64,000 nucleotides of DNA, taken from the NCBI GenBank assembly GCA_027294455.1, contig JAPULZ010000079.1:10-64009 (forward strand), in the 5' to 3' direction. Shown one piece after another: positions 1-64,000 of this stretch; the stretch's first letter is position 1; each line of letters starts with the position of its first letter. This stretch comes from Gemmatimonadota bacterium (GTDB lineage: Bacteria > Gemmatimonadota > Gemmatimonadetes > Gemmatimonadales > GWC2-71-9). The translations under genes were made by a program, and so were the position numbers. The notes beneath the pieces were generated by a model that worked only from the letters and a program-made list of their open reading frames with translations, did no database searches and had not been told where the DNA came from.

Positions 1-132
1 ATGCCGGGGGACAACACGAAGATGGAGATCGAGCTGATCACGCCGATTGCCATGGACGAGGGCTTGCGGTTTGCGGTGCGGGAAGGTGGTCGGACGGTGG
101 GGGCCGGGGTGGTCACCAAGATTAACGAATAG
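1..132 (+). CDS. tuf: Elongation factor Tu, C-terminal end (partial, begins before window)
   Basis: Frame 1 reads MPGDN...[33 protein letters not shown], the EF-Tu domain 3 terminus; directly upstream of rpsJ. Confidence 0.97.
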
Positions 133-155
133 GGTCGGAAGGCGAATCGATACAC

Positions 156-464
156 ATGTCGGGACAGATACGAATCAGACTCAAGGCGTTCGATCACATC
201 GTGCTCGATCAAGCTGCAGCCGACATCGTACGCGCCGTGGAAAAGAGCGGGGCAAAAATTTCGGGACCGATCCCGTTGCCGACGAGGACGCAACGATGGA
301 CGGTGCTGCGCAGTCCGCACGTGGACAAGAAGAGTCGCGAGCAGTTCGAGTTGAAGATTCACAAACGGCTCATCGACATCGACGATTCGCGCCCACAGAC
401 AGTCGATGCGCTGACGAGGCTCGATCTGCCCGCCGGCGTCGATGTGGAGATCAAGGTCGACTAG
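156..464 (+). CDS. rpsJ: 30S ribosomal protein uS10
   Basis: [31 protein letters not shown]. Confidence 0.98.
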
Positions 465-465
465 C

Positions 466-1104
466 ATGAAGGCGATTATCGGACGCAAGCTGGGCATGAC
501 CCGCGTATTCGACGAGGACGGCCGCGCGATCCCAGTGACGGTGATCGAAGCCGGACCGTGCCCGGTCGTCCAAGTGCGCGACGGGGAGCATGGCCAGGCG
601 GTCCAGCTCGGATTTGGCACGAGGAAGCCGAAGCGCACCACGAAGGCGCTGAGCGGCCACGTCGGCAAGGCCGGGTTGGAAACGGCCCCGGCACGACTCG
701 AGGAGTTTGCCCTCGAAGCAGGCGACGAGGCGCCCAATCCCGGCGATACGATCACCGTGGAGATCTTCCAGAGGGGCGAGCGAGTGAAGATCACGGGGAC
801 CACCAAGGGACGGGGGTTCCAGGGTGTGGTCAAGCGCTACGGATTCCGTGGTGGTCCCGCGACGCACGGCAGCACGCGATTTCGGCGCCCCGGCAGCATG
901 GGCCCCGGCACCGATCCGTCTCGTGTCATCAAAGGCAAGAAACTGCCGGGACACATGGGCGCGGCGCGGCAGACCACCACCGGGCTCCAGGTCGTCAAGG
1001 TCGATGTCGAGCGCAACTTGCTCTACGTGCGGGGTGCGGTACCGGGGCCGAGGAGCGGGATGGTCACGGTGCGCAAACAGGGAGGAGCGAGCCGCTATGC
1101 TTAA
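466..1104 (+). CDS. rplC: 50S ribosomal protein uL3
   Basis: GRKLGMT, KGRGFQGVVKR, KGKKLPGHMG; ATG at 466. Confidence 0.98.
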   Translation: MKAIIGRKLGMTRVFDEDGRAIPVTVIEAGPCPVVQVRDGEHGQAVQLGFGTRKPKRTTKALSGHVGKAGLETAPARLEEFALEAGDEAPNPGDTITVEIFQRGERVKITGTTKGRGFQGVVKRYGFRGGPATHGSTRFRRPGSMGPGTDPSRVIKGKKLPGHMGAARQTTTGLQVVKVDVERNLLYVRGAVPGPRSGMVTVRKQGGASRYA

Positions 1105-1834
1105 GGCTCATCACGTCTCGGCCACCGGCGCGAAGAAGAAGACGAAATTTTCGTTGCCGTCGGCGTTCGACGGCGCAGTCCACGAAGGCGCGCTCTATCA
1201 TGCCGTCCGCGCGTACCTGAGCAACCAACGTCAGGGCACCCATTCTACCAAAACGCGTGCCCAAGTCACCGGCGGGGGAAAGAAGCCTTGGAAGCAGAAG
1301 GGCACGGGCCGGGCCCGAGCCGGCACCACGCGCGCGCCGCATTGGCGGGGAGGCGGTATCGTCTTTGGGCCGAAGCCGCGCAGCCACCACCTGGACCTGC
1401 CCCGCAAGGTCAAACGGCTGGCCAAGCAGTCGGCGTTGAACGCCCGAGCCGGAGACGATGCGCTGTACGTGATCGAGTCGGTGGAGTTCGAAGCGCCCAA
1501 GACGCGCCAGCTGGTCGACCTGTTGGCGAAGCTGGGACTGGAAGATAAGAAGGTCCTGGTGCTGACACACGAAAACCGTCCGGCGGCGTTCTTGTCGAGC
1601 CGCAACCTGCCCCGGGTCCACGTCATGCAATACGTCAACGCATCGGCCTATGAGATCTTGTGGGCCGACGCGTTGGTGGTGGAAGAAATCGCGCTGAGCG
1701 CCGAAGACCGTGAGCCGGCGGGTGTCTCCAACGCCCGCGCGAAGCGCATGGAGAAAGCCGCGGCGGCGGCGGCACCCAGACCCGCGTCCACGAACAAGCC
1801 GCAGGCCCCGAAGAAGGAAACGCCCGATGGCTGA
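1097..1834 (+). CDS. rplD: 50S ribosomal protein uL4 with Ala/Lys/Pro-rich C-terminal extension
   Basis: [37 protein letters not shown]; ATG at 1097. Confidence 0.97.
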
Positions 1835-2114
1835 TCGATTCCAAGCAGTGATCCGTCCCTGGGTGACCGAGAAGTCGTCGGCTGCATACGGCGCACGCAA
1901 GGAGTACACCTTCGTGTGCGACATGCAGGCCGGCAAGCGGGCCATCAAGCAGGCCATCGAAGCGATGTTCGACGTGCGCGTTACGAGCGTGCGCACGGCG
2001 ATACAGCGGTCGAAACTCAAGACCATGGGCAAGACGAAGGGGCGGCGCCCCCGATGGAAGAAGGCGTTTGTGTCACTCCACGCCGACGACTCCATTGAGA
2101 TCTTCGAAGGATAG
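1827..2114 (+). CDS. rplW: 50S ribosomal protein uL23
   Basis: PWVTEKS, IKQAIEAMFDVRV, WKKAFVSL. Confidence 0.96.
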   Translation: MADRFQAVIRPWVTEKSSAAYGARKEYTFVCDMQAGKRAIKQAIEAMFDVRVTSVRTAIQRSKLKTMGKTKGRRPRWKKAFVSLHADDSIEIFEG

Positions 2115-2120
2115 CTGAGC

Positions 2121-2960
2121 ATGGGAATTCGGAAATTTCGCCCGATTACGCCCGGCACGCGCCGCCGCTCCGTTTCCGATTTTGCGGAGGTGACGCGAAG
2201 CACGCCGGAGAAGTCGCTCCTGGAGCCCCTCAGCAAGTCGGGGGGACGGAACAATCACGGGCACCTCACGATGCGCCACCGGGGTGGCGGCCACAAGCGT
2301 CGCTATCGCCGGATCGATTTCAAGCGCAAGAAGTTCGGCATTCCGGCACGTGTTGCGCAGATCGAATACGATCCGAATCGTACGGCCCGCATTGCGTTGT
2401 TGGTGTACGCCGATGGCGAGAAGCGTTACATCGTCCATCCCAACGGATTGCGGGTTGGTGAAACGGTGGTGTCGGGGCCCGGCAGCGATATCCGCACCGG
2501 CAATGCATTGCCGCTGGCGGAGATACCGCTCGGCACCGCGGTGCACTGCATCGAGTTCAAGGCCGGGAAGGGCGCGCAAATTTGTCGGTCCGCGGGTACG
2601 TCGGCCCAGGTCATGGCGAAGGAAGGACCGTATGTGACGCTCAGGTTGCGCAGCGGCGAAGTCCGCATGGTGCGGGGGGAATGTTCGGCCACGATCGGTG
2701 AGGTGGGGAACACCGATCACGAATTGTTGCGGGTCGGCAAGGCCGGTAAGACGCGCTGGCTCGGGCGGCGCCCCATCGTGCGCGGCGTGGCGATGAATCC
2801 CGTCGATCACCCGCTCGGTGGCGGCGAGGGCCGGACCTCCGGCGGTCGCCATCCGGTGTCCCCATGGGGCAAGCCCGAGGGCCGCAAGACGCGGCACAAG
2901 AAGAAGGCGAGTACCAAGCTCATCGTGCGCGGCCGCAAGCGCGGCAAGGCCACCAAATAG
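2121..2960 (+). CDS. rplB: 50S ribosomal protein uL2
   Basis: [37 protein letters not shown]. Confidence 0.98.
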
Positions 2961-2979
2961 CGTAGCGAGGAAGGATAGG

Positions 2980-3267
2980 ATGCCGAGAAGTGTCAAGAAG
3001 GGGCCTTACATCGATCCCCCGCTGTTCAAGAAAATTCAGGAACTCAACGATCAGAACGAGAAGCGGGTGTTCAAGACGTGGTCGCGCGGTTCAACCATCA
3101 CGCCGGAGTTCGTCGGCCATACGATCGCTGTGCACAACGGGAACAAGTTCATTCCCGTGTACGTGAGCGAAAACATGGTGGGCCACAAGCTCGGCGAGTT
3201 CGCCCCGACTCGTTTGTTCCGCGGCCATTCGGGCACCAGGGCCGACAAGAAGACGGGAGGCAGGTAA
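2980..3267 (+). CDS. rpsS: 30S ribosomal protein uS19
   Basis: [28 protein letters not shown]. Confidence 0.98.
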
Positions 3268-3270
3268 GCC

Positions 3271-3627
3271 ATGGCGCCACGAGCGATTCAGCGAGGCATT
3301 CGTCAATCGGCGCGCAAGGTTCGGCTCGTGGTCGACACCATTCGCGGTAAAGGCGTCAACGAGGCCTACGCCGTCTTGCGTTTTTCGAAGAAGCGCGCCG
3401 CTCGGCAGATCGAGAAAGTGCTGCGATCCGCTGTGGCCAATGCGGAACAGGACGCGCAGCGGGAAAACCAATCTATCGATGTCGACCAGCTGTACGTTTC
3501 ATACGCGATCGCCAACGAGGGCGAGACCCTATGGCGGTGGCGTCCCGCCGCGTACGGACGGGCGGTGCCGATCCGCAAGCGGATGAGCGCCGTCGAGATC
3601 CACGTTGCGCCAAAGGAGGGCATGTAG
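3271..3627 (+). CDS. rplV: 50S ribosomal protein uL22
   Basis: [29 protein letters not shown]. Confidence 0.97.
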
Positions 3628-4286
3628 TGGGTCAGAAAACCCATCCTTACGGTTTCCGGCTCGGGTTCATCAAGCCGTGGCGGTCGCGCTGGTACGCGCG
3701 CCATGACTTTGCGGATCTCTTGCAGGAAGATGATTTGATTCGGAAGTATCTCGGAACGCGCCTCGCGCACGCGGCCGTGGCCGACGTGCATATCGAACGC
3801 CGTCCCGGCAAGGCGACGGTCACGATTTTCACCGGCCGGCCCGGCGTCGTGATTGGCAAGCGGGGCGCCGAGGTGGACAAGCTCCGCGATGAGCTGGCGC
3901 AGCTGACCGACAAGGAAGTCGGCATCAACGTGGAAGAGATCAAGCGTCCGGAGCTGAGCGCCCAGCTCGTGGCGAACAACGTCGCCTATCAGCTGACTCA
4001 GCGCGTCTCGTTCCGGCGAGCGCTCAAGCGTGCGGTTCAGAATACCATGCGCATGGGCGCGCAGGGTATCAAGATCAAGGCCGGTGGGCGGCTCGGTGGT
4101 GCGGAGATCGCCCGGGTGGAGGGATATCACGAAGGCCGTGTCCCCCTGCACACCCTGCGCGCGGACATAGATTATGGCACGGCGACGGCCAAGACGACCT
4201 ACGGTACCATCGGTGTCAAGGTGTGGATTTTCAGCGGTGAGATCGTAGAAGATCGTCGTGGTCGAACCTACAGCACGGGAGCATAG
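3627..4286 (+). CDS. rpsC: 30S ribosomal protein uS3
   Basis: GTG start overlapping rplV stop; [36 protein letters not shown]. Confidence 0.98.
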
Positions 4287-4288
4287 CG

Positions 4289-4702
4289 GTGCTTGCGCCG
4301 AAGCGAGTCAAGTATCGTAAACGGATGAAGGGTCGCAGTCGCGGACTGGCCACCCGGGGAAATTCCGTGGCCTTTGGGCAGTACGGATTGATGACGCTGG
4401 ATCCGGGGTGGATCACGAGCCGGCAGATCGAGGCGGCCCGGGTCGCCTTGACGCGGCACATGAAGCGCGGTGGCAAGGTATGGATCCGGCTGTTTCCCGA
4501 CAAGCCGATCACGAAGAAGCCGGCCGAGACGCGCATGGGCAAGGGAAAAGGCAATCCGGAGCATTGGGTGGCCGTCGTGCGGCCCGGCCGCATCATGTTC
4601 GAATCGGAAGGTGTTCCCGAGGCGGTGGCGCGGCGCGCGTTCGATCTGGCGTCGGCGAAGTTGCCGGTCCGCACCCGATTCATCATTCGCGAGGATATGT
4701 AG
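4289..4702 (+). CDS. rplP: 50S ribosomal protein uL16
   Basis: [23 protein letters not shown]. Confidence 0.98.
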
Positions 4703-4704
4703 CC

Positions 4705-4932
4705 ATGTCGCTCAAGGATCTGGAGAAGAAGGCCGTCGGCATGGAGCATCTGCGCGAGCTGAAGGACGAGGAGCTGGCCGCCGAGCTGGAGCGATTGCGG
4801 GAGGCCCGGTTCCGATTGACGTTTCGATCGGCGACGGAGGACGCGACAGGTGGAAACCCGATGATCTTCCGGACCATCCGCCGCAATATCGCGCGGATGA
4901 AGACGGTGTTGCGTGAGAGGAAGTCGGCATGA
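4705..4932 (+). CDS. rpmC: 50S ribosomal protein uL29
   Basis: LRELKDEEL...ARFRLTF...[15 protein letters not shown]; between rplP and rpsQ. Confidence 0.93.
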
Positions 4933-5195
4933 GCGATCAAGGGAAGGCCCGACCGCGGCGCAAGGTTCGGGTGGGGGTCGTGGTGAGCGACAAGATGACG
5001 AACACGGTGACCGTGCAGTTGGAGCGGCAGCTTGCGCATCCGTTGTACGGGAAGCAGGTGCGGCTGACCAAGCGCGTCAAAGCGCACGATGTGCAAGGTG
5101 CCAAAGTGGGTGACACCGTCCAGATCGTTGAGACGAGGCCGCTTTCAAAGACCAAGCGTTGGCGTGTTGCCGAGATCACTCGGCGCGCCGAGTAG
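4929..5195 (+). CDS. rpsQ: 30S ribosomal protein uS17
   Basis: [29 protein letters not shown]. Confidence 0.98.
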
Positions 5196-5206
5196 GCGGG
5201 GGAGAC

Positions 5207-5575
5207 GTGGTTCAACAGGAATCAATACTCAAGATTGCCGACAACACAGGTGCGCGAAAAGCGCTGGTGATTCGGGTGCTCGGTGGCAGTGGGCGGCGGT
5301 ACGCGGGGTTGGGTGATATCGTCGTGGTCGCCATCAAGGATGCCCTGCCGACGGGCCAGGTGAAGAAGGGCGAGGTGGCCAAGGCCGTCATCGTGCGCAC
5401 CGTAAAAGAAACCCGGCGGCGGGACGGTAGCTATATCCGTTTCGATGATAATGCCGCGGTGTTGATCAACGATGCTCGCGAACCCCGCGGGACCCGCATT
5501 TTCGGCCCGGTGGGCCGCGAGCTGCGCGAAAAGCGATTCATGAAGATCGTTTCGCTTGCTCCGGAGGTGTTGTAG
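5207..5575 (+). CDS. rplN: 50S ribosomal protein uL14
   Basis: [38 protein letters not shown]; GTG at 5207. Confidence 0.98.
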
Positions 5576-5578
5576 GTC

Positions 5579-5959
5579 ATGAGGCGACTGGTACACCGAA
5601 AATCCAAACGCACGCGCAACGGCCCAGTGCTGCACTACATGATGGATATCACTCGGGGCGACGTTGTGCGTGTCGTGTCGGGCGATGACAAGGGCAAGGA
5701 AGGCCGCGTGGTCCGCGTCGATCGCAAGCGGCGGCGCGTGGCGGTTGAAGGCGTGAAGATCGTGAAGCGCCACAAGAAGGCGCGATCGGAAGGCGAAGAG
5801 AGCGCCATCATCGAGTTTCCGGCGTTGATCGATGCATCCAACGTGATGCTGATCGATCCGAAATCAGGAGAGCCGACGCGCATTCGCCACAAACGAGACA
5901 AAGATGGCGTCGCCGAGCGCATTAGCGTAAAGTCAGGTCAGGCGATTTCGAGAGCGTGA
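5579..5959 (+). CDS. rplX: 50S ribosomal protein uL24 (possible basic N-terminal extension)
   Basis: [19 protein letters not shown] motif, IDASNVML; alternative ATG near 5639. Confidence 0.96.
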
Positions 5960-5961
5960 AC

Positions 5962-6597
5962 ATGGCAAAACAAGACGAGAAACAGGGCAAATCCAAGAAG
6001 GCCGAGGGCAACGGCAAGGCGCCGAGCGCGCCGGCGCCCACCCCGCGGCTGCTCGAGCGGTACATGACGGTGGCGCGTCAGAAGCTGATGCAAGAGTTCC
6101 AGCTCACGAACGTGCATCAGGCGCCGACGCTCGAGAAAATCGTATTGAACGTCGGCATGGGGGAAGCCCCGAAGAACGCCAAGTTGCTGGACGCAGCGGT
6201 TGCTGAGCTGGCGGCCATCACCGGGCAACGGCCGGTCATCACCCGTGCGAAAAAGGCGATCTCGAATTTCTCCCTCCGGGCGGGAATGGCGATTGGCACG
6301 TCGGTCACGCTCCGGCGCGCACGGATGTGGGAATTTCTCGATCGATTCGTGAGCCTCTCGATACCAAGAATTCGAGATTTCCGCGGCCTGCCCAGCAAGT
6401 CGTTTGACGGGCGTGGGAACTACACCGTCGGCATCAAGGAACAGATGGTGTTCCCAGAGGTCGACTACGACCGCATCGAGAAAATTCACGGAATGGATAT
6501 CACGTTCGTGACGTCGGCCGATCGGGACGACATTGCGAAGGCGTTGCTGCGTGAACTGGGTATGCCGTTCCAGGGCGACGTGCCCGTGATCATCTGA
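5962..6597 (+). CDS. rplE: 50S ribosomal protein uL5
   Basis: [32 protein letters not shown]. Confidence 0.98.
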
Positions 6598-6608
6598 CGG
6601 AGAGACAC

Positions 6609-6794
6609 ATGGCTAGAAAGTGTTTGGTCGTAAAGGCAGGTCGAAAACCCAAGTTTGGTGTGAGGCGATATAGCCGCTGCAACCGGTGCGGCCGGGCGCG
6701 GGGCTTTCTTCGGAAATTCGGCTTGTGTCGGATTTGCTTCAGACAATCAGCGCTCTTGGGAGAGGTCCCAGGCGTTCGCAAGGCCAGCTGGTAA
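6609..6794 (+). CDS. rpsZ: 30S ribosomal protein uS14, zinc-binding type Z
   Basis: 61 aa; RCNRCGR...CRICFR...PGVRKASW. Confidence 0.97.
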
Positions 6795-6799
6795 CGCAC

Positions 6800-7189
6800 A
6801 TGAATGATCCGGTAGCGGATATGTTGACACGGATCCGGAATGCCGGCCGAGCAGGACATCGGCGGATCGACATTCCGGTCTCGAAGTTCAAGACGGAAAT
6901 CGCACGGTTGCTGCGCGACCATCACTTCATCCAGGACTTCAAGGTGCTGGACGACGGTGCGCACGGCAAACTCCGGGTGTATCTGAAGTTTCATGGCGAT
7001 GCGCCGGTCATCAAGGAGATCCAACGGGTCTCCACGCCCGGGCTGCGTCGGTATGTGAAGGCGCGTGCCATCCCACGGGTGAAGAACGGGCTGGGGATGG
7101 CGATCCTGTCTACCCCTCGCGGTATCATGAGTGATGGCGAGGCGCGGCGTCAACGCGTGGGCGGCGAGTACGTCGCGATGGTCTGGTAG
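6800..7189 (+). CDS. rpsH: 30S ribosomal protein uS8
   Basis: DPVADMLTRIRNA, STPGLRRY, GGEYVAMVW. Confidence 0.98.
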   Translation: MNDPVADMLTRIRNAGRAGHRRIDIPVSKFKTEIARLLRDHHFIQDFKVLDDGAHGKLRVYLKFHGDAPVIKEIQRVSTPGLRRYVKARAIPRVKNGLGMAILSTPRGIMSDGEARRQRVGGEYVAMVW

Positions 7190-7197
7190 GAGGACCG

Positions 7198-7740
7198 ATG
7201 TCTCGAATCGGCAAGAAACCCATTGTGGTTCCCGAGGGCGTGACGGTCGTGTTGCGGGAGAGTTTCGTCACGGTCAAGGGCCCCAAGGGTGAACTGTCCC
7301 GGTCGCTGCCATCGGAGATGGCGGTTTCGATGGAAGACGGGACCGTGACCGTGACGCGGCCCTCGGACGTAGGCCGGCACCGCGCGCTACACGGGCTCAC
7401 CCGCACCCTGGTCAACAACATGGTGGAAGGTGTCACGAAAGGCTTCATCAAGAAATTGGAAATCCGGGGCGTGGGGTACAAGGCGGAGGAAACGGCGCAA
7501 GGCGCCCGGCTGGTGGTGGGCTACTCCCATACGGTGGATTTCATCGCGCCCCAAGGGGTCAAGATCTCGGTGGAGGGCGGTACGACGGTGACCGTGGAGG
7601 GGATCGACAAGGAGAAGGTTGGCCAGGCGGCCGCCGACATTCGGAAGATCCGCCCCCCCGAGCCCTACAAGGGCAAGGGGATCCGCTACGTGGGTGAACA
7701 CGTGCGGAGGAAGGCGGGCAAAACGGGAGCCAAGGCATGA
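7198..7740 (+). CDS. rplF: 50S ribosomal protein uL6
   Basis: [22 protein letters not shown]. Confidence 0.98.
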
Positions 7741-8108
7741 GGGCGATACATCAGCCAAAGACGAAGGCCGAGCGGCGGCATCGCCGTCACGTCCGGATCC
7801 GCCGGAAAATTCGGGGGACGGCAGAGCGGCCACGCCTCGCGGTCTTTCGATCCTCGAAGCACGTTTTTGCGCAGATCATCGACGACGACAAGGGCCATAC
7901 CATCGTCGGCGTCTCGGATCAAGCGAAGGGCGTGAAGAGCGAGAAGAGCGGGAAAGTTGCCGCGAGCTTTGCAGTCGGAAAGCTGCTCGGGGAACTGGCG
8001 GTGGCGGCAGGAGTGAAGAAAGTGGTGTTCGACCGTGGAGGGTACCCGTACCACGGAAGAGTGAAAGGCCTGGCGGACGGCGCCCGCAAGGGCGGACTGG
8101 AGTTCTAG
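7737..8108 (+). CDS. rplR: 50S ribosomal protein uL18
   Basis: [29 protein letters not shown]. Confidence 0.98.
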
Positions 8109-8112
8109 GAGC

Positions 8113-8688
8113 ATGGCGCAAGAGAGACAACGAGGAGGCCAACGCGGCCGCCCGAGGCAGGAGCGCGAGTCGGAGTTCATCGAGAACGTCATTGCCATCA
8201 ACCGTGTGGCGAAGGTGGTCAAGGGTGGCCGGCGATTCTCCTTCACCGCCCTGGCGGCGGTGGGAGATGGAGCGGGCAGCGTGGGCGTCGCCACGGGGAA
8301 GGCGAACGAGGTAGCGGAAGCGGTGCGGAAGGCGGTCGATGCCGCCCGCCGCAACATGAGTGAGGTTCCGCGGGAAGGCACCACCATTCCCCATAAGATC
8401 ATCGGTCGCTTTGGTGCAGGGCGCGTGTTGCTCAAGCCCGCCTCGTCGGGAACCGGGGTGATTGCCGGCGGGCCCGTCCGCTCCGTCCTGGAATGCGCCG
8501 GGATCAGCGACATCCTCACCAAGTGCCTCGGGTCGCACAATCCGGTCAATATGGTCAGTGCGACCATGGACGGCCTCCACTCGCTCATGACGCCGAACGA
8601 GGTGGCGCGTCGCCGTGGTATCCAGGTATCCGAGCTGGATTACCATCCGCGGCAACGGCGGGTGGAGGAAGAGACTCATGCCCGCTAA
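8113..8688 (+). CDS. rpsE: 30S ribosomal protein uS5
   Basis: [24 protein letters not shown]. Confidence 0.98.
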
Positions 8689-9046
8689 GTCCACTGGGAG
8701 TGCCAAGAAGACCACTGCCAAGAAGGCCGCCAAGAAGAAGACCACGGCCACGGCCACCAAGAAGGCTGCTCCGAAATCCGCCGCGAAGCCGGTCACCAAG
8801 ACGACCAAGCCGGCTGCGCCCAAGGCGAGGCCGGCTAAGCAGCCGGCGGCAGCGAAGTCTTCGGGACAACGGGTGCGGGTGCGCCAGACGCGCTCGGGAA
8901 TCGGCCGCCGGCGGGATTTTCGGCGGACTCTGGAGGCGTTGGGAATCAAACACCACCAGGGTGAAGTGGTGGTGACGCGGAATCCCGCGATCGACGGCAT
9001 GCTGTACAAGGTCCGGCATTTGATCAGCGTGACTCCGGAGGAGTAG
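8678..9046 (+). CDS. rpmD: 50S ribosomal protein uL30 with ~60-aa Lys/Ala/Thr/Pro-rich N-terminal extension
   Basis: C-terminal core [10 protein letters not shown]...TLEALGI...[12 protein letters not shown]; GGAGG upstream of ATG 8678; between rpsE and rplO. Confidence 0.93.
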
Positions 9047-9052
9047 GACACC

Positions 9053-9508
9053 ATGGCAAAAGACCAACGGCCCTTGGGGCTTCACAATCTCCCCGCGCCA
9101 CGCGGCGCTACCTCCACCCCGAAGCGCAAGGGGCGTGGACCGGGGAGTGGGCTTGGCAAGACCGCGGGCCGCGGCCAGAAGGGCCAGCGCTCCCGTGCCG
9201 GAGGCAACGTGCGCCCCGGGTTCGAGGGCGGCCAGATGCCACTCATCCGCCGGGTCCCCAAGCGTGGTTTCTGGAACCGGTCGCGCGTGCGATATCAGGT
9301 TGTCAACGTGCGGGACCTCGGCCGGGTGAAAGGCGACGAGGTGACGCCCGCCACGCTCATCGAGTGCGCCCTGATCGCCAAGTCCGGCCAGTCGGTCAAG
9401 ATCCTCGGTTTCGGCGAGGCCGAGCGGGCATTCTCGGTGAGGGGGTGCGCACTCTCCAAGACCGCCCGAGAGAAAATCGAGGGCTCGGGCGGCCGGGTCG
9501 AGGCGTAG
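9053..9508 (+). CDS. rplO: 50S ribosomal protein uL15
   Basis: GRGPGSGLGKTAGRGQKGQ, GFEGGQMPL.RR.PKRGF. Confidence 0.98.
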   Translation: MAKDQRPLGLHNLPAPRGATSTPKRKGRGPGSGLGKTAGRGQKGQRSRAGGNVRPGFEGGQMPLIRRVPKRGFWNRSRVRYQVVNVRDLGRVKGDEVTPATLIECALIAKSGQSVKILGFGEAERAFSVRGCALSKTAREKIEGSGGRVEA

Positions 9509-9511
9509 CAT

Positions 9512-10825
9512 ATGGCCGGTCCTCGCATCCCGAACCTGCTGGCGGTTCCCGAACTCAAAGAGAAGCTCCTCTTCACGTTCATGTGCCTGGTCATCTATCG
9601 CCTGGGCGCGCACATCGCCACGCCTGGCGTAAACGTGCAAGTCCTGTCGGATTTCATGCTAAACCAGGGCGCGCAGACGCTGTTCGGCGTTTATGACATG
9701 TTCGTCGGTGGCGGGTTCTCCCGGGCAACCGTGCTGGCCTTGGGGATCATGCCGTACATCTCGGCGTCGATCATGTTCCAGCTGGCGGGCGCGGTCTTTC
9801 CGCACATCGAGAAATTGCAAAAGGAAGAAGAGGGCCGCACCAAGATCACCCAGTGGACGCGGTACACCACGGTGGTGCTGGCCCTCGGCCAGGCCTACGG
9901 CTTTGGGATTTTCACGGAGTCGCTCGCCGGCGCGGTGACCAACCCGGGGTGGGGCTTCCGGCTCGTGACGATGCTGACGCTCACGACCGGTGCCATTTTC
10001 GTGATGTGGTTGGGCGAGCAGATCACCGAGCGGGGGATCGGCAACGGGATGAGCCTGCTCATCTTCTTTTCGATCATCGAAGGGATGTGGCCCGGTATTT
10101 TCCGGACGCTCGACTTCGTCCGCCAGGGTGTGGTCAGCTTCCCTGGTCTCGTCGTGCTCGGGGCGGTGATGGTCGGGGTGATCAGCGCGGTGGTCGCCTT
10201 GACGGTCTCGGCGCGACGGATTCCCATCCAGATTCCACGCAAGGTCATGGGCCGCGGGCGGATTCGCGAAGGGGCCAAGACCTACATTCCGATTCGCATC
10301 AATTCGGCGGGCGTGATGCCGATCATCTTTGCTCAGTCGATCATTATCGTTCCCGGCACGATCGCGACTTTCAGCACGCTGCCGCTCCTACGGCGAATGG
10401 CCGATGCGTTTCAGCCCGGCACCGGTGCGTACTATGTCACATATGCCCTGCTCATCATGTTCTTCACCTATTTTTATACTTCCATTATCTTCAACCCGGT
10501 CGACCTGGCCGAGAACCTCAAGAAGCAGGGTGGGTTCATCCCCGGGGTCAAACCCGGTGCCGCGACGGCCGACTACATCGACGACGTGTTGAGCCGTGTC
10601 ACGCTCCCGGGAGCGCTCTTCCTGACGGTCGTGGCGCTGCTGCCATTCTTCATCTTCAATTGGTTCAACGTCCCCTTCTATTTTGGCGGCACGGCGTTGC
10701 TCATCATCGTGGGCGTGGCGCTGGATACGATGCAACAGGTGCAACAGCACCTGCGTGTGCGGCACTACGACGAATTTATGAAGCAGGGCCGCATGAAGTT
10801 CAGAGGGCGTAGGCGCTACTCGTAG
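9512..10825 (+). CDS. secY: Preprotein translocase subunit SecY
   Basis: LGIMPYISASI, WLGEQITERGIGNG, GGFIPGVKPG, GGTALLIIVGVALDT. Confidence 0.98.
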   Translation: MAGPRIPNLLAVPELKEKLLFTFMCLVIYRLGAHIATPGVNVQVLSDFMLNQGAQTLFGVYDMFVGGGFSRATVLALGIMPYISASIMFQLAGAVFPHIEKLQKEEEGRTKITQWTRYTTVVLALGQAYGFGIFTESLAGAVTNPGWGFRLVTMLTLTTGAIFVMWLGEQITERGIGNGMSLLIFFSIIEGMWPGIFRTLDFVRQGVVSFPGLVVLGAVMVGVISAVVALTVSARRIPIQIPRKVMGRGRIREGAKTYIPIRINSAGVMPIIFAQSIIIVPGTIATFSTLPLLRRMADAFQPGTGAYYVTYALLIMFFTYFYTSIIFNPVDLAENLKKQGGFIPGVKPGAATADYIDDVLSRVTLPGALFLTVVALLPFFIFNWFNVPFYFGGTALLIIVGVALDTMQQVQQHLRVRHYDEFMKQGRMKFRGRRRYS

Positions 10826-10842
10826 CGATACGAGCGGGATCG

Positions 10843-11406
10843 ATGAACATCATACTTCTCGGAGCGCCCGGGTCCGGCAAGGGCACACAGGGCGAAATCC
10901 TCTCTTCCAGCCTCGGCGTGCCGCGGATAGCGACAGGCGATGTCTTGCGTGCGGCGGTGGCGGCGGGGGCACGACTCGGCGAGAAGGCCCAACGATTCAT
11001 GGACCGGGGAGAGCTGGTGCCCGACGATGTGATCCTAGGGCTGATCAGGGAGAAACTCGCCTCTCCCGAGGCGGCCAAGGGCGTCATCATGGACGGCTTC
11101 CCCCGCAATCCGGCACAGGCGACGGCCGTGGACGGATTCCTCTCGAGCCGGGGAGCGCGAGTCGATCAAGTGGTGAGCTTCGATGTCTCAGAGGGCGAGC
11201 TGGTGCTGCGGGCCATCGGACGGGCCTCGACCGAGGGGCGTTCCGACGACACGCCCGACACCATCCGCAAGCGGCTCGAGGTGTACCGAGAGCAAACCCA
11301 GCCGCTGATCGAGCACTACCAGAAGCGGAATATCGTGTCGATCATCGACGGCACCGGGACGATCGACGAGGTCGCGAAGCGTGTGGAGGACGCGGTCCAA
11401 TCATGA
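10843..11406 (+). CDS. adk: Adenylate kinase (short LID type)
   Basis: GAPGSGKGTQ, GELVPD, DGFPR, GRSDD. Confidence 0.96.
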   Translation: MNIILLGAPGSGKGTQGEILSSSLGVPRIATGDVLRAAVAAGARLGEKAQRFMDRGELVPDDVILGLIREKLASPEAAKGVIMDGFPRNPAQATAVDGFLSSRGARVDQVVSFDVSEGELVLRAIGRASTEGRSDDTPDTIRKRLEVYREQTQPLIEHYQKRNIVSIIDGTGTIDEVAKRVEDAVQS

Positions 11407-12173
11407 TCACGATCAAGTCGGCGCGGGAGGTAGAGACGATGGCGGCGGCCGGCCGCATCCTGGCCGACACGCTGGCCTTGATCGAGTCACACGTGCAGCC
11501 GGGACATACCACGGAAGAGCTCGATCGGCTGGCGGAAGAATTCATCCGGAGTCATTCGGGCGCACGACCCTCCTTCAAGGGTCTGTACGATTTTCCCAAA
11601 TCATTGTGCACGTCGATCAACAGCGAAGTCGTGCACGGCATTCCGTCGGCGAAGCGCGAGCTGCACGACGGGGACATCCTCAGCGTCGACTGCGGTGTGT
11701 GTCTGGACGGCCTCCACGCCGACTCGGCCCGCACGATGCCCGTCGGCACCATCGACGCCGAGGCCGCCCGGCTGCTTGCCGTGACCCAGGAGTGTCTGGA
11801 GGTAGGCATTGCCGCCGCGGTGGTCGACAACCGCACCGGCGACATCGGCCACGCGGTGCAAACCGTGGCGGAACGCGCCGGCTATGCCGTCGTCCGCGAA
11901 TTGGTGGGCCACGGCATCGGGACCCGATTCCACGAAGAGCCGCAGGTTCCCAACTTCGGCCGGCCGGGGCGGGGACACCGCCTCACCGAGGGGATGACGA
12001 TCGCCATCGAGCCGATGATCAACGCCGGGCAGAAAGAGATCCGCACGCTGTCCGACAAGTGGACCGTGGTGACGGCGGACGGTTCGCTGTCGGCGCACTT
12101 CGAGCACACAGTGTTGATTCATGCGGACGGGCCCCGGCTGCTGACGACCGTTCCAGCGGGGACGCCGGTCTAG
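11403..12173 (+). CDS. map: Type I methionine aminopeptidase
   Basis: VVHGIP, DSART, VGHGIG, HEEP, IEPM, SAHFEHT. Confidence 0.97.
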   Translation: MITIKSAREVETMAAAGRILADTLALIESHVQPGHTTEELDRLAEEFIRSHSGARPSFKGLYDFPKSLCTSINSEVVHGIPSAKRELHDGDILSVDCGVCLDGLHADSARTMPVGTIDAEAARLLAVTQECLEVGIAAAVVDNRTGDIGHAVQTVAERAGYAVVRELVGHGIGTRFHEEPQVPNFGRPGRGHRLTEGMTIAIEPMINAGQKEIRTLSDKWTVVTADGSLSAHFEHTVLIHADGPRLLTTVPAGTPV

Positions 12174-13072
12174 ACCGACCGGGCCGCGCGGAGCTTGGGC
12201 TCCAGCAGGTGTTCGGCAAGCGGCCTCGCAAGCTTCAAATCGGCCTCGGTCACGTTCGCCACCGCCTGTTCGGGAACCAATCCCACGAATTCGCTTGTCC
12301 ACACTCCCACGTGCAAGTCATCCGCGAGTCGGGCGACGGCGGCAAAGGCCTGCGCCGGGGTGGTGGTTGCGATGTCGAGGAGGTTCATCGAGACCTGCGC
12401 CCGCCCTCCGACGTCGAACCCCTTTGCCTGCACGGCCGGCAGGCCGCCGCTGCTGGCGCGTACCCGGGCGGCAATGCGCTCCGCGACCGTCTTGTCCGGC
12501 GTGTCGAGGAAGATGTTGTAGGCGACCAGGAAGGTCCTCGCACCCACCGCGGTGGCGCCGGCTGTGGGGTGCAGGGTCCCGGGTCCGCAATCTGGCGTGC
12601 GGGCCGATCCATGAAGCGCCTCGCCGAGGGAGGCCAATCCGCCGCGGCGCAGGTCGATCAGGTAGCAATGCTCCGGGGCGCGGGCCGCGTGTCCGTAGAG
12701 AAAAACCGGGATGTCGAGCTCGGCCCCAATGCGCGCGGCGAGGGACCGCGCCAATCCGACGCAGGTGTCCATGGACGTATCCCCGAGGGGAACCAGCGGT
12801 ACGACGTCGGTGGCGCCCACGCGTGGGTGCTCGCCTTCGTGCAACGTGAGATCGATCCGGTCCGTCGCGATCTGGGTCGTGCGAAACACCGCCTCACACA
12901 CCGCCTCGGCTTCTCCGGCCAGGGTCAAGACCGAGCGATGGTGGAACGCGTCGGAGTGCACGTCCAGGAGATGGGCCCCGGACACCGATCCGGCCGCGTG
13001 TGCGAGCGCGTCGATGACGGTGCGATCGCGGCCCTCGCTGAAGTTGGGCACGCACTCGATCCACGTCGTCAT
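12170..13072 (-). CDS. ftcD: Glutamate formiminotransferase (stand-alone FT domain, no cyclodeaminase)
   Basis: IECVPNFSEGRD, HEGEHPRVGATDVVP, GARTFLVAYN, QVSMNL, SEFVGLVP; 300 aa. Confidence 0.92.
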   Translation of the reverse strand: MTTWIECVPNFSEGRDRTVIDALAHAAGSVSGAHLLDVHSDAFHHRSVLTLAGEAEAVCEAVFRTTQIATDRIDLTLHEGEHPRVGATDVVPLVPLGDTSMDTCVGLARSLAARIGAELDIPVFLYGHAARAPEHCYLIDLRRGGLASLGEALHGSARTPDCGPGTLHPTAGATAVGARTFLVAYNIFLDTPDKTVAERIAARVRASSGGLPAVQAKGFDVGGRAQVSMNLLDIATTTPAQAFAAVARLADDLHVGVWTSEFVGLVPEQAVANVTEADLKLARPLAEHLLEPKLRAARSV

Positions 13073-13878
13073 GTCTCGTCCTCGCCCTGGGCCCCGTACG
13101 GGACGGCCTCCAGGAGCCAGGGTTGGATACTCGGGTTCCCTGCCACGATCGAGCCATGCTTTAGCACGTCCTCCGAGCCGGCGGCATCGGTGACGATGCC
13201 CCCCGCTTCGCGAACCAGCAGCACGCCGGCGGCCACGTCCCACGGTGCCAGCTGCAGTTCCCAGAACCCGTCGAAGCGACCCAGGGCGACGTCGACGAGA
13301 TCGAGGGCGGCGGATCCGGCCCGGCGTACTCCTGTGGTGTGACGGAGCAAGTAGGCGAACTGTTCCAGGTACTGGGGAAGGAGATCCAATGCCTTGAACG
13401 GGAATCCGGTTCCGATGAGCGCCGCCCCCGGGTCGGCGATCCTGGAGACCTCCATGGGGGTCGTGCCGGCGAATGCGCCACCGCCTGCGACGGCTGTGTA
13501 GGTGATCTGGCGCACCACGTCGGCGATGACGCCCACGCGGGGGATGCCTCTATGCACCCCGGCGATGCTCACCGCGTAGGCGGGAAACCCGTGAAGGAAA
13601 TTGGTGGTGCCGTCCAGCGGGTCGACGATCCAGACCAGGTTGTCGGACTCGGTGTCTGGACTCAGCTCTTCTCCCCGCACCAGCGAATCAGGGACGTGCT
13701 CCACGAGGTAGCTGGTGACCATGCGTTCCGCTTCCCGGTCGACTTCTGTCACGAAGTCTTTCAGTCCCTTCCGGCCCCACGCCGCGGGGTCGGTGGGGGC
13801 CTTCGCCTCACGAACGAAGGCCGCCGCACGCTCCGCCGCGTCGACGGCAACAGGGAGTAAGTCGCTAAATTCGAGCAT
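13069..13878 (-). CDS. suhB: Inositol monophosphatase family protein (SuhB-like)
   Basis: DFVTEVDREAE, GEE, WIVDPLDGTTNF, RRAGSAALD, PWDVAAG; start uncertain. Confidence 0.88.
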   Translation of the reverse strand: MLEFSDLLPVAVDAAERAAAFVREAKAPTDPAAWGRKGLKDFVTEVDREAERMVTSYLVEHVPDSLVRGEELSPDTESDNLVWIVDPLDGTTNFLHGFPAYAVSIAGVHRGIPRVGVIADVVRQITYTAVAGGGAFAGTTPMEVSRIADPGAALIGTGFPFKALDLLPQYLEQFAYLLRHTTGVRRAGSAALDLVDVALGRFDGFWELQLAPWDVAAGVLLVREAGGIVTDAAGSEDVLKHGSIVAGNPSIQPWLLEAVPYGAQGEDET

Positions 13879-13879
13879 C

Positions 13880-13908
13880 TTGCGGCCCTTTCCGTGGCCC
13901 CGTAGGTT
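13880..13908 (+). promoter_or_regulatory. Sigma70-type promoter of trpS (probably leaderless mRNA)
   Basis: TTGCGG-N17-TAGGTT; ATG lies 7 nt after the -10 element; no SD. Confidence 0.5.
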
Positions 13909-13914
13909 GAGCAG

Positions 13915-14916
13915 ATGGCACGCATATTTTCGGGTATTCAGCCCTCCGGTGAACTCCACATCGGCAACTATCTCGGTGCCGTCAAGAACTGGGTCGAGCT
14001 GCAGGAGAAGCACGAATGCTTTATTTGCGTCGTCGACTATCACGCCATCACCCAATCGTATGACATCGCCGCGTTCGAGGGACGGACGCACGACATGGCC
14101 CTCGGCTTGATGGCCGCCGGCATCGATCCGACGAGGTGCGTCCTGTTCGTGCAATCCCACGTCGCTCATCATACCGAGCTGGCCTGGATCTTCAACACCG
14201 TGACGCCCATCGGCGAACTCGAAAGGATGACGCAATTTAAGGACAAATCCCGACGGCAAGAGAGTATTCTCGCGGGGCTTCTCAATTACCCCGTGCTGCA
14301 AGCCGCGGACGTGTTGCTCTACAAAGCAGACCTCGTCCCGGTGGGCGAGGATCAGGTGCAGCACGTCGAATTGATGCGGGAAATCGTGCGCAAATGGAAT
14401 GCACGTTACAGCGAGGGTTTCTTTCCAGAACCGCAGGCATTGGTCGGATCCGGCAAGCGAATCAAGGGGCTCGACGGCCAGGCCAAGATGTCGAAGAGCC
14501 TCGACAACGCCATCGGCATCTTGGATGAGCCCGATGAGATCTGGAAGCGACTGCGCCCGGCGCCCACGGACCCGGCCCGAGTGAAGAGGACGGACCCCGG
14601 AACGCCGGAGAAGTGCAATTTGTACGACCTGCACCAACAGTTTTCTTCATTGCCGGTCGTGGAGGATGTCGCCGAAAAATGCCGCACGGCCGGGTGGGGG
14701 TGTATAGATTGTAAGCGAGTGCTCGCGGACAACATGGCCGAGGCGTTTGCCCCCATGCGCGCCCGAGCCGCGGAGCTGCGGGCGGCGCCGGAGCTGGTTC
14801 GGGACGCGCTCGCCGCTGGAGCGGGGAAGGCACGAAGGGTCGCAGAGGAGACCATGACCGGTGTCCGGGCGCACATGGGCTTGATGCCCGCGAAGTCCAT
14901 CGCGTCCGTCACCTGA
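13915..14916 (+). CDS. trpS: Tryptophan--tRNA ligase
   Basis: FSGIQPSG, HIGN, YPVLQAAD, VPVGEDQ, KMSKS. Confidence 0.97.
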   Translation: MARIFSGIQPSGELHIGNYLGAVKNWVELQEKHECFICVVDYHAITQSYDIAAFEGRTHDMALGLMAAGIDPTRCVLFVQSHVAHHTELAWIFNTVTPIGELERMTQFKDKSRRQESILAGLLNYPVLQAADVLLYKADLVPVGEDQVQHVELMREIVRKWNARYSEGFFPEPQALVGSGKRIKGLDGQAKMSKSLDNAIGILDEPDEIWKRLRPAPTDPARVKRTDPGTPEKCNLYDLHQQFSSLPVVEDVAEKCRTAGWGCIDCKRVLADNMAEAFAPMRARAAELRAAPELVRDALAAGAGKARRVAEETMTGVRAHMGLMPAKSIASVT

Positions 14917-14929
14917 GACCGCCTATATA

Positions 14930-15400
14930 ATGAATGAGTGGTTTGTTCAGGCCGTTCGGGATCTGCGGCTCGACCTCCTCGCCCTCCTCGTGCTGGCGGT
15001 CGTGCTCGGGGGAGCCATCGGGGTCGAGCGCGAGCTGCAGCAAAAGGCCGCGGGGCTCAGAACCAATATCTTGATCTGCATCGGCGCCACGCTGTTCACC
15101 GTGCTCTCACTGGAGATGGCCGGCCCGACGGGTGATCCGGCCAGGACCGCCGCCCAGATCGTCACGGGCGTCGGCTTTCTCGGCGCAGGGACCATCATGC
15201 AAAGTGGGAGCGGTGTCAGCGGCTTGACGACCGCGGCGACGATGTGGCTCGTTGCGGCGATTGGGATGGCGATCGGATTCGGTGCGGTCCTCGAAGCCAC
15301 GGGTGCGACGTTACTGGTGTTGTTGGTGCTGAGTGTCCTCAAACCGATCGAGCGCTCGATCGAGGCCCGGGGTCGATCGCGGGCGGGAAGCGCCGACTGA
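14930..15400 (+). CDS. MgtC/SapB family membrane protein
   Basis: GGAIGVERE..QKAAGLRT, DPARTAAQIVTGVGFLGAG, GLTTAATMW. Confidence 0.92.
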   Translation: MNEWFVQAVRDLRLDLLALLVLAVVLGGAIGVERELQQKAAGLRTNILICIGATLFTVLSLEMAGPTGDPARTAAQIVTGVGFLGAGTIMQSGSGVSGLTTAATMWLVAAIGMAIGFGAVLEATGATLLVLLVLSVLKPIERSIEARGRSRAGSAD

Positions 15401-15431
15401 GTTCTCGCATTTCCATCTGGGGTATTGATAC

Positions 15432-16526
15432 ATGGAGCACGTGATCAAGGCGGCGGTGGCGCGGGGCGCCTCGGATCTGCATGTGAAGGCGGGCGACGTT
15501 TTCCGAGCTCGCATCGACGGTGAGTTCCAGCCGCTGACCAAGCGCCGGTTGACGCCCGAGCAAACCAAGGCCATTGCCATGCGGTTGATGCCCAACGAAG
15601 CGGATCGCGAGCGAATCGACTCGATTCGGGATTTTGATTGTTCGTGGGGTGCGCCGGGCATCGGACGCTTCCGGGTGAACATTCTCCGCCAACGGTCGTC
15701 GTTCATGATCGTGATGCGTGCCATCCCGTTCGACGTCCCCACAGTGGAAAAGCTCGGGCTTCCGCCCATCGTGTCGAAGATCGCGGAGGCCGAACGGGGT
15801 CTCGTGGTGGTGACCGGCCCGGCGGGCAACGGCAAGAGCTCGACGATCGCCGCGATGATCAGCCAGATCAATGCGACGTCGAACAAACACATCGTCACGC
15901 TGGAGAATCCCATCGAGTTCCTGCACCGAGACGTACAAAGCTCGGTGACCCAACGCGAGGTGGGTGTGGACACCGACGGGCTGGCCGTGGGGGTGCGGGC
16001 CGCGCTGCGCCAAGACGCCGATGTCATCTTCGTGAGCGAACTGCTGGACCATGACGTCGTGAATGCGGCGATGCAGGCTGCCGAGATGGGGTCGCTGGTG
16101 ATTTCCTCGATGCACACGGGCGATGCGACGTCGACCATCTCCCGCATCGTTTCCATGTTTCCACCCGAAGAGCAGGAGCTGACACGGCTGCGCCTCGCCG
16201 ACAACTTGCATGCCGTGGTGTTTCAGCGACTCCTTCCCCGAGCGGACGGTGAGGGTCGTGTGCCCGTGGTGGAGGTCGTCGTGTGCACCCCGGAGATTCG
16301 CGCGGTCGTGAAGGACCGTACGCGCGCCGGCGAACTGCAGGGTCTCATCGAGGCGGGCAGCGAGGAACACGGCATGCAGTCGCTCGATCAACACCTGCGC
16401 AAGTTGGTGGAAGCCAACGTCATTGCGCAGGAAACGGCTGTGGCCACGGCGAGGGATCCGTCGGTGTTCGAGCCCCCCCGGAAGAGTCGCCGCACTACCA
16501 AGAAGAAAACCACGAAGTCGACATGA
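15432..16526 (+). CDS. PilT/PilU family ATPase with degenerate motifs
   Basis: ASDLH, GRFRVN, TGPAGNGKSST, QREVG, ALRQD; several canonical residues substituted. Confidence 0.88.
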   Translation: MEHVIKAAVARGASDLHVKAGDVFRARIDGEFQPLTKRRLTPEQTKAIAMRLMPNEADRERIDSIRDFDCSWGAPGIGRFRVNILRQRSSFMIVMRAIPFDVPTVEKLGLPPIVSKIAEAERGLVVVTGPAGNGKSSTIAAMISQINATSNKHIVTLENPIEFLHRDVQSSVTQREVGVDTDGLAVGVRAALRQDADVIFVSELLDHDVVNAAMQAAEMGSLVISSMHTGDATSTISRIVSMFPPEEQELTRLRLADNLHAVVFQRLLPRADGEGRVPVVEVVVCTPEIRAVVKDRTRAGELQGLIEAGSEEHGMQSLDQHLRKLVEANVIAQETAVATARDPSVFEPPRKSRRTTKKKTTKST

Positions 16527-17425
16527 CGGTGCGTGATAGACTCCGGGGTGTGCTGGCCCCTCTCACGACGCCGTTCGACGCCGCTACCGGTGACCCCGCG
16601 GCGGTACCGCTGCGCAGCAATGCTCGAGCGGTCCTCGAGGCGGGAGCGACGGGCGTTGTGGTGGGTGGATCGACGGGCGAGGCGCCGTTGCTGGGCGAGG
16701 AGGAATACCGCCGCATGGTGGGGTGGCTTCGTGAGGTCGTGCCGGACGATCGGCTGTTGATCGTGGGCGCTGGCCGCGAGTCCACCCGCGCGACGGTGAC
16801 GGCATGTCGCGAAGGCGCGGAACAGGGCGCCGATGCAGCGCTCGTGCGGACCCCCGCGTACTACGCGCCGTCCATATCTCAACGGGCACTCATCGATCAT
16901 TTTCGGACGGTGGCCGATGAGTCTCCGATTCCCGTTCTGGTGTACAACATTCCCAAGTACACGAATCTCCCCATCGCTGATGCGGTGTTGACGGCGCTGG
17001 CCACGCATCAGAACATCGTCGGTGCGAAGGACTCGTGCGGGGATCTCAAGAACTTCGCCGCGTACCGCGACGCGGTCCCGGATTGGGCGCTGTTCATCGG
17101 CTCCGGCGCGTTACTCTACGCCGCACTCGAATTGGGAGCGGTCGGGGGCATTCTGGCCGTAGCCGATTTTGCCGCCGAGCTGGCGGTGGCCGTGGCGGAG
17201 GCATTCGAGCGGGGCGACAAGGCGGCCTCGGGTCGGAGCCAGGAGCGCCTGATGCCCCTCCACAAGGAGATCGTGGCGGCGCACGGCCCTGCCGGCGTGA
17301 AGTGTGCGATGGATGCCGTGGGGCTTGCGGGCGGCTCGGTGCGGCCGCCGTTGCGGGGCCTGAGTGAGTCCGAAGCGAAGGGCGTCGCCGCTTTGATCGG
17401 CACGGCCGAGTTGGTGGCCGCCTAG
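16523..17425 (+). CDS. Dihydrodipicolinate synthase family aldolase (DapA/HOGA-like)
   Basis: TPF, GSTGEA, YNIP, GAKDS Schiff-base Lys, VRPPL. Confidence 0.9.
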   Translation: MTVRDRLRGVLAPLTTPFDAATGDPAAVPLRSNARAVLEAGATGVVVGGSTGEAPLLGEEEYRRMVGWLREVVPDDRLLIVGAGRESTRATVTACREGAEQGADAALVRTPAYYAPSISQRALIDHFRTVADESPIPVLVYNIPKYTNLPIADAVLTALATHQNIVGAKDSCGDLKNFAAYRDAVPDWALFIGSGALLYAALELGAVGGILAVADFAAELAVAVAEAFERGDKAASGRSQERLMPLHKEIVAAHGPAGVKCAMDAVGLAGGSVRPPLRGLSESEAKGVAALIGTAELVAA

Positions 17426-17432
17426 GCCGGTC

Positions 17433-18542
17433 GTGGACTGGCCCGACGGCCTGTTCCGTCGCGTGGCGGTGCCGCGGTTGCCGGGTTCGCAGGCGGTGCG
17501 CGCGGTAGAGGACCTCATCGTGGATCGGCTCGTCGCCACGGGCTATCGTGTCGAGCGTCAAGCGTTCCGGACCTCGGTGGCGCGTCTGCGGGCCGTCGGG
17601 GTGGTGGGGGCCGGCCTCGGATGGTGCGCGCTAGCTTTTTTCCCTCTGTTCGTCCTCCCATTCCCCGGTTACGTGGTCGCGGCCACGGGCGCGGCGGCGC
17701 TGGCAATGGTTGCCCTCGTGGCGGTTGGCGTGGCGCGGCGACGCCCGAGTGAGACGGAAGCGGTGGCCGCCACCAACATCATTGCCACCCGGTCGGCAAC
17801 GCCAGCCTGCTGGCTGGTTGCCCATTCCGACAGCAAAGCGCAGAAGTTGTCGTTGCGGGGGCGCGTCGTGGCGTTTGCGGCGCTCGGACTCGGAACCTTG
17901 GGGCTCGTGGTGTGCCTGATCATCCGGGTGGCCGGTCCCCTGCCCGTTGGCGTCGTGGCGCCATGGATCCTGTTCACGCTGGCCGGCGGTGCCGCCATGG
18001 CCGTGTCGTGGTCGGTGGGGGACTCGCCCGGGGCGGTGGACAACGCGTCGGGAATCATCGCGGTGCTCGTTGCAGCCGAACTGGCGCGGCATCGGTCGGA
18101 CATCGGTGTGCTGATCACCGGCGCAGAAGAGTATGGCATGGAGGGCTCCCGGGCGTGGACTGCCGCGGGCGCCCCCAGGGGGGTGTTCGTGAACTTCGAC
18201 GGTCTCGACGATCGTGGCGCGTTCACCCTGATGCGCCACGACCCGGCGAGGACATCCGCCTCCCCCGAGGCGGTGTCCGGCGTCGCGGTGTTCGATGCCG
18301 TTTCGGCCGCTCTCACCGACGACGGGCATGGCCTGCGCCGTTCACGGCTCCCGCTCGGGATCTTCGTGGACGGTTCCGTCCTGGCGGCGGCGGGGATGCC
18401 GGGTGTCACCCTGAGCCGCGGGGATTGGCGTACACTGGGGGTCGTCCACACGGAGCGGGACACCGCGGACCGCGCGGGGGTGCGCAGTGCGGTAGAGGCG
18501 GGGCGACTGGTCGCCCGGGCCGTCGACGAGCTGCTCGGTTGA
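17433..18542 (+). CDS. M28 family metallopeptidase with inserted transmembrane hairpins
   Basis: AHSDS, PGAVDNASG, GAEEYG, NFDG, VHTERD; two hydrophobic hairpins inside the domain. Confidence 0.82.
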   Translation: MDWPDGLFRRVAVPRLPGSQAVRAVEDLIVDRLVATGYRVERQAFRTSVARLRAVGVVGAGLGWCALAFFPLFVLPFPGYVVAATGAAALAMVALVAVGVARRRPSETEAVAATNIIATRSATPACWLVAHSDSKAQKLSLRGRVVAFAALGLGTLGLVVCLIIRVAGPLPVGVVAPWILFTLAGGAAMAVSWSVGDSPGAVDNASGIIAVLVAAELARHRSDIGVLITGAEEYGMEGSRAWTAAGAPRGVFVNFDGLDDRGAFTLMRHDPARTSASPEAVSGVAVFDAVSAALTDDGHGLRRSRLPLGIFVDGSVLAAAGMPGVTLSRGDWRTLGVVHTERDTADRAGVRSAVEAGRLVARAVDELLG

Positions 18543-18567
18543 CGCGATTCGGGTCCACTCCTACCTT
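18539..18567 (+). promoter_or_regulatory. Sigma70-type promoter of purA
   Basis: TTGACG-N17-TACCTT. Confidence 0.65.
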
Positions 18568-18686
18568 TCGTCAAAGGATGCTCCGACGGAACCCCCGCGG
18601 GGCTTTTTGTTTGCCCTCAGATCAGCCAGCGGTTTGTTGCGGCGATGGCTCGGCGTGCGCTGGCGGCCAACGCTGCGGGAGAAAGT

Positions 18687-19970
18687 ATGTTCGGTCCAAA
18701 GCGGCACTGTGTCGTCGTGGTAGGGGCGCAGTGGGGTGACGAGGGGAAGGGCAAGATCGTCGATGTCCTGGCGGAGCGCGCCGACCTGGTGGTGCGGTAT
18801 CAGGGCGGTGCCAATGCGGGACACACCGTCATCAAGGGCGACGACGAGTTCATTCTGCACCAGATTCCCTCAGGAGTACTGCATCCGTCGACCCGGTGTG
18901 TGATTGGAAACGGCGTCGTGCTGGACCCGGAAACGATGCTGGAAGAATTGGATGACCTGGTGGCCCGGGGTGTCGACGTGGCCGGGCGGGTGGTCGTGTC
19001 CGATCGGGCTCATCTCGTGCTGCCGTATCACAAGCGACTGGACAAGGCGTCCGAAAAGGAACAGCGAATCGGGACGACCGGTCGCGGCATCGGTCCCGCA
19101 TATGAAGACAAGATCGGCCGGCGCGGCGTGCGGGCGGGAGATCTGCGATGCCTTGAGCGGCTGTGGCCTTTCTTGGAGAAACGTGTCCAAGAGGTCAACC
19201 AGCGACTCGAACTTCTGGGTGCGGACGACCGGGTCTCGATGGAGGATCACGTGAGCTTGCTCGAGCGGGTGGCGCCGCGGTTGGTGCCCATGTTGGAGGA
19301 CACGGGGCTCACCACGTTCCTGGCACTCCAGGAGGGACGGCGCGTGCTGCTCGAGGGTGCCCAAGGGTCACAGCTGGACGTGGACCACGGTACGTACCCG
19401 TTCGTGACGTCGTCCAACACCACGGCTGGTGGTGCCGCGCTCGGTGCGGGGATCGGTCCGATGAAGATCGATGCCGTGCTCGGGGTCGTGAAGGCGTACA
19501 CGACCCGCGTGGGCAACGGCCCGCTGCCCACGGAAGCGGACGAGACGGAGGCGGCGACACTCCGATCGCTCGGTGAAGAGTATGGGGCAACGACCGGCCG
19601 CCCGCGGCGCTGTGGATGGTTCGATGCTGTGGTGGTGCGTTATGCGGTGCGGGTCAACGGGCTCACCGACCTCGCCGTGACCAAGCTCGACGTGCTCGAC
19701 AGTTTGCCACGCATCCCCTTGTGCACCGGATACAGCATCGCCGGCGATGTCGTGGACGAAATGCCTTCGGATGCCGACGCGCTCGAGCGCATCGAGCCGC
19801 AGTATGAATTCGTCGATGGGTGGAACCGTCCCACCTCGGATGCACGGTGCCTGGCCGACTTGCCGCCGCAAGCGCGCGCGTACCTGGATAGGATCCAGGA
19901 CCTGGTACGCGTTCCGATCAGTTACGTGAGCGTCGGCACACGCCGGGACCAGATCATCGGCGTGGATTAG
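18687..19970 (+). CDS. purA: Adenylosuccinate synthetase
   Basis: GAQWGDEGKGK, QGGANAGHT, GTTGRGIGPAY, YPFVTSS, TTGRPRRCGW. Confidence 0.98.
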   Translation: MFGPKRHCVVVVGAQWGDEGKGKIVDVLAERADLVVRYQGGANAGHTVIKGDDEFILHQIPSGVLHPSTRCVIGNGVVLDPETMLEELDDLVARGVDVAGRVVVSDRAHLVLPYHKRLDKASEKEQRIGTTGRGIGPAYEDKIGRRGVRAGDLRCLERLWPFLEKRVQEVNQRLELLGADDRVSMEDHVSLLERVAPRLVPMLEDTGLTTFLALQEGRRVLLEGAQGSQLDVDHGTYPFVTSSNTTAGGAALGAGIGPMKIDAVLGVVKAYTTRVGNGPLPTEADETEAATLRSLGEEYGATTGRPRRCGWFDAVVVRYAVRVNGLTDLAVTKLDVLDSLPRIPLCTGYSIAGDVVDEMPSDADALERIEPQYEFVDGWNRPTSDARCLADLPPQARAYLDRIQDLVRVPISYVSVGTRRDQIIGVD

Positions 19971-20056
19971 TGAAGAGCAAAGCGCGCAGCGCGGCCGCTC
20001 GGAAGCAAGTGTCGGTGCGGAGCCGCACGGCCGTTACGGGCTAAAATCGCTGGGTA

Positions 20057-22420
20057 CTACTTGAGCCCAGCAACCCGCGAAGCAACGGCCTTGACACGTG
20101 AGCGCACGTGCGGCAGGTTGCGGCGGTACGAATAGTAGGAGTACTGCGGGTCCTTCCGATTCGTGACGGCGTTGAGGATGGCGCCGGCGATCCGCGCCCG
20201 CACCCGGCGCAGCTGTTCCAGCGCGCGCTGTGCCGCGATTTCTTCGGTGTCGCCACTTCGCACCACCAACATGGTCGCATCGGCGGTGATGGACACGACC
20301 GCTGCGTCGGTCACCGGCAACGCCGGCGGCGTGTCCATGATGATGTACTCGTAGTCATGCCGTAGTTCCATCACGAGGGCATCCATGGCCGACGACCCGA
20401 GAAGCTCGGACGGATTCGGCGGCGTCGATCCACTCGGGAGAAGATCGAGGGACGGCGCAACTTCCGGCCGAATGGCTTCGGCTGCGCTGACGGTGCCGAC
20501 CAGCACGTCGGTCAATCCCGGATCCTGCACCAGGCCAAAGGCGCGATGCACGGACGACCGGCGAAGATCGCCATCGACGAGAATCGTTCTGCGGCCGCTC
20601 TGCGCCAGCGTGAGGGCCAGGTTGACCGCCGTGGTCGTCTTGCCTTCGCGAGGTCCGGGGCTTGTCACGGCCACGAACTGCAGCGACTTCTCGGCTCCGA
20701 CGAATGTGACGTTGGTGCGAAGCGCCCGGTATGCCTCCACCGCCGGTTCGTCCGGATCCAGGTTCGCGATCGTAGCACCCGGCGCCAGGGCGCCGTTCGA
20801 CTTCGACGCAAGCTTGGGGTCCAGCGGGATGATGCCCAGCACCGGCACACCCAGGACCCGCTCGATGTCGGAGGGGGTCTTGACGGTCTGGTCGAGGTAT
20901 TCCAGGAAAAAGGCCGCGGCGAGGCCTAGCAACAGGCCGACGAGCACGCCGAGCAGCACCCGCTGCCGCACGCTCGTGCCCACGTCGAAGGCCGGTGAGG
21001 CGTCGTCGAGTACCTCGATGTACGGCGCGATGGTCGCTTCCTGCATGCGAGCGGCCTGGTACTGCCCGAGCAAGTAGCGCTGCGTCTGGTTCAAGATGTT
21101 GGACTCGAGGTTCAGTTGGCCGATGCGCGACTCCATGCTCGGAAACGCCGACAATATCTCGCGTTGTCTCTGAATCTCGCGCTGGATGGCGCCGATGCGA
21201 GATTCGACGCTGTTGATGGTGGCGTCCACGGCGCTGCGCAGGGCGCGGTGCCCTTGCCGGATCTGTTGATCCACCGCCGAGACCTGTGGGTTGGTCTCGT
21301 TGAATCCGAGGGCGCCCGCCGTCAGGCCGTTGCGCTGATCGTAGCGTTCCAGCAACCCGGTGATCTGAAAGCGGAGTGCGGCGTTGGCGCCGATACCCTC
21401 GATGGCCGCCAGCCGATTCAAGGTCTCGACACCGATCGAATCCGGCGATGCCATGGCGTCGCGGATCGTCGAGACCTGCACCATGGCAGAGTGCCGGTTC
21501 TCCTCCAGCTGCCGGATCGTTTGCATGACAGCGTTTTCTTGGATGCCGAGGTCGGTGATCTGCTGACCTTCCTTATATTCCTGTAGTTCGCGGAGGCTGG
21601 CCTGAAACTCCACCGTCGACTGTCGGAGCTGGTTCTCGATATAGGTTCGGCGAGCCGCCGCCGTCGCCATCGCGCGCCGAACGCCCATGGTGCGGAGCAG
21701 AAACGCTGCACGCTGCAGCACCACCGGCACGAGCGTCGGGTCGGTGCCCGTGTACCACATGTCGACCGCATTGGTCCCGTCGCGGACGCGGTACGAGAGC
21801 CCAGCCGACACCCGTCTCGCGGCGGCGGCCCGGGTCACGACGCGAATTCCCACCGACCGCCCCGGATCCTGAGGAAGGGCCGTGAAGGAGAACCCCGGGC
21901 CCGTGACCGGCTCCTCGAGGGTTCCCGTGCTGAGGATCGTACCGAAGGCGTCCATCAAGCGGTAGCGTTCAGTATCGACCTCCAACTGGTACTCGCCCGG
22001 CGGAGCGCTCCCGGAATCCACGAGGATCCCCGTCATCACCCGGCCCCGGAACACGGTCGGATCGTCGATGCCGATCTGGAGCTGCCTGCCGTCGACGACT
22101 TCCAGCGCGAGTCCCTGGGTCGTGAGCACCAGGGCCTCGGAGAGGATCGGATCGGTCTGGAGCGCCAGTTCATCGACGTCGATGTCATCGAGCCGGGCGA
22201 AGACCTGCTTCGGAGAGTGGATCTGGACGGTAAGCCGGGATCGGTATTGGGGCACGGCCTGCCGACCGGCATAATACGCCCCGCCGCCGACGAGGATCGC
22301 GAGCACGCTCACGATCACCCAATGGCGATTGATCACCGCGATCAGATCCCGAAGGTGGATCTCGCGGTGCATTGGCAGGGCGATATCGGGCGCGTTCGGA
22401 CCCGATTCCGGTCGATTCAC
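20057..22420 (-). CDS. Wzc/GumC-type polysaccharide co-polymerase with tyrosine autokinase
   Basis: Two TM segments flanking a coiled coil; EAYRALRTN, SPGPREGKTT, DGDLRR, IMDTPP; C-terminal QYSYYSY Tyr cluster. Confidence 0.92.
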   Translation of the reverse strand: MNRPESGPNAPDIALPMHREIHLRDLIAVINRHWVIVSVLAILVGGGAYYAGRQAVPQYRSRLTVQIHSPKQVFARLDDIDVDELALQTDPILSEALVLTTQGLALEVVDGRQLQIGIDDPTVFRGRVMTGILVDSGSAPPGEYQLEVDTERYRLMDAFGTILSTGTLEEPVTGPGFSFTALPQDPGRSVGIRVVTRAAAARRVSAGLSYRVRDGTNAVDMWYTGTDPTLVPVVLQRAAFLLRTMGVRRAMATAAARRTYIENQLRQSTVEFQASLRELQEYKEGQQITDLGIQENAVMQTIRQLEENRHSAMVQVSTIRDAMASPDSIGVETLNRLAAIEGIGANAALRFQITGLLERYDQRNGLTAGALGFNETNPQVSAVDQQIRQGHRALRSAVDATINSVESRIGAIQREIQRQREILSAFPSMESRIGQLNLESNILNQTQRYLLGQYQAARMQEATIAPYIEVLDDASPAFDVGTSVRQRVLLGVLVGLLLGLAAAFFLEYLDQTVKTPSDIERVLGVPVLGIIPLDPKLASKSNGALAPGATIANLDPDEPAVEAYRALRTNVTFVGAEKSLQFVAVTSPGPREGKTTTAVNLALTLAQSGRRTILVDGDLRRSSVHRAFGLVQDPGLTDVLVGTVSAAEAIRPEVAPSLDLLPSGSTPPNPSELLGSSAMDALVMELRHDYEYIIMDTPPALPVTDAAVVSITADATMLVVRSGDTEEIAAQRALEQLRRVRARIAGAILNAVTNRKDPQYSYYSYRRNLPHVRSRVKAVASRVAGLK

Positions 22421-22529
22421 TGGGTTGGTGACCTTTCTCCAAGTCCTCTGGAGGGCGATTCTGTAGCGGCATTTCCAGCCTGCGGGTCACTCGCCAGAGG
22501 TCGGGAAACGGCCTTTCGCCCTTGAAAAG

Positions 22530-22544
22530 GCAACAAATATGCCT
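22530..22544 (-). promoter_or_regulatory. Candidate sigma54 (-24/-12) promoter of the wzc-like gene
   Basis: Minus strand AGGCAT-ATTTG-TTGC with exact GG-N10-GC spacing, ~110 nt upstream of the start. Confidence 0.5.
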
Positions 22545-22727
22545 CTTACAGGGTGCCGGGTCTGTGACGGATTCCCCGGCCAGCCGGGTCAGGCGGTTTG
22601 GGACTGCAGGCTTGGAACAGGACCGGAAATCGGTTTTGGGTCGCGGAGCAGATCGCCTGACTCCTGTGATTGAAAGCGCCTTCGGCCTCTGGTCGGACAC
22701 AACATAGTAATTGCCTGGGTGTTGCAC

Positions 22728-22749
22728 AAGTCATTATGATTTATGACTT
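22728..22749. promoter_or_regulatory. AT-rich inverted repeat, candidate operator
   Basis: AAGTCAT-N8-ATGACTT in the divergent wzc/glxK intergenic region. Confidence 0.45.
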
Positions 22750-22765
22750 TACGTAGATTTTCACC

Positions 22766-23872
22766 ATGTACTGGACCCGGTTGGGGATGGATCGGATGAC
22801 CGACAGACCCCGGGTGCTGATCGTGGCAGGGGCCTTCAAGGAGAGCTTCGGAGCTCCAGAAGTAGCGGGGATCTGCCGGGAAGCGCTGGCCGCCGCGGGG
22901 GCGAGCACCATCGTGATACTGGCCAGTGATGGGGGGGATGGCCTCCTGGATGCTCTCGGGGCCCATGTAATTCGCACGACTACCCACGAAGTGCAGGGCC
23001 CTTTGGGGAATCCGGTCCGTCCGGCTGTGGGCTGGCTGAACGATCGGACGGCGGTCATCGAATCCCGCATGGTGTGTGGTCTCCGGCTCGTTCCGCCGGC
23101 CAGACGGGACCCGGAAAGGACCTCCACCGAGGGATTGGGTGAGCTGCTGGCCTTCGTAGCGGATGCGGGGGCCCACCGGGCCTACGTGGGCCTCGGTGGC
23201 AGTGCCACGATGGACGGTGGGCTGGGTATGGCGCGGGCCTGGGGGTGGACTCCCCGGGACAATGCGGGCGGTGTGCTGGGACCGGGTGGCGGCGCCCTCC
23301 GGCATCTCTCGGCGCTGGAACCCGGAACCCCGCCCCGCCTCGAGGTGACCGGCCTGGTGGACGTTCGTAACCGGCTGAGCGGTCCCGACGGAGCCCGGGT
23401 TTACGCCTCTCAGAAGGGGGCATCGGCGAAGGCGGCCGACCGGCTCGATCAGGGGCTCGAGCGTCTGGTCCAGATCCTGGGGGAGCGTGGGCTCGAGTGG
23501 GCGGCGCGGGAGGGGGCCGGCGCGGCCGGCGGGCTCGGGTTCGGCGTGCTGGCCTTCGCCGGCGGGCGGCTGGAGCCGGGCGCCCCCTGGTTGCTCGACC
23601 GGGCGGGGTTCGACCGTTTTCTCGGGCGGGTCGACGGCGTCATCACCGGCGAGGGCGGTTTCGACGCAACGTCCCTGGCCGGCAAGCTCACGGGCGAGGT
23701 CATCCGGCGGGCCCGTGAGGCCGGCAAGCCGGTAGGGTTGCTCGCTCCCACCGCCACCGACGTGCCAGACGGCGTGATGGTGGAGCGCGGCGGCGGGATG
23801 TGGGATGCGGCCGAGCTGGGGAGGCGTGCTGCAATGCTGGCTCGGCGCCTGATTCGCTTGCCGCCCGGATAG
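22766..23872 (+). CDS. glxK: Glycerate kinase (class I)
   Basis: FKES, DGGDG, GLGGSATMDGG, GAGAAGGLG, ITGEGGFD, GKL; start could be 22787 or 22796. Confidence 0.9.
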   Translation: MYWTRLGMDRMTDRPRVLIVAGAFKESFGAPEVAGICREALAAAGASTIVILASDGGDGLLDALGAHVIRTTTHEVQGPLGNPVRPAVGWLNDRTAVIESRMVCGLRLVPPARRDPERTSTEGLGELLAFVADAGAHRAYVGLGGSATMDGGLGMARAWGWTPRDNAGGVLGPGGGALRHLSALEPGTPPRLEVTGLVDVRNRLSGPDGARVYASQKGASAKAADRLDQGLERLVQILGERGLEWAAREGAGAAGGLGFGVLAFAGGRLEPGAPWLLDRAGFDRFLGRVDGVITGEGGFDATSLAGKLTGEVIRRAREAGKPVGLLAPTATDVPDGVMVERGGGMWDAAELGRRAAMLARRLIRLPPG

Positions 23873-23886
23873 CCCCCGTCTATCTT
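23858..23886 (+). promoter_or_regulatory. Sigma70-type promoter of glyQS
   Basis: TTGCCG-N17-TATCTT. Confidence 0.55.
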
Positions 23887-23936
23887 GCTGCTGCTTTTTT
23901 CGTTTCGGGATCCCGGATCCCGCCACTCGCAACTCG

Positions 23937-25268
23937 GTGGTTCCTCAGTCCATGGACAAGCTCGTGTCGCTCGCCAAACGGCGAGGTTTCGTGTTCCAAT
24001 CGTCGGAGATCTACGGCGGACTCGGTTCGGTGTGGGATTACGGGCCGCTCGGCGTGGAGCTCAAGAAGAATCTCACCGAGCGGTGGTGGCGGTCGATGGT
24101 CCGCGAGCGGGACGATATCGAAGGGATCGAGTCGGCGATCCTGATGCATCCACGGGTGTGGGAAGCCTCGCAACACGTATCGCAGTTCACTGATCCGCTG
24201 GTGGACTGCCGGCAGTGCAAGAATCGATTCCGCGCCGACGACGAGCGCATCAAGGGTACGCCCGGTGAAGCAACCGGCCAGTGCCCCGTGTGTGGCAACA
24301 AGGGCACGTTGACCGAGCCGCGCATGTTCAACCTCATGTTCAAGACGTTCATGGGTCCCGTGGAAGACGAGGCGGCGCAGATCTTTCTGCGGCCGGAAAC
24401 CGCTCAAGGCACGTACGTGAATTTTCTGAACGTCATGCAGGCGGCGCGCCAGAAGATGCCGTTCGGCATCGCGCAGATCGGCAAGGCATTCCGCAACGAG
24501 ATCACCCCGGGCAATTTCATCTTTCGGACCCGCGAGTTCGAGCAGATGGAGATGCAGTTTTTCGTCAAGCCGGGTGACGACGAAGAGTGGTTCGAGTACT
24601 GGCACGAACGCCGGATGCAGTGGCACAAGGACCTCGGCATCAATCCGGACAAGCTCCGATATCATGCCCACGGGCCCGATGAGCTGGCTCACTATGCCAA
24701 GCGGGCCGAGGACATCCAGTACGAGTTTCCGTTCGGGTGGCAGGAATACGAAGGAATACACAATCGCACCGACTTCGACCTCTCGCGCCATCAGGAGTAT
24801 TCCGGCAAGAAATTACAGGTCGCCGATCCGGGTTCCAGCGAGCGGTACGTGCCTTACGTGGTCGAGACCGCTCTGGGAGTGGGCAGGTTGTTCCTCGTGG
24901 TACTGGCGGATGCCTATCGCGAGGAAGAGGTCGAAGGTCAGGTGCGCGTGGTCCTCGGGTTGCATCCGTCCATCGCGCCCATCAAGGCGGGCGTCTTTCC
25001 CTTGGTGAAGAAGGACGGCATGCCCGAACTGGCCAGAACGATCCACGCGGATCTGAAGACTCGGTTCCCGGTATTCTATGACGACGGGGGATCGATTGGT
25101 CGGCGGTATCGCCGGCAGGACGAGGCCGGAACACCCTTTGGGGTGACGATCGATGGCGAGACCGTCGCGGAGCACACCGTGACCGTGCGCCATCGGGATA
25201 CGCTGCAGCAAGATCGGATTGCGATGGACCAACTCGCCACTTATCTGACCGAGCGCATCGCCGGATGA
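23937..25268 (+). CDS. glyQS: Glycine--tRNA ligase, homodimeric alpha2 type
   Basis: SSEIYGG, WDYGPLG, FNLMFKT, LRPETAQG, FRNEI, FRTREFEQME, IGRRYRRQDE. Confidence 0.97.
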   Translation: MVPQSMDKLVSLAKRRGFVFQSSEIYGGLGSVWDYGPLGVELKKNLTERWWRSMVRERDDIEGIESAILMHPRVWEASQHVSQFTDPLVDCRQCKNRFRADDERIKGTPGEATGQCPVCGNKGTLTEPRMFNLMFKTFMGPVEDEAAQIFLRPETAQGTYVNFLNVMQAARQKMPFGIAQIGKAFRNEITPGNFIFRTREFEQMEMQFFVKPGDDEEWFEYWHERRMQWHKDLGINPDKLRYHAHGPDELAHYAKRAEDIQYEFPFGWQEYEGIHNRTDFDLSRHQEYSGKKLQVADPGSSERYVPYVVETALGVGRLFLVVLADAYREEEVEGQVRVVLGLHPSIAPIKAGVFPLVKKDGMPELARTIHADLKTRFPVFYDDGGSIGRRYRRQDEAGTPFGVTIDGETVAEHTVTVRHRDTLQQDRIAMDQLATYLTERIAG

Positions 25269-25296
25269 GTGAGGTACTGAATCCAAGGGGGATAGT

Positions 25297-26841
25297 GTGA
25301 CCGGCAACCACGAGACGTTCTCTTCCCGGTGGGTCATGATCCTCGCCATGCTAGGCATGGCGGTCGGTACGGGCAACATCTGGCGGTTCCCGCGCATTGC
25401 CGCGCAGAACGGTGGCGGGGAATTCCTCATTGCGTGGGTCGTGTTCTTGTTCATGTGGTCGATTCCCTTGATCCTGGTCGAATTCGGAATGGGTCGGAAA
25501 ACTCGGTCGGGCCCGGTCAGCGCGTTCATGCAGATGATGGGTCCGAAGTGGGCGTGGATGGGCGCCTTCGTTGCGTTCGTTGCCGTGGCCATCATGTTCT
25601 ACTACTCGGTGGTGGCCGGATGGACCCTCCGGTACGTCTTCGCCTCCGCGACGGGCCAGGTTCCGGGTGCGTCGCCGGGCGAGTTCTGGAATTCCTACAT
25701 TGCATCGCCCTGGCCGGTGGTCACGCACGGCCTCGCCATGGGGCTCGGTGTGCTCGTCGTGTCTCGGGGCGTCAGGGCCATCGGGAACGTCGCCAAGGTG
25801 TTGATGCCGTCCCTGCTGGTCCTGATCGTGGTGCTCGCCATCCGTGCCGTGACCTTGCCGGGCGCGTCCGACGGACTGGCCTACCTCTTCAGCGTCGATT
25901 GGGCCGCGCTCGGCAACCCGCGCTTGTGGGTCGAGGCCCTCACGCAGAACGCGTGGGATACCGGGGCCGGTTGGGGGTTGGTGCTGTGTTACGCGGCGTA
26001 CCTGCGGGAACGGGAAGACACCGCCCTCAACGCGTTCATCCTGCCGGTGGCCAACAACACGATTTCGTTGTTGGCCGGTATCATGGTGATGTGTACCGTG
26101 TTCTCCGTGGTGCCCCAGCTGATTTCCAGCTTTGCCACGAACCCGGATGCCCTGGCCGCATATCCCGCACTCCATGCGGCCGTCGAGGCGGGAGAGCAGC
26201 TCTCTCCCGAACTGATGCAGAGCACGATCTTCGGGGCCGGGAACGAGGGATTGACCTTCATCTGGATGCCGCAGCTCTTTGCGACGCTTCCGCTGGGGCG
26301 CATCCTGATGGTGCTGTTCTTCGTCGCGTTGGCCTTCGCGGCGTTCACGAGCCTCATGGCCATGATCGAGTTGGGCACGCGGGTGCTGGTCGATGCCGGT
26401 GTGGATCGCGCGAAGGCCGTTCGCATCGTGGGCGGGGCCGGTTTCCTGCTCGGGTTGCCGTCGGCGTTGTTCAATCGCTTCCTGCAGAACCAGGACTGGG
26501 TGTGGGCGGTGGCGTTGATGGTGTCGGGACTCTTCTTCGCGATCGCCGTCATCACCTCAGGCGTCCGGCGGTTCCGTGAAGAGCAGCTCAACCACGAAGA
26601 CTCGGACATCCGGGTGGGGCGTTGGTGGGATGTCGTCGTGTCCGTGCTCATTCCACTGCAGGCCGTCGTCTTGATGGTTTGGCTCCTGGTCGATTCAGCG
26701 AAAGCGTCGGACGACTGGTTGGATCCGATCAGCACGTACAACGTGGGCACGGTGCTGGTGCAGTTCGCCGTCGTATTTGCGGCCTTGCTCGCGCTGAACC
26801 GATGGATTGCTTCTCGCACGGCTTCCAGCGAGCTTCCGTAG
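25297..26841 (+). CDS. Sodium-dependent transporter, NSS/SNF (LeuT) family
   Basis: GMAVGTGNIWRFP, NGGG.F, EFGMG, GLTFIWMP; about 11-12 TM segments. Confidence 0.93.
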   Translation: MTGNHETFSSRWVMILAMLGMAVGTGNIWRFPRIAAQNGGGEFLIAWVVFLFMWSIPLILVEFGMGRKTRSGPVSAFMQMMGPKWAWMGAFVAFVAVAIMFYYSVVAGWTLRYVFASATGQVPGASPGEFWNSYIASPWPVVTHGLAMGLGVLVVSRGVRAIGNVAKVLMPSLLVLIVVLAIRAVTLPGASDGLAYLFSVDWAALGNPRLWVEALTQNAWDTGAGWGLVLCYAAYLREREDTALNAFILPVANNTISLLAGIMVMCTVFSVVPQLISSFATNPDALAAYPALHAAVEAGEQLSPELMQSTIFGAGNEGLTFIWMPQLFATLPLGRILMVLFFVALAFAAFTSLMAMIELGTRVLVDAGVDRAKAVRIVGGAGFLLGLPSALFNRFLQNQDWVWAVALMVSGLFFAIAVITSGVRRFREEQLNHEDSDIRVGRWWDVVVSVLIPLQAVVLMVWLLVDSAKASDDWLDPISTYNVGTVLVQFAVVFAALLALNRWIASRTASSELP

Positions 26842-27113
26842 TGGTTCACGAAATGCTGACTACGCTCTCGGGGGACGAGGTGATTGCCCGGGCCAAGGTA
26901 TTCTTTGCTGAGCGCAATCCGCTCAGCAGCGCGTTTCTCGAGCATGAAGGTCCCACGCACGCGACGTTTCGCGGCCAGGGCGGTGAAGAAATCGCCATGG
27001 CCGTCGTCGCGGCTGACGGGGCCACGCGGGTTCGTGCGTCCACGTTGCTCTTGGATCAGGCGATCGGCCGGTTCTTCTCCACGCTGCCCTGCGCCGACGG
27101 GGTCTTGTCATGA
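26841..27113 (+). CDS. Hypothetical protein (90 aa)
   Basis: GTG overlaps transporter stop; stop overlaps next ATG (ATGA); globular-looking AKVFFAER...FRGQGGEEI...DQAIGRFFSTL. Confidence 0.7.
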   Translation: MVHEMLTTLSGDEVIARAKVFFAERNPLSSAFLEHEGPTHATFRGQGGEEIAMAVVAADGATRVRASTLLLDQAIGRFFSTLPCADGVLS

Positions 27114-27385
27114 CGACGCGCGCCGGTGCCCGGATGACGGTCCGGGTCTGGAACACCGAGGTCTGGGACGTCGTCGATGTTCCGGCCACGCCCGACAGCA
27201 CGTTCGCCGACGTGAAAGCCTCCTGTTTGACGGAGGCGTTGGGGCGGCCGGTGGACCCCGCCGGCTACGAGCTCAAATACCGCGGAGCGCTCGTGCTAGA
27301 CGAAACGCAAACCCTCGCGGCGCTCGACGTGCCCGACGGTGCCCCGATGGTCGTGGAGCCGGCACGACGCCGACCGGTGCGATAG
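27110..27385 (+). CDS. Ubiquitin-like beta-grasp protein (YukD/EsaB-like)
   Basis: V.ATPDSTFADVK...YELKYRGALVLDETQTLAALDVPDGAPMVV parallels ubiquitin V.PSDTIENVK...[27 protein letters not shown]. Confidence 0.72.
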   Translation: MTTRAGARMTVRVWNTEVWDVVDVPATPDSTFADVKASCLTEALGRPVDPAGYELKYRGALVLDETQTLAALDVPDGAPMVVEPARRRPVR

Positions 27386-27448
27386 GACAGTACCATTTCC
27401 GATCACGATCCCTCCAACAGAGATTGGATCGCCGAAACGCAGGCCAGT

Positions 27449-27712
27449 GTGGCCCGGCGCCGGCGGCCTGGCCGGGTGGTGACCATCCTCGCGGTGGGTT
27501 TCTTGGCGCTCGATGGTGTCCTCCTCATCATGGCCGGATTGTGGTCGGGGCGATCGGGATTGTTGTTGTGGGGGTTGGGCTTCGCGCTGGGCGCGGTTGC
27601 CGTCTGGTTCTATTGGCGGCGTTACCTTCGTGGTCTTCGGGAACTACACGAGGGCCTCGAGGCGCGTTTCCGGGAGCTCCAGGAGTTGATGGGGGATTCC
27701 CCTAAGGAATAA
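27449..27712 (+). CDS. Small two-TM membrane protein with C-terminal helix
   Basis: Basic N-terminus, two hydrophobic segments, YWRRY stop-transfer. Confidence 0.7.
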   Translation: MARRRRPGRVVTILAVGFLALDGVLLIMAGLWSGRSGLLLWGLGFALGAVAVWFYWRRYLRGLRELHEGLEARFRELQELMGDSPKE

Positions 27713-27744
27713 GCCCAGCGTCCGACCCCAGCATCTGGATTGTC

Positions 27745-28647
27745 ATGTCCGTACACGTCATTTGGCACCCGTCCTCGCTGCGACACGACCCCGGTCGCGG
27801 TCATCCGGAGTCGCCGGCCAGGATCCAGGCGATTCTCGACGAGCTCCGGGGATCCCAGTACGGCGACATCGTCGAGTGGTCAGAAGCTCCTGCGGCAACC
27901 CCGGAACAGCTCCAGCGCGTGCATCCGCCGGATTATCTCGAGCGCCTCGAAGCCATGGCCGGGCGTGGGGGTGGCATGGTGGACGGGGACACGTTCTTGA
28001 GCGCCGACAGCTATGAAGCGGCGGTGCGGGCGGCCGGGGCGGCCGCGATGATGGTGAGGCACGCCCTCGCCGGCCAGCCCGCCTTTGCCGCGGTGCGGCC
28101 GCCCGGCCATCACGCCACGGCAGAGGTGGCCATGGGCTTCTGCCTCATCAACAACGTGGTGGTGGCGGCCCGCTCGGCGCTGGTCGATCACGGGTTGGAG
28201 CGGGTTCTCATCATCGATTGGGACGTGCACCACGGCAACGGGACGCAGGCCCTCGTGCAAGACGACCCCAGGATTCGGTTCATCTCCTTGCACCAGCATC
28301 CGCTGTATCCGGGGACCGGGAGGCCTGAGGAGCGAGGCGTGGGCAACGTGTTCAACGTTCCCCGGCCTCCCGGTCTCCCGCGGGCGACCTATCTCGCGGA
28401 TCTCAACACGGCGGTGGACGAGGCGACGAGCGGCTGGGAACCGGAACTGGTCCTGGTCTCCGCGGGATTCGATGCGATGGCCGGCGATCCCCTGGCGGGA
28501 TTCACCCTGGAGCCCCTCGACTACGCGACCTGGATTCACGATTGGAAGCGGTTGGGGACACCCCTGGGTGCGGTGCTGGAGGGCGGCTACGTGCCGGAGC
28601 GCATCCGCTTGGCGGCAGGCGAGATGGTTCGCGCGTTGGCCGCGTAG
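27745..28647 (+). CDS. Histone deacetylase family zinc deacylase (HDAC/APAH/AcuC-like)
   Basis: HPESPAR, RPPGHHA, GFC, DWDVHHGNG, SAGFD, DPL, LEGGY. Confidence 0.95.
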   Translation: MSVHVIWHPSSLRHDPGRGHPESPARIQAILDELRGSQYGDIVEWSEAPAATPEQLQRVHPPDYLERLEAMAGRGGGMVDGDTFLSADSYEAAVRAAGAAAMMVRHALAGQPAFAAVRPPGHHATAEVAMGFCLINNVVVAARSALVDHGLERVLIIDWDVHHGNGTQALVQDDPRIRFISLHQHPLYPGTGRPEERGVGNVFNVPRPPGLPRATYLADLNTAVDEATSGWEPELVLVSAGFDAMAGDPLAGFTLEPLDYATWIHDWKRLGTPLGAVLEGGYVPERIRLAAGEMVRALAA

Positions 28648-28659
28648 GCCGGGGACCCG

Positions 28660-31077
28660 GTGAGCCTGCCCACCACCTGCTCGGTCATCCTCCCGATCCC
28701 GGTCGACACGCCGTACCGCTACGGCATTCCCACCGCCCTGGCCGACCGGGTGGTACCGGGGGCGCGGGTGGTGGTACCGATCCGGTCCCGGGAGATGGTG
28801 GGGATCGTGCTCGACGTCGGTGAAGAATCGACGGACGGGCTTCGTCCCGTGCTCCTCGCGCCTGACCCCGCACCCATGGTACCGGCCAACCTCCTGACGT
28901 TGGGGGCTTGGGTCGCGCGCCATTATGCCGCGCCGCCGGGGCTCACCCTCAAAGCCATGCTCCCCGGCACGTTGTGGGGCACGTCCAAACTCCTGGCGAC
29001 GACACGTGATCGATCGGCTGCGCCCGGCGGGGTCGGTACCAGGCTCATGGACGAGCTCGACCGGGCGGGCGGGCGGGCGACCGCAGGCGCGCTGGCGCGC
29101 TGCCTCAAGCGTCCCGTGTGGGAGACGTTGCAGCGCCTGTCTCGGGTCGGGGCCATCGAGCTGACCACGGTGGCGCCGCAGTTGGGTCCCGGGCCGGGCG
29201 TCGAGACGGTGGTCGTGTTGTCCCGACGGCTGCCGTCGCTCCTCGAGCGCGATCAGGTGTTCGGTCGGGCGGCGCGGCAGCGGCAGGCCTATGACACCAT
29301 CGATGCGTTGGGCGGTGAAGCGTCGGTGAGCCGCGTGACCGGCGAGCTCGGATTCTCTCGCGCCGTGATTCGCGGGTTGGTCGAGCGGGGCGTGGCCCGG
29401 ATCGAAGAGCGGGAGCACTTGCGCGACCCGTTCGATGGGGTGGCGTCGCCGCCGCCGGCCACGCCGAGCGACGACCAGCGCCGGGCCATTCAGGCGATCC
29501 TCGAACTGCCGCCGGGGGGCGCGGCCATGCTCTTCGGGGTGACGGGAAGCGGCAAGACCTTGGTGTATCTCGAGGCGATGCGGGCCGAGGTGAGTCGGGG
29601 GCGTGGCGCGATCGTCCTGGTCCCGGAGATCGCGCTGACACCACAAACCATCGCGCGCGTGCGCGGCGTGTTCGGCGACGCGGTCGCCGTGCTCCACAGC
29701 GCGCTCTCCGACGGGGAGCGCGCCGATGCATGGCGCGCTCTGGTCACCGGCAAGCGGCGGGTTGTGGTGGGAGCCCGCTCGGCCGTGTTCGCGCCGGTAC
29801 AAGACCTCTCGATAATCGTCGTCGACGAGGAGCACGATTCGAGTTACAAGAACGGCGAGTTTCCCAGATACCACGCTCGCGACGTGGCCATGTGCCGGGC
29901 CCGGCTGGAGGGGGCGCGCCTGGTGCTGGGAAGCGCGACGCCGTCGCTGGAGACCTGGGCCGCCCGTGAGCGGATTCGGGTGGTGTCTCTCCCGCGGCGG
30001 GTTGCCGCCCAACCGCTTCCCCCGGTCGCCTTGGTGGACATGCGCACCGCCGCACGCGTCGCCGATAGCGGTGCGGTGCCGTGGTCGGAGACCCTCGACG
30101 GGGCGGTGCGCGACCGCCTCGCGCGACACGAGCAGATCATTCTGCTGCTGAACCGCAGAGGCTTCGCGCATTTCCTGCAGTGCGTGGCGTGCGGCGACGT
30201 GCTGGAGTGCCCTTCGTGCAGCGTGGCCCTCACGGTGCATCGCACGCCCGCCGGGCTGCGCTGTCACTACTGCGGGTTCAGCCGGGGCTTTCCGCCACGC
30301 TGCGAAGTCTGTGGTGGAGAGACGCAGCGGACGCGGGGCGCCGGCACGCAGCTGCTGGAGCGTTGGCTCGCCGAGCGTTTTCCCGACGCGCGCCTCGCGC
30401 GCATGGACGCGGATACGACGGCGACCAAGTGGTCGCATCGCCGGATTCTGGATGCCTTTGCCCGTCACGAGATCGATCTGTTGTTCGGCACTCAGATGAT
30501 TGCCAAGGGACTCGACTTTCCGGGCGTGACCCTGGTCGGCGTCGTGGACGCCGACACCGGATTGTATCTGGCCGATTTCCGGGCGGCGGAACGCACCTTT
30601 CAGCTCATTGCCCAGGTCGCCGGTCGCGCCGGGCGCGGTCCCGCTGGCGGCGAGGTGTTGGTGCAGACGCGGGTGCCCACCCACTACGCCCTGACCGCCG
30701 CGGCGCGACACGACTACGAGGGGTTCGCCAAGCAGGAGCTGGCGGAGCGGCGCTCCCCGCCCTATCCGCCGTATCACGCCCTGATCAACGTCGTGGTGAG
30801 CGGCACGTCCGAGAACCGCGTGGCCGGCGCGGCGGGCCAGGTCGCCGACTGGTTACGCGCCCTGGTCGCGGAAACCGCACCCGCCGCGGACGTGGTAGGG
30901 CCCGCCCCGGCACCGCTGGCCAGGATCAAGGGGCGCTGGCGGTGGCACATGATCCTGCGGTGCGAAGACCGCCGCCTCTTGGGCCGGCTCCTTCGATACG
31001 CGTCACGCCGTGCCCCCCACACCACCCGCGGCCCAATCCGCGTCATCTTCGACCGGGATCCCGTCTCCCTGTTGTAG
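28660..31077 (+). CDS. priA: Primosomal protein N' (replication restart helicase)
   Basis: GVTGSGKT, LVPEIALTPQ, DEEH, SATPSLE, four CxxC, GTQMIAKGLDFP, QVAGRAGR. Confidence 0.97.
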   Translation: MSLPTTCSVILPIPVDTPYRYGIPTALADRVVPGARVVVPIRSREMVGIVLDVGEESTDGLRPVLLAPDPAPMVPANLLTLGAWVARHYAAPPGLTLKAMLPGTLWGTSKLLATTRDRSAAPGGVGTRLMDELDRAGGRATAGALARCLKRPVWETLQRLSRVGAIELTTVAPQLGPGPGVETVVVLSRRLPSLLERDQVFGRAARQRQAYDTIDALGGEASVSRVTGELGFSRAVIRGLVERGVARIEEREHLRDPFDGVASPPPATPSDDQRRAIQAILELPPGGAAMLFGVTGSGKTLVYLEAMRAEVSRGRGAIVLVPEIALTPQTIARVRGVFGDAVAVLHSALSDGERADAWRALVTGKRRVVVGARSAVFAPVQDLSIIVVDEEHDSSYKNGEFPRYHARDVAMCRARLEGARLVLGSATPSLETWAARERIRVVSLPRRVAAQPLPPVALVDMRTAARVADSGAVPWSETLDGAVRDRLARHEQIILLLNRRGFAHFLQCVACGDVLECPSCSVALTVHRTPAGLRCHYCGFSRGFPPRCEVCGGETQRTRGAGTQLLERWLAERFPDARLARMDADTTATKWSHRRILDAFARHEIDLLFGTQMIAKGLDFPGVTLVGVVDADTGLYLADFRAAERTFQLIAQVAGRAGRGPAGGEVLVQTRVPTHYALTAAARHDYEGFAKQELAERRSPPYPPYHALINVVVSGTSENRVAGAAGQVADWLRALVAETAPAADVVGPAPAPLARIKGRWRWHMILRCEDRRLLGRLLRYASRRAPHTTRGPIRVIFDRDPVSLL

Positions 31078-31142
31078 GACGCGCTCGACTCCGGGCAGCG
31101 GGTTGAAACTGGTTCTCATCCCCGATAACTTCCGGCCGCGCC

Positions 31143-31562
31143 ATGACTTCACCGCAACCGATCCTTGCCGGGGCATCCACCCCCGTCCCCGGACTGGGGG
31201 TGGGGTGGTCGAAGGTCGCGGATGCGGTCGGGAAGCAGGTGACACCGGACGACATCGCCCGGATCTGGATTTTCCCGCCCATGCGTCGCGACGGCCGGGA
31301 ATGGGGAACCGCCGTGGTGGCGACCAATGCCGACGAGGATCGATTCACGGTGTTCACGGCGAAGTACATGCTCATCACGCGGGGGCGGCAACGGGGGCAG
31401 TGGAAGGTGGAAATTGTGGAAGTTGGTGCCGGGCCGGTCGAGGTCGTGCAGGACGTGGTGCGCGGCGTGCAGACCCGCGCAGGGGAGGGAGAACCGCCCA
31501 TCGAGATCGCTCCGAAACTCTGGTTCTCACCCGCCGATGACGAGCCCGCCGCCGAAGCTTGA
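31143..31562 (+). CDS. Hypothetical protein (139 aa)
   Basis: Globular-looking ORF with typical codon usage (IWIFPPMR...EWGTAVV...FTAKY); overlaps fur start. Confidence 0.7.
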   Translation: MTSPQPILAGASTPVPGLGVGWSKVADAVGKQVTPDDIARIWIFPPMRRDGREWGTAVVATNADEDRFTVFTAKYMLITRGRQRGQWKVEIVEVGAGPVEVVQDVVRGVQTRAGEGEPPIEIAPKLWFSPADDEPAAEA

Positions 31563-32046
31563 CGGCAAGGAACTTCTGGATCGGTTTCGCAAGTACATGC
31601 GAGATCGGAATCTGCCATTGACCCAGCAGAGGCAGGCTGTCGCGTCGGTCCTGTTTTTTTCCGACGAACATCTCTCGGCGGAGGATATCGAGTCGGCCTT
31701 GCGCGACGACGGCATCCGCGTGGGTAAGGCCACCATCTACCGCACGCTCGACCTGCTGGTACGCGCTGCGTTGATCTCGGAGCATGACTTCGGCGACGGG
31801 TTCAAGCGGTACGAACCGCGCGGCGTCACGAGCCACCACGAGCACCTCATTTGTCTCGAGTGTGGCAAGGTCGTGGAGTTTTCCTCCGAGCGTATCGAAC
31901 GCATGAATGCGCTCATCGCCGATGAACACGGTTTCCGACATCATCATCACCGCCTGGCGATCTACGGGGTGTGCCACGAATGTCAGGACAACGCCGCCGT
32001 CACCCTCGAAGCCGGCTCGGGACGGCGGGGAGTGAAACACGAGTGA
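31537..32046 (+). CDS. fur: Fur family transcriptional regulator
   Basis: TQQR, HLSAE, ATIYRTL, HHEHLICLECG, YGVCHEC. Confidence 0.93.
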   Translation: MTSPPPKLDGKELLDRFRKYMRDRNLPLTQQRQAVASVLFFSDEHLSAEDIESALRDDGIRVGKATIYRTLDLLVRAALISEHDFGDGFKRYEPRGVTSHHEHLICLECGKVVEFSSERIERMNALIADEHGFRHHHHRLAIYGVCHECQDNAAVTLEAGSGRRGVKHE

Positions 32047-32603
32047 TCGACTCGCAAGCACTGGTACCGCAACTAGCCTTCTTGACGAAAGGCATCGGTC
32101 GTCACAAGGAACGGCTCACCAGCTATGAGCTCGCACTCCGGAACGCCGAGATCGCGCAATACAACCTCGTAACCGTGAGTTCGATCTTTCCCGCACACTG
32201 CAAGTTGGTTCCGGTCTCTAGAGGCATCCATTCTCTCCGGGCCGGCCAGATCGTGTTTGTGGTGCAGGCCCGGGCGGAAACGAACGAACCGTCCCGTCGC
32301 GCGGTGGCGTCCATTGGGTTGGCCATTCCCAAGGATCCGAGCCACCACGGATACGTTTCCGAGCACCATGCCTTTGGCATGCCCCAGGCCCAAGCTGGAG
32401 ACTACGCCGAGGATCTCGCGGCGAGCATGTTGGCCACGGTGCTCGGCGTGCCGTTTGATCCCGACGAGGCGTGGGATGAGAGGCGCGAGCAGTGGAGACT
32501 GTCCGGCGAAATCGTCAAGACGACCAACATCAGTTCCACCGCCATAGCGGCGAACGACGGACGGTGGGTGACTGTCGTCAGCGCGTTGGTTTTCTGCGGA
32601 TGA
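32043..32603 (+). CDS. pdaD: Pyruvoyl-dependent arginine decarboxylase
   Basis: SYELALRNAEIAQYNLVTVSSIFP (Ser-Ser autocleavage site), GYVSEHH, YAEDLAASMLA; upstream of agmatinase. Confidence 0.9.
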   Translation: MIDSQALVPQLAFLTKGIGRHKERLTSYELALRNAEIAQYNLVTVSSIFPAHCKLVPVSRGIHSLRAGQIVFVVQARAETNEPSRRAVASIGLAIPKDPSHHGYVSEHHAFGMPQAQAGDYAEDLAASMLATVLGVPFDPDEAWDERREQWRLSGEIVKTTNISSTAIAANDGRWVTVVSALVFCG

Positions 32604-33526
32604 ACGAGTTCCGCGAGGCGGCGGCCGGCGTCCCGGGGTCGCTGGCGGAGTTCGTGTGGGGCGCCCCCGGCACGTTTTTGGGGCTTCCTCCCGAGCACAC
32701 CGACTTCGAAGAGGCGGGTGTCGTGCTGTTGCCCGTGCCGTATGAGGCGACGGTGTCGTGGATGAGCGGCACCAAGCACGGACCTGGCGCGATCATGACG
32801 GCGTCACATTACGTCGAGTTGTACGATCACCAGCTCGACCGCGAGCCTTACACGATTGGCATTCATACGCTCCCAGAGTTGCTGTTGACGCACGAGGGGC
32901 CCGAGCAGGCCTTGAACGAACTGCGCAGGGTGATGGATGTGCTGGTGGCCACCGGCAAGCTTGTCGTGATGGTGGGGGGAGAGCACAGTCTGTCATCGTC
33001 GCCCATTCTCGCCCACGCCGACCACCTCGGCGGCAAGCGCCTGTCGGTCCTGCAACTGGATGCGCACACAGACTTGCGAACCGAGTACGGTGGCACGCCG
33101 TTCTCGCATGCCTGCGTGATGCAACGGGTGCACCAGCGTGTGGACCTCGTCCCGGTCGGGATCCGGTCGCTCACCCGTGAGGAGCGCAGCTTGATGCGGG
33201 AGAAAAACATCCCGGTCATCTTCGCACACGAGCTCGACACCGACGGCTGGATCGACCGGACGTTGGACGCCCTGGGCCCCGAGGTGTACATCACATTCGA
33301 TGTCGACTTCCTGGACCCGAGCGTGATGCCGGCCACGGGCACGCCCGAACCGGGCGGCGGATCGTGGAATCCCACCGTGCGGTTGCTCGAGCGGGTGTTT
33401 CGCGAGCGCCACGTAGTCGGCTGTGACGTGGTCGAGCTGGCGCCGATTCCGGGGATGGTGTCGCCGGACTTTCTTGCCGCGAAGCTCATCTACAAAATGA
33501 TGGGCTTCCATGCGGCTCAGGCCTGA
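32600..33526 (+). CDS. speB: Agmatinase
   Basis: PYEATVS, GGEHS, DAHTDLR, TFDVDFLDP, TGTPEPGG, DVVELAP. Confidence 0.95.
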   Translation: MNEFREAAAGVPGSLAEFVWGAPGTFLGLPPEHTDFEEAGVVLLPVPYEATVSWMSGTKHGPGAIMTASHYVELYDHQLDREPYTIGIHTLPELLLTHEGPEQALNELRRVMDVLVATGKLVVMVGGEHSLSSSPILAHADHLGGKRLSVLQLDAHTDLRTEYGGTPFSHACVMQRVHQRVDLVPVGIRSLTREERSLMREKNIPVIFAHELDTDGWIDRTLDALGPEVYITFDVDFLDPSVMPATGTPEPGGGSWNPTVRLLERVFRERHVVGCDVVELAPIPGMVSPDFLAAKLIYKMMGFHAAQA

Positions 33527-33574
33527 GCAAGCCGTCGGGAACCTGCTGACGGTGCAGGGTGTTGGGTGGATGCT

Positions 33575-34303
33575 ATGGAATCGACGACTTCAATAGGTTT
33601 TTTTGTTGCGTTCAGCGCCGGGGTCCTGAGCTTCCTCTCGCCTTGCGTGCTGCCGCTCATCCCCAGCTATCTCTCGTTCATCACCGGGATGTCGCTGGAG
33701 GAGATGGGCGATCACCGGCGCGCCGCGTTTACCCACGCCCTCCTGTTCGTGAGCGGCTTCACGATCATCTTCTTGGCGTTGGGTGCGACCGCGACGGGAC
33801 TCGGGCGCGTCCTGCAGGCCCATCAGGTTTGGCTCGAGCGGATCGGCGGCGCCCTGATCGTGTTCTTCGGTTTGTACTTGCTTGGGGTATTCCGCCTGGG
33901 CGCCCTGGCGCGTGAGCGGCGCGTGCATATCCAGAACAAACCCCTCGGATATTTGGGGACGGTGCTGGTCGGGTTGGCTTTCGGGGCGGGCTGGACTCCG
34001 TGCATCGGGCCCATCCTGGGAGCCATCCTCACATTCGCCGGCACGCAGGGGCGGGTGTCGCAGGGCATGCTGTTGTTGTCGTTCTACTCACTGGGCCTCG
34101 CCGTGCCGTTTCTGGTTGCGGCCCTGGCGGTCGACCGCTTCATCGACTGGTTCCAGCGATACCGGCGATACATGCCGGTGGTGACGAAAACCTCCGGGGG
34201 TATCTTGGTGTTCCTGGGGTTGCTGCTCATCTCGGGTTACTTCACGGTGCTGGCGTCGTGGCTGAGTGATCTTACCCCTGCCTTTTTGCGTGACCGTATC
34301 TGA
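33575..34303 (+). CDS. ccdA: Cytochrome c biogenesis protein CcdA
   Basis: SFLSPCVLPL and GWTPCIGPIL redox cysteines; about 6 TM segments. Confidence 0.95.
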   Translation: MESTTSIGFFVAFSAGVLSFLSPCVLPLIPSYLSFITGMSLEEMGDHRRAAFTHALLFVSGFTIIFLALGATATGLGRVLQAHQVWLERIGGALIVFFGLYLLGVFRLGALARERRVHIQNKPLGYLGTVLVGLAFGAGWTPCIGPILGAILTFAGTQGRVSQGMLLLSFYSLGLAVPFLVAALAVDRFIDWFQRYRRYMPVVTKTSGGILVFLGLLLISGYFTVLASWLSDLTPAFLRDRI

Positions 34304-34312
34304 GTTTCGTCA

Positions 34313-34621
34313 TCAGTATGCCCGCGCGCTGCCTCCGGCGCGGTCCGCCACGCCAATCCAACCGTTACCCCCACGGCCAATGGCCGCGATCTCGGCACTG
34401 TACACCGTGCGTTCGACCAGCGTGTGACCCATCGCCTGCAACCGGCTGATAGTGCCCGGGAACAAGCCACCGGGTTGGTACACGATCTCGTCGGGCAGGG
34501 ATTGGTGATGCACGCGGGGGGCCGTCGCAGCGGCATCTCGTCCAACTGGTGGACCGCCACACCCCGCCAGCACGGGGCTCAACCCGAGCAAGACGCGGGT
34601 CCCGGGTTCGAAACGGCGCAC
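34313..34621 (-). pseudogene. ggt: Internally deleted gamma-glutamyltranspeptidase remnant
   Basis: Lipoprotein-like N-terminus (LAGC) joined to GGT C-terminal APRVHHQSLPDEI...LQAMGH...WIGVADR..GSARAY; catalytic core absent. Confidence 0.7.
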
Positions 34622-34711
34622 CAGGGAAGTGCCATTTTCCGCTCCATCTCCTACCTTCTTCGTTTCACGTACCTGTGTGCCGAGTCATACTGCTGCCTTG
34701 AAGAGGGGCCA

Positions 34712-35644
34712 ATGGCACGAAAGCCGGATTTTCTCGACGAGCGGCTCACCGAGCGACGGAATCCCCGGACCACCGACATCGACGTGGCGTCGAGCGAAGT
34801 GATCGTCGACCTCATGCACGCCGAGGACCGCCGCGTCGCCGCCGCCGTTTATGCCCAGAGGGCCCAGATCGCCCAGGCGATCGAACTCGCCACGAAGGCG
34901 ATCCGGCAGGGCGGTCGACTCGTGTATGTGGGTGCGGGGACCAGCGGTCGACTCGGAGTGCTGGACGCTGCCGAATGCCCCCCCACGTTCGGCACGCCGC
35001 CCGAGATGGTCGTCGGGATCATCGCCGGTGGGTCGCCGGCTCTCACCCGGTCGCAGGAAGGGGCGGAGGACGATGCCGACGCGGCCGCCGCCGACATCGA
35101 GCAGGCAGGCGTATCCCAGCGGGACTTCGTCCTGGGCACCGCCGCCAGCGGCACCACGCCCTATGTCAGTGCCGCCCTCGAGCGGGCCAAAGCCCTGGGC
35201 GCAGCGGTTGGCCTGCTCACCTGTTCCCCCGCGCAGGAGGGCCTCGCCGCCGCGTGCGACGTGCGCATCCTCGTCGCGACGGGGCCCGAAGCCCTCACTG
35301 GATCGACCAGGCTGAAGGCGGGAACCGCAACGAAGTTGATCCTCAATACGATCTCCACCGGCACCATGCTCCGGCTCGGCAAGGCCTACGGCAATCTCAT
35401 GGTCGATCTGGTGGCGATGAGCGACAAACTGGTGGACCGGGGCGAGCGGGTGGTCATGGAGGCCACCGGCACGAATCGGGAGGAGGCCAGGCAGGCCATC
35501 CAGCGGGCGGGCGGCAGGGTCAAGCTGGCAATTGTCATGGTGCTGAAGAGCGTCGATGCCGAGGAAGCGACGCGGCTCCTGGCAGACGCCGGAGGGATCG
35601 TGCGAAAGGTCGTGGGGGATCCGCCGCCGGTCGTATCTCCCTAA
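34712..35644 (+). CDS. murQ: N-acetylmuramic acid 6-phosphate etherase
   Basis: TERRNP, GAGTSGRLG.LDAAECPPTFG, EGAED, GPEALTGSTRLKAGTATK, NLMVD. Confidence 0.97.
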   Translation: MARKPDFLDERLTERRNPRTTDIDVASSEVIVDLMHAEDRRVAAAVYAQRAQIAQAIELATKAIRQGGRLVYVGAGTSGRLGVLDAAECPPTFGTPPEMVVGIIAGGSPALTRSQEGAEDDADAAAADIEQAGVSQRDFVLGTAASGTTPYVSAALERAKALGAAVGLLTCSPAQEGLAAACDVRILVATGPEALTGSTRLKAGTATKLILNTISTGTMLRLGKAYGNLMVDLVAMSDKLVDRGERVVMEATGTNREEARQAIQRAGGRVKLAIVMVLKSVDAEEATRLLADAGGIVRKVVGDPPPVVSP

Positions 35645-35706
35645 GGAATGGTTCTTCTGGGCCGACGATGCAATCAAGCTGCATTCTGCAATCTGCAATC
35701 ACCAAT

Positions 35707-37119
35707 TTAGCGGATCCCCTCCAGCAGGGTGCGCGCATGCCCGGCCGGTACGGCGTACACCAGGCGCCCCCCGGTTCCTTCCTCGCCGCCGTAGAGGATC
35801 CCGATCACGAGACCGTTGGCGTCGAAGACCGGGCTGCCGCTGGCGCCGTGCGTGCCGTAGCCGTTGATCTGGATCAGGTTCGGGAGATTCTTGCTCAGGG
35901 TGCCCACCGTGAGGCTCGCCGTGGCGTAGGTGCCGCCGTCCAGCATCCGCTGGGGGCTGTCCACGCCTCCGGGGAAGCCGATCACGGCGACCGGTGCACC
36001 CACCGCCACGGTGTCCGGCCGGCCGTTGAATCCGAGGACGACGGGGACGGGACCGGCCAGCTCGACCTTGAGCAGGGCCAGGTCGATGTCTTCCTCACGT
36101 GACACCGCCACCACCCGGGCCGCGAACGTCTGCTGAGAATCGGCAAACCGCACGCCGATTTGCACGGGACGCAATGTGCCGTCCCGGCCGGCGATCACGT
36201 GACGATTGGTGATCATCGTGCCATCGGAGCGGACGGCGAAGGCGGTGCTGGTCTCGACGTGGGACCCGAAGTCCACGAACACCATGGCGATGGCGCGCAG
36301 GTTCGCACGGGTGATGCCCGCGAAGTCGATGCGGGCGGCGTGTTGTTGCTGTGCGACGGCCGTGAGCGCGGTCTCCAACTCGGCGCTCAAGACCTCGATC
36401 CGCTCCCGATTTCCGGCGTCACGAGCGTCGGACAACTGCTGCTGGAGTGACTGGAGATCCTGTTGCGACATGCGGAGTGCGCTCGCCAGTTCCTGCATCT
36501 CGCCCTGCAGCGCCGTGGTCGTGGTGCGAGCATCGCGCAACACGCTGTTGATGCGTGCTTGCAGCTGGATGATCTCCTCTTCCCGCGTGAGGCGTTGCTG
36601 GCGGTTGACGAACACGAGGCCGCCGCTCACGAGCACCAAGGCCACTGTGACCGACATCGTGATCCGTCGCATCTGCTTCGTCTGACGGGCGACTTCGACC
36701 CGGACGCGTTGGGTGGTGCTCGATCGCCGAGCAGGGGTTGCGCCCGCACTCGCCGGCGCCGCGGCGGCGGCCGGGCGCGCCGGCATCTCGCCCGTGTCGG
36801 GGATGGTGTCCGCGACGAGCCGGAACTCGATGGTCGGGCCGGCGGCGCCGAACCGGATTTGGTCGGTGTCGTCGAGCTTGGTATCGGATTGGATCCGGTG
36901 ACCGTTGACCAGCGTGCCGTTGCTGCTGCCGAGGTCGCGGACGAACCAGCGGTTGTCCCGTCGGATGATTTCGGCGTGACGTCCGGAGACTTCGAGGGCG
37001 GTTTGGGGATTGAACTGGAGGTCGGATTCGGGGTGCCGGCCGATGGCGATCCGCTCTTTGGAGAGGACACGGATGATGCCCGCCTGGTCTCCCTTGATGA
37101 CCTTGAGTTGGACTTTCAC
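35707..37119 (-). CDS. FHA-TM-coiled-coil-trypsin-like (S1) serine protease
   Basis: FHA IGRH/VSGRHA/DLGSSNGT; one TM; heptad region; triad TNRHV, DLALL, GASGSP. Confidence 0.9.
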   Translation of the reverse strand: MKVQLKVIKGDQAGIIRVLSKERIAIGRHPESDLQFNPQTALEVSGRHAEIIRRDNRWFVRDLGSSNGTLVNGHRIQSDTKLDDTDQIRFGAAGPTIEFRLVADTIPDTGEMPARPAAAAAPASAGATPARRSSTTQRVRVEVARQTKQMRRITMSVTVALVLVSGGLVFVNRQQRLTREEEIIQLQARINSVLRDARTTTTALQGEMQELASALRMSQQDLQSLQQQLSDARDAGNRERIEVLSAELETALTAVAQQQHAARIDFAGITRANLRAIAMVFVDFGSHVETSTAFAVRSDGTMITNRHVIAGRDGTLRPVQIGVRFADSQQTFAARVVAVSREEDIDLALLKVELAGPVPVVLGFNGRPDTVAVGAPVAVIGFPGGVDSPQRMLDGGTYATASLTVGTLSKNLPNLIQINGYGTHGASGSPVFDANGLVIGILYGGEEGTGGRLVYAVPAGHARTLLEGIR

Positions 37120-37135
37120 GTACGGCGCGCCGCGT

Positions 37136-38161
37136 CTAAGCGGCGAGGATCAAGGCGACGGCCATGATCATCGCAGTTGCTAGCGTGGCGATCACCATCT
37201 GTTTGACATCGCTGGGTGGAGGCGAATCGTTTCCCTCATAGACGGGAACCGGTTCGGTGGTGGAGTCGCCGTCGAGGAGTGGGTACACGGCGCGGCCCAC
37301 CGATTCGCCGTCGGTGGCGGCCTTGAGTGCGTCACCGTTGATACGCGCGACGACGGCGGTGATGTTGTCGGGTCCGCCCCGCTCATTTGCGAGATCGATC
37401 AGCGCCCCGCACGCGACGACGAGATCTTCGTTCTTGGTCACGGCTTCGGCGATTTCCTCGGCCGACACGAGGCCCGACAACCCGTCCGAGCACACCACCA
37501 CGGTGTCGCCCTTGCAGATCTCCTGGTGCGTGAGATCGACGCGGACACGGGGATCCGGGCCGAGGGCCTGCAGGATGATGTTCTTGCGTTCGCTCCTCTC
37601 GGCCTCTTCGGCGGTGAGCTCGCCGGCATCGACGAGTCGTTGCATCAGCGATTGGTCTTTGGTGAGCTGTGTGGCCTCGCCGTGCCGCACGAGATACGCG
37701 CGGGAATCCCCCACCTGTGTCAGAAACAGACCGTCACTCAGAATGCCCACCGCGGTCGTGGTCGTGCCCATGCCCCGGTGGTCCGGATTCTGCTTGGCGT
37801 GTTCGTGAATCTTGTGGTTGGCGTCCTCCACGGCCTCGCGGAGGCGAAACGCGAACTGCTGGGGGGTGTTGTCCGTGTCGGTCACCCAATGGGTCTTGAG
37901 GTGTTCGTACACCGTTTCGGTCGCCATCTCACTCGCGACCTCCCCCGCCGCCGCTCCGCCCATGCCGTCGGCGACCATGAGCAGCGATCCCTTCGGTCCC
38001 AGCACGTGTTCCCGCACCTCGGGCAGCAGCGATGCGCGTCCCTGCGAGAGATCCGCAACGAGAAAGCTGTCCTCGTTATGGTCGCGCTGCTTGCCGACAT
38101 CGGTCCGTGCGAACACCGATACCTTGATGGACGATTCTTTCTTGGTTCCGAAGAGGCTCAC
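37136..38161 (-). CDS. PP2C/Stp1 Ser/Thr phosphatase with C-terminal membrane anchor
   Basis: RTDVG..RDHNED, VADGMGG, MGTT, VGDSRAY, CSDGL, GGPDNIT; GTG overlaps kinase stop. Confidence 0.94.
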   Translation of the reverse strand: MSLFGTKKESSIKVSVFARTDVGKQRDHNEDSFLVADLSQGRASLLPEVREHVLGPKGSLLMVADGMGGAAAGEVASEMATETVYEHLKTHWVTDTDNTPQQFAFRLREAVEDANHKIHEHAKQNPDHRGMGTTTTAVGILSDGLFLTQVGDSRAYLVRHGEATQLTKDQSLMQRLVDAGELTAEEAERSERKNIILQALGPDPRVRVDLTHQEICKGDTVVVCSDGLSGLVSAEEIAEAVTKNEDLVVACGALIDLANERGGPDNITAVVARINGDALKAATDGESVGRAVYPLLDGDSTTEPVPVYEGNDSPPPSDVKQMVIATLATAMIMAVALILAA

Positions 38162-39918
38162 GAGCCCCCTCCACGGCTGAGGTCGTCGACGAGTTGCTGG
38201 TATGCGGTGCTGCCTGGTTCCTCGCTCAGGGCCCGGCGTGCCCACTCGAGCGCGTTCAAACGGTCGTTCGATTTGCTAAACGCGATGGCGACGACGTACG
38301 CCGCGGTGGCTTTGTCCTTGGCCGCCATGCCGGTGGCGTTGAAATAGGCCACCGCGGTGTCGCGGACCGCGGCGTGGTCGTTGCTTGCCTCGTCGAGCCG
38401 GAACAACATGTCCAAGAGGTGCTCGTCCGCGCCAGCCGGCACCAACCACGCAGGATTCGTCGGTGTGGGGTCCACGCGCCGGCCAGCGGGGGATCCACCA
38501 TCGCCGGATCGCTCGTCGCCCGCGTTCGGATTTCCGCTGGCGGTCCTTCCGCCTTGGTCCGGGGTGGTTTGTCCCCCGGCCTGCGGGCGTTCCCCTCCCT
38601 CCGGCGAACCTGCGCTCGCTGCGGAATCTGATTCTGTGCCGCTGGTCACATTGTTCGCCAGGGCCAGGCTATCCGGCGGAGCGGCATCGCTCCCGTTGCC
38701 GTTCCCCATCACGACTGTGGCCCCGGCCCCGCCCACCACGAGCGCGCCGACCACCGCGGCAATCGCCCCTACCGAGCGCCTCTTGCGCGGGCCCGGCGCG
38801 GACGCCGGCATCGGCGTCATCGGGGTAGTGGGCGAGGGCGCTTGGCCGGAGATGCGCGTCCTCGGAATCACCGCGGTGCCGTGTGGCCCCACGGCCTCCT
38901 GCGGCGGGTTCCGTTGATGGGTATCGACGAGCTGGGTGGCGCCCGCCGCGTCGAGTGGGGCCGCAGTGGGATCGGCAATGCCCGCCACGGCGTTCACCGC
39001 GTCGCGTCCGAACTCCGCGGCGCTCGCGTACCGGTCCGACGGCATGCGCTGGAGGGCGCGGTCGAGGCTCTGCTGCAAACCTGCCGGGTATGCGCGGCCG
39101 GACCTGGCCTCGTTCAGCTTGAGCGGATCGTCGGTGAGCCGCTTGACCATGATTTCCTGGGCGCTGTCGGCCTGGAAGGGCAGCAGCCCGGTCAGCATCC
39201 GGAAGAACACGAGACCCAGCGAATAGATGTCGCTGCGCCCGTCCACGGGATCACCGGAGAGCTGTTCCGGACTCATGTACTCGGGGGTCCCCACCACGAG
39301 ACCGGTACGCGTGACATTCTGTTTCTCGTCGCCGCCCATCGCCTTGGCGATACCGAAATCGACCACCTTGACCACGTCGCTGCCGTCACGGGCCCTGGCG
39401 ATCATGATGTTGTCGGGTTTGAGATCCCGGTGAACGATGCCCAGCTCGTTCGCGGCTTCGAGGGCCTGGGCGGCTTGTTCGAGAATGTTGGCGGCGCGCT
39501 TGGGCGCCAACGCGCCCTCGCGATTGATGATGTCGATGAGGGCCTCACCCTCGATGAACTCCATGGCGAGGTAGATGACACCGTCGTCGGTCTCGCCGAA
39601 GTCGTAGATCGCGCAGACGCTGGGATGGTTGATGCGGGCGGCGTTGGCGGCCTCACGGTTGAAGCGGGCGATGGCATCCGCGTCCTCGGCCATGGATTTG
39701 GCCATGACCTTGATGGCGCTCTTGCGGCCCATCTTCACGTGCTCGCCGAGATAGACGGTTCCCATCCCGCCCTCGCCGAGTTTGGTCAGGATGCGGTAGG
39801 CGGCCACGACGCCGCCCACCAGGTCGGCCGACGTGGTGGACCGGAGCGAAGCGCCATCGAGCGGGCAGAAGCTTTGATTGTCCGGATATTCTCTTCCGCA
39901 GGTCGTGCAAACTTTCAC
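38158..39918 (-). CDS. Hanks-type Ser/Thr kinase: zinc ribbon, kinase, TM, C-terminal TPR-like helices
   Basis: CTTC...FCPLDG; LGEGGMG, AIK, HRDLKPDN, DFG, GTPEYMSPE; TM VGAIAAVVGALVVGG; ALEWARRAL..EP. Confidence 0.93.
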   Translation of the reverse strand: MKVCTTCGREYPDNQSFCPLDGASLRSTTSADLVGGVVAAYRILTKLGEGGMGTVYLGEHVKMGRKSAIKVMAKSMAEDADAIARFNREAANAARINHPSVCAIYDFGETDDGVIYLAMEFIEGEALIDIINREGALAPKRAANILEQAAQALEAANELGIVHRDLKPDNIMIARARDGSDVVKVVDFGIAKAMGGDEKQNVTRTGLVVGTPEYMSPEQLSGDPVDGRSDIYSLGLVFFRMLTGLLPFQADSAQEIMVKRLTDDPLKLNEARSGRAYPAGLQQSLDRALQRMPSDRYASAAEFGRDAVNAVAGIADPTAAPLDAAGATQLVDTHQRNPPQEAVGPHGTAVIPRTRISGQAPSPTTPMTPMPASAPGPRKRRSVGAIAAVVGALVVGGAGATVVMGNGNGSDAAPPDSLALANNVTSGTESDSAASAGSPEGGERPQAGGQTTPDQGGRTASGNPNAGDERSGDGGSPAGRRVDPTPTNPAWLVPAGADEHLLDMLFRLDEASNDHAAVRDTAVAYFNATGMAAKDKATAAYVVAIAFSKSNDRLNALEWARRALSEEPGSTAYQQLVDDLSRGGGS

Positions 39919-40790
39919 GGCAGATCCACTCGAAGCATCTTGTCTCCTACCAGGATGCGGGAATGCTGGGTCAGCTGGATGCTGCCGCGCACGTTCACCG
40001 CGACACCATTGCGACTGTCGGCATCGATCAGCACGAAGTCCGCGTCGTCCGATTGGATCTGCGCGTGCAATCCGCTCATCGAAGGGTCGTACGAAAAAAT
40101 CCAATCACCCTGATCCCGTCCGATCGTGAGGTTCCTGCCCGGCGACAGGTGCATGACGTCGCGTGCGCTCCCGTCACTGCGGGTTTGCGTGAGGGTTGCG
40201 ATGTCCGCGCTGGGCGTCAGGCTGCCGAGACGCCGGGTTGCGTCCGCTTCCGGAGGATGCGGCCCCGGGTATCCCAGGCGGCGGAATCGGAAAATCTGTG
40301 ACCCTACGAGCACCAGATCACCGTCGGTGAGTTTGTACGGTGCTTCGATGAAGAACCACGTTCCGTTTCGGCTTCCCAGGTCCCGCACCGACAGCACGCC
40401 ATCCTCGAGTATCAGCTCGGCGTGTCGGGGCGACAGGTACCGATCATCCGGGAAATCAATATCGGCTCCGTCGCGGCCGATGGTCGTGGTCTTCGTCACA
40501 ATCGGATGGGTACTCAGCTCCTGCCCGGTTTCGTCGAGGCGGGTGAGGACGATCCCGGTATCGACGGCGGGTGTGTGCATCGAGGACGTACGCCGGTGGG
40601 CCCGGGCGCCGGAGTCGAGCCCGTAACCGCACTCGGGGCAGAACTTGGCATGGGGACCGGCGGCCGAGGAACACTTCGGGCACAAGCGGGAATCCTCGGT
40701 CTTATCCAGCTGGGAGCCGCAGCCGGGGCAATAGGGCAGGCCGGGCGTGAGTCCCGTCTTGCAGATGGGACACTGGGACGCCTCTCTCAT
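39915..40790 (-). CDS. Double zinc ribbon plus two FHA domains (adaptor)
   Basis: CPIC/CPGC/CPKC/CPEC; FHA1 IGR/SPRH/SRNG; FHA2 IGR/SGLH/SRNG; AAGGGG before ATG 40790 (alternative 40823). Confidence 0.9.
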   Translation of the reverse strand: MREASQCPICKTGLTPGLPYCPGCGSQLDKTEDSRLCPKCSSAAGPHAKFCPECGYGLDSGARAHRRTSSMHTPAVDTGIVLTRLDETGQELSTHPIVTKTTTIGRDGADIDFPDDRYLSPRHAELILEDGVLSVRDLGSRNGTWFFIEAPYKLTDGDLVLVGSQIFRFRRLGYPGPHPPEADATRRLGSLTPSADIATLTQTRSDGSARDVMHLSPGRNLTIGRDQGDWIFSYDPSMSGLHAQIQSDDADFVLIDADSRNGVAVNVRGSIQLTQHSRILVGDKMLRVDLP

Positions 40791-40892
40791 TTGCCCCTTG
40801 GGAGCACTGAAAAGCCGGTTCATGGTAAAATCCTGGCAAAGGTCATAGCCCGTCTATATTAATGCTTCGAAACCGGGACGACAAAACACCAC

Positions 40893-42905
40893 TTGACCGC
40901 AGCTTCTTGTTCTAGCGCACCTTCCGCGATCGTGCCGGCCCCCCCCCGAACGAGCCATCCGCCGGGGAGGATCGGCGTATCATCGATGGTCGTGTTCCTC
41001 TGGGGGTGCTCCGCCGGGGTGATGACGCCCCTTTCGCCGCCGGCCCCCGTCAGGGGTCCCCTCGGGATCCAGGTTGCCTATCCCCCGCCGCAGGGGTCCC
41101 CCCTCCCGGTCACCGACGGATCTCTCATCCCAGTCGACTCGCTGTACGTGATCGGCTCGGCGGATTCGGTGTTCATCTACGGGTCGGTGGGCCGGGGAGA
41201 CGCCCGGCTGACGGTGAACGGCCGGGAGGTGCCCGTCTACCCCACGGGCGGGTGGATCGCGTGGCTGGCCGTGCCCGAGGAGTCCGTGGCGCGGTTTCGG
41301 TTGGTGGCCATCGCCGGGGGCGACACGGCCCGGGCCATCTTCGAAGCGCCGATCGCACCCCGCTTTGTCCCGCCTGAGTTGGGGGTCTGGATCGACACCG
41401 CGGCGCTGGCCCCCCGTGGAGACCGCTGGGTGAGGCCGGGCGAGGGGTATGCGTTGAGCGTTCGGGCGGTGCCGGGGGCGAGTGTGCGGGCCATCGGGCC
41501 GGGTGGCGACACCCTGGTGTTCCTGCCGGACTCCGCGGCCTCGCCCCGGGCGTGGGGATCGGAGGCGTTCGACACGGGGCGTCCTGGCACTCCTGTGCCC
41601 CTCCGCGACCGCTACGTGGCGTGGCAAGTCGGAGCCTTCGGCCCCGATCCCGGCCACGTCATGTCCCCCTGGCTGGTTCCGCCGCCGGAGGACTCGGCGT
41701 GGGTCTGGCTCGAGGTGGCCCGGAAGGCGGACACCGCGCGGTACCGCTGGCCTCTACGGGTGGGGGTCATCGAAGGCGGCGTCCCGCCGGTGGTGGTGGT
41801 GGACGACGACACGGCCCTCACCGGAGAGACGGATCGGATCCTCGCCGGCCGGCCGGTACCCTCGGGTACCTATCACTGGTTCTTCCCCAACGGTACGATG
41901 GCGGTGGTGAGCGGCCGTCAGGGCGATCAGGTCCGGCTCCAGCTTTCGAGGCGTAGTGTGGCCTGGGTGGACGCCGTGGGGGTCATACCGCTGCAGCCGG
42001 GAACCCCGCCCCCCGGCGGCGTCGCCCGCTCCATGCGCCTCGTTCCCGGTGCGGGCTGGGTGACGCTCCGGGTGCCCCTTTCCCGGCGGATCCCGTTTCG
42101 GGTGGACGAGGCGGGGCGCCGCCTCGTGGTGCGGCTGTACGGGGTCGCTGCCGACATGGATTGGATCCAGTACGGCGGGACGGATCCCTTCGTCCGGTTG
42201 ATCGAGTTCGGCCAGCCCGCAGGTGACGAAGTCGAGATAACGGTGCACCTGGCGGAATCCGTGTGGGGGTACCGCACCCGATGGGTGGGGAGCGACCTGC
42301 TGCTGGAGATTCGCCGGCCACCCGGGATCGATCCCGGGGCGCCGCTCCGGGGGCGGCGGATCGCCCTCGACCCCGGCCACCCCCCGGGAGGATCCCGCGG
42401 ACCCACCGGAGTGGCGGAGGCCCAGGTGACCCTGGAGGTTGCCCGGAAGCTGCAAACCCTCCTGGAACGAGCGGGGGCGGACGTGGTCATGATCCGGGAC
42501 GGGGTGGCCGCCGTGGGCCTGATCGAGCGCACCACCCGGGCCGAAGCCGCCGATGCCGAGATCCTCGTTTCCATTCACGCCAACGCCGTCCCCGACGGCG
42601 TGAACCCCTTTGTGAACAGCGGGACCAGTGTCTACTACTATCACCCCCGGGCCGCCGAACTGGCCCGGGAAATCAACCGGGGGCTGGTGCGGCATCTGGG
42701 GTTTCGGGACCTGGGCGTGGGACGGGGGGACCTGCATCTCGCCCGTCCCACCTGGATGCCCTCGGTGCTGGTGGAGGGCCTGTTCATCATGCTACCCGAC
42801 CAGGAGGCGGTACTGACCAGCGACGAGGGCCAATGGCGCTACGCCCGCGGGGTACATGAGGGTATAGAACGATTCTTGCTGCGAAGGCTGGAGGAACCCG
42901 GGTAG
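40893..42905 (+). CDS. N-acetylmuramoyl-L-alanine amidase (Amidase_3) with large N-terminal region, possible lipoprotein
   Basis: ALDPGH, AE, SIHANA, VLVEG zinc/catalytic motifs; FLWGC lipobox-like; start uncertain (40893/40932). Confidence 0.9.
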   Translation: MTAASCSSAPSAIVPAPPRTSHPPGRIGVSSMVVFLWGCSAGVMTPLSPPAPVRGPLGIQVAYPPPQGSPLPVTDGSLIPVDSLYVIGSADSVFIYGSVGRGDARLTVNGREVPVYPTGGWIAWLAVPEESVARFRLVAIAGGDTARAIFEAPIAPRFVPPELGVWIDTAALAPRGDRWVRPGEGYALSVRAVPGASVRAIGPGGDTLVFLPDSAASPRAWGSEAFDTGRPGTPVPLRDRYVAWQVGAFGPDPGHVMSPWLVPPPEDSAWVWLEVARKADTARYRWPLRVGVIEGGVPPVVVVDDDTALTGETDRILAGRPVPSGTYHWFFPNGTMAVVSGRQGDQVRLQLSRRSVAWVDAVGVIPLQPGTPPPGGVARSMRLVPGAGWVTLRVPLSRRIPFRVDEAGRRLVVRLYGVAADMDWIQYGGTDPFVRLIEFGQPAGDEVEITVHLAESVWGYRTRWVGSDLLLEIRRPPGIDPGAPLRGRRIALDPGHPPGGSRGPTGVAEAQVTLEVARKLQTLLERAGADVVMIRDGVAAVGLIERTTRAEAADAEILVSIHANAVPDGVNPFVNSGTSVYYYHPRAAELAREINRGLVRHLGFRDLGVGRGDLHLARPTWMPSVLVEGLFIMLPDQEAVLTSDEGQWRYARGVHEGIERFLLRRLEEPG

Positions 42906-43042
42906 GTGGGGCGCGATCTCGTGTGGCGCAGGGCCCGTGACGGTCGTCACACGGGGCCTGCAACCCACGAGGTTGCACCGGTTGGAGCCCGTCGCCACCT
43001 TGGTATGCTGGCTGAAATCCAGTCGGAATCGTCGGAGTCGCT

Positions 43043-44974
43043 ATGTATTGTTCTCGCTGTGGAGTTGAATCCTCAAACGAAACCAACTTCTGTCCGTCCT
43101 GCGGTCTGGATCTGGCGGCGACGACCCCTATCGCCGCCATCCGGGATCGCGGCGCCCCCGGCAAGTCCGAATTCGACATCATCAAGGACGCCCTCAAGTC
43201 CGATTACATAGTCGAGAAGGAACTGGGACGTGGGGGGATGGCCATCGTCTTGCTGGCCCGGGAGGAGGCCCTCGATCGGGAAGTCGCGCTCAAGGTCCTG
43301 CCGTTTTCCCTCTCCCACGACGACGAATTCGTAGAGCGGTTCCAGCGGGAGGCCCGAACGGCGGCCAAGCTCGAACACCCCAGCATCATTCCCATCTATC
43401 GGGTCGGGAAAACCGGCGACGTGATCTACTTCGCCATGAAGCTCCTGCGCGGCGGCTCCCTGGCCGACGTGATCGAGGAGCGCGGGTCGTTGGCCCCCGA
43501 GGAGATTCGCACGCTCATGTCGCAGTGCGCCGGCGCGCTCGGCTATGCCAACCAGCACGGCATCGTGCACCGGGACATCAAACCCGACAACATCATGTAC
43601 ACCGTTCGAGGGGTCCCGGTGCTCACGGACTTCGGCATCGCCAAGGCGGCCTCGGGCACGCGCCTCACGGGCACCGGCATGGCCATCGGGACGCCCTACT
43701 ACATGAGTCCGGAGCAGGCCAGGGCCCAACCTGTCGATGGGCGCAGCGATCTGTACTCGTTGGGGGTCGTGGCGTATCAGTGCCTGGTGGGTTCGGTACC
43801 GTTCGACGGGGAGGATTCCTTCTCCATCGGCTACAAGCACATCATGGAGGAACTCCCGACTCCCAAGTTGGAGACAGCCGAGCAGCGCGCGTTGCTGGAC
43901 ATCATCCGGCGCATGATGGCCAAGGAACCCGATGAACGATTCCAGACCGCCGACGAGCTGATCGCCGTGCTGGGCGGCGCGGTGGATGTCGCCTCCGTGT
44001 CGGCGAGCGGCTCGGGCGTCGCGGAGGCGGCCACCGTGGTCGCTCCTGTCGCCGAGGGGCCCGCCCCGGCGGCCACGGGGCCCAGCACCCCTACCACACC
44101 CATGCCTCGCTCCTCCCTGGACGCGCCGAGGGTCAGGAAGAAGAAGTCTGGCATGCTGGTGGGCGTATCGGCTGCGGTCATCGCGGGAGGCCTCGGTGGC
44201 GGCGGATATTACTATACCGCCGTGATGGGCAGGTCCCTGCCCCTCATCGGAGCCCCGTCAGGGTCGAACGAGATCGTCGTCGCCGGGGACGACTCCACGA
44301 CGGAGCGCGACCCACTGGCCATCCTGGTGGACTCCGTGGCGGTGGATTCTGCTGAGGTCGAGGACACGACCGGGGTCGAGGCCGACAGCGTTGCCGTGGA
44401 GGATACCGCCATGGTGGTGGTCGATCTCCCACCACCCGACGGCTCGCTGGCGCTCATCTTGACTCCCCGGACCTCCAGTATCACCATCGACGGCCGATCG
44501 GTTTCCGGTCTGGACCACATGCTCCCGCCGGGGTCGCATCGCGTAGCCGCCTCGGCGCCGGGGTACGTACCGGTCACCCGCAGCGTGGAGATCACCTCGG
44601 GTCAGCCGACCCGCCTCCGGATCGCGCTGGTCGAAGACGCCCCGCCGCCGCCGGTGAGCCAGTGCACGGACTTCGATCCCGACTCCTACAACCTGAACGG
44701 GGAGTGCTTCGATTCGCGAGCGCGCCCTCGGGAGACGACGCTCGTGCCCCTCACCGAGGAGATCGTCGACGTGCCCTCGATCGCAGTGCTGGCCATCAAG
44801 GTCCGAGCGGACGGCACCGCCGAGACCGTGATCCCCGTGACGCCGTCGGACAACACCGCGTTCACGATTCTGGCCCTCAACTTCGCTCTCGATCTCGACT
44901 ACCAGCCGGCCCAAAAGGACGGGCGGGCCGTGACCGCGTGGACCCAGCAGGTCTTCCACCCCAAAGCGCGCTGA
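43043..44974 (+). CDS. Hanks-type Ser/Thr kinase: zinc ribbon, kinase, TM, PEGA-like and TonB-C-like domains
   Basis: MYCSRCG..FCPSCG; LGRGGMA, ALK, HRDIKPDN, DFG, GTPYYMSPE; ITIDG...LPPGSHRV...APGY; V.ADG...YQPAQKDGRAVTAW. Confidence 0.92.
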   Translation: MYCSRCGVESSNETNFCPSCGLDLAATTPIAAIRDRGAPGKSEFDIIKDALKSDYIVEKELGRGGMAIVLLAREEALDREVALKVLPFSLSHDDEFVERFQREARTAAKLEHPSIIPIYRVGKTGDVIYFAMKLLRGGSLADVIEERGSLAPEEIRTLMSQCAGALGYANQHGIVHRDIKPDNIMYTVRGVPVLTDFGIAKAASGTRLTGTGMAIGTPYYMSPEQARAQPVDGRSDLYSLGVVAYQCLVGSVPFDGEDSFSIGYKHIMEELPTPKLETAEQRALLDIIRRMMAKEPDERFQTADELIAVLGGAVDVASVSASGSGVAEAATVVAPVAEGPAPAATGPSTPTTPMPRSSLDAPRVRKKKSGMLVGVSAAVIAGGLGGGGYYYTAVMGRSLPLIGAPSGSNEIVVAGDDSTTERDPLAILVDSVAVDSAEVEDTTGVEADSVAVEDTAMVVVDLPPPDGSLALILTPRTSSITIDGRSVSGLDHMLPPGSHRVAASAPGYVPVTRSVEITSGQPTRLRIALVEDAPPPPVSQCTDFDPDSYNLNGECFDSRARPRETTLVPLTEEIVDVPSIAVLAIKVRADGTAETVIPVTPSDNTAFTILALNFALDLDYQPAQKDGRAVTAWTQQVFHPKAR

Positions 44975-44975
44975 T

Positions 44976-45089
44976 GTGATCGATCCCCCGGTCTTCATCG
45001 CCCTGGGGGCGGTGGTTCTGGGGGACGTCTCGCTCGGAGCTGTTTCCTGCGTGTCGTACAACGCGGTGGGCCACCGGCCTATGGTATGA
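44976..45089 (+). pseudogene. N-terminal remnant of a gamma-carbonic anhydrase (YrdA/PaaY-like) gene
   Basis: MIDPPVFIALGAVVLGDVSLGAVSCVSYNAV then an unrelated tail and stop; hexapeptide-repeat pattern. Confidence 0.6.
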
Positions 45090-45100
45090 TATGTTTGTGA

Positions 45101-45109
45101 TGTGGATAA
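45101..45109 (-). promoter_or_regulatory. DnaA box upstream of nrdJ
   Basis: TGTGGATAA is the reverse complement of consensus TTATCCACA. Confidence 0.5.
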
Positions 45110-45146
45110 CCATAAGCCCTTGCTTGCCGTGCCCTTTCCGGCGCTC

Positions 45147-45174
45147 TTGCGTGGCCATTTAGCCGAGCTACCTT
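45147..45174 (+). promoter_or_regulatory. Candidate sigma70 promoter of nrdJ
   Basis: TTGCGT-N16-TACCTT. Confidence 0.4.
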
Positions 45175-45270
45175 GTCATCCCGCACCGACGAATCACCCG
45201 CGGACCCATGCGTTCACATAAATTGCCCCGCTCCCTCGAACCGGGCTCAGGCTCTTAAGGAACGTCCGTC

Positions 45271-47739
45271 ATGGCCAAATCCTCCCCTCGAAGGGCTCCG
45301 GAATTCGGCGACAATGCCCTGACCGTCCTCAAGCGGCGGTACCTGATCAAGAATGACCAGGGGGAGCCCGCCGAGAACCCGGAGGATTTGCTCTGGAGGG
45401 TGGCCACCACGATTGCCGCGCCCGATTCTCGGTACGGTGCGAGCGATGGGGCCGTCGAGGCGTTGGCCGAAGCGTTCTATGATCTGATGACCACCCGGGT
45501 GTGGATGCCCAACAGCCCCACACTCATGAACGCGGGCCGGCCCCTGGGCCAGCTCTCCGCCTGTTTCGTATTGCCGGTGGACGACGCCCTCTCCAACGGC
45601 AAGTCGGGCATCTACGACACGCTACGCAACATGGCGCTCGTCCATCAGTCGGGTGGGGGAACGGGCTTTGGATTCTCCCGGCTTCGGCCCCGGAGCGCGA
45701 TCGTGCGCTCCACCATGGGCGTGGCCTCGGGTCCGGTGTCGTTCATGTCGCTGTACGATGCCTCGACCGAGGTCGTGAAGCAGGGGGGAACGCGCCGCGG
45801 GGCCAACATGGGGATTCTCCGCATCGATCACCCCGACATTCTCGAATTCGTCACGTGCAAAGACGACATCTCCAAGGTCACGAACTTCAACATCTCGGTG
45901 GCGGTCACCGACGCGTTCATGGAGGCGGTTGCGCAGGACGACGACTACGACCTGCTCGATCCCCGCAGCGAGCGGGTCGTGGGCTCGCTCAATGCCAGGG
46001 AAGTGTTTGCCAAGATCATCCACGGAGCGTGGAAAACAGGTGAGCCGGGGGTGTTCTTCATCGACAAGGCGAACCAGTACAACCCCGTGCCGCACCTCGG
46101 CAGCTACGAGGCCACCAATCCGTGCGGCGAACAGCCGCTGTTGCCGTACGACGTGTGCAATCTCGGGTCGGTGAACGTCGGATTGTTCGTCAAGGACGGG
46201 GATGTGGATTGGGACGGGCTGGCCAAGGCGGTCCACCTCTGTACGCATTTCCTCGAGAACGTCATCGACGCCAACAAGTACCCCTTGCCGCAGATCACGA
46301 ATCTGGCGCAGCGCATTCGCCGCATCGGCTTGGGCGTCATGGGCTGGGCGGACTTGCTGGTGACGCTCGGCATTCCGTACAGCTCCGACGAAGCCGTCGC
46401 CCTGGGGTGCAAGCTGATGCAGTTCGTGGATGAGGAGTGCAAGGTCGAAAGCGAGCGTTTGGCAAAACTCCGCGGCGTGTTCCCCGAGTGGGAGCAGAGT
46501 ATCTGGGGGCCGGACGCCACGTGCGCCCGGGACGCCGACGGGAACCGGATCCGGTCGATGCGGCGTCTGAGGAACTGCAACTTGACCACGGTGGCGCCCA
46601 CCGGGACGATCTCCATCATCGCCGGGTGTTCGTCGGGAATCGAGCCGCTCTTTGCGGTGGCGTTCATGCGGAACCAGGCCGGCGTGCTCATGCCCGACGT
46701 GAACGAGCAATTCGTCCAGATCGCCAAGCGTGAAGGCTGGTACTCCGAGGAGCTGATGACCCGCATCGCCGAGGCGGGCCACATCCACTTCGACGAGGTA
46801 CCGGAGCAGTGGCAGCGGGTGTTTGTGGCGGCCCACGACGTGACGCCCGAGTCGCACATCCGTATGCAGGCCGCCTTCCAGGAGTACACGGACAGCGCGA
46901 TTAGCAAGACGTGCAATTTTCCCCAGGGCGCCACCGAAGACGACGTGCGGCAGATCTACGAGCTGGCGCACTCGCTCAACTGCAAAGGCGTCACGGTCTA
47001 CCGCGACGGCAGCCGTGAAGGTCAGGTGCTCTCCACCGGCAGCACGGCGAAACAGGTGGCCGGCCAGCATCAAGAGGTCACTCGCGAGGGCGCCGCGGAG
47101 TTCAAGTCGCGTATCGCCGAGCTGGAAGCCGAGTTGGCCCGGACCAAGCAGACCCTCCATGAGGTGGAGAGCGAAAACCTTCAGCGGCGGGCCACGCGGT
47201 CCCGCCCCGAGCTGCTGCGGGGCACGACGCGTCGGGTGGACACGCCCATGGGCACGATGTACGTGACCATCACCGAGGACGACAAAGGCCAGCCGTTCGA
47301 GATCTTCATGAGCCTCGGCAAGGCGGGCGGCGCCTTGATGTCCGATGTCGAGGCGATCGGACGATTGGTGTCCCTGGCATTGCGCTCGGGCATCCCCCTG
47401 AGCACGATTTACCGGCAACTACGTGGCATCTCCTCCGATCGGACCATCGGGCTCGGACCGAACAAGGTCATGTCCGTCCCCGACGCGGTGGGCATCGCGC
47501 TGGAGAAGTGGATGCAGGAGAAGCAGGGTGTGCAGCAGGATCTGTTGGATAGCCCGACCGGCGACGCGGCCGTCACCGTCGTTCCCAAGGCCGAGAGCGG
47601 GCCGTCCGGCGAACTGATGCAGTACTCCCACGTGGATCACCAACTCTTCACCGGGGCCTGCCCTGATTGCGGCTCCCAGCTCGAATTCGCCGAAGGCTGC
47701 AAGAAGTGCCACACCTGTGGCTACAGCGAATGCGGTTGA
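45271..47739 (+). CDS. nrdJ: Class II (B12-dependent) ribonucleotide reductase with C-terminal TSCPD/zinc-finger domain
   Basis: PNSPTLMNAG, LSACF, GGGTG, RRGANM, TNPCGEQ, APTGTIS, KGVTVYRDG, SVPD, CPDC..CHTCGYSECG. Confidence 0.96.
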   Translation: MAKSSPRRAPEFGDNALTVLKRRYLIKNDQGEPAENPEDLLWRVATTIAAPDSRYGASDGAVEALAEAFYDLMTTRVWMPNSPTLMNAGRPLGQLSACFVLPVDDALSNGKSGIYDTLRNMALVHQSGGGTGFGFSRLRPRSAIVRSTMGVASGPVSFMSLYDASTEVVKQGGTRRGANMGILRIDHPDILEFVTCKDDISKVTNFNISVAVTDAFMEAVAQDDDYDLLDPRSERVVGSLNAREVFAKIIHGAWKTGEPGVFFIDKANQYNPVPHLGSYEATNPCGEQPLLPYDVCNLGSVNVGLFVKDGDVDWDGLAKAVHLCTHFLENVIDANKYPLPQITNLAQRIRRIGLGVMGWADLLVTLGIPYSSDEAVALGCKLMQFVDEECKVESERLAKLRGVFPEWEQSIWGPDATCARDADGNRIRSMRRLRNCNLTTVAPTGTISIIAGCSSGIEPLFAVAFMRNQAGVLMPDVNEQFVQIAKREGWYSEELMTRIAEAGHIHFDEVPEQWQRVFVAAHDVTPESHIRMQAAFQEYTDSAISKTCNFPQGATEDDVRQIYELAHSLNCKGVTVYRDGSREGQVLSTGSTAKQVAGQHQEVTREGAAEFKSRIAELEAELARTKQTLHEVESENLQRRATRSRPELLRGTTRRVDTPMGTMYVTITEDDKGQPFEIFMSLGKAGGALMSDVEAIGRLVSLALRSGIPLSTIYRQLRGISSDRTIGLGPNKVMSVPDAVGIALEKWMQEKQGVQQDLLDSPTGDAAVTVVPKAESGPSGELMQYSHVDHQLFTGACPDCGSQLEFAEGCKKCHTCGYSECG

Positions 47740-47773
47740 GATGAGCTAGCGCGCCCATGGATGGAAGGGCTTG

Positions 47774-47887
47774 GTGCATCGGCGGGGCTGGAAACTGGTC
47801 CTCGTGTTCGTGGCGTTCTATCTCATCCGAGATGTCATCCTCTACCTGCTCATTCCCCTCGCCGTGATCGCCGGTTTCCGGGGGTAG
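47774..47887 (+). CDS. Small single-TM protein (37 aa), not in the ORF track
   Basis: GTG after GGAAGG; MHRRGWKLVLVFVAFYLIRDVILYLLIPLAVIAGFRG; GC3-biased codons. Confidence 0.55.
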   Translation: MHRRGWKLVLVFVAFYLIRDVILYLLIPLAVIAGFRG

Positions 47888-47949
47888 CGCACCAACCCCC
47901 GCTCTAGAGGAGGCGTCCTGGCGTCCGTGCCGGCTATATTTGAGATCCC

Positions 47950-49182
47950 ATGGCAGCAATAAACCGCCGTTCCACCGTCACGACCTGGGTCGGGGGCGTG
48001 CCCGTAGGGTCCGCCCACCCCGTGGTCGTGCAGTCCATGACCAACACCGACTCCGCCGATGTGGAGAGCACGGTGGAGCAGGTAGCCGCCCTGGCAGAGG
48101 CGGGATCCCAGCTGGTTCGGATCACGGTCAACAACGATGCGGCTGCCCAGGCCGTGCCGGAGATCGCCCGGGGCCTCGAGGCCCGGGGGATCGGCGTGCC
48201 CATCATCGGCGACTTCCACTACAACGGCCACCTCTTGCTCACCAAGTACCCGGCCTGCGCCGAGGCACTGGCCAAGTATCGCATCAACCCCGGTAACGTC
48301 GGGAGCAAGCGGCGGGACGAGAATTTCCGAACCATCATCGAGGTGGCCCTGGAGCATGAGAAACCCGTACGGATCGGGGTGAACTGGGGCTCGCTGGATC
48401 GCAACCTCCTCAGCCAGATGATGGACGAGAACGCCGAGCGCAGCGAACCGCAGGACGCTCGGGACGTCATGCTGGATGCCATGGTGGAGAGTGCCATGCG
48501 ATCAGCCCGCCTGGCCGAAGACATCGGCCTGCCGCACGAACGGATCATTCTCTCGGCTAAGGTTTCCAACATTCAAGATCTGGTGGACTGCTACCGTCGG
48601 CTTGCACCGCTGGCGGATTACCCTCTGCATCTCGGGCTCACCGAAGCGGGCATGGACATCAAGGGCGTCGTGGCCAGCTCGGCCGCCCTCGCGATCCTGC
48701 TGCAAGAGGGCATCGGCGACACGATTCGCGTGTCCCTCACCCCCAAGCCCGACGGCGACCGACGCGAAGAAGTACGCGTGTCACAGCAGATCCTGCAGTC
48801 GCTCGGTCTGCGGAGCTTCTTGCCCGATGTAGTGGCGTGCCCCGGGTGTGGTCGGACGACCAGCACGTACTTCCAGCAGCTGGCCGAGGACATCCAAGAC
48901 TATTTGCGGGATCAGATGCCGGTTTGGAAAGAGACACATCCGGGTGTGGAGGCACTGCGGGTGGCAGTGATGGGATGTGTGGTCAACGGCCCGGGAGAAT
49001 CGAAACACGCCGACATCGGCATCTCGTTGCCAGGGACCTTCGAGGAGCCCAAGGCGCCGGTCTATATCGACGGTGAGTTCAGCGTGACGCTCAAAGGCGA
49101 CCGGTTGGTCGAGGAGTTCATCGACATCCTCAACGACTACGTGGCCCGGCGGTATCCGTCACCAGCCGTTCCGGCGTCCTAG
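47950..49182 (+). CDS. ispG: (E)-4-hydroxy-3-methylbut-2-enyl-diphosphate synthase
   Basis: [53 protein letters not shown]. Confidence 0.97.
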
Positions 49183-49207
49183 TCCCGGACGGCGCGAGGG
49201 AACTGGG

Positions 49208-49333
49208 CTCTGTGGCTCAGTTCAGAATCACTCCACACAGGCAAGCGCTGGCCGTCATCACCTTACCAGAGGCGAGATTTTTGGTACGCGGTCGATGACT
49301 GTTTTGCCACAGAGAACACGGACGGCACAGAGA
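49208..49333. repeat. REP-like CACAGAG elements
   Basis: CTCTGTGGC (49208-16) inverted with GCCACAGAG (49306-14); second CACAGAGA at 49326-33. Confidence 0.4.
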
Positions 49334-49349
49334 AATTGGAAATGCTGAC

Positions 49350-50123
49350 GTGACGGGTCCACTCGACGAGGCAGCCGGGCTGCTCCGCGGGGCCAAGCGC
49401 GTGGTAGTGTTGACGGGTGCGGGCATGTCGGCGGAATCCGGCGTGCCCACGTTTCGGGACGCGCAGTCCGGCTGGTGGGCGCGATACGACCCGGAGGACC
49501 TGGCCACCGAGCGGGCGTTCCGGCGCAATCCGGACCGCGTGTTTGCGTGGTATGTGTCGCGACTGCACGCCGTGCGCCGGGCAGAGCCGCACGACGGATA
49601 TCACGCGCTGGTGCGGCTGGCGACGTTGCTCGAGGGTGTCTTGACCGTGGTGACGCAGAATGTCGATGGGCTCCACGGCCGCGCCGGGAGCCGGGACGTC
49701 GTGGAATTGCACGGCTCTCTAGAAGCGTTCCGATGCATCGCATGTCGGCACCCGGCATCGGCGGACGACATTGCACGGTTGGAAGACGGTGCCACAGTGA
49801 TCCACCCCCCGGCGTGTGCCAAATGCGGTAACTTTATCCGGCCGGGGGTCGTGTGGTTCGGCGAGACGTTGCCTGTCGACGCGATGGAGCGAGCCTGGCG
49901 TGCGGCGAGGACCGCGGATGTCGCGTTGGTCGTCGGGACGTCTTCCCTCGTGTATCCGGCGGCCGAGTTACCGTCGTTAGTCGCCGCGGGCGGGGGCCGG
50001 ATCGTGGAGATCAATCCGCACGAGACACCACTCAGCTGCCGGGCCGATGTGTACTGGCCGGCGGCGGCGGGCGAGGCGCTTCCGGCGCTGGTTGCCGCTT
50101 GTGGCGGATCGGTTGCAAAATGA
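49350..50123 (+). CDS. cobB: NAD-dependent protein deacylase (class III sirtuin)
   Basis: TGAGMSAESGVPTFR, WYVSR (YxxR), QNVDGLH, HGS, two CxxC, RPGVVWFGE, GTS. Confidence 0.95.
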   Translation: MTGPLDEAAGLLRGAKRVVVLTGAGMSAESGVPTFRDAQSGWWARYDPEDLATERAFRRNPDRVFAWYVSRLHAVRRAEPHDGYHALVRLATLLEGVLTVVTQNVDGLHGRAGSRDVVELHGSLEAFRCIACRHPASADDIARLEDGATVIHPPACAKCGNFIRPGVVWFGETLPVDAMERAWRAARTADVALVVGTSSLVYPAAELPSLVAAGGGRIVEINPHETPLSCRADVYWPAAAGEALPALVAACGGSVAK

Positions 50124-50136
50124 ATGGAGTGACGTG

Positions 50137-51567
50137 GTGAAGTACGATCCCCGTTTTCGTCGAACCAAGATCGTCGCCACCGTCGGGCCGGCGTCCTCCG
50201 ATGAGGACGTGATTCAGGCCATGATCGAGGCCGGCGTCGCCGTCATGCGGATCAACAGCTCCCACGGCACGCCGGAGTTCCGGGGGGCGGTGATGGACCG
50301 CATTCGCAACGTGCGCGACCGGCTCCGGCAGTCGGTGGCCATCCTCGTCGATTTGCAGGGACCACGTATTCGGGTTGGTGCGTTGGCGGAGTCCCGCCAG
50401 CTCGTCGAGGACGGCGAGGTGAGTTTCGCTCCTGAAGACGAGGCGACCGGGGACGACATTCCGACGACGTACGGTCAGTTGGCCGAGGACGTCACCGTCG
50501 GCACGCGCATCCTTCTGGATGACGGGTTGTTGGAAGTCACCGTGACGGCTGTGCACGGTGCGAAGATAACTTGCCGGGTGGTGCACGGGGGGGAGCTGAA
50601 GAGCCACAAGGGCATGAACCTTCCCGACATTCGCGTCAGTGCACCGTCGGTTACCGAGAAAGACCGGGACGACATCGCGCTGGCCGTGGAGCACGGCGCG
50701 GATTTCGTGGGCCTGTCGTTTGTCAGGAGGCATCAGGACGTGGAATCGCTGCGCGGATTGTTGCCGGCGGGAATGCGCATCGTGTCCAAGATCGAGAAGG
50801 CAGCGGCCCTCGAAGACCTGACGAGCATCGTGGATACTACGGATGCGATCATGGTTGCCCGGGGCGATCTCGGGGTGGAGTTGCCGTTCGAGGAAGTGCC
50901 GGTGGCCCAGAAACGGGTCATCAGTCTCGCCAACCAATTTGGCCGGCCGGTGATCACGGCAACCCAGATGTTGGAATCCATGATCGAGAAGCCTCGCCCG
51001 ACTCGTGCCGAAGCCTCGGACGTGGCCAACGCGGTGCTCGACGGCACCGATGCGGTGATGTTGTCGGCGGAGACCGCGGTGGGGGCGTACCCGGTCGAGG
51101 CGGTGCAAGCCATGGCGCGGATTGTCGAGCGCACGGAATCAGCGCACATGATCGCAGAGATACCCGAGCGACAGCGCCTCAACCGCCGGTTCGCCGATGA
51201 GGGTCCGGAAACGGCGGACGCCATTGCCGCAGCCACGTGCGCGGCGGCCGAGATGCTCCGCGTTCCCCTGATCGTGTGTTTTACCCACAGCGGCTTCACG
51301 GCCCGCAAGTTGGCGGCGTGTCGCCCGAGCGTTCCCATCATCGGTCTCACCACCGAGTCTTCCACGTTCCACCGACTCGCCCTCACCTGGGGCGTGCACG
51401 CCGCTCTGGAGGAATCGCAGCCGACGTATGATCGCATGCTCGCGCTCGCCCGAGACTATCTCACGTCGCGCGACTACGTGCAGGAGGGGGATCGGGTCGT
51501 CGTGACGGCCGGCGTTCCCTTCGACACTCCCGGCACCACCAACCTGCTCAAGGTCGAAGTCGTCTGA
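50137..51567 (+). CDS. pyk: Pyruvate kinase
   Basis: RRTKIVATVGPAS, DLQGP, KIEK, MVARGDLGVE, ATQMLESM, PTRAE, DAVMLS. Confidence 0.97.
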   Translation: MKYDPRFRRTKIVATVGPASSDEDVIQAMIEAGVAVMRINSSHGTPEFRGAVMDRIRNVRDRLRQSVAILVDLQGPRIRVGALAESRQLVEDGEVSFAPEDEATGDDIPTTYGQLAEDVTVGTRILLDDGLLEVTVTAVHGAKITCRVVHGGELKSHKGMNLPDIRVSAPSVTEKDRDDIALAVEHGADFVGLSFVRRHQDVESLRGLLPAGMRIVSKIEKAAALEDLTSIVDTTDAIMVARGDLGVELPFEEVPVAQKRVISLANQFGRPVITATQMLESMIEKPRPTRAEASDVANAVLDGTDAVMLSAETAVGAYPVEAVQAMARIVERTESAHMIAEIPERQRLNRRFADEGPETADAIAAATCAAAEMLRVPLIVCFTHSGFTARKLAACRPSVPIIGLTTESSTFHRLALTWGVHAALEESQPTYDRMLALARDYLTSRDYVQEGDRVVVTAGVPFDTPGTTNLLKVEVV

Positions 51568-52340
51568 TGCAAGCGGTGGTGTTGGGATCAGGCACGTCCA
51601 TGGGTGTTCCCGTCCTGGGTTGCACCTGCCCGGTGTGCCGTTCGGACGATCCCCGCGATCGACGGACCAGAGTGGGGGGTCTTGTCGAAGGGGCGGACGG
51701 GCGGCGGATCTTGATCGACACGCCCCCGGAGCTGCGGCTGCAACTGCTGTCGGCGGAGGTGGATGCCATCGATGCGGTGTTGTACACGCATGACCATGCC
51801 GATCATGTGCACGGCATCGACGATTTGCGCGCCATCTGGCGGCGCAACGGCGCGTTGCCGCTCTACGGTCCGGCCGACACGCTGGAGCGCATCTCCCATC
51901 GGTTCGACTACATCTTCGATCCGGCCGTCGTGGCGCCCCAGGGCACCTCGAAGCCCAATCTGGAGCCACGTCCGCTCGAGGCGGGACGCGAGGTGGAGAT
52001 CGCGGGCATGCGTGTGTTGCCCATCGCCCTGTCGCACGGGGCCATGACCGTCTTCGGCTATCGCTTTGGACCGTTCGCGTACCTCACCGACGCCAAAACG
52101 GTGCCTGACGAGGCAATCGCGGCGCTCCGGGGTGTGCGCGTCCTGGTGCTGAACGCCTTGTTCGACCGGCCCCATCCCACCCATCTATCCATATCGGAGG
52201 CCATCGACGTCGCGCGCACCGTCGAGGCCGAACAGACGTTTCTGACCCACCTCACGCACCAGTTCAGCCACAAAGAGCTGGCCGCCAGGCTCCCCGAGGG
52301 GGTCGCCCCGGCGTACGACGGATTGAGGGTCACGTTTTGA
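51567..52340 (+). CDS. MBL-fold metallo-hydrolase, PhnP-like
   Basis: LGSGTSMGVP..GC.C.VC, THDHADHVHG, YLTD, THLTH. Confidence 0.92.
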   Translation: MQAVVLGSGTSMGVPVLGCTCPVCRSDDPRDRRTRVGGLVEGADGRRILIDTPPELRLQLLSAEVDAIDAVLYTHDHADHVHGIDDLRAIWRRNGALPLYGPADTLERISHRFDYIFDPAVVAPQGTSKPNLEPRPLEAGREVEIAGMRVLPIALSHGAMTVFGYRFGPFAYLTDAKTVPDEAIAALRGVRVLVLNALFDRPHPTHLSISEAIDVARTVEAEQTFLTHLTHQFSHKELAARLPEGVAPAYDGLRVTF

Positions 52341-52429
52341 CGGCCTCCCAGGTAAATTTCGGTCCATGACACGGCGGCACGATTGGAACGTGTTCCCGTG
52401 CCACGGCACCGTGGACAACAGGGGGATGT

Positions 52430-52870
52430 ATGAGTGAACACCGTGAACCGTCAGTTGTGGTCGTCGAGCGCTCCGACAGCGGGCTGGGAGGGTTCCTGTT
52501 CGGCCTGGCCTTTGGCGCGGGCCTCGCGCTGTTGCTCGCTCCGAACACCGGTGAGGAGACCCGCCGCCAGTTGAAGAACACGGGGCGCCGGTTCCGGGCG
52601 GCGGCGGCGGAGAAGGCCGAGGACCTCCAGGAAGCGTTGAGTGCCGGATTCGAGCGGACGCGAGACCGAGTCGACGAGGAGCTCGAGAACGTTCGCGAAG
52701 TGTTCGACGAAAAACGCGAGGGCGCGAAGGAAGCGGTGGATGCGGGCAAGGCCGCGGTCCGATCCGCCCGGTCGGAGCTGGAGCGGCGCCTGTCCAAGTC
52801 CAAGTCCAAGTCCGCGAAGACCGCGGCCCGGAGAAGCGGCAACCGCAAGAAAGCGGACGACGAGGAGTAA
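52430..52870 (+). CDS. YtxH domain protein
   Basis: FLFGLAFGAGLALLLAPNTGEETR followed by charged helices. Confidence 0.9.
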   Translation: MSEHREPSVVVVERSDSGLGGFLFGLAFGAGLALLLAPNTGEETRRQLKNTGRRFRAAAAEKAEDLQEALSAGFERTRDRVDEELENVREVFDEKREGAKEAVDAGKAAVRSARSELERRLSKSKSKSAKTAARRSGNRKKADDEE

Positions 52871-52892
52871 CCCTCCGCCAGCCGACGGCGTC

Positions 52893-53921
52893 TTGCTTGC
52901 CATCGATCTGCGGAGCGATACCGTCTCGGTGCCTTCGTCCGCCATGCGCGCCGCGATCGCGGAGGCGGAGGTGGGTGACGACGTGTTGGACGGCGACCCC
53001 ACGACGAGACGGCTAGAGGCCGACGTCGCACGGCTCCTCGGCCACGAGGCGGCCCTGTTCTTTCCCACCGGCACCCAGGCGAATCAGGTAGCGCTAAGCT
53101 TGTTGAGCGAGCCGGGCACCGAAATCGTCGTGGAGGAATGCGCGCACCTCACAGACTGCGAAGAAGCCGCCGCTGCGGCGTTGTGGGGTGTACAGCTTCG
53201 CACAGTGAAAACCCCCGACGGTGTCATGACCGCCGACCTGGTACGGGAGCGGATCCGGCAGGGCCGATTTTGTCCGCGGACGTCGGCCATCGCCGTCGAG
53301 AACACCCACAACGCCGCCGGGGGCAAGGTGGCCGACCTCGAGACGATGGCGGCATTGCGGCAGCTCGCCGACTCGCACGAGCTGCCGCTGCACATCGACG
53401 GTGCCCGGCTGTGGAATGCCGCCCATGCGCTGGGATGCCCGCCCGAGCGACTGGCCCAATTCGGCACCACCGTCATGGTGAGTTTTTCCAAGGGGCTGGG
53501 ATGTCCGGCCGGGGCGTGTCTCGTCGGGCCGGAGTCGTTGTTGGAGCGTGCCGTAGCGATACGCCGGCAATTGGGGGGTGGGATGCGTCAATCCGGGATC
53601 CTGGCCGCGGCGTGTCTCTTCGCCTTGGAGCACAACCTCGCGCGCTTGGGAGAGGATCATGCCAGGGCCCAAATCGCGGCCAGGATGCTGGAGCACCACG
53701 CAGAGGTCACCCCGGTGCCGCCGGACACCAACATCGTGATGCTCGATCTCCGGACGTTGGCGGCGGACGAGGCGGCGCGGCGCCTCGCGGCCGCCGGCGT
53801 GCTGGTGTCGGTCTTCGGACCTCGTCGGTTGCGGCTCGTGACGCATCTTTGTGTGAGCGAGCAGGACGTGCGGGAAGCCGCCCAAACCATCGATCACGTA
53901 CTCGGTGAAGGGGGCTCGTGA
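52893..53921 (+). CDS. ltaE: Low-specificity L-threonine aldolase
   Basis: IDLRSDTV, VGDDV, ENTHN, HIDGARLWNA, SKGLG, GGGMRQ; TTG start inferred. Confidence 0.92.
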   Translation: MLAIDLRSDTVSVPSSAMRAAIAEAEVGDDVLDGDPTTRRLEADVARLLGHEAALFFPTGTQANQVALSLLSEPGTEIVVEECAHLTDCEEAAAAALWGVQLRTVKTPDGVMTADLVRERIRQGRFCPRTSAIAVENTHNAAGGKVADLETMAALRQLADSHELPLHIDGARLWNAAHALGCPPERLAQFGTTVMVSFSKGLGCPAGACLVGPESLLERAVAIRRQLGGGMRQSGILAAACLFALEHNLARLGEDHARAQIAARMLEHHAEVTPVPPDTNIVMLDLRTLAADEAARRLAAAGVLVSVFGPRRLRLVTHLCVSEQDVREAAQTIDHVLGEGGS

Positions 53922-55264
53922 GCGTTGTCATCGTCGGAGCTGGCGAAGTCGGTTTTCACGTGGCGCAACGCCTCTCGAATGAGGGGGAGACGGTCGTGGT
54001 GGTGGACGTGGCGCGGGAGCGGCTGGACTATGTCGACAGTCACCTGGACGTCGGGGTGATCGAGGGAAACGGTGCGAGTCCCGCCGTATTGCGCCGGGCC
54101 GGTGTCGAAAAAGCTACCCTCTTCGTGGCGGTGACCAGTCTCGACGAGGTCAATCTCGTTGCTTGCATGGCGGCGCGGGGTGGACCGGATCTGGTGAAGG
54201 TGGTGCGGGTCTCCAACCCGGATTTTTACACCGAGGCACGGGATCTCGACGCCGCGCAATTCGGCGTCGACGTGATGATCAACCCAGAGCGGGAGTTGGC
54301 GATCGATACCCTGCATTTGCTGCAATCGACCGTGGCGACGGACATCGCCGCGTTCTCCGACGGCAAGGTCCAGCTGATGAGCCTCGAGGTCGAGGCAAAC
54401 GCGCCGATTGTCAATCGGAGTCTGGCGGACATCACGCTCGAGATCCCCGACGTGCCGTTGTTGACGGCCGCCATCGATCGCGGGGGGGAGACGTTGGTGC
54501 CGGACGGATCGACGGTCGTGCGGGCGGGCGATCAGGTGTACGTCGTGGCCACGGCCGAGGCGGTGAACAAGGCCCTCGAGTTGACCGGGCATCCGGCGGC
54601 CAAGCTCAACCGCGTGATGATTGCGGGCGGAAGCGTGGAGGCCTACTACCTCGCCCAGCTCCTCGAGGAGAACCGCGTGCATGCCACCATGCTCGTGCAT
54701 GAACGGGCCCGTGCGGGGGAGCTGGCGGAGAAGTTGCCCAAGACCCTCATCCTCAGCGGGGATGCCACGGACGTCGAGCTGTTGGAGGCCGAGGGGGTGG
54801 GAGACATGGACGCGTTCGTGGCCCTGACTGACGAGGATCGGACCAACATTCTGTCCTCGCTCGTGGCGAAACATGCCGGGGCGAAGCAGGTCGTCACGCT
54901 GGTCAATAAGATTGAATACGTTTCGCTGGCACGCCACATCGGGCTGGACGCTGCGGTGAGTCCCCGCCTGTCAGCGGCGAATGCGATTCTCCGCGGCGTG
55001 CACCACGGCAGCGTGACGCGGGTGTCGACGTTCAAGGACACCGACGCCGAAGCGATTTCATTCAAGGTCTCCCCGGCGTGTCCCATCGTCGGCCAGCCGC
55101 TCATGGCGACCGACTTCCCCAAGGGCGCCATCGTGGCCGCGATCCTCCGCGGGGAGTCCGCGATCATTCCCCGCGGGAGCGATTCGTTGCACGCGGGTGA
55201 TACCGCCGTCGTATTCGCCCTGCCGGACGCCGTCGCGAACGTGACGAAGTTGTTTCCCGGTTGA
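53918..55264 (+). CDS. trkA: Trk potassium uptake regulatory subunit TrkA
   Basis: GAGEVG, two RCK-N/RCK-C pairs, INPE, GDATD, VSPR, IIPRG. Confidence 0.95.
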   Translation: MSVVIVGAGEVGFHVAQRLSNEGETVVVVDVARERLDYVDSHLDVGVIEGNGASPAVLRRAGVEKATLFVAVTSLDEVNLVACMAARGGPDLVKVVRVSNPDFYTEARDLDAAQFGVDVMINPERELAIDTLHLLQSTVATDIAAFSDGKVQLMSLEVEANAPIVNRSLADITLEIPDVPLLTAAIDRGGETLVPDGSTVVRAGDQVYVVATAEAVNKALELTGHPAAKLNRVMIAGGSVEAYYLAQLLEENRVHATMLVHERARAGELAEKLPKTLILSGDATDVELLEAEGVGDMDAFVALTDEDRTNILSSLVAKHAGAKQVVTLVNKIEYVSLARHIGLDAAVSPRLSAANAILRGVHHGSVTRVSTFKDTDAEAISFKVSPACPIVGQPLMATDFPKGAIVAAILRGESAIIPRGSDSLHAGDTAVVFALPDAVANVTKLFPG

Positions 55265-55325
55265 GGTACAGGGTGCTTCCGGGCCGGTTGTGGCGCGCGC
55301 GCTCCGGCCTGAGTAACTTTCCCAT

Positions 55326-55422
55326 GCCCCAGGTCCGGAGGGCGCATGCCCGTGAATCGCGTCAGGACCGTGCAGGTAGCAGCGCTAAGCGATCGCAAGT
55401 GTCGCTTCGGGAAGCCTGGGGC
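55326..55422 (+). ncRNA. ffs: Signal recognition particle RNA (4.5S, small bacterial type)
   Basis: TCAGG-ACC-loop-GGT-AGCAGC helix 8 motif; GCCCCAGG/CCTGGGGC terminal stem; T-tract after; upstream of dnaX. Confidence 0.9.
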
Positions 55423-55436
55423 GCTTTTCTTTTATC

Positions 55437-57146
55437 ATGAGTCACACCGCTCTCGCCCGTAAATACCGCCCCAGGCGATTCGCCGACCTGATCGGCCAAA
55501 TGCACGTGGCCACGGGGTTAGCCGGTGCCGTCGCCAAGAACCGTGTGGCGCACGGATACCTCCTGACGGGACCACGAGGGACGGGCAAGACGACGGCGGC
55601 TCGTATTCTCGCCATGGCACTCAACTGCGAGCGCCGGGATCGGGGTGCGTCCGACGGCGAACCGTGCGGTGAGTGCGAATCCTGTCGTCGGGTATGGGCG
55701 GGATCGGCCAACCTCGATGTCGTCGAGATCGATGCCGCCAGCAACCGCGGCGTGGATGACGCGCGCGAGTTGCGCCAGCGGGCCATGTATGCGGCCAGCG
55801 GTCCCGACCGGTACAAGGTGTACATCATCGATGAAGCGCACATGCTCACGCGCGAGGCGTGGAATGCGCTCTTGAAGATCTTGGAAGAACCGCCGTCACG
55901 TGTCGTGTTCGTCTTCGCCACCACCGATCCGCAAAAAATTGCCAATACGGCCAGCGCGGTGCTGAGCCGTCTGCAGCGATTCGATTTTCGGAACATCGGG
56001 CCCAAGGCCATCGTGGATCGGTTGCGGGAGGTCGCGGCTGCCGAAGAACTCACGGCGGAGGACGACGCGTTGGCGCTGATTGCACGGATCGCTCGAGGCG
56101 GCATGCGAGACGCGCTGTCCATGTTCGATCAAATCGTGGTCTTCGGCGATGGGGCCGTCACCACCAGCGGAGTCCATGAGGCGCTTGGGCTCATCGACGA
56201 CGACATGTACGGCGAGCTCCTTACCATGGTCGCGGAACGCCGCACGACGGACGTCTTCGGCTATGTCGCCCGCCTGGTGGAGCAGGGAGCGGACCTCACG
56301 GAGTTCGTGGGCGGCACGGGCGAAATCCTTCGGGCCCTGATGCTCAAGATCCTCGGGGGCAATCCCGAGGGGTTGACCGAGAGCCTCAAGGGGGTCATCG
56401 ACCGTGTGGCGGCCGAGCTCTCCCAGGGCGATCTGCTGCGCATGTTGAAGTTGTTGCAGGAATCCGAGACCTCGATCCGGCGGAGTCCCAATACGCGGCT
56501 CCACGTGGAAACGCTCCTCTTGCAGTGGACCATGCTGGATCGAACGGTGGAGATCGCCCAGGTCCTGGAGGCGGTCCGTGCCGGAGGGGCTTCGCCTGGG
56601 CCGCCCGTGTCCCCCGCGCCGCCGACCCAGTCGCCGCCTCGGACCGCCCGGAGGTCTCCTGGCCCGTCCGGAGGCCAGCGGGAGCCCTCGCGAACGGCTC
56701 CCCCGGGTCCCGAGCCGCAGGCCGCCCCGGCGGACGACCCGCCCAGGGCGGCAGGCCCTCCCACCCTGGAGGGCCTGCAGGCTGCGTGGAGGACGGTGCT
56801 GGAGGGGATCGGGCGCAAGAACCCCATCTTGAGGGAGACCCTCTCCCAGGCCCGGCCCAGCGCCTTGGCCGACGGCGTCGTGTCCATCGAGGTGGCGGGT
56901 GGGGAGCTCCAGATCGAGGGCTTGATGCGAAACAAGAGCGTTGTCCAGGACGCCCTCGCCGGCTACTTCGGCACCGCGACCGGCGTCGAGTTCACGGCTG
57001 GAGCCGAGCACCTCCCCGCGCCCAAGCCCGAGCCCCGTCGCCAGACCCAGGATGCGGATCGCGAGGACCGGTTGCGCGCCTATCGGGGCCAGGATCCTGC
57101 CCTCGATGCGGTAGTGGACGCCCTCGATCTGGAGCTTTTGGAGTAG
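55437..57146 (+). CDS. dnaX: DNA polymerase III subunit gamma/tau
   Basis: ALARKYRP, GPRGTGKTT, EIDAASN, IIDEAHML, NALLKILEEPP, SR. Confidence 0.97.
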   Translation: MSHTALARKYRPRRFADLIGQMHVATGLAGAVAKNRVAHGYLLTGPRGTGKTTAARILAMALNCERRDRGASDGEPCGECESCRRVWAGSANLDVVEIDAASNRGVDDARELRQRAMYAASGPDRYKVYIIDEAHMLTREAWNALLKILEEPPSRVVFVFATTDPQKIANTASAVLSRLQRFDFRNIGPKAIVDRLREVAAAEELTAEDDALALIARIARGGMRDALSMFDQIVVFGDGAVTTSGVHEALGLIDDDMYGELLTMVAERRTTDVFGYVARLVEQGADLTEFVGGTGEILRALMLKILGGNPEGLTESLKGVIDRVAAELSQGDLLRMLKLLQESETSIRRSPNTRLHVETLLLQWTMLDRTVEIAQVLEAVRAGGASPGPPVSPAPPTQSPPRTARRSPGPSGGQREPSRTAPPGPEPQAAPADDPPRAAGPPTLEGLQAAWRTVLEGIGRKNPILRETLSQARPSALADGVVSIEVAGGELQIEGLMRNKSVVQDALAGYFGTATGVEFTAGAEHLPAPKPEPRRQTQDADREDRLRAYRGQDPALDAVVDALDLELLE

Positions 57147-57210
57147 CTTGCGGCGTTTTTGCGGCTGGGGTAGCTTGTAACGCTGGTAACTCTAACAACT
57201 GCACGGATAT

Positions 57211-57528
57211 ATGTCGGATTTCTCGCAGCTCCTTCAACTGGGCCAGCAGATGCAGGGTCGCATCACGCAGATGCAGACCGAGCTGACCCAGCGCACCGTG
57301 ACGGGATCCGCCGGGGGCGGCATGGTGACCGCTACCGCGGACGGGAAGGGCCAAATTCGCAAGATCAAGATCGACCCGAGCATCGTTGAAGACGGCGATG
57401 TAGAAATGATCGAGGACCTGGTTTCTGCGGCTGTGGCCGATGCCCAACGCCGCGCCGAAGAGATCTACAAGGACGAGCTGCGCAAGGTTACGGGAGGGCT
57501 CCCGCTCCCCTTCCAGCCGCCACTTTAG
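57211..57528 (+). CDS. ybaB: YbaB/EbfC nucleoid-associated protein
   Basis: GSAGGGMV, IDP, MIEDLV.AA..DA; between dnaX and recR. Confidence 0.95.
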   Translation: MSDFSQLLQLGQQMQGRITQMQTELTQRTVTGSAGGGMVTATADGKGQIRKIKIDPSIVEDGDVEMIEDLVSAAVADAQRRAEEIYKDELRKVTGGLPLPFQPPL

Positions 57529-57532
57529 ACGC

Positions 57533-58129
57533 GTGTCTGCCATCGAGGATCTGACGGCGGAGCTGGCCAAGCTTCCCGGGATCGGTCGGAAGACGGCGAG
57601 CCGTCTCACGTTTTTTTTGCTAAAACAGCCCCCAGGTGCCGCGGAATCCCTCGCTGGAGCAATCCAGCGCGTGGCGGAGCGTGTCAATCTGTGTTCGACG
57701 TGCGGGAATTTCAGCGAGGGCGACCCATGTTCGATCTGTACGGACACACGGCGGGATCGGGGGACCGTGTGCGTCGTCGAGGAGGCGTCCGACATCGAGG
57801 CAATTGAGCGCTCGGCAGAGTTTCGTGGGCTGTATCACGTTCTGGGTGGTCATCTGTCACCGCTAGATGGTGTCGGTCCTGACGAACTTCGAATCGATGC
57901 TCTGCGTCGTCGGTTGGAGAATGGCTCCGAGGTGCGGGAGGTCATTCTTGCGACCAATCCCTCCATGGAGGGTGAGGTGACGGCCACGTACCTTCGTGGC
58001 GTCCTGGCGCGAGCCGGACTCAAGGTGACGCGCATCGCGCTCGGGCTTCCCATCGGCGGCGATCTGGAGTATGCCGACCGTGTCACGATCGCCCGGGCGC
58101 TCGCGGCCCGCACGGAGATGGCGGAGTAA
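57533..58129 (+). CDS. recR: Recombination mediator RecR
   Basis: KLPGIGRKTA, C4 zinc finger, CVVEE, YHVLGG, ATNP..EG, GGDLEYAD. Confidence 0.97.
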   Translation: MSAIEDLTAELAKLPGIGRKTASRLTFFLLKQPPGAAESLAGAIQRVAERVNLCSTCGNFSEGDPCSICTDTRRDRGTVCVVEEASDIEAIERSAEFRGLYHVLGGHLSPLDGVGPDELRIDALRRRLENGSEVREVILATNPSMEGEVTATYLRGVLARAGLKVTRIALGLPIGGDLEYADRVTIARALAARTEMAE

Positions 58130-58398
58130 TGGGGACCAAGGTCAAGGCGGCGTTGCTGACGTTTGGCTTTGGAGCGTTGGTGGGGGCGGTCTTGGCGCAG
58201 GAGTCGATGGGACGGCATCGCGGTGATCTGTTCAGCGGACGGCCGCTCCGCAGACTCTCGGCGCTCGGGTTTCTCAGCGGGAACCCCAGCGTGGAGACCG
58301 TACGCCTGCTCCACGATTATCTGGCCTGGGAGCAGCACCCGATGCTGCGCCGGAGGGCGGACGGCATCGTACGCAAGATGGAAGCGAAACTTGGATAA
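58129..58398 (+). CDS. Small membrane-anchored helical (HEAT-like) hypothetical protein
   Basis: N-terminal TM, then RRLSALGFL...VRLLHDYLAWE.HPMLRRRA; TAATG coupling to recR. Confidence 0.75.
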   Translation: MGTKVKAALLTFGFGALVGAVLAQESMGRHRGDLFSGRPLRRLSALGFLSGNPSVETVRLLHDYLAWEQHPMLRRRADGIVRKMEAKLG

Positions 58399-58410
58399 GG
58401 TGAGGGCCGA

Positions 58411-58905
58411 ATGACCGGTGCCGGTAGTTGGTCTTTAGGCGAATCTGACTACAACAAGATCAACGAGCATTTGCTGGCTTTGCTCCGCGAATCCGATGCG
58501 CGGAGCGCTATGGTCGTCGATCGAACAGGACAGCTGCTGGCGAACGCCGGCGAGGAGCTATCGTTCGATCCGACCGTCTTTGCGTCGCTCACCGCCGCCG
58601 ATTTCAGTGCAAACGACCAGCTGGCCAAGATGATCGGGGAGGCGGAGTTCGCCTCGCTGTTTCATCAGGGCGAGAAGGAATCCATGTATCTCGCCGATGT
58701 TGGGCGCAAGCTCATCTTGGTGGTTTTGTTCGATAAGCGGACGACGGTTGGGATGGTCCGGCTTCGCGTGAAACAGACGGTGCAGGATCTCGACGTGCTG
58801 ATCACGGAGATGTTCGGCCGAGCCCCAGGGGATCCAGCCAGCCCAGAACAAGGCGGATTGCTAGAGGGAGCGGACGACGAAATCGACAAGCTGTTCGGCG
58901 ACTGA
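58411..58905 (+). CDS. mglB: MglB roadblock/LC7 protein
   Basis: VDRTGQLL, FASLTAA, LAKMIGE.EF.SLFHQGEK, G.VRLR, C-terminal DDEIDKLF helix. Confidence 0.92.
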   Translation: MTGAGSWSLGESDYNKINEHLLALLRESDARSAMVVDRTGQLLANAGEELSFDPTVFASLTAADFSANDQLAKMIGEAEFASLFHQGEKESMYLADVGRKLILVVLFDKRTTVGMVRLRVKQTVQDLDVLITEMFGRAPGDPASPEQGGLLEGADDEIDKLFGD

Positions 58906-58920
58906 GGGGGAGTATCGATC

Positions 58921-59595
58921 ATGTCGATGATCAACTACGCCTCCCGCGAAATCAACTGCAAGCTCGTTTATTACGGTCCGGGTTTGGGCGGCAAGACGAC
59001 CAACTTGGAACATGTGTACGGCAAGGTGGCGCCCGACAAGCGCGGCAAGATGGTCTCCCTGGCCACAGAGACGGAGCGGACGCTCTTTTTCGACTTCCTG
59101 CCGGTAGACCTGGGCACCATCCGCGGCTTCAAGACCCGGTTTCATTTGTACACCGTGCCGGGCCAAGTGTATTACAACGCTTCGCGAAAGCTCATCCTCA
59201 AGGGCGTCGACGGCGTCGTGTTCGTGGCCGATAGTCAGATGGACCGCATGGAAGCCAACGTCGAATCCATGCAGAATCTGTACGACAACATGGCGGAGTA
59301 CGGGTACGATCTGACCAAGATCCCGTTCGTGGTCCAGTACAACAAGCGGGACTTGCCCAACGCGGCACCCATCGCCGACCTCCAGGCGCAGCTGAACCCG
59401 GGGTGGGAGGTGACCGACCGCGCCAGACAGCGCGTCACCCCCGATCCGGTCAATGAGGGCGAGAGCCTCATCGAGCAAGTCGATGGGACCTGGATCGAAC
59501 GAGCGCCGTACTTCGAATCGATCGCATTACAGGGTCAAGGGGTTTTTGAGACCCTCAGACACGGTGCGAAGTTGGTTCTCAAGACACTGAGCTAG
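58921..59595 (+). CDS. mglA: MglA small GTPase with insertion
   Basis: [41 protein letters not shown]. Confidence 0.96.
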
Positions 59596-59604
59596 CGAGC
59601 GGGC

Positions 59605-60273
59605 ATGGTCTGGACGCTGCCCAACATTCTCACCGTGTCGCGCATCGCGCTGACGCCGGTGGTCGCCCTCTTGCCCTTCATCAATGGCTACCTCCCCAAG
59701 CTGATCGCATTTGTCGTGTTTGTCATTGCCGCCATCAGCGACCTCATCGACGGGCATCTCGCACGGCAGCGCGACGAGGTGACGGACCTCGGGAAACTGC
59801 TGGATCCCATCGCCGACAAATTGTTGTTGTTCGCCGCGTTGATCCCCATCTTCGCCATCACGCGCTCGTCCATGAGTCAGTACGGAATTCCATGGTGGGG
59901 GAACTTGCCGCTGATCGTGCTGCTGCTCCTCGTGGGCCGCGAGATCGCCATGACGGTGTTCCGCCACGTGGCCAAGGGGCGCGGAGTCGTGATCGCGGCG
60001 GACTCCGCAGGGAAGATCAAGACGGTCGTCCAGAACATCTTCCTGGGGGCCACTATCGCCTGGTTTGCGTGGCGCGATATGCGAGTGCAGTTCGGATGGG
60101 AGACGGGCTGGCTCGGGGACCTATGGAACCGCGTTCACGGAGCGGTCGTGGCCGTGACACTCGGAGGAGCGTTGGTGCTCACGGTGTTCTCCTTGTTGAA
60201 CTACTTCTATCGCTACCGCAACCTCTTTCGGAGTACCTCGGCCGTTTCGCCGAAGTCGGGCCATGGAGCTTGA
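59605..60273 (+). CDS. pgsA: CDP-alcohol phosphatidyltransferase (PgsA-like)
   Basis: LPNILT..RI, D..DG.LAR...T.LGKLLDPIADK, RE, GKIKT. Confidence 0.92.
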   Translation: MVWTLPNILTVSRIALTPVVALLPFINGYLPKLIAFVVFVIAAISDLIDGHLARQRDEVTDLGKLLDPIADKLLLFAALIPIFAITRSSMSQYGIPWWGNLPLIVLLLLVGREIAMTVFRHVAKGRGVVIAADSAGKIKTVVQNIFLGATIAWFAWRDMRVQFGWETGWLGDLWNRVHGAVVAVTLGGALVLTVFSLLNYFYRYRNLFRSTSAVSPKSGHGA

Positions 60274-61543
60274 GCTGGTAACGATCGGCAACGAACTGCT
60301 GCTCGGTTTTACTCTCGACACCAACACCGCCGAACTCGCGACCGCCCTCAATGCGGTGGGCGTGCGTCTCGTGCGCTCCACCACCGTGGCCGACACCCCC
60401 GATGCGATCCGCGACGCCGTGCGCGACGCTTTGGCCCGGACGGGCTTCGTGGTCACCACGGGCGGCTTGGGACCGACCCGGGACGATGTTACCAAAAAAG
60501 TCGTCGCCGATCTTTTCGGCGCGCCGTTGGACCTGGACGCGGAGTACCTCGAAGAGCTCCGCAAACGCTTCGAGCGTCTCGGCCGGGGACCGATGTCGGA
60601 GAAGAACCGGAGCCAGGCCGAGATTCCCCGCGGCGCGGTGGCGCTGCAAAACCCCAGGGGCACCGCCCCCGGGGTGTGGCTGGAAGGTCCTCCGGGTGTG
60701 GTAGTGATGCTGCCGGGCGTTCCGCATGAGATGCGGGGACTGCTCGAAACCGAGCTCGTGCCGCGGCTGGTGCGGCGCATGGCAGGCAGCGACACCACCG
60801 TGACGCGCTCCCGCCTGCTGCGAACGACCGGCATCGCCGAATCGTCTCTGGCCGATGAGCTGGAGGGTGTGGACGAGCGCATCGCCCCGGTGACCTTGGC
60901 CTATCTGCCGAGCCTCGAGGGCGTCGATCTTCGGTTGACCGCCTGGCACATGGCGGCGGCGGCGGCGGATGCAGCCCTGGAGGACGCCGTTCAGGCCATC
61001 CTCCCGCTGCTCGGCCGGCGATACTACGCTGAGGCAGACGGCGATCTCGCGGCGGTCGTACTCGACGGATTGGGCCGCGCCGGGCACCGTCTGGCGACGG
61101 CCGAATCCTGTACCGGGGGCTTGCTGGGCGAGCGCATCACGGCCATCGGGGGTTCGTCGGCGGTCTACGTGGGCGGTGTCGTGGCCTATGCCAACGAGGT
61201 GAAAGGCGGCGTCTTGGAGGTGTCCCCCGACATCCTGGAGCGGCACGGTGCGGTGAGCGAGGAGGTGGCCCGGGCCATGGCCCGGGGGGTGGCCGAGCGG
61301 CTGGGAGTGAGTGCGGCCATGGCGGTCACCGGGGTCGCGGGGCCCGGTGGCGGCACGCCCGACAAGCCGGTGGGGACGGTTTACGTGGCGGCCCGGCTGG
61401 GGGACGCCGATCGGGTCGTGAGACTCGGCTTGTCCGGCGATCGGGACGCCGTGAGGCGTCGCAGCGCCCAAGCCGCGCTGGATCTGCTCAGAGGCCTCCT
61501 GGCCAGGAGCGTCGGAGCGGAAGATCCCGGCCTGGCAGGTTGA
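60263..61543 (+). CDS. cinA: Competence/damage-inducible protein CinA (MoCF domain plus NMN deamidase)
   Basis: IGNELLLG, GGLGPTRDD, GTAPG, LPGVP.EM, AESCTGG, GAVS, TGVAGP. Confidence 0.95.
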   Translation: MELELVTIGNELLLGFTLDTNTAELATALNAVGVRLVRSTTVADTPDAIRDAVRDALARTGFVVTTGGLGPTRDDVTKKVVADLFGAPLDLDAEYLEELRKRFERLGRGPMSEKNRSQAEIPRGAVALQNPRGTAPGVWLEGPPGVVVMLPGVPHEMRGLLETELVPRLVRRMAGSDTTVTRSRLLRTTGIAESSLADELEGVDERIAPVTLAYLPSLEGVDLRLTAWHMAAAAADAALEDAVQAILPLLGRRYYAEADGDLAAVVLDGLGRAGHRLATAESCTGGLLGERITAIGGSSAVYVGGVVAYANEVKGGVLEVSPDILERHGAVSEEVARAMARGVAERLGVSAAMAVTGVAGPGGGTPDKPVGTVYVAARLGDADRVVRLGLSGDRDAVRRRSAQAALDLLRGLLARSVGAEDPGLAG

Positions 61544-61569
61544 TGCCCTGCCATTGTGGCGCTAGCGAC

Positions 61570-61584
61570 TGGTACGGCCTTTGC
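61570..61584 (+). promoter_or_regulatory. Sigma54 (-24/-12) promoter of grpE-dnaJ
   Basis: TGGTAC-GGCCT-TTGC, close to TGGCAC-N5-TTGC, ~70 nt upstream of grpE. Confidence 0.65.
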
Positions 61585-61654
61585 CAGGTCAGTATAGTTC
61601 GATCCGTCGCATGATCCCCTGCAATCGACACCAGGTAGCGACCAGGGAGTGTGG

Positions 61655-62281
61655 ATGAAGTCACGGAAACCCAAACCCGAGGCGGCACAGCCGGCGGACG
61701 CCGAAGTCCAGGATCCGCCAGCAGGTGAGGCGCCGGCCGCGGCAGCCGAGGCGCCGGTGGTGGAGGAGGAAACCACCGCCCGGCAGGTTCTCGAGAGCCC
61801 GGAACAGGCCGTGACGCGGCTGCAGGGCCAGCTGGCCGAGATGCAGGATCGGCATCTGCGCGTCGCCGCGGAGTACGACAATTTCCGCAAGCGTACCGCT
61901 CGGGAACGCACCGAGCTCTGGACCCGGGCGCAAGCCGACGTCGTGGCCCGCGTTCTCGATGTGCTGGATGACTTTGGACGGGTGCTCGATGTCGATCGGT
62001 CGCAGGCCACCATGGAAGACGTGATCAAGGGCGTGGAGCTTGTCGAGCGGAAGTTGGTGCGGGATCTCGAAGCATCCGGCCTCGAACGGGTGGGCGAGGT
62101 GGGTGAGCCGTTCGATCCCAATCATCACGAAGCCATTGGATCGGTGCCCGCCGAATCAAAGGAACACGATCACACCGTGGGGACCGTTCTGCAGCACGGC
62201 TACAAGTTCGGAGGTGCGCTGCTGCGGCCGGCGCGGGTGCAGGTTCGCATGTGGCACGATGACGGGGGCGCAGCCGGTTGA
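61655..62281 (+). CDS. grpE: Nucleotide exchange factor GrpE
   Basis: [19 protein letters not shown]....LLRPARV.V. Confidence 0.96.
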
Positions 62282-63363
62282 TGCCGCAATCGAGAGACTA
62301 TTATCGGATTCTCGGGGTCGCGAGTTCGGCGAGCAAGCAGGAGATCAAGAAGGCCTACCGCAAGCTCGCGAAGAAGTACCATCCCGATGCCAATCCCAAC
62401 AACAAGTCCGCTACCGAGAAGTTCAAAGAGGTTTCGGAAGCGTATTCGGTCCTGAGCGACTCCGCACAGCGCAAGAAGTACGACATGATGCGCAAGTTCG
62501 GGGCGTTCACCGGCGCCGGCCGGGGGACGTCGTCCACGGGCCGTGGTTCCGGCTCGCCGTTCGAAGATTTCGACTTCAGTGCGGGCCTCGGCGGGTTGGG
62601 CGACATTTTCTCCTCCATTTTCGGCCGGGGCAAGAAGACGGAAGCCGTCGAGGCCATCGAACAGACGGTGGAGGTGACGTTCCGCACGGCCATCCTCGGC
62701 GGCAAGGTGCCGGTGACGGTACCGGTGTCGGAAGCGTGCCCGACCTGTGGGGGGAGCGGCGCGGCGCCAGGAGCGCAGATTTCGTCTTGCGACGAGTGCA
62801 AGGGCCGAGGCACGGTGAGCTTCGGTCAGGGAGGGTTCGCTGTGAACCGGCCGTGTCCCAAGTGCCGCGGTCGCGGGACGGTTGCCAGCGAGGGGTGCTC
62901 GCGATGCGGCGGTGGGGGCGAGGTGGATCTCAAGAAAAAGATCATGATCACCGTCGCGCCGGGCACGGATTCGGGTAGCAAGGTGCGGCTGAGGGGACAG
63001 GGCCAGCGCCACCCGAGCGGTGGCAAACCGGGGGACCTGGTGGTTACGTTTTCCGTCAAGCCCGATCGCTTCTTCCGGCGTGACGGGGACAACCTGATCT
63101 GTACCGTCCCGATCAATCTGGCGGCAGCCACGCTCGGCACCAAGGTTCGCGTCCGCACGATCGACGGCAAGCGCGTCGCGTTGCGCATTCCGCCGGGCAC
63201 TCAGCCCGGTCGCAAGTTCCGGGTGAGAGGCATGGGCGTCGAACGCAACGGCAAGCGTGGCGATCAGTTCGTCGAAATCGACGTCAAGATTCCCGAAAAG
63301 CTGGACGAACGCCAGGAAGGCCTGCTCAAGGATTTTGCCGAGGCCGCGGGCCTCAAGTACTAA
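62281..63363 (+). CDS. dnaJ: Molecular chaperone DnaJ (class A)
   Basis: DYY.ILGV, HPD, G/F region, four CxxCxGxG, GTQPG. Confidence 0.95.
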
Positions 63364-63369
63364 TTCGGG

Positions 63370-64000
63370 TTACCGCAGCCAATTCTCCACGCTGTCCGGG
63401 CGGAAGCTGCCGTTGCGCTCGACCGTGAAGGTAGCGTTCGGACCGGGCGCCGACCATTGCAGAATGTCGCCGTCAAGGCGGCCCATGGTGTACACGATGA
63501 ACGTCTCGTCGCGCGGCACGCCGGCGATGACGTGAATTCGTCCGTGCCGGTCGATGGCGATGTCGGTGAGAAACGCGGTCTCCGCCCACGGCCAATCCAT
63601 CCGCCAACGAATATTACCGAATTCGTTGTAGAGGGTGACGTGCGCGCCGGGAACGGCGTGCAGCACGCCACCGGCCGCGCCCGCGATCAAGCTGAGCCGC
63701 ATACCAACCTCGACCAGCGCGAAGGTGGCGGAGGAGTCGCCATCCAGCACGACCAGTTGGTCGTCGGCCGACTCGACGACGATCTGCCCGTCGGGCAACA
63801 CCGCAAACTGGTGCGGGATGGATGAGATCCCCCGCAAATCGATCCGGCGCTCAAGCGTTCCGTCCCAGGAAAGCACGACGATCTCTGGCTGCCCGGCGTC
63901 GCCGAGGTCGGAGACGTACCAGCGGCCACCTTGCTGCTGCACATGGAGTGGGTGCCGCAGGGCGTCGGTGCCGATGGTGTCGGCGATGTTGGATCGCAGG
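63370..64000 (-). CDS. Hypothetical beta-propeller-like protein (partial, starts beyond window)
   Basis: Frame open to window end; WYVSD, PHQFAVLPDG, DIAIDRHGRIHV (NHL-like blades). Confidence 0.7.
   Translation of the reverse strand, partial: LRSNIADTIGTDALRHPLHVQQQGGRWYVSDLGDAGQPEIVVLSWDGTLERRIDLRGISSIPHQFAVLPDGQIVVESADDQLVVLDGDSSATFALVEVGMRLSLIAGAAGGVLHAVPGAHVTLYNEFGNIRWRMDWPWAETAFLTDIAIDRHGRIHVIAGVPRDETFIVYTMGRLDGDILQWSAPGPNATFTVERNGSFRPDSVENWLR

Follow-up and report, generated by a model that had tools for sequence, protein, structure and literature searches.

A proposed membrane-embedded Ser/Thr phospho-signalling gene unit of Gemmatimonadales with a predicted periplasmic DegS-like protease

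Several described systems offer parallels to the locus analysed here. [quoted passage not shown] In the LapD-LapG system, a membrane protein senses c-di-GMP in the cytoplasm and controls a periplasmic protease. [quoted passage not shown] An FHA-FHA-Trypsin architecture was listed for one protein of Bacteroides thetaiotaomicron in a 2008 survey, under ‘metabolism and signalling’ (PMC2605481).

Here we describe a four-gene unit in a 64,000-nucleotide stretch of DNA (the window) from a 94%-complete, 4.2-Mb Gemmatimonadales genome. The genes g1-g2-g3-g4 run in the same direction on the minus strand (35707-40823) and encode an adaptor, a kinase, a PP2C and a protease. With moderate confidence, we read them as a Gemmatimonadales module for Ser/Thr phospho-signalling that is accessory and embedded in the membrane; its effector is likely to be the periplasmic protease, which is DegS-like but lacks a PDZ domain.

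Gene packing and domain architecture

The ORF calls agree with the first-pass annotation of four co-directional genes with tight junctions. The stop codon of g1 and the GTG start of g2 share the sequence GTGA, as do the stop codon of g2 and the GTG start of g3, and the TAG of g3 lies 16 nt from the GTG start of g4. No terminator-like sites were found on the minus strand within the unit; the three sites inside it are all on the plus strand, against 3.9 expected by chance. Most of the domains initially assigned to the four proteins were recovered by Pfam searches and a hydrophobicity scan. The motifs that had been called intact, comprising kinase, phosphatase, protease and FHA residues, are all present and conserved, with GR, SxxH and NG kept in all three FHA domains as judged from sequence and orthologue conservation.

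The g1 protein (302 aa, 39915..40823, minus strand) is predicted to be an adaptor located in the cytoplasm; it has a double zinc ribbon (residues 18-66; Pfam DZR, 3.8e-08) and two FHA domains (FHA1, ~113-174; FHA2, ~230-296; Pfam FHA, 1.7e-22, two stretches) joined by a conserved linker. The linker and FHA2 (residues 170-302) form its most conserved region, and the hydrophobicity scan detected no hydrophobic or transmembrane (TM) segment. The first ATG is at 40823 and a second in-frame ATG (Met12) is at 40790, the boundary given in the first-pass annotation; the start is ambiguous, because same-genus orthologues align from residue 1 and distant ones from residues 14-18.

The g2 protein (586 aa, 38158..39918, minus strand) is a bitopic Hanks Ser/Thr kinase. 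A zinc ribbon and the kinase domain are followed by a disordered juxtamembrane linker and a TM segment, beyond which a low-complexity linker leads to a TPR-like ectodomain. The N-terminal zinc ribbon is degenerate (19.4 bits against the Pfam cut-off of 25). The kinase domain (residues 41-296, 39031..39798), defined by sequence, Pfam (Pkinase, 2.9e-50) and conservation, has complete motifs: the G-loop, the VAIK-type Lys, HRDLKPDN and DFG, as well as a Thr-containing activation loop. Two conserved Thr motifs, T328-Q-L-V and IPRT354R, are found in the juxtamembrane linker, and TQ-x-hydrophobic occurs in 17/21 orthologues. The TM segment (residues 381-406, 38701..38778; Kyte-Doolittle window score 2.22) is followed by a Ser/Thr/Pro-rich low-complexity linker of ~75-90 residues, which leads to the extracytoplasmic TPR-like domain (residues 480-586, 38161..38481) delimited by alignment, AlphaFold2 (AF2) model and structure matches.

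The AF2 model of the g2 ectodomain has five helices, with a pLDDT of 91.1 and a pTM of 0.83. No Pfam family covers this domain; its best structure matches are TPR proteins (Cpr7, TMq 0.69; STI-1, 0.66), every one at E >0.001, and a second structure comparison gave BF1650 (Z 12.2) and the idealised TPR 1na3 (Z 11.9). The confident model (pLDDT 91) and these best matches support the earlier call of a TPR-like C-terminus. By computation, g2 is shown as a receptor kinase whose catalytic domain is predicted to lie in the cytoplasm and whose small TPR-like domain lies on the outer side of the membrane.

The g3 protein (341 aa, 37136..38161, minus strand) is an Stp1/IreP-type PP2C (Pfam PP2C_2, 2.4e-16) that passes the NCBIfam Stp1/IreP PP2C model NF033484 with 237.7 bits over a cut-off of 230. 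It is called tail-anchored because a hydrophobic segment (residues 319-341, 37139..37207; score 2.55) forms its extreme C-terminus. The tail motif VYPLLD..STTEPVPVY (residues 292-310) is clade-specific, occurring in 11 of the 24 PP2C tails recovered from loci with all four genes. The anchor is absent in three orthologues of family f3, which end in KKKWWPF or KKKWWKF.

The g4 protein (470 aa, 35707..37119, minus strand) combines an FHA domain, a disordered linker, a TM segment, a helical stalk and an HtrA-like serine protease; the domains follow in this order in the AF2 model (pLDDT 90.9). In the FHA domain (residues 1-102, 36814..37119; Pfam, 4.3e-19), G27, H48, N67 and G68 are kept in 91/91 orthologues, and R28 and S45 in 90/91. 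The linker behind it holds the motif T135-T136-x-R-[V/I], in which T135 is found in 49/91 orthologues, T136 in 38/91, R138 in 66/91 and V/I/L139 in 79/91. A basic juxtamembrane helix precedes the TM segment (residues 152-173, 36601..36666; hydrophobicity score 2.31), and the model places the stalk at residues 174-276 (36292..36600). The modelled helices span residues 138-204 (continuous through the TM segment), 209-235, 238-262 and 266-276, with block pLDDT values of 82-96; the first three correspond to the putative coiled coil of the first-pass annotation. The protease domain (residues 277-467, 35719..36291; Pfam Trypsin_2, 2.5e-21) possesses the triad H307, D346 and S427, conserved in 91/91, 86/91 and 91/91 orthologues, respectively; neither Pfam nor the AF2 model revealed a PDZ domain. 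Foldseek with the g4 model retrieved DegP, HTRA1 and DegS-deltaPDZ, the last with a TMt of 0.74-0.82 and an rmsd of 2.4-3.3. In the PDB sequence search, the protease domain best matched HtrA1 of Mycobacterium tuberculosis (Mtb; 1.8e-15), and also Rv3671c (2.9e-12). Since basic residues precede the TM segment and the FHA domain needs phosphothreonine made by a kinase, the FHA domain would lie inside the cytoplasm and the protease outside, on the periplasmic side.

Conservation and genomic surroundings

A gene-order check found the unit conserved within Gemmatimonadales: the order g1-g2-g3-g4 is kept in 18/20 loci of protease-anchored relatives, which represent three families within a single order. 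Members of the protease family were found almost exclusively in one order of the phylum. The g1/g2 stop-start overlap is conserved as well, as indicated by adjoining tblastn coordinates in seven loci.

Among the 60 PP2C-anchored loci with sufficient flank, 25 have all four genes, 24 have only the PP2C and 11 are partial. Among loci with g2, 30/31 also carry g4, and g4 occurs without g2 in 4/34. Partial loci include three with g3 and g4 that lack g1 and g2, one with g1, g3 and g4 that lacks the kinase, and one with g1, g2 and g3 that lacks g4; given such partial sets, g4 evidently can operate with a kinase from another locus. The contrast of 25 all-four with 24 PP2C-only loci, together with the joint presence of g2 and g4, suggests that adaptor, kinase and protease are gained or lost jointly. 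On the PP2C tree there were at least 6 state changes for g1, 8 for g2 and 11 for g4. In independent pairs differing in g2, g4 never changed the opposite way; however, as the sign test was not significant (five supported pairs, median p 0.25), the co-loss is suggestive only. On this pattern, the PP2C and the divergent amidase stay in place as the other three genes are gained or lost.

The 24/60 loci where the PP2C stands without g1, g2 and g4 make it doubtful that the unit is ‘self-contained’, and the initial interpretation as a whole is partly supported. The PP2C appears to be a shared housekeeping phosphatase to which the other three genes were added as an accessory module, because where they are absent it is kept beside the amidase, in some loci with a second kinase nearby. 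This divergent Amidase_3 protein (40893..42905, plus strand) has a lipobox-like FLWGC and a catalytic domain at residues 490-659, which matches LytH (7tj4_B, 5.1e-09) and AmiA/AmiC; no family was found for its ~440-aa N-terminal region. Its gene is the divergent neighbour in 43/49 all-four or PP2C-only loci. The second zinc-ribbon Hanks kinase (43043..44974, plus strand) has a PEGA/CarboxypepD_reg-like C-terminal part, and such a kinase lies a few kb away in 3/5 neighbour-listed loci without g1, g2 and g4. Downstream of g4, a convergent SIS-domain gene of GKRP/MurQ type (34424..35644, plus strand) probably starts near 34700, because its relatives match from ~residue 95. The unit itself indeed has no SEDS or PBP gene, and these genes lie on other contigs of the same genome; the surroundings, however, are not free of cell-wall genes, given the amidase and the MurQ/GKRP-type gene. 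In agreement with the reported lack of a secretion apparatus, the T6SS sheath family (TssC, PF05943) was not found in the 94%-complete genome.

With ~77 Hanks kinase loci in the genome, some adjacency to a kinase would arise by chance; FHA loci number at least 11. The genome encodes three further FHA-TM-Trypsin_2 proteins, two of whose genes adjoin a tandem kinase gene; the contig bearing one FHA-protease paralogue (C53) has no kinase. The FHA-protease/tandem-kinase pairing occurs in 9/9 loci of family f1 (seven relatives plus the window genome's own two copies), and the paired kinases are soluble tandem kinases without an ectodomain. For the 2xFHA paralogue of families f2 and f3, a kinase lies within ~5 kb in 0/6 loci. 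FHA domains are also fused to other outputs (EAL; GAF-cyclase).

Proposed mechanism and alternative explanations

FHA domains prefer a hydrophobic residue at the +3 position, and HtrA proteases work as trimers. Both T328-Q-L-V of g2 and T135/T136-x-R-V/I of g4 have a hydrophobic residue at +3. We propose that the kinase phosphorylates these Thr motifs, its own and that of g4, in the disordered juxtamembrane segments, and that the phosphorylated sites then serve as docking points for g1 and g4 through their FHA domains. Docking would gather g4 molecules at the kinase, or link g4 head to tail; given the trimeric action of HtrA proteases, this gathering might switch on or position the periplasmic protease. 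The PP2C would remove the phospho marks and reset the system. With the kinase and FHA steps in the cytoplasm and the protease in the periplasm, the signal would run from inside to outside, and proteolysis would be the output of the circuit. The nearest candidate substrates are the neighbouring cell-wall amidase and the kinase's own ectodomain. If true, phosphothreonine signalling inside the cell would control periplasmic proteolysis.

The amidase also suggests an alternative, unlikely in our view, in which the module regulates this lipoprotein: the TPR domain of g2 would bind or activate the amidase, g4 would degrade or process it, and its activity would track the kinase/phosphatase balance. 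The near-constant divergent neighbour, its LytH- and AmiA/AmiC-like catalytic domain, the MurQ/GKRP-type gene downstream and the best match of the g4 protease to Mtb HtrA1 all fit, as does the TPR-like ectodomain, which weakly matches the ActH TPR chain 7tj4_A (rank 31, E 0.17). However, TPR domains all resemble one another, and dozens of other proteins match at least as well as ActH. The amidase adjoins the PP2C rather than g2 or g4 specifically, and it does not need g1, g2 and g4, since it is still present in 22/24 loci without them. As this explanation names a substrate, it is compatible with the inside-out module that we favour. Slightly less likely is a loose association, where g4 would be a general envelope quality-control protease placed near many kinases by its FHA domain, and the four genes would be neighbours by descent with a common promoter and no dedicated circuit. 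The abundance of kinase and FHA loci, the EAL and GAF-cyclase fusions, the partial gene sets and the clearly shared PP2C are in line with it, whereas the all-or-none pattern with repeated changes on the tree, the conserved g1/g2 overlap and the second, independent kinase/FHA-protease pairing conserved in the same family speak against it.

Less probable again is receptor shedding, in which g4, recruited to the phosphorylated kinase, would cut the extracellular linker or TPR domain of g2, so that proteolysis ends or resets signalling as feedback on the sensor rather than as output. FHA docking on the kinase would put the protease beside the g2 linker, whose low complexity and length would make it protease-accessible, and the two genes co-occur; yet some loci have g4 without g2, and the kinases paired with FHA-protease paralogues lack an ectodomain that could be cut. 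A role in conflict or anti-phage defence, with an infection signal sensed by the kinase setting off a destructive protease, is highly improbable. In PADLOC, g2 matched two generic kinase models, PD-T4-6 and mad6, and g4 matched the RT-Protease_XI, PDC-M35A and LmuA protease domains, but these matches are domain-level only, as any Hanks kinase or trypsin-like domain yields, and g1 and g3 had none. Because its synteny with housekeeping genes (RNR, amidase, SIS gene, DsbD-like, arginase) extends over three families, the locus is no variable island; it has no plasmid match, and the predicted periplasmic protease faces away from phage replication.

Comparison with known systems

No published study of the four-gene unit was found in the literature, in keeping with its first-pass description as the best candidate in the window for an undescribed system. 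It is distinct from both the T6SS module and the mycobacterial PknB/PstP/FhaA module. As in the actinobacterial cluster, genes for FHA proteins, one of which is membrane-anchored, stand together with those for a Hanks kinase of the membrane and a membrane-anchored PP2C, and a cell-wall enzyme gene adjoins. The unit's best FHA matches are GarA/OdhI, FhaA (TB39.8) and EmbR, besides the FhaB_Rv0019c model. In contrast to that cluster, rodA and pbpA are absent from the unit and the contig, g2 has a TPR-like ectodomain instead of PASTA domains, and the membrane FHA protein bears a periplasmic protease; scores also stay below the cut-offs for PknB_PASTA_kin (318.9 against 450) and FhaB (61.8 and 70.8 against 125). 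The T6SS pathway shares the triad of kinase, PP2C and FHA protein, and TagH likewise joins an FHA domain to a TM segment, but the TagH model matches g1 and g4 weakly (~43 bits against 120.25), g2 lacks a vWA ectodomain and the sheath family was not found in the genome.

The locus resembles ActH-LytH of S. aureus and HtrA-Ami3 of M. smegmatis in bringing together an extracytoplasmic membrane-anchored TPR domain, a protease and an Amidase_3 protein. ActH is a rhomboid without a kinase and neither system has FHA domains; the likeness is one of fold and gene neighbourhood only. In the B. thetaiotaomicron protein, FHA domains precede a trypsin-like domain, an arrangement shared with g4 and most of all with the 2xFHA paralogues; the survey entry lists the architecture only, with no operon, topology or function given.

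The protease of g4 shares the fold and catalytic triad of DegS/HtrA (S1C) and, like DegS, has a single N-terminal TM anchor in the inner membrane and is predicted to face the periplasm. It differs in lacking a PDZ domain, and it scores far below the cut-offs of the NCBIfam HtrA, DegP and DegS models. Because its regulatory domain is a cytoplasmic FHA, control of g4 would come from inside, not from unfolded outer-membrane proteins. Such inside-out logic, in which a membrane reader of a cytoplasmic signal controls a periplasmic protease, is that of LapD-LapG; the two systems have no domains in common, and in g4 phosphothreonine would take the place of c-di-GMP, with reader and protease in one polypeptide.

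Organization and domain architecture of the four-gene unit

The unit comprises four head-to-tail genes on the minus strand. The first gene, g1 (39915-40823, 302 aa), encodes a double-zinc-ribbon adaptor, which is followed by a membrane Hanks kinase g2 (38158-39918, 586 aa), a tail-anchored PP2C g3 (37136-38161, 341 aa) and a membrane-spanning FHA-protease fusion g4 (35707-37119, 470 aa). The GTG start codons of g2 and g3 overlap the stop codons of g1 and g2, respectively, as GTGA, and the GTG start of g4 lies 16 nt past the g3 stop; the two overlaps and the single short gap described in the first-pass annotation were thus all recovered from the ORFs. Of the extent 35707-40790 assigned there, the g4 end holds, but position 40790 corresponds to the second in-frame ATG of g1, the first being at 40823. 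The start of g1 is uncertain by 11 codons, as the alignments begin at residue 1 for orthologues of the same genus and at residues 14-18 for distant ones. A consensus scan detected no terminator-like sites on the coding strand of the unit; three sites, compared to 3.9 expected, were found, all on the opposite strand.

Pfam and NCBIfam searches confirmed that g1 possesses a double zinc ribbon and two FHA domains. The FHA match (PF00498) reaches 80.1 bits over two stretches, above the cut-off, with the Arg, Ser and Asn residues for phosphothreonine (pThr) binding present, and a hydrophobicity scan found no hydrophobic segments in g1. The kinase domain of g2 matches PF00069 with 171.5 bits against a Pfam cut-off of 31.7, and its G-loop, Lys, HRD and DFG motifs are present and conserved among orthologues. 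The protein is bitopic, with a hydrophobic segment at residues 381-406. Accordingly, the kinase and transmembrane (TM) parts of the layout first proposed for g2 (zinc ribbon-Hanks kinase-TM-TPR-like) stand, but its N-terminal zinc ribbon scores below the Pfam cut-off and is therefore considered degenerate.

The C-terminus of g2 matches no Pfam family, including no TPR family. The model of this ectodomain is all-helical and consists of five helices (pLDDT 91). Its structural matches are TPR proteins with Z-scores of 9.3-12.8, in a range (below ~13) that is common among helical repeats, and Foldseek also gave TPR proteins as the best matches, with a TMq of up to 0.69 and none at an E-value of 0.001 or better. 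As these scores are ordinary for helical repeats, we name the ectodomain only TPR-like. A W..RA..LDP.N..Y pattern is visible in its alignment. Many orthologous ectodomains (at loci L087, L049, L026, L047, L043, L019 and others) end with two cysteines ~25-30 residues apart, a spacing that fits a periplasmic disulfide; g2 of the window does not have this pair. In one single-contig relative (L013, G004:C1), the g2 match is split between residues 1-360 and 366-583, and the longest frame has no TM segment by ORF scan, suggesting that this kinase gene may be frameshifted.

The tail anchor of the PP2C g3 was verified as a hydrophobic C-terminal segment (residues 319-341), and residues 20-272 pass the NCBIfam Stp1/IreP equivalog NF033484 with 237.7 bits (cut-off 230). 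At three loci of the Gemmatimonadota family f3 (L028, L030 and L031), the PP2C orthologue has no hydrophobic tail and ends with KKKWWPF or KKKWWKF, which is perhaps an alternative membrane attachment.

Pfam assigned an FHA domain (PF00498, 69.1 bits, above the cut-off) and a Trypsin_2 domain to g4, which is bitopic with a hydrophobic segment at residues 152-173. The model of g4 (pLDDT 90.9), for which 91 orthologues were used, displays an FHA domain (residues 1-102), a disordered linker (residues 114-140), a single membrane-crossing helix (residues 138-204), three further helices extending up to residue 276, and a protease domain (residues 277-467). The FHA, TM and trypsin-type parts of the initially proposed architecture are therefore retained, and the region between TM and protease, previously described as a coiled coil, is modelled as helices. 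Structure search superposed the protease domain on DegP, HTRA1 and DegS without PDZ; by sequence, the nearest solved relatives are mycobacterial HtrA1, human HTRA1 and Rv3671c. Among the orthologues, the FHA residues G27, H48, N67 and G68 are invariant (91/91), and R28 and S45 are found in 90/91; in the catalytic triad, H307 and S427 are invariant (91/91) and D346 occurs in 86/91. Both sets of residues still hold once the paralogues with two FHA domains (2xFHA) are included. Taken with the pThr-binding residues of g1, the kinase motifs of g2 and the equivalog match of g3, the FHA motifs and the kinase, phosphatase and protease domains are intact, as first described. Since the FHA domain requires pThr made by the kinase and there are basic residues ahead of the TM helix, we infer that the protease domain faces the periplasm.

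Distribution of the module and its genomic context

Source names assign the organism to Gemmatimonadales, and a full-length g4 relative is found in most of 41 close genomes. Among 201 sampled Gemmatimonadota genomes, 80 have a g4 match at an E-value of 1e-25 or better. By family, in tallies that include three unpublished genomes (G022, G178 and G203), matches occur in 64/96 scored genomes of f1, 11/38 of f2, 3/3 of f3, 1/3 of f8 and 0/60 of eight other families; within f1, g4 is absent from two genera (0/16 and 0/8 genomes). An exhaustive profile-free search collected 280 clusters (50% identity) of the g4 family at an E-value of 1e-30 or better, and the FHA+Trypsin_2 clusters of the protein atlas come chiefly from Gemmatimonadota and Acidobacteriota. 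A tblastn search of g4 against 72,556 plasmids gave zero matches. Gemmatimonadota are widespread in soil and sediment and have received little study. A search of sequencing runs listed 20 DNA runs with matches, most of them described as marine sediment or as sediment metagenome, and no RNA run.

The four-gene order is kept in Gemmatimonadales. Among 20 g4-anchored loci, which represent three families, all have g3 and g2 upstream and 18 have g1; one of the two exceptions ends at a contig edge, and the other is truly without g1. To avoid selecting loci through g4, we also anchored the comparison on the PP2C, which yielded 80 loci, all from Gemmatimonadota MAGs; 60 had flanks of 3.4 kb or more upstream and 1.44 kb or more downstream and were kept, and 20 were dropped for short flanks. 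Gene presence was defined by tblastn with the window proteins (E-value 1e-6 or better) within set distances, by which very divergent or relocated copies would be missed. All four genes are present at 25 of the 60 loci and the PP2C is alone at 24, whereas the others carry g2-g3-g4 (five loci), g3-g4 (three loci), g1-g2-g3, g1-g3-g4, or the PP2C with a g1 fragment (one locus each). At loci with g2, g4 is present in 30/31; at loci with g4, g2 is present in 30/34. Of the PP2C-anchored loci with the label Gemmatimonas sp., L083 and L096 have the complete set of four genes, and L089 and L090 have only the PP2C. A quick PP2C tree requires at least 6, 8 and 11 state changes for g1, g2 and g4, respectively. 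When independent pairs differ in g2, g4 differs in the same way in 3.4 pairs on average, never in the opposite way, and shows no difference in 1.6. The sign test for joint loss has the expected direction and is not significant (median p 0.25), which it is unable to become with only five supported pairs. The natural distribution among close relatives with and without the module of g1, g2 and g4 (25 versus 24 of 60 loci) provides ready comparisons for a substrate search.

The gene divergent from g1 (40893-42905, plus strand) encodes a protein of 670 aa, termed here the amidase, that carries an Amidase_3 domain at its C-terminus and a lipobox-like FLWGC, which suggests a lipoprotein. No Pfam family matches its first ~490 residues (40893-42362, plus strand), which include an N-terminal region of ~440 residues. 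The amidase occurs as divergent neighbour at 21/25 loci with all four genes and 22/24 loci with the PP2C only. Past it lie the genes of another zinc-ribbon Hanks kinase, which has a PEGA-like part (43043-44974, plus strand; hereafter the second kinase), and of a class II-type ribonucleotide reductase. The PEGA/CarboxypepD_reg-like part of the second kinase is accompanied by a weak TonB_C-like end, and no TM segment was found by hydrophobicity scan. The large subunit of the ribonucleotide reductase (45271-47739, plus strand) has a C-terminal TSCPD domain, and in most relatives the reductase keeps its synteny with the kinase/amidase neighbourhood. Downstream of g4 and convergent with it is a GKRP/MurQ-type SIS gene (the MurQ label is our assumption), followed by genes for a DsbD-like membrane protein, an arginase-family protein, Fur and PriA.

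In five inspected genomes without g4, g1 and g2 are also absent; the PP2C adjoins the amidase in 5/5 with the SIS gene close by, and the second kinase and the ribonucleotide reductase are each found in 3/5. The PP2C appears to be common to the module and the second kinase, and to be older than the module at this locus. As the second kinase is kept near the PP2C and amidase in 3/5 of these relatives, it may be the primary partner kinase of the PP2C. The writer, eraser and reader of the circuit are indeed all encoded in the unit, but its description as self-contained is weakened by a PP2C that appears to be shared and that occurs without the other three genes at 24/60 loci.

Four FHA-TM-protease fusions are present in the 4.2-Mb genome, in which the loci revealed by tblastn number ~77 for Hanks kinases, 5 for PP2Cs, at least 11 for FHA and 5 for trypsin-like domains. 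Besides g4, three genes share the FHA-TM-helical-Trypsin_2 layout. Two of them (C133:1997-4186 and C18:4628-6700; loci L125 and L126) have a 2xFHA-TM-long helical-Trypsin_2 architecture, and each lies divergently beside a gene for a soluble protein that has a pair of kinase-like domains, of which the first is weaker and may be a pseudokinase. This pairing occurs at 9/9 loci in f1 (seven relatives and the two copies of this genome) and at 0/6 loci in f2 and f3, indicating that a kinase beside an FHA-protease recurs in f1 but is not universal. The last FHA-TM-Trypsin_2 gene (C53:5074-6708; L122) has insertions in the protease domain and a cardiolipin-synthase-like (PLDc_2) gene as its convergent neighbour; there is no kinase gene on its 11.7-kb contig. 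FHA domains also occur in fusions with an EAL domain and with a GAF-adenylate/guanylate cyclase (L123:3480-4700, minus strand, and L124:1826-3421, plus strand), so that this genome seems to connect pThr reading to several outputs.

Proposed mechanism and candidate substrate

Computation establishes what the unit consists of, the topology of its parts, the integrity of their active sites and the pattern of their joint presence or absence. We propose that the g2 kinase would phosphorylate Thr residues in the juxtamembrane segments, and that g1 and g4 would bind these marks through their FHA domains. As g4 molecules cluster or join head to tail, their protease domains would then come together in the periplasm, which would matter because HtrA proteases act as trimers, and the PP2C g3 would reset the system. 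Complex prediction for the periplasmic part of g4 (residues 174-470) with the TPR-like domain of g2 gave a score of 0.00, which speaks neither for nor against binding.

FHA domains favour pThr with a hydrophobic residue at position +3, and mycobacterial kinases prefer TQ sites. In 17/21 orthologues, the disordered cytoplasmic linker of g2 contains the motif T-Q-x-hydrophobic, whose Thr is T328 in the window copy; a second motif, P-x-T-R, follows. Just ahead of its TM helix, the g4 linker contains T135-T136-x-R138-V139, the corresponding columns holding T in 49/91, T in 38/91, R in 66/91 and V/I/L in 79/91 orthologues. These Thr motifs are candidate docking sites and serve as leads only. The tail of g3 carries a sharply conserved motif directly before the membrane anchor, VYPLLD..STTEPVPVY (residues 292-310; 37232-37288), with the consensus VYPL(I/L)D.E(S/T)TEPVPVY(K/R)G at loci L046-L056 and L087. 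It is found in 11/24 recovered tails from loci with all four genes and 0/23 PP2C-only tails; however, it is confined to one full-module clade and gone in the sister clade that has lost g1, g2 and g4. As the motif tracks one clade, we set it aside as a module marker or as evidence of docking.

The adjacent amidase stands out as the most attractive candidate for a g4 substrate. Precedents are the TPRs of ActH that activate LytH (10.1101/2022.01.21.477235) and the removal of Ami3 by mycobacterial HtrA (PMC6538288). On the other hand, the amidase stays at loci that have lost the module, and the likeness of the g2 ectodomain to ActH consists of a weak fold match, at rank 31, plus the amidase gene neighbourhood. 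A wider scheme, which we regard as rather improbable, is a kinase-gated inside-out switch for wall remodelling, in which active g4 oligomers, assembled through cytoplasmic pThr marks, would process the amidase or its regulators in the periplasm and the g2 TPR-like domain would sense or hold the amidase, with FHA-TM-protease fusions as a general, unrecognised outward route for Ser/Thr phospho-signals.

Comparison with known systems

Triads of Hanks kinase, PP2C and FHA proteins switch on secretion machines and cell-wall synthesis, and their FHA reader is either cytoplasmic or located at the inner face of the membrane. In g4, the reader instead continues across the membrane into an intact HtrA-type protease. 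The PpkA/PppA/Fha1/TagH proteins of T6SS follow the same triad logic, but the unit does not share the defining features of this pathway. The sheath family PF05943 (TssC/VipB) was not found in the genome (94.3% complete), in agreement with the absence of a secretion apparatus noted at first, and TagH scores are 42.9 and 43.1 bits against 120.25. The actinobacterial PknB/PstP/FhaA/FhaB cluster has rodA and pbpA in the operon, whereas the unit is without both; the PF01098 and PF00905 matches all lie on contigs C84, C246, C102, C9 and C216, and none on the window contig C232, which bears out the claim that the locus has no SEDS/PBP genes. Moreover, the PASTA ectodomain of the cluster kinase differs from the all-helical TPR-like ectodomain of g2, which has no PASTA and matches NF033483 over the kinase part only (318.9 against 450), arguing against membership of this cluster. 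As for known anti-phage systems, PADLOC gave generic kinase- and protease-domain models only, and g1 and g3 match none.

Our literature search, confined to non-subscription journals, yielded nothing on an FHA-protease fusion apart from a 2008 architecture list, so the unit still appears to be undescribed, in line with the first-pass annotation, which named it the best candidate in the window for an undescribed system. That survey lists one FHA-FHA-Trypsin protein in Bacteroides thetaiotaomicron and gives no function (PMC2605481). An eLife 2020 paper (PMC7159879) treats FHA just as a sporadic effector domain and contains nothing on this system.

Compared to the HtrA/DegS proteases (S1C), g4 shares the chymotrypsin-fold domain and the His-Asp-Ser triad but lacks the C-terminal PDZ: Pfam detected no PDZ in g4, the protease domain is the last in the model, ending at residue 467 of 470, and the scores against the NCBIfam HtrA and DegS models are 55.1 (cut-off 470) and 24.8 (cut-off 422.95), respectively. 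DegS uses its PDZ as a sensor; as g4 is without this sensor, pThr on the cytoplasmic side is the sole visible regulatory input. If this reading is true, it would give a function to the 280-cluster g4 protein family, and periplasmic proteolysis would be controlled from inside the cell, of which, to our knowledge, few cases are known, such as LapD-LapG.
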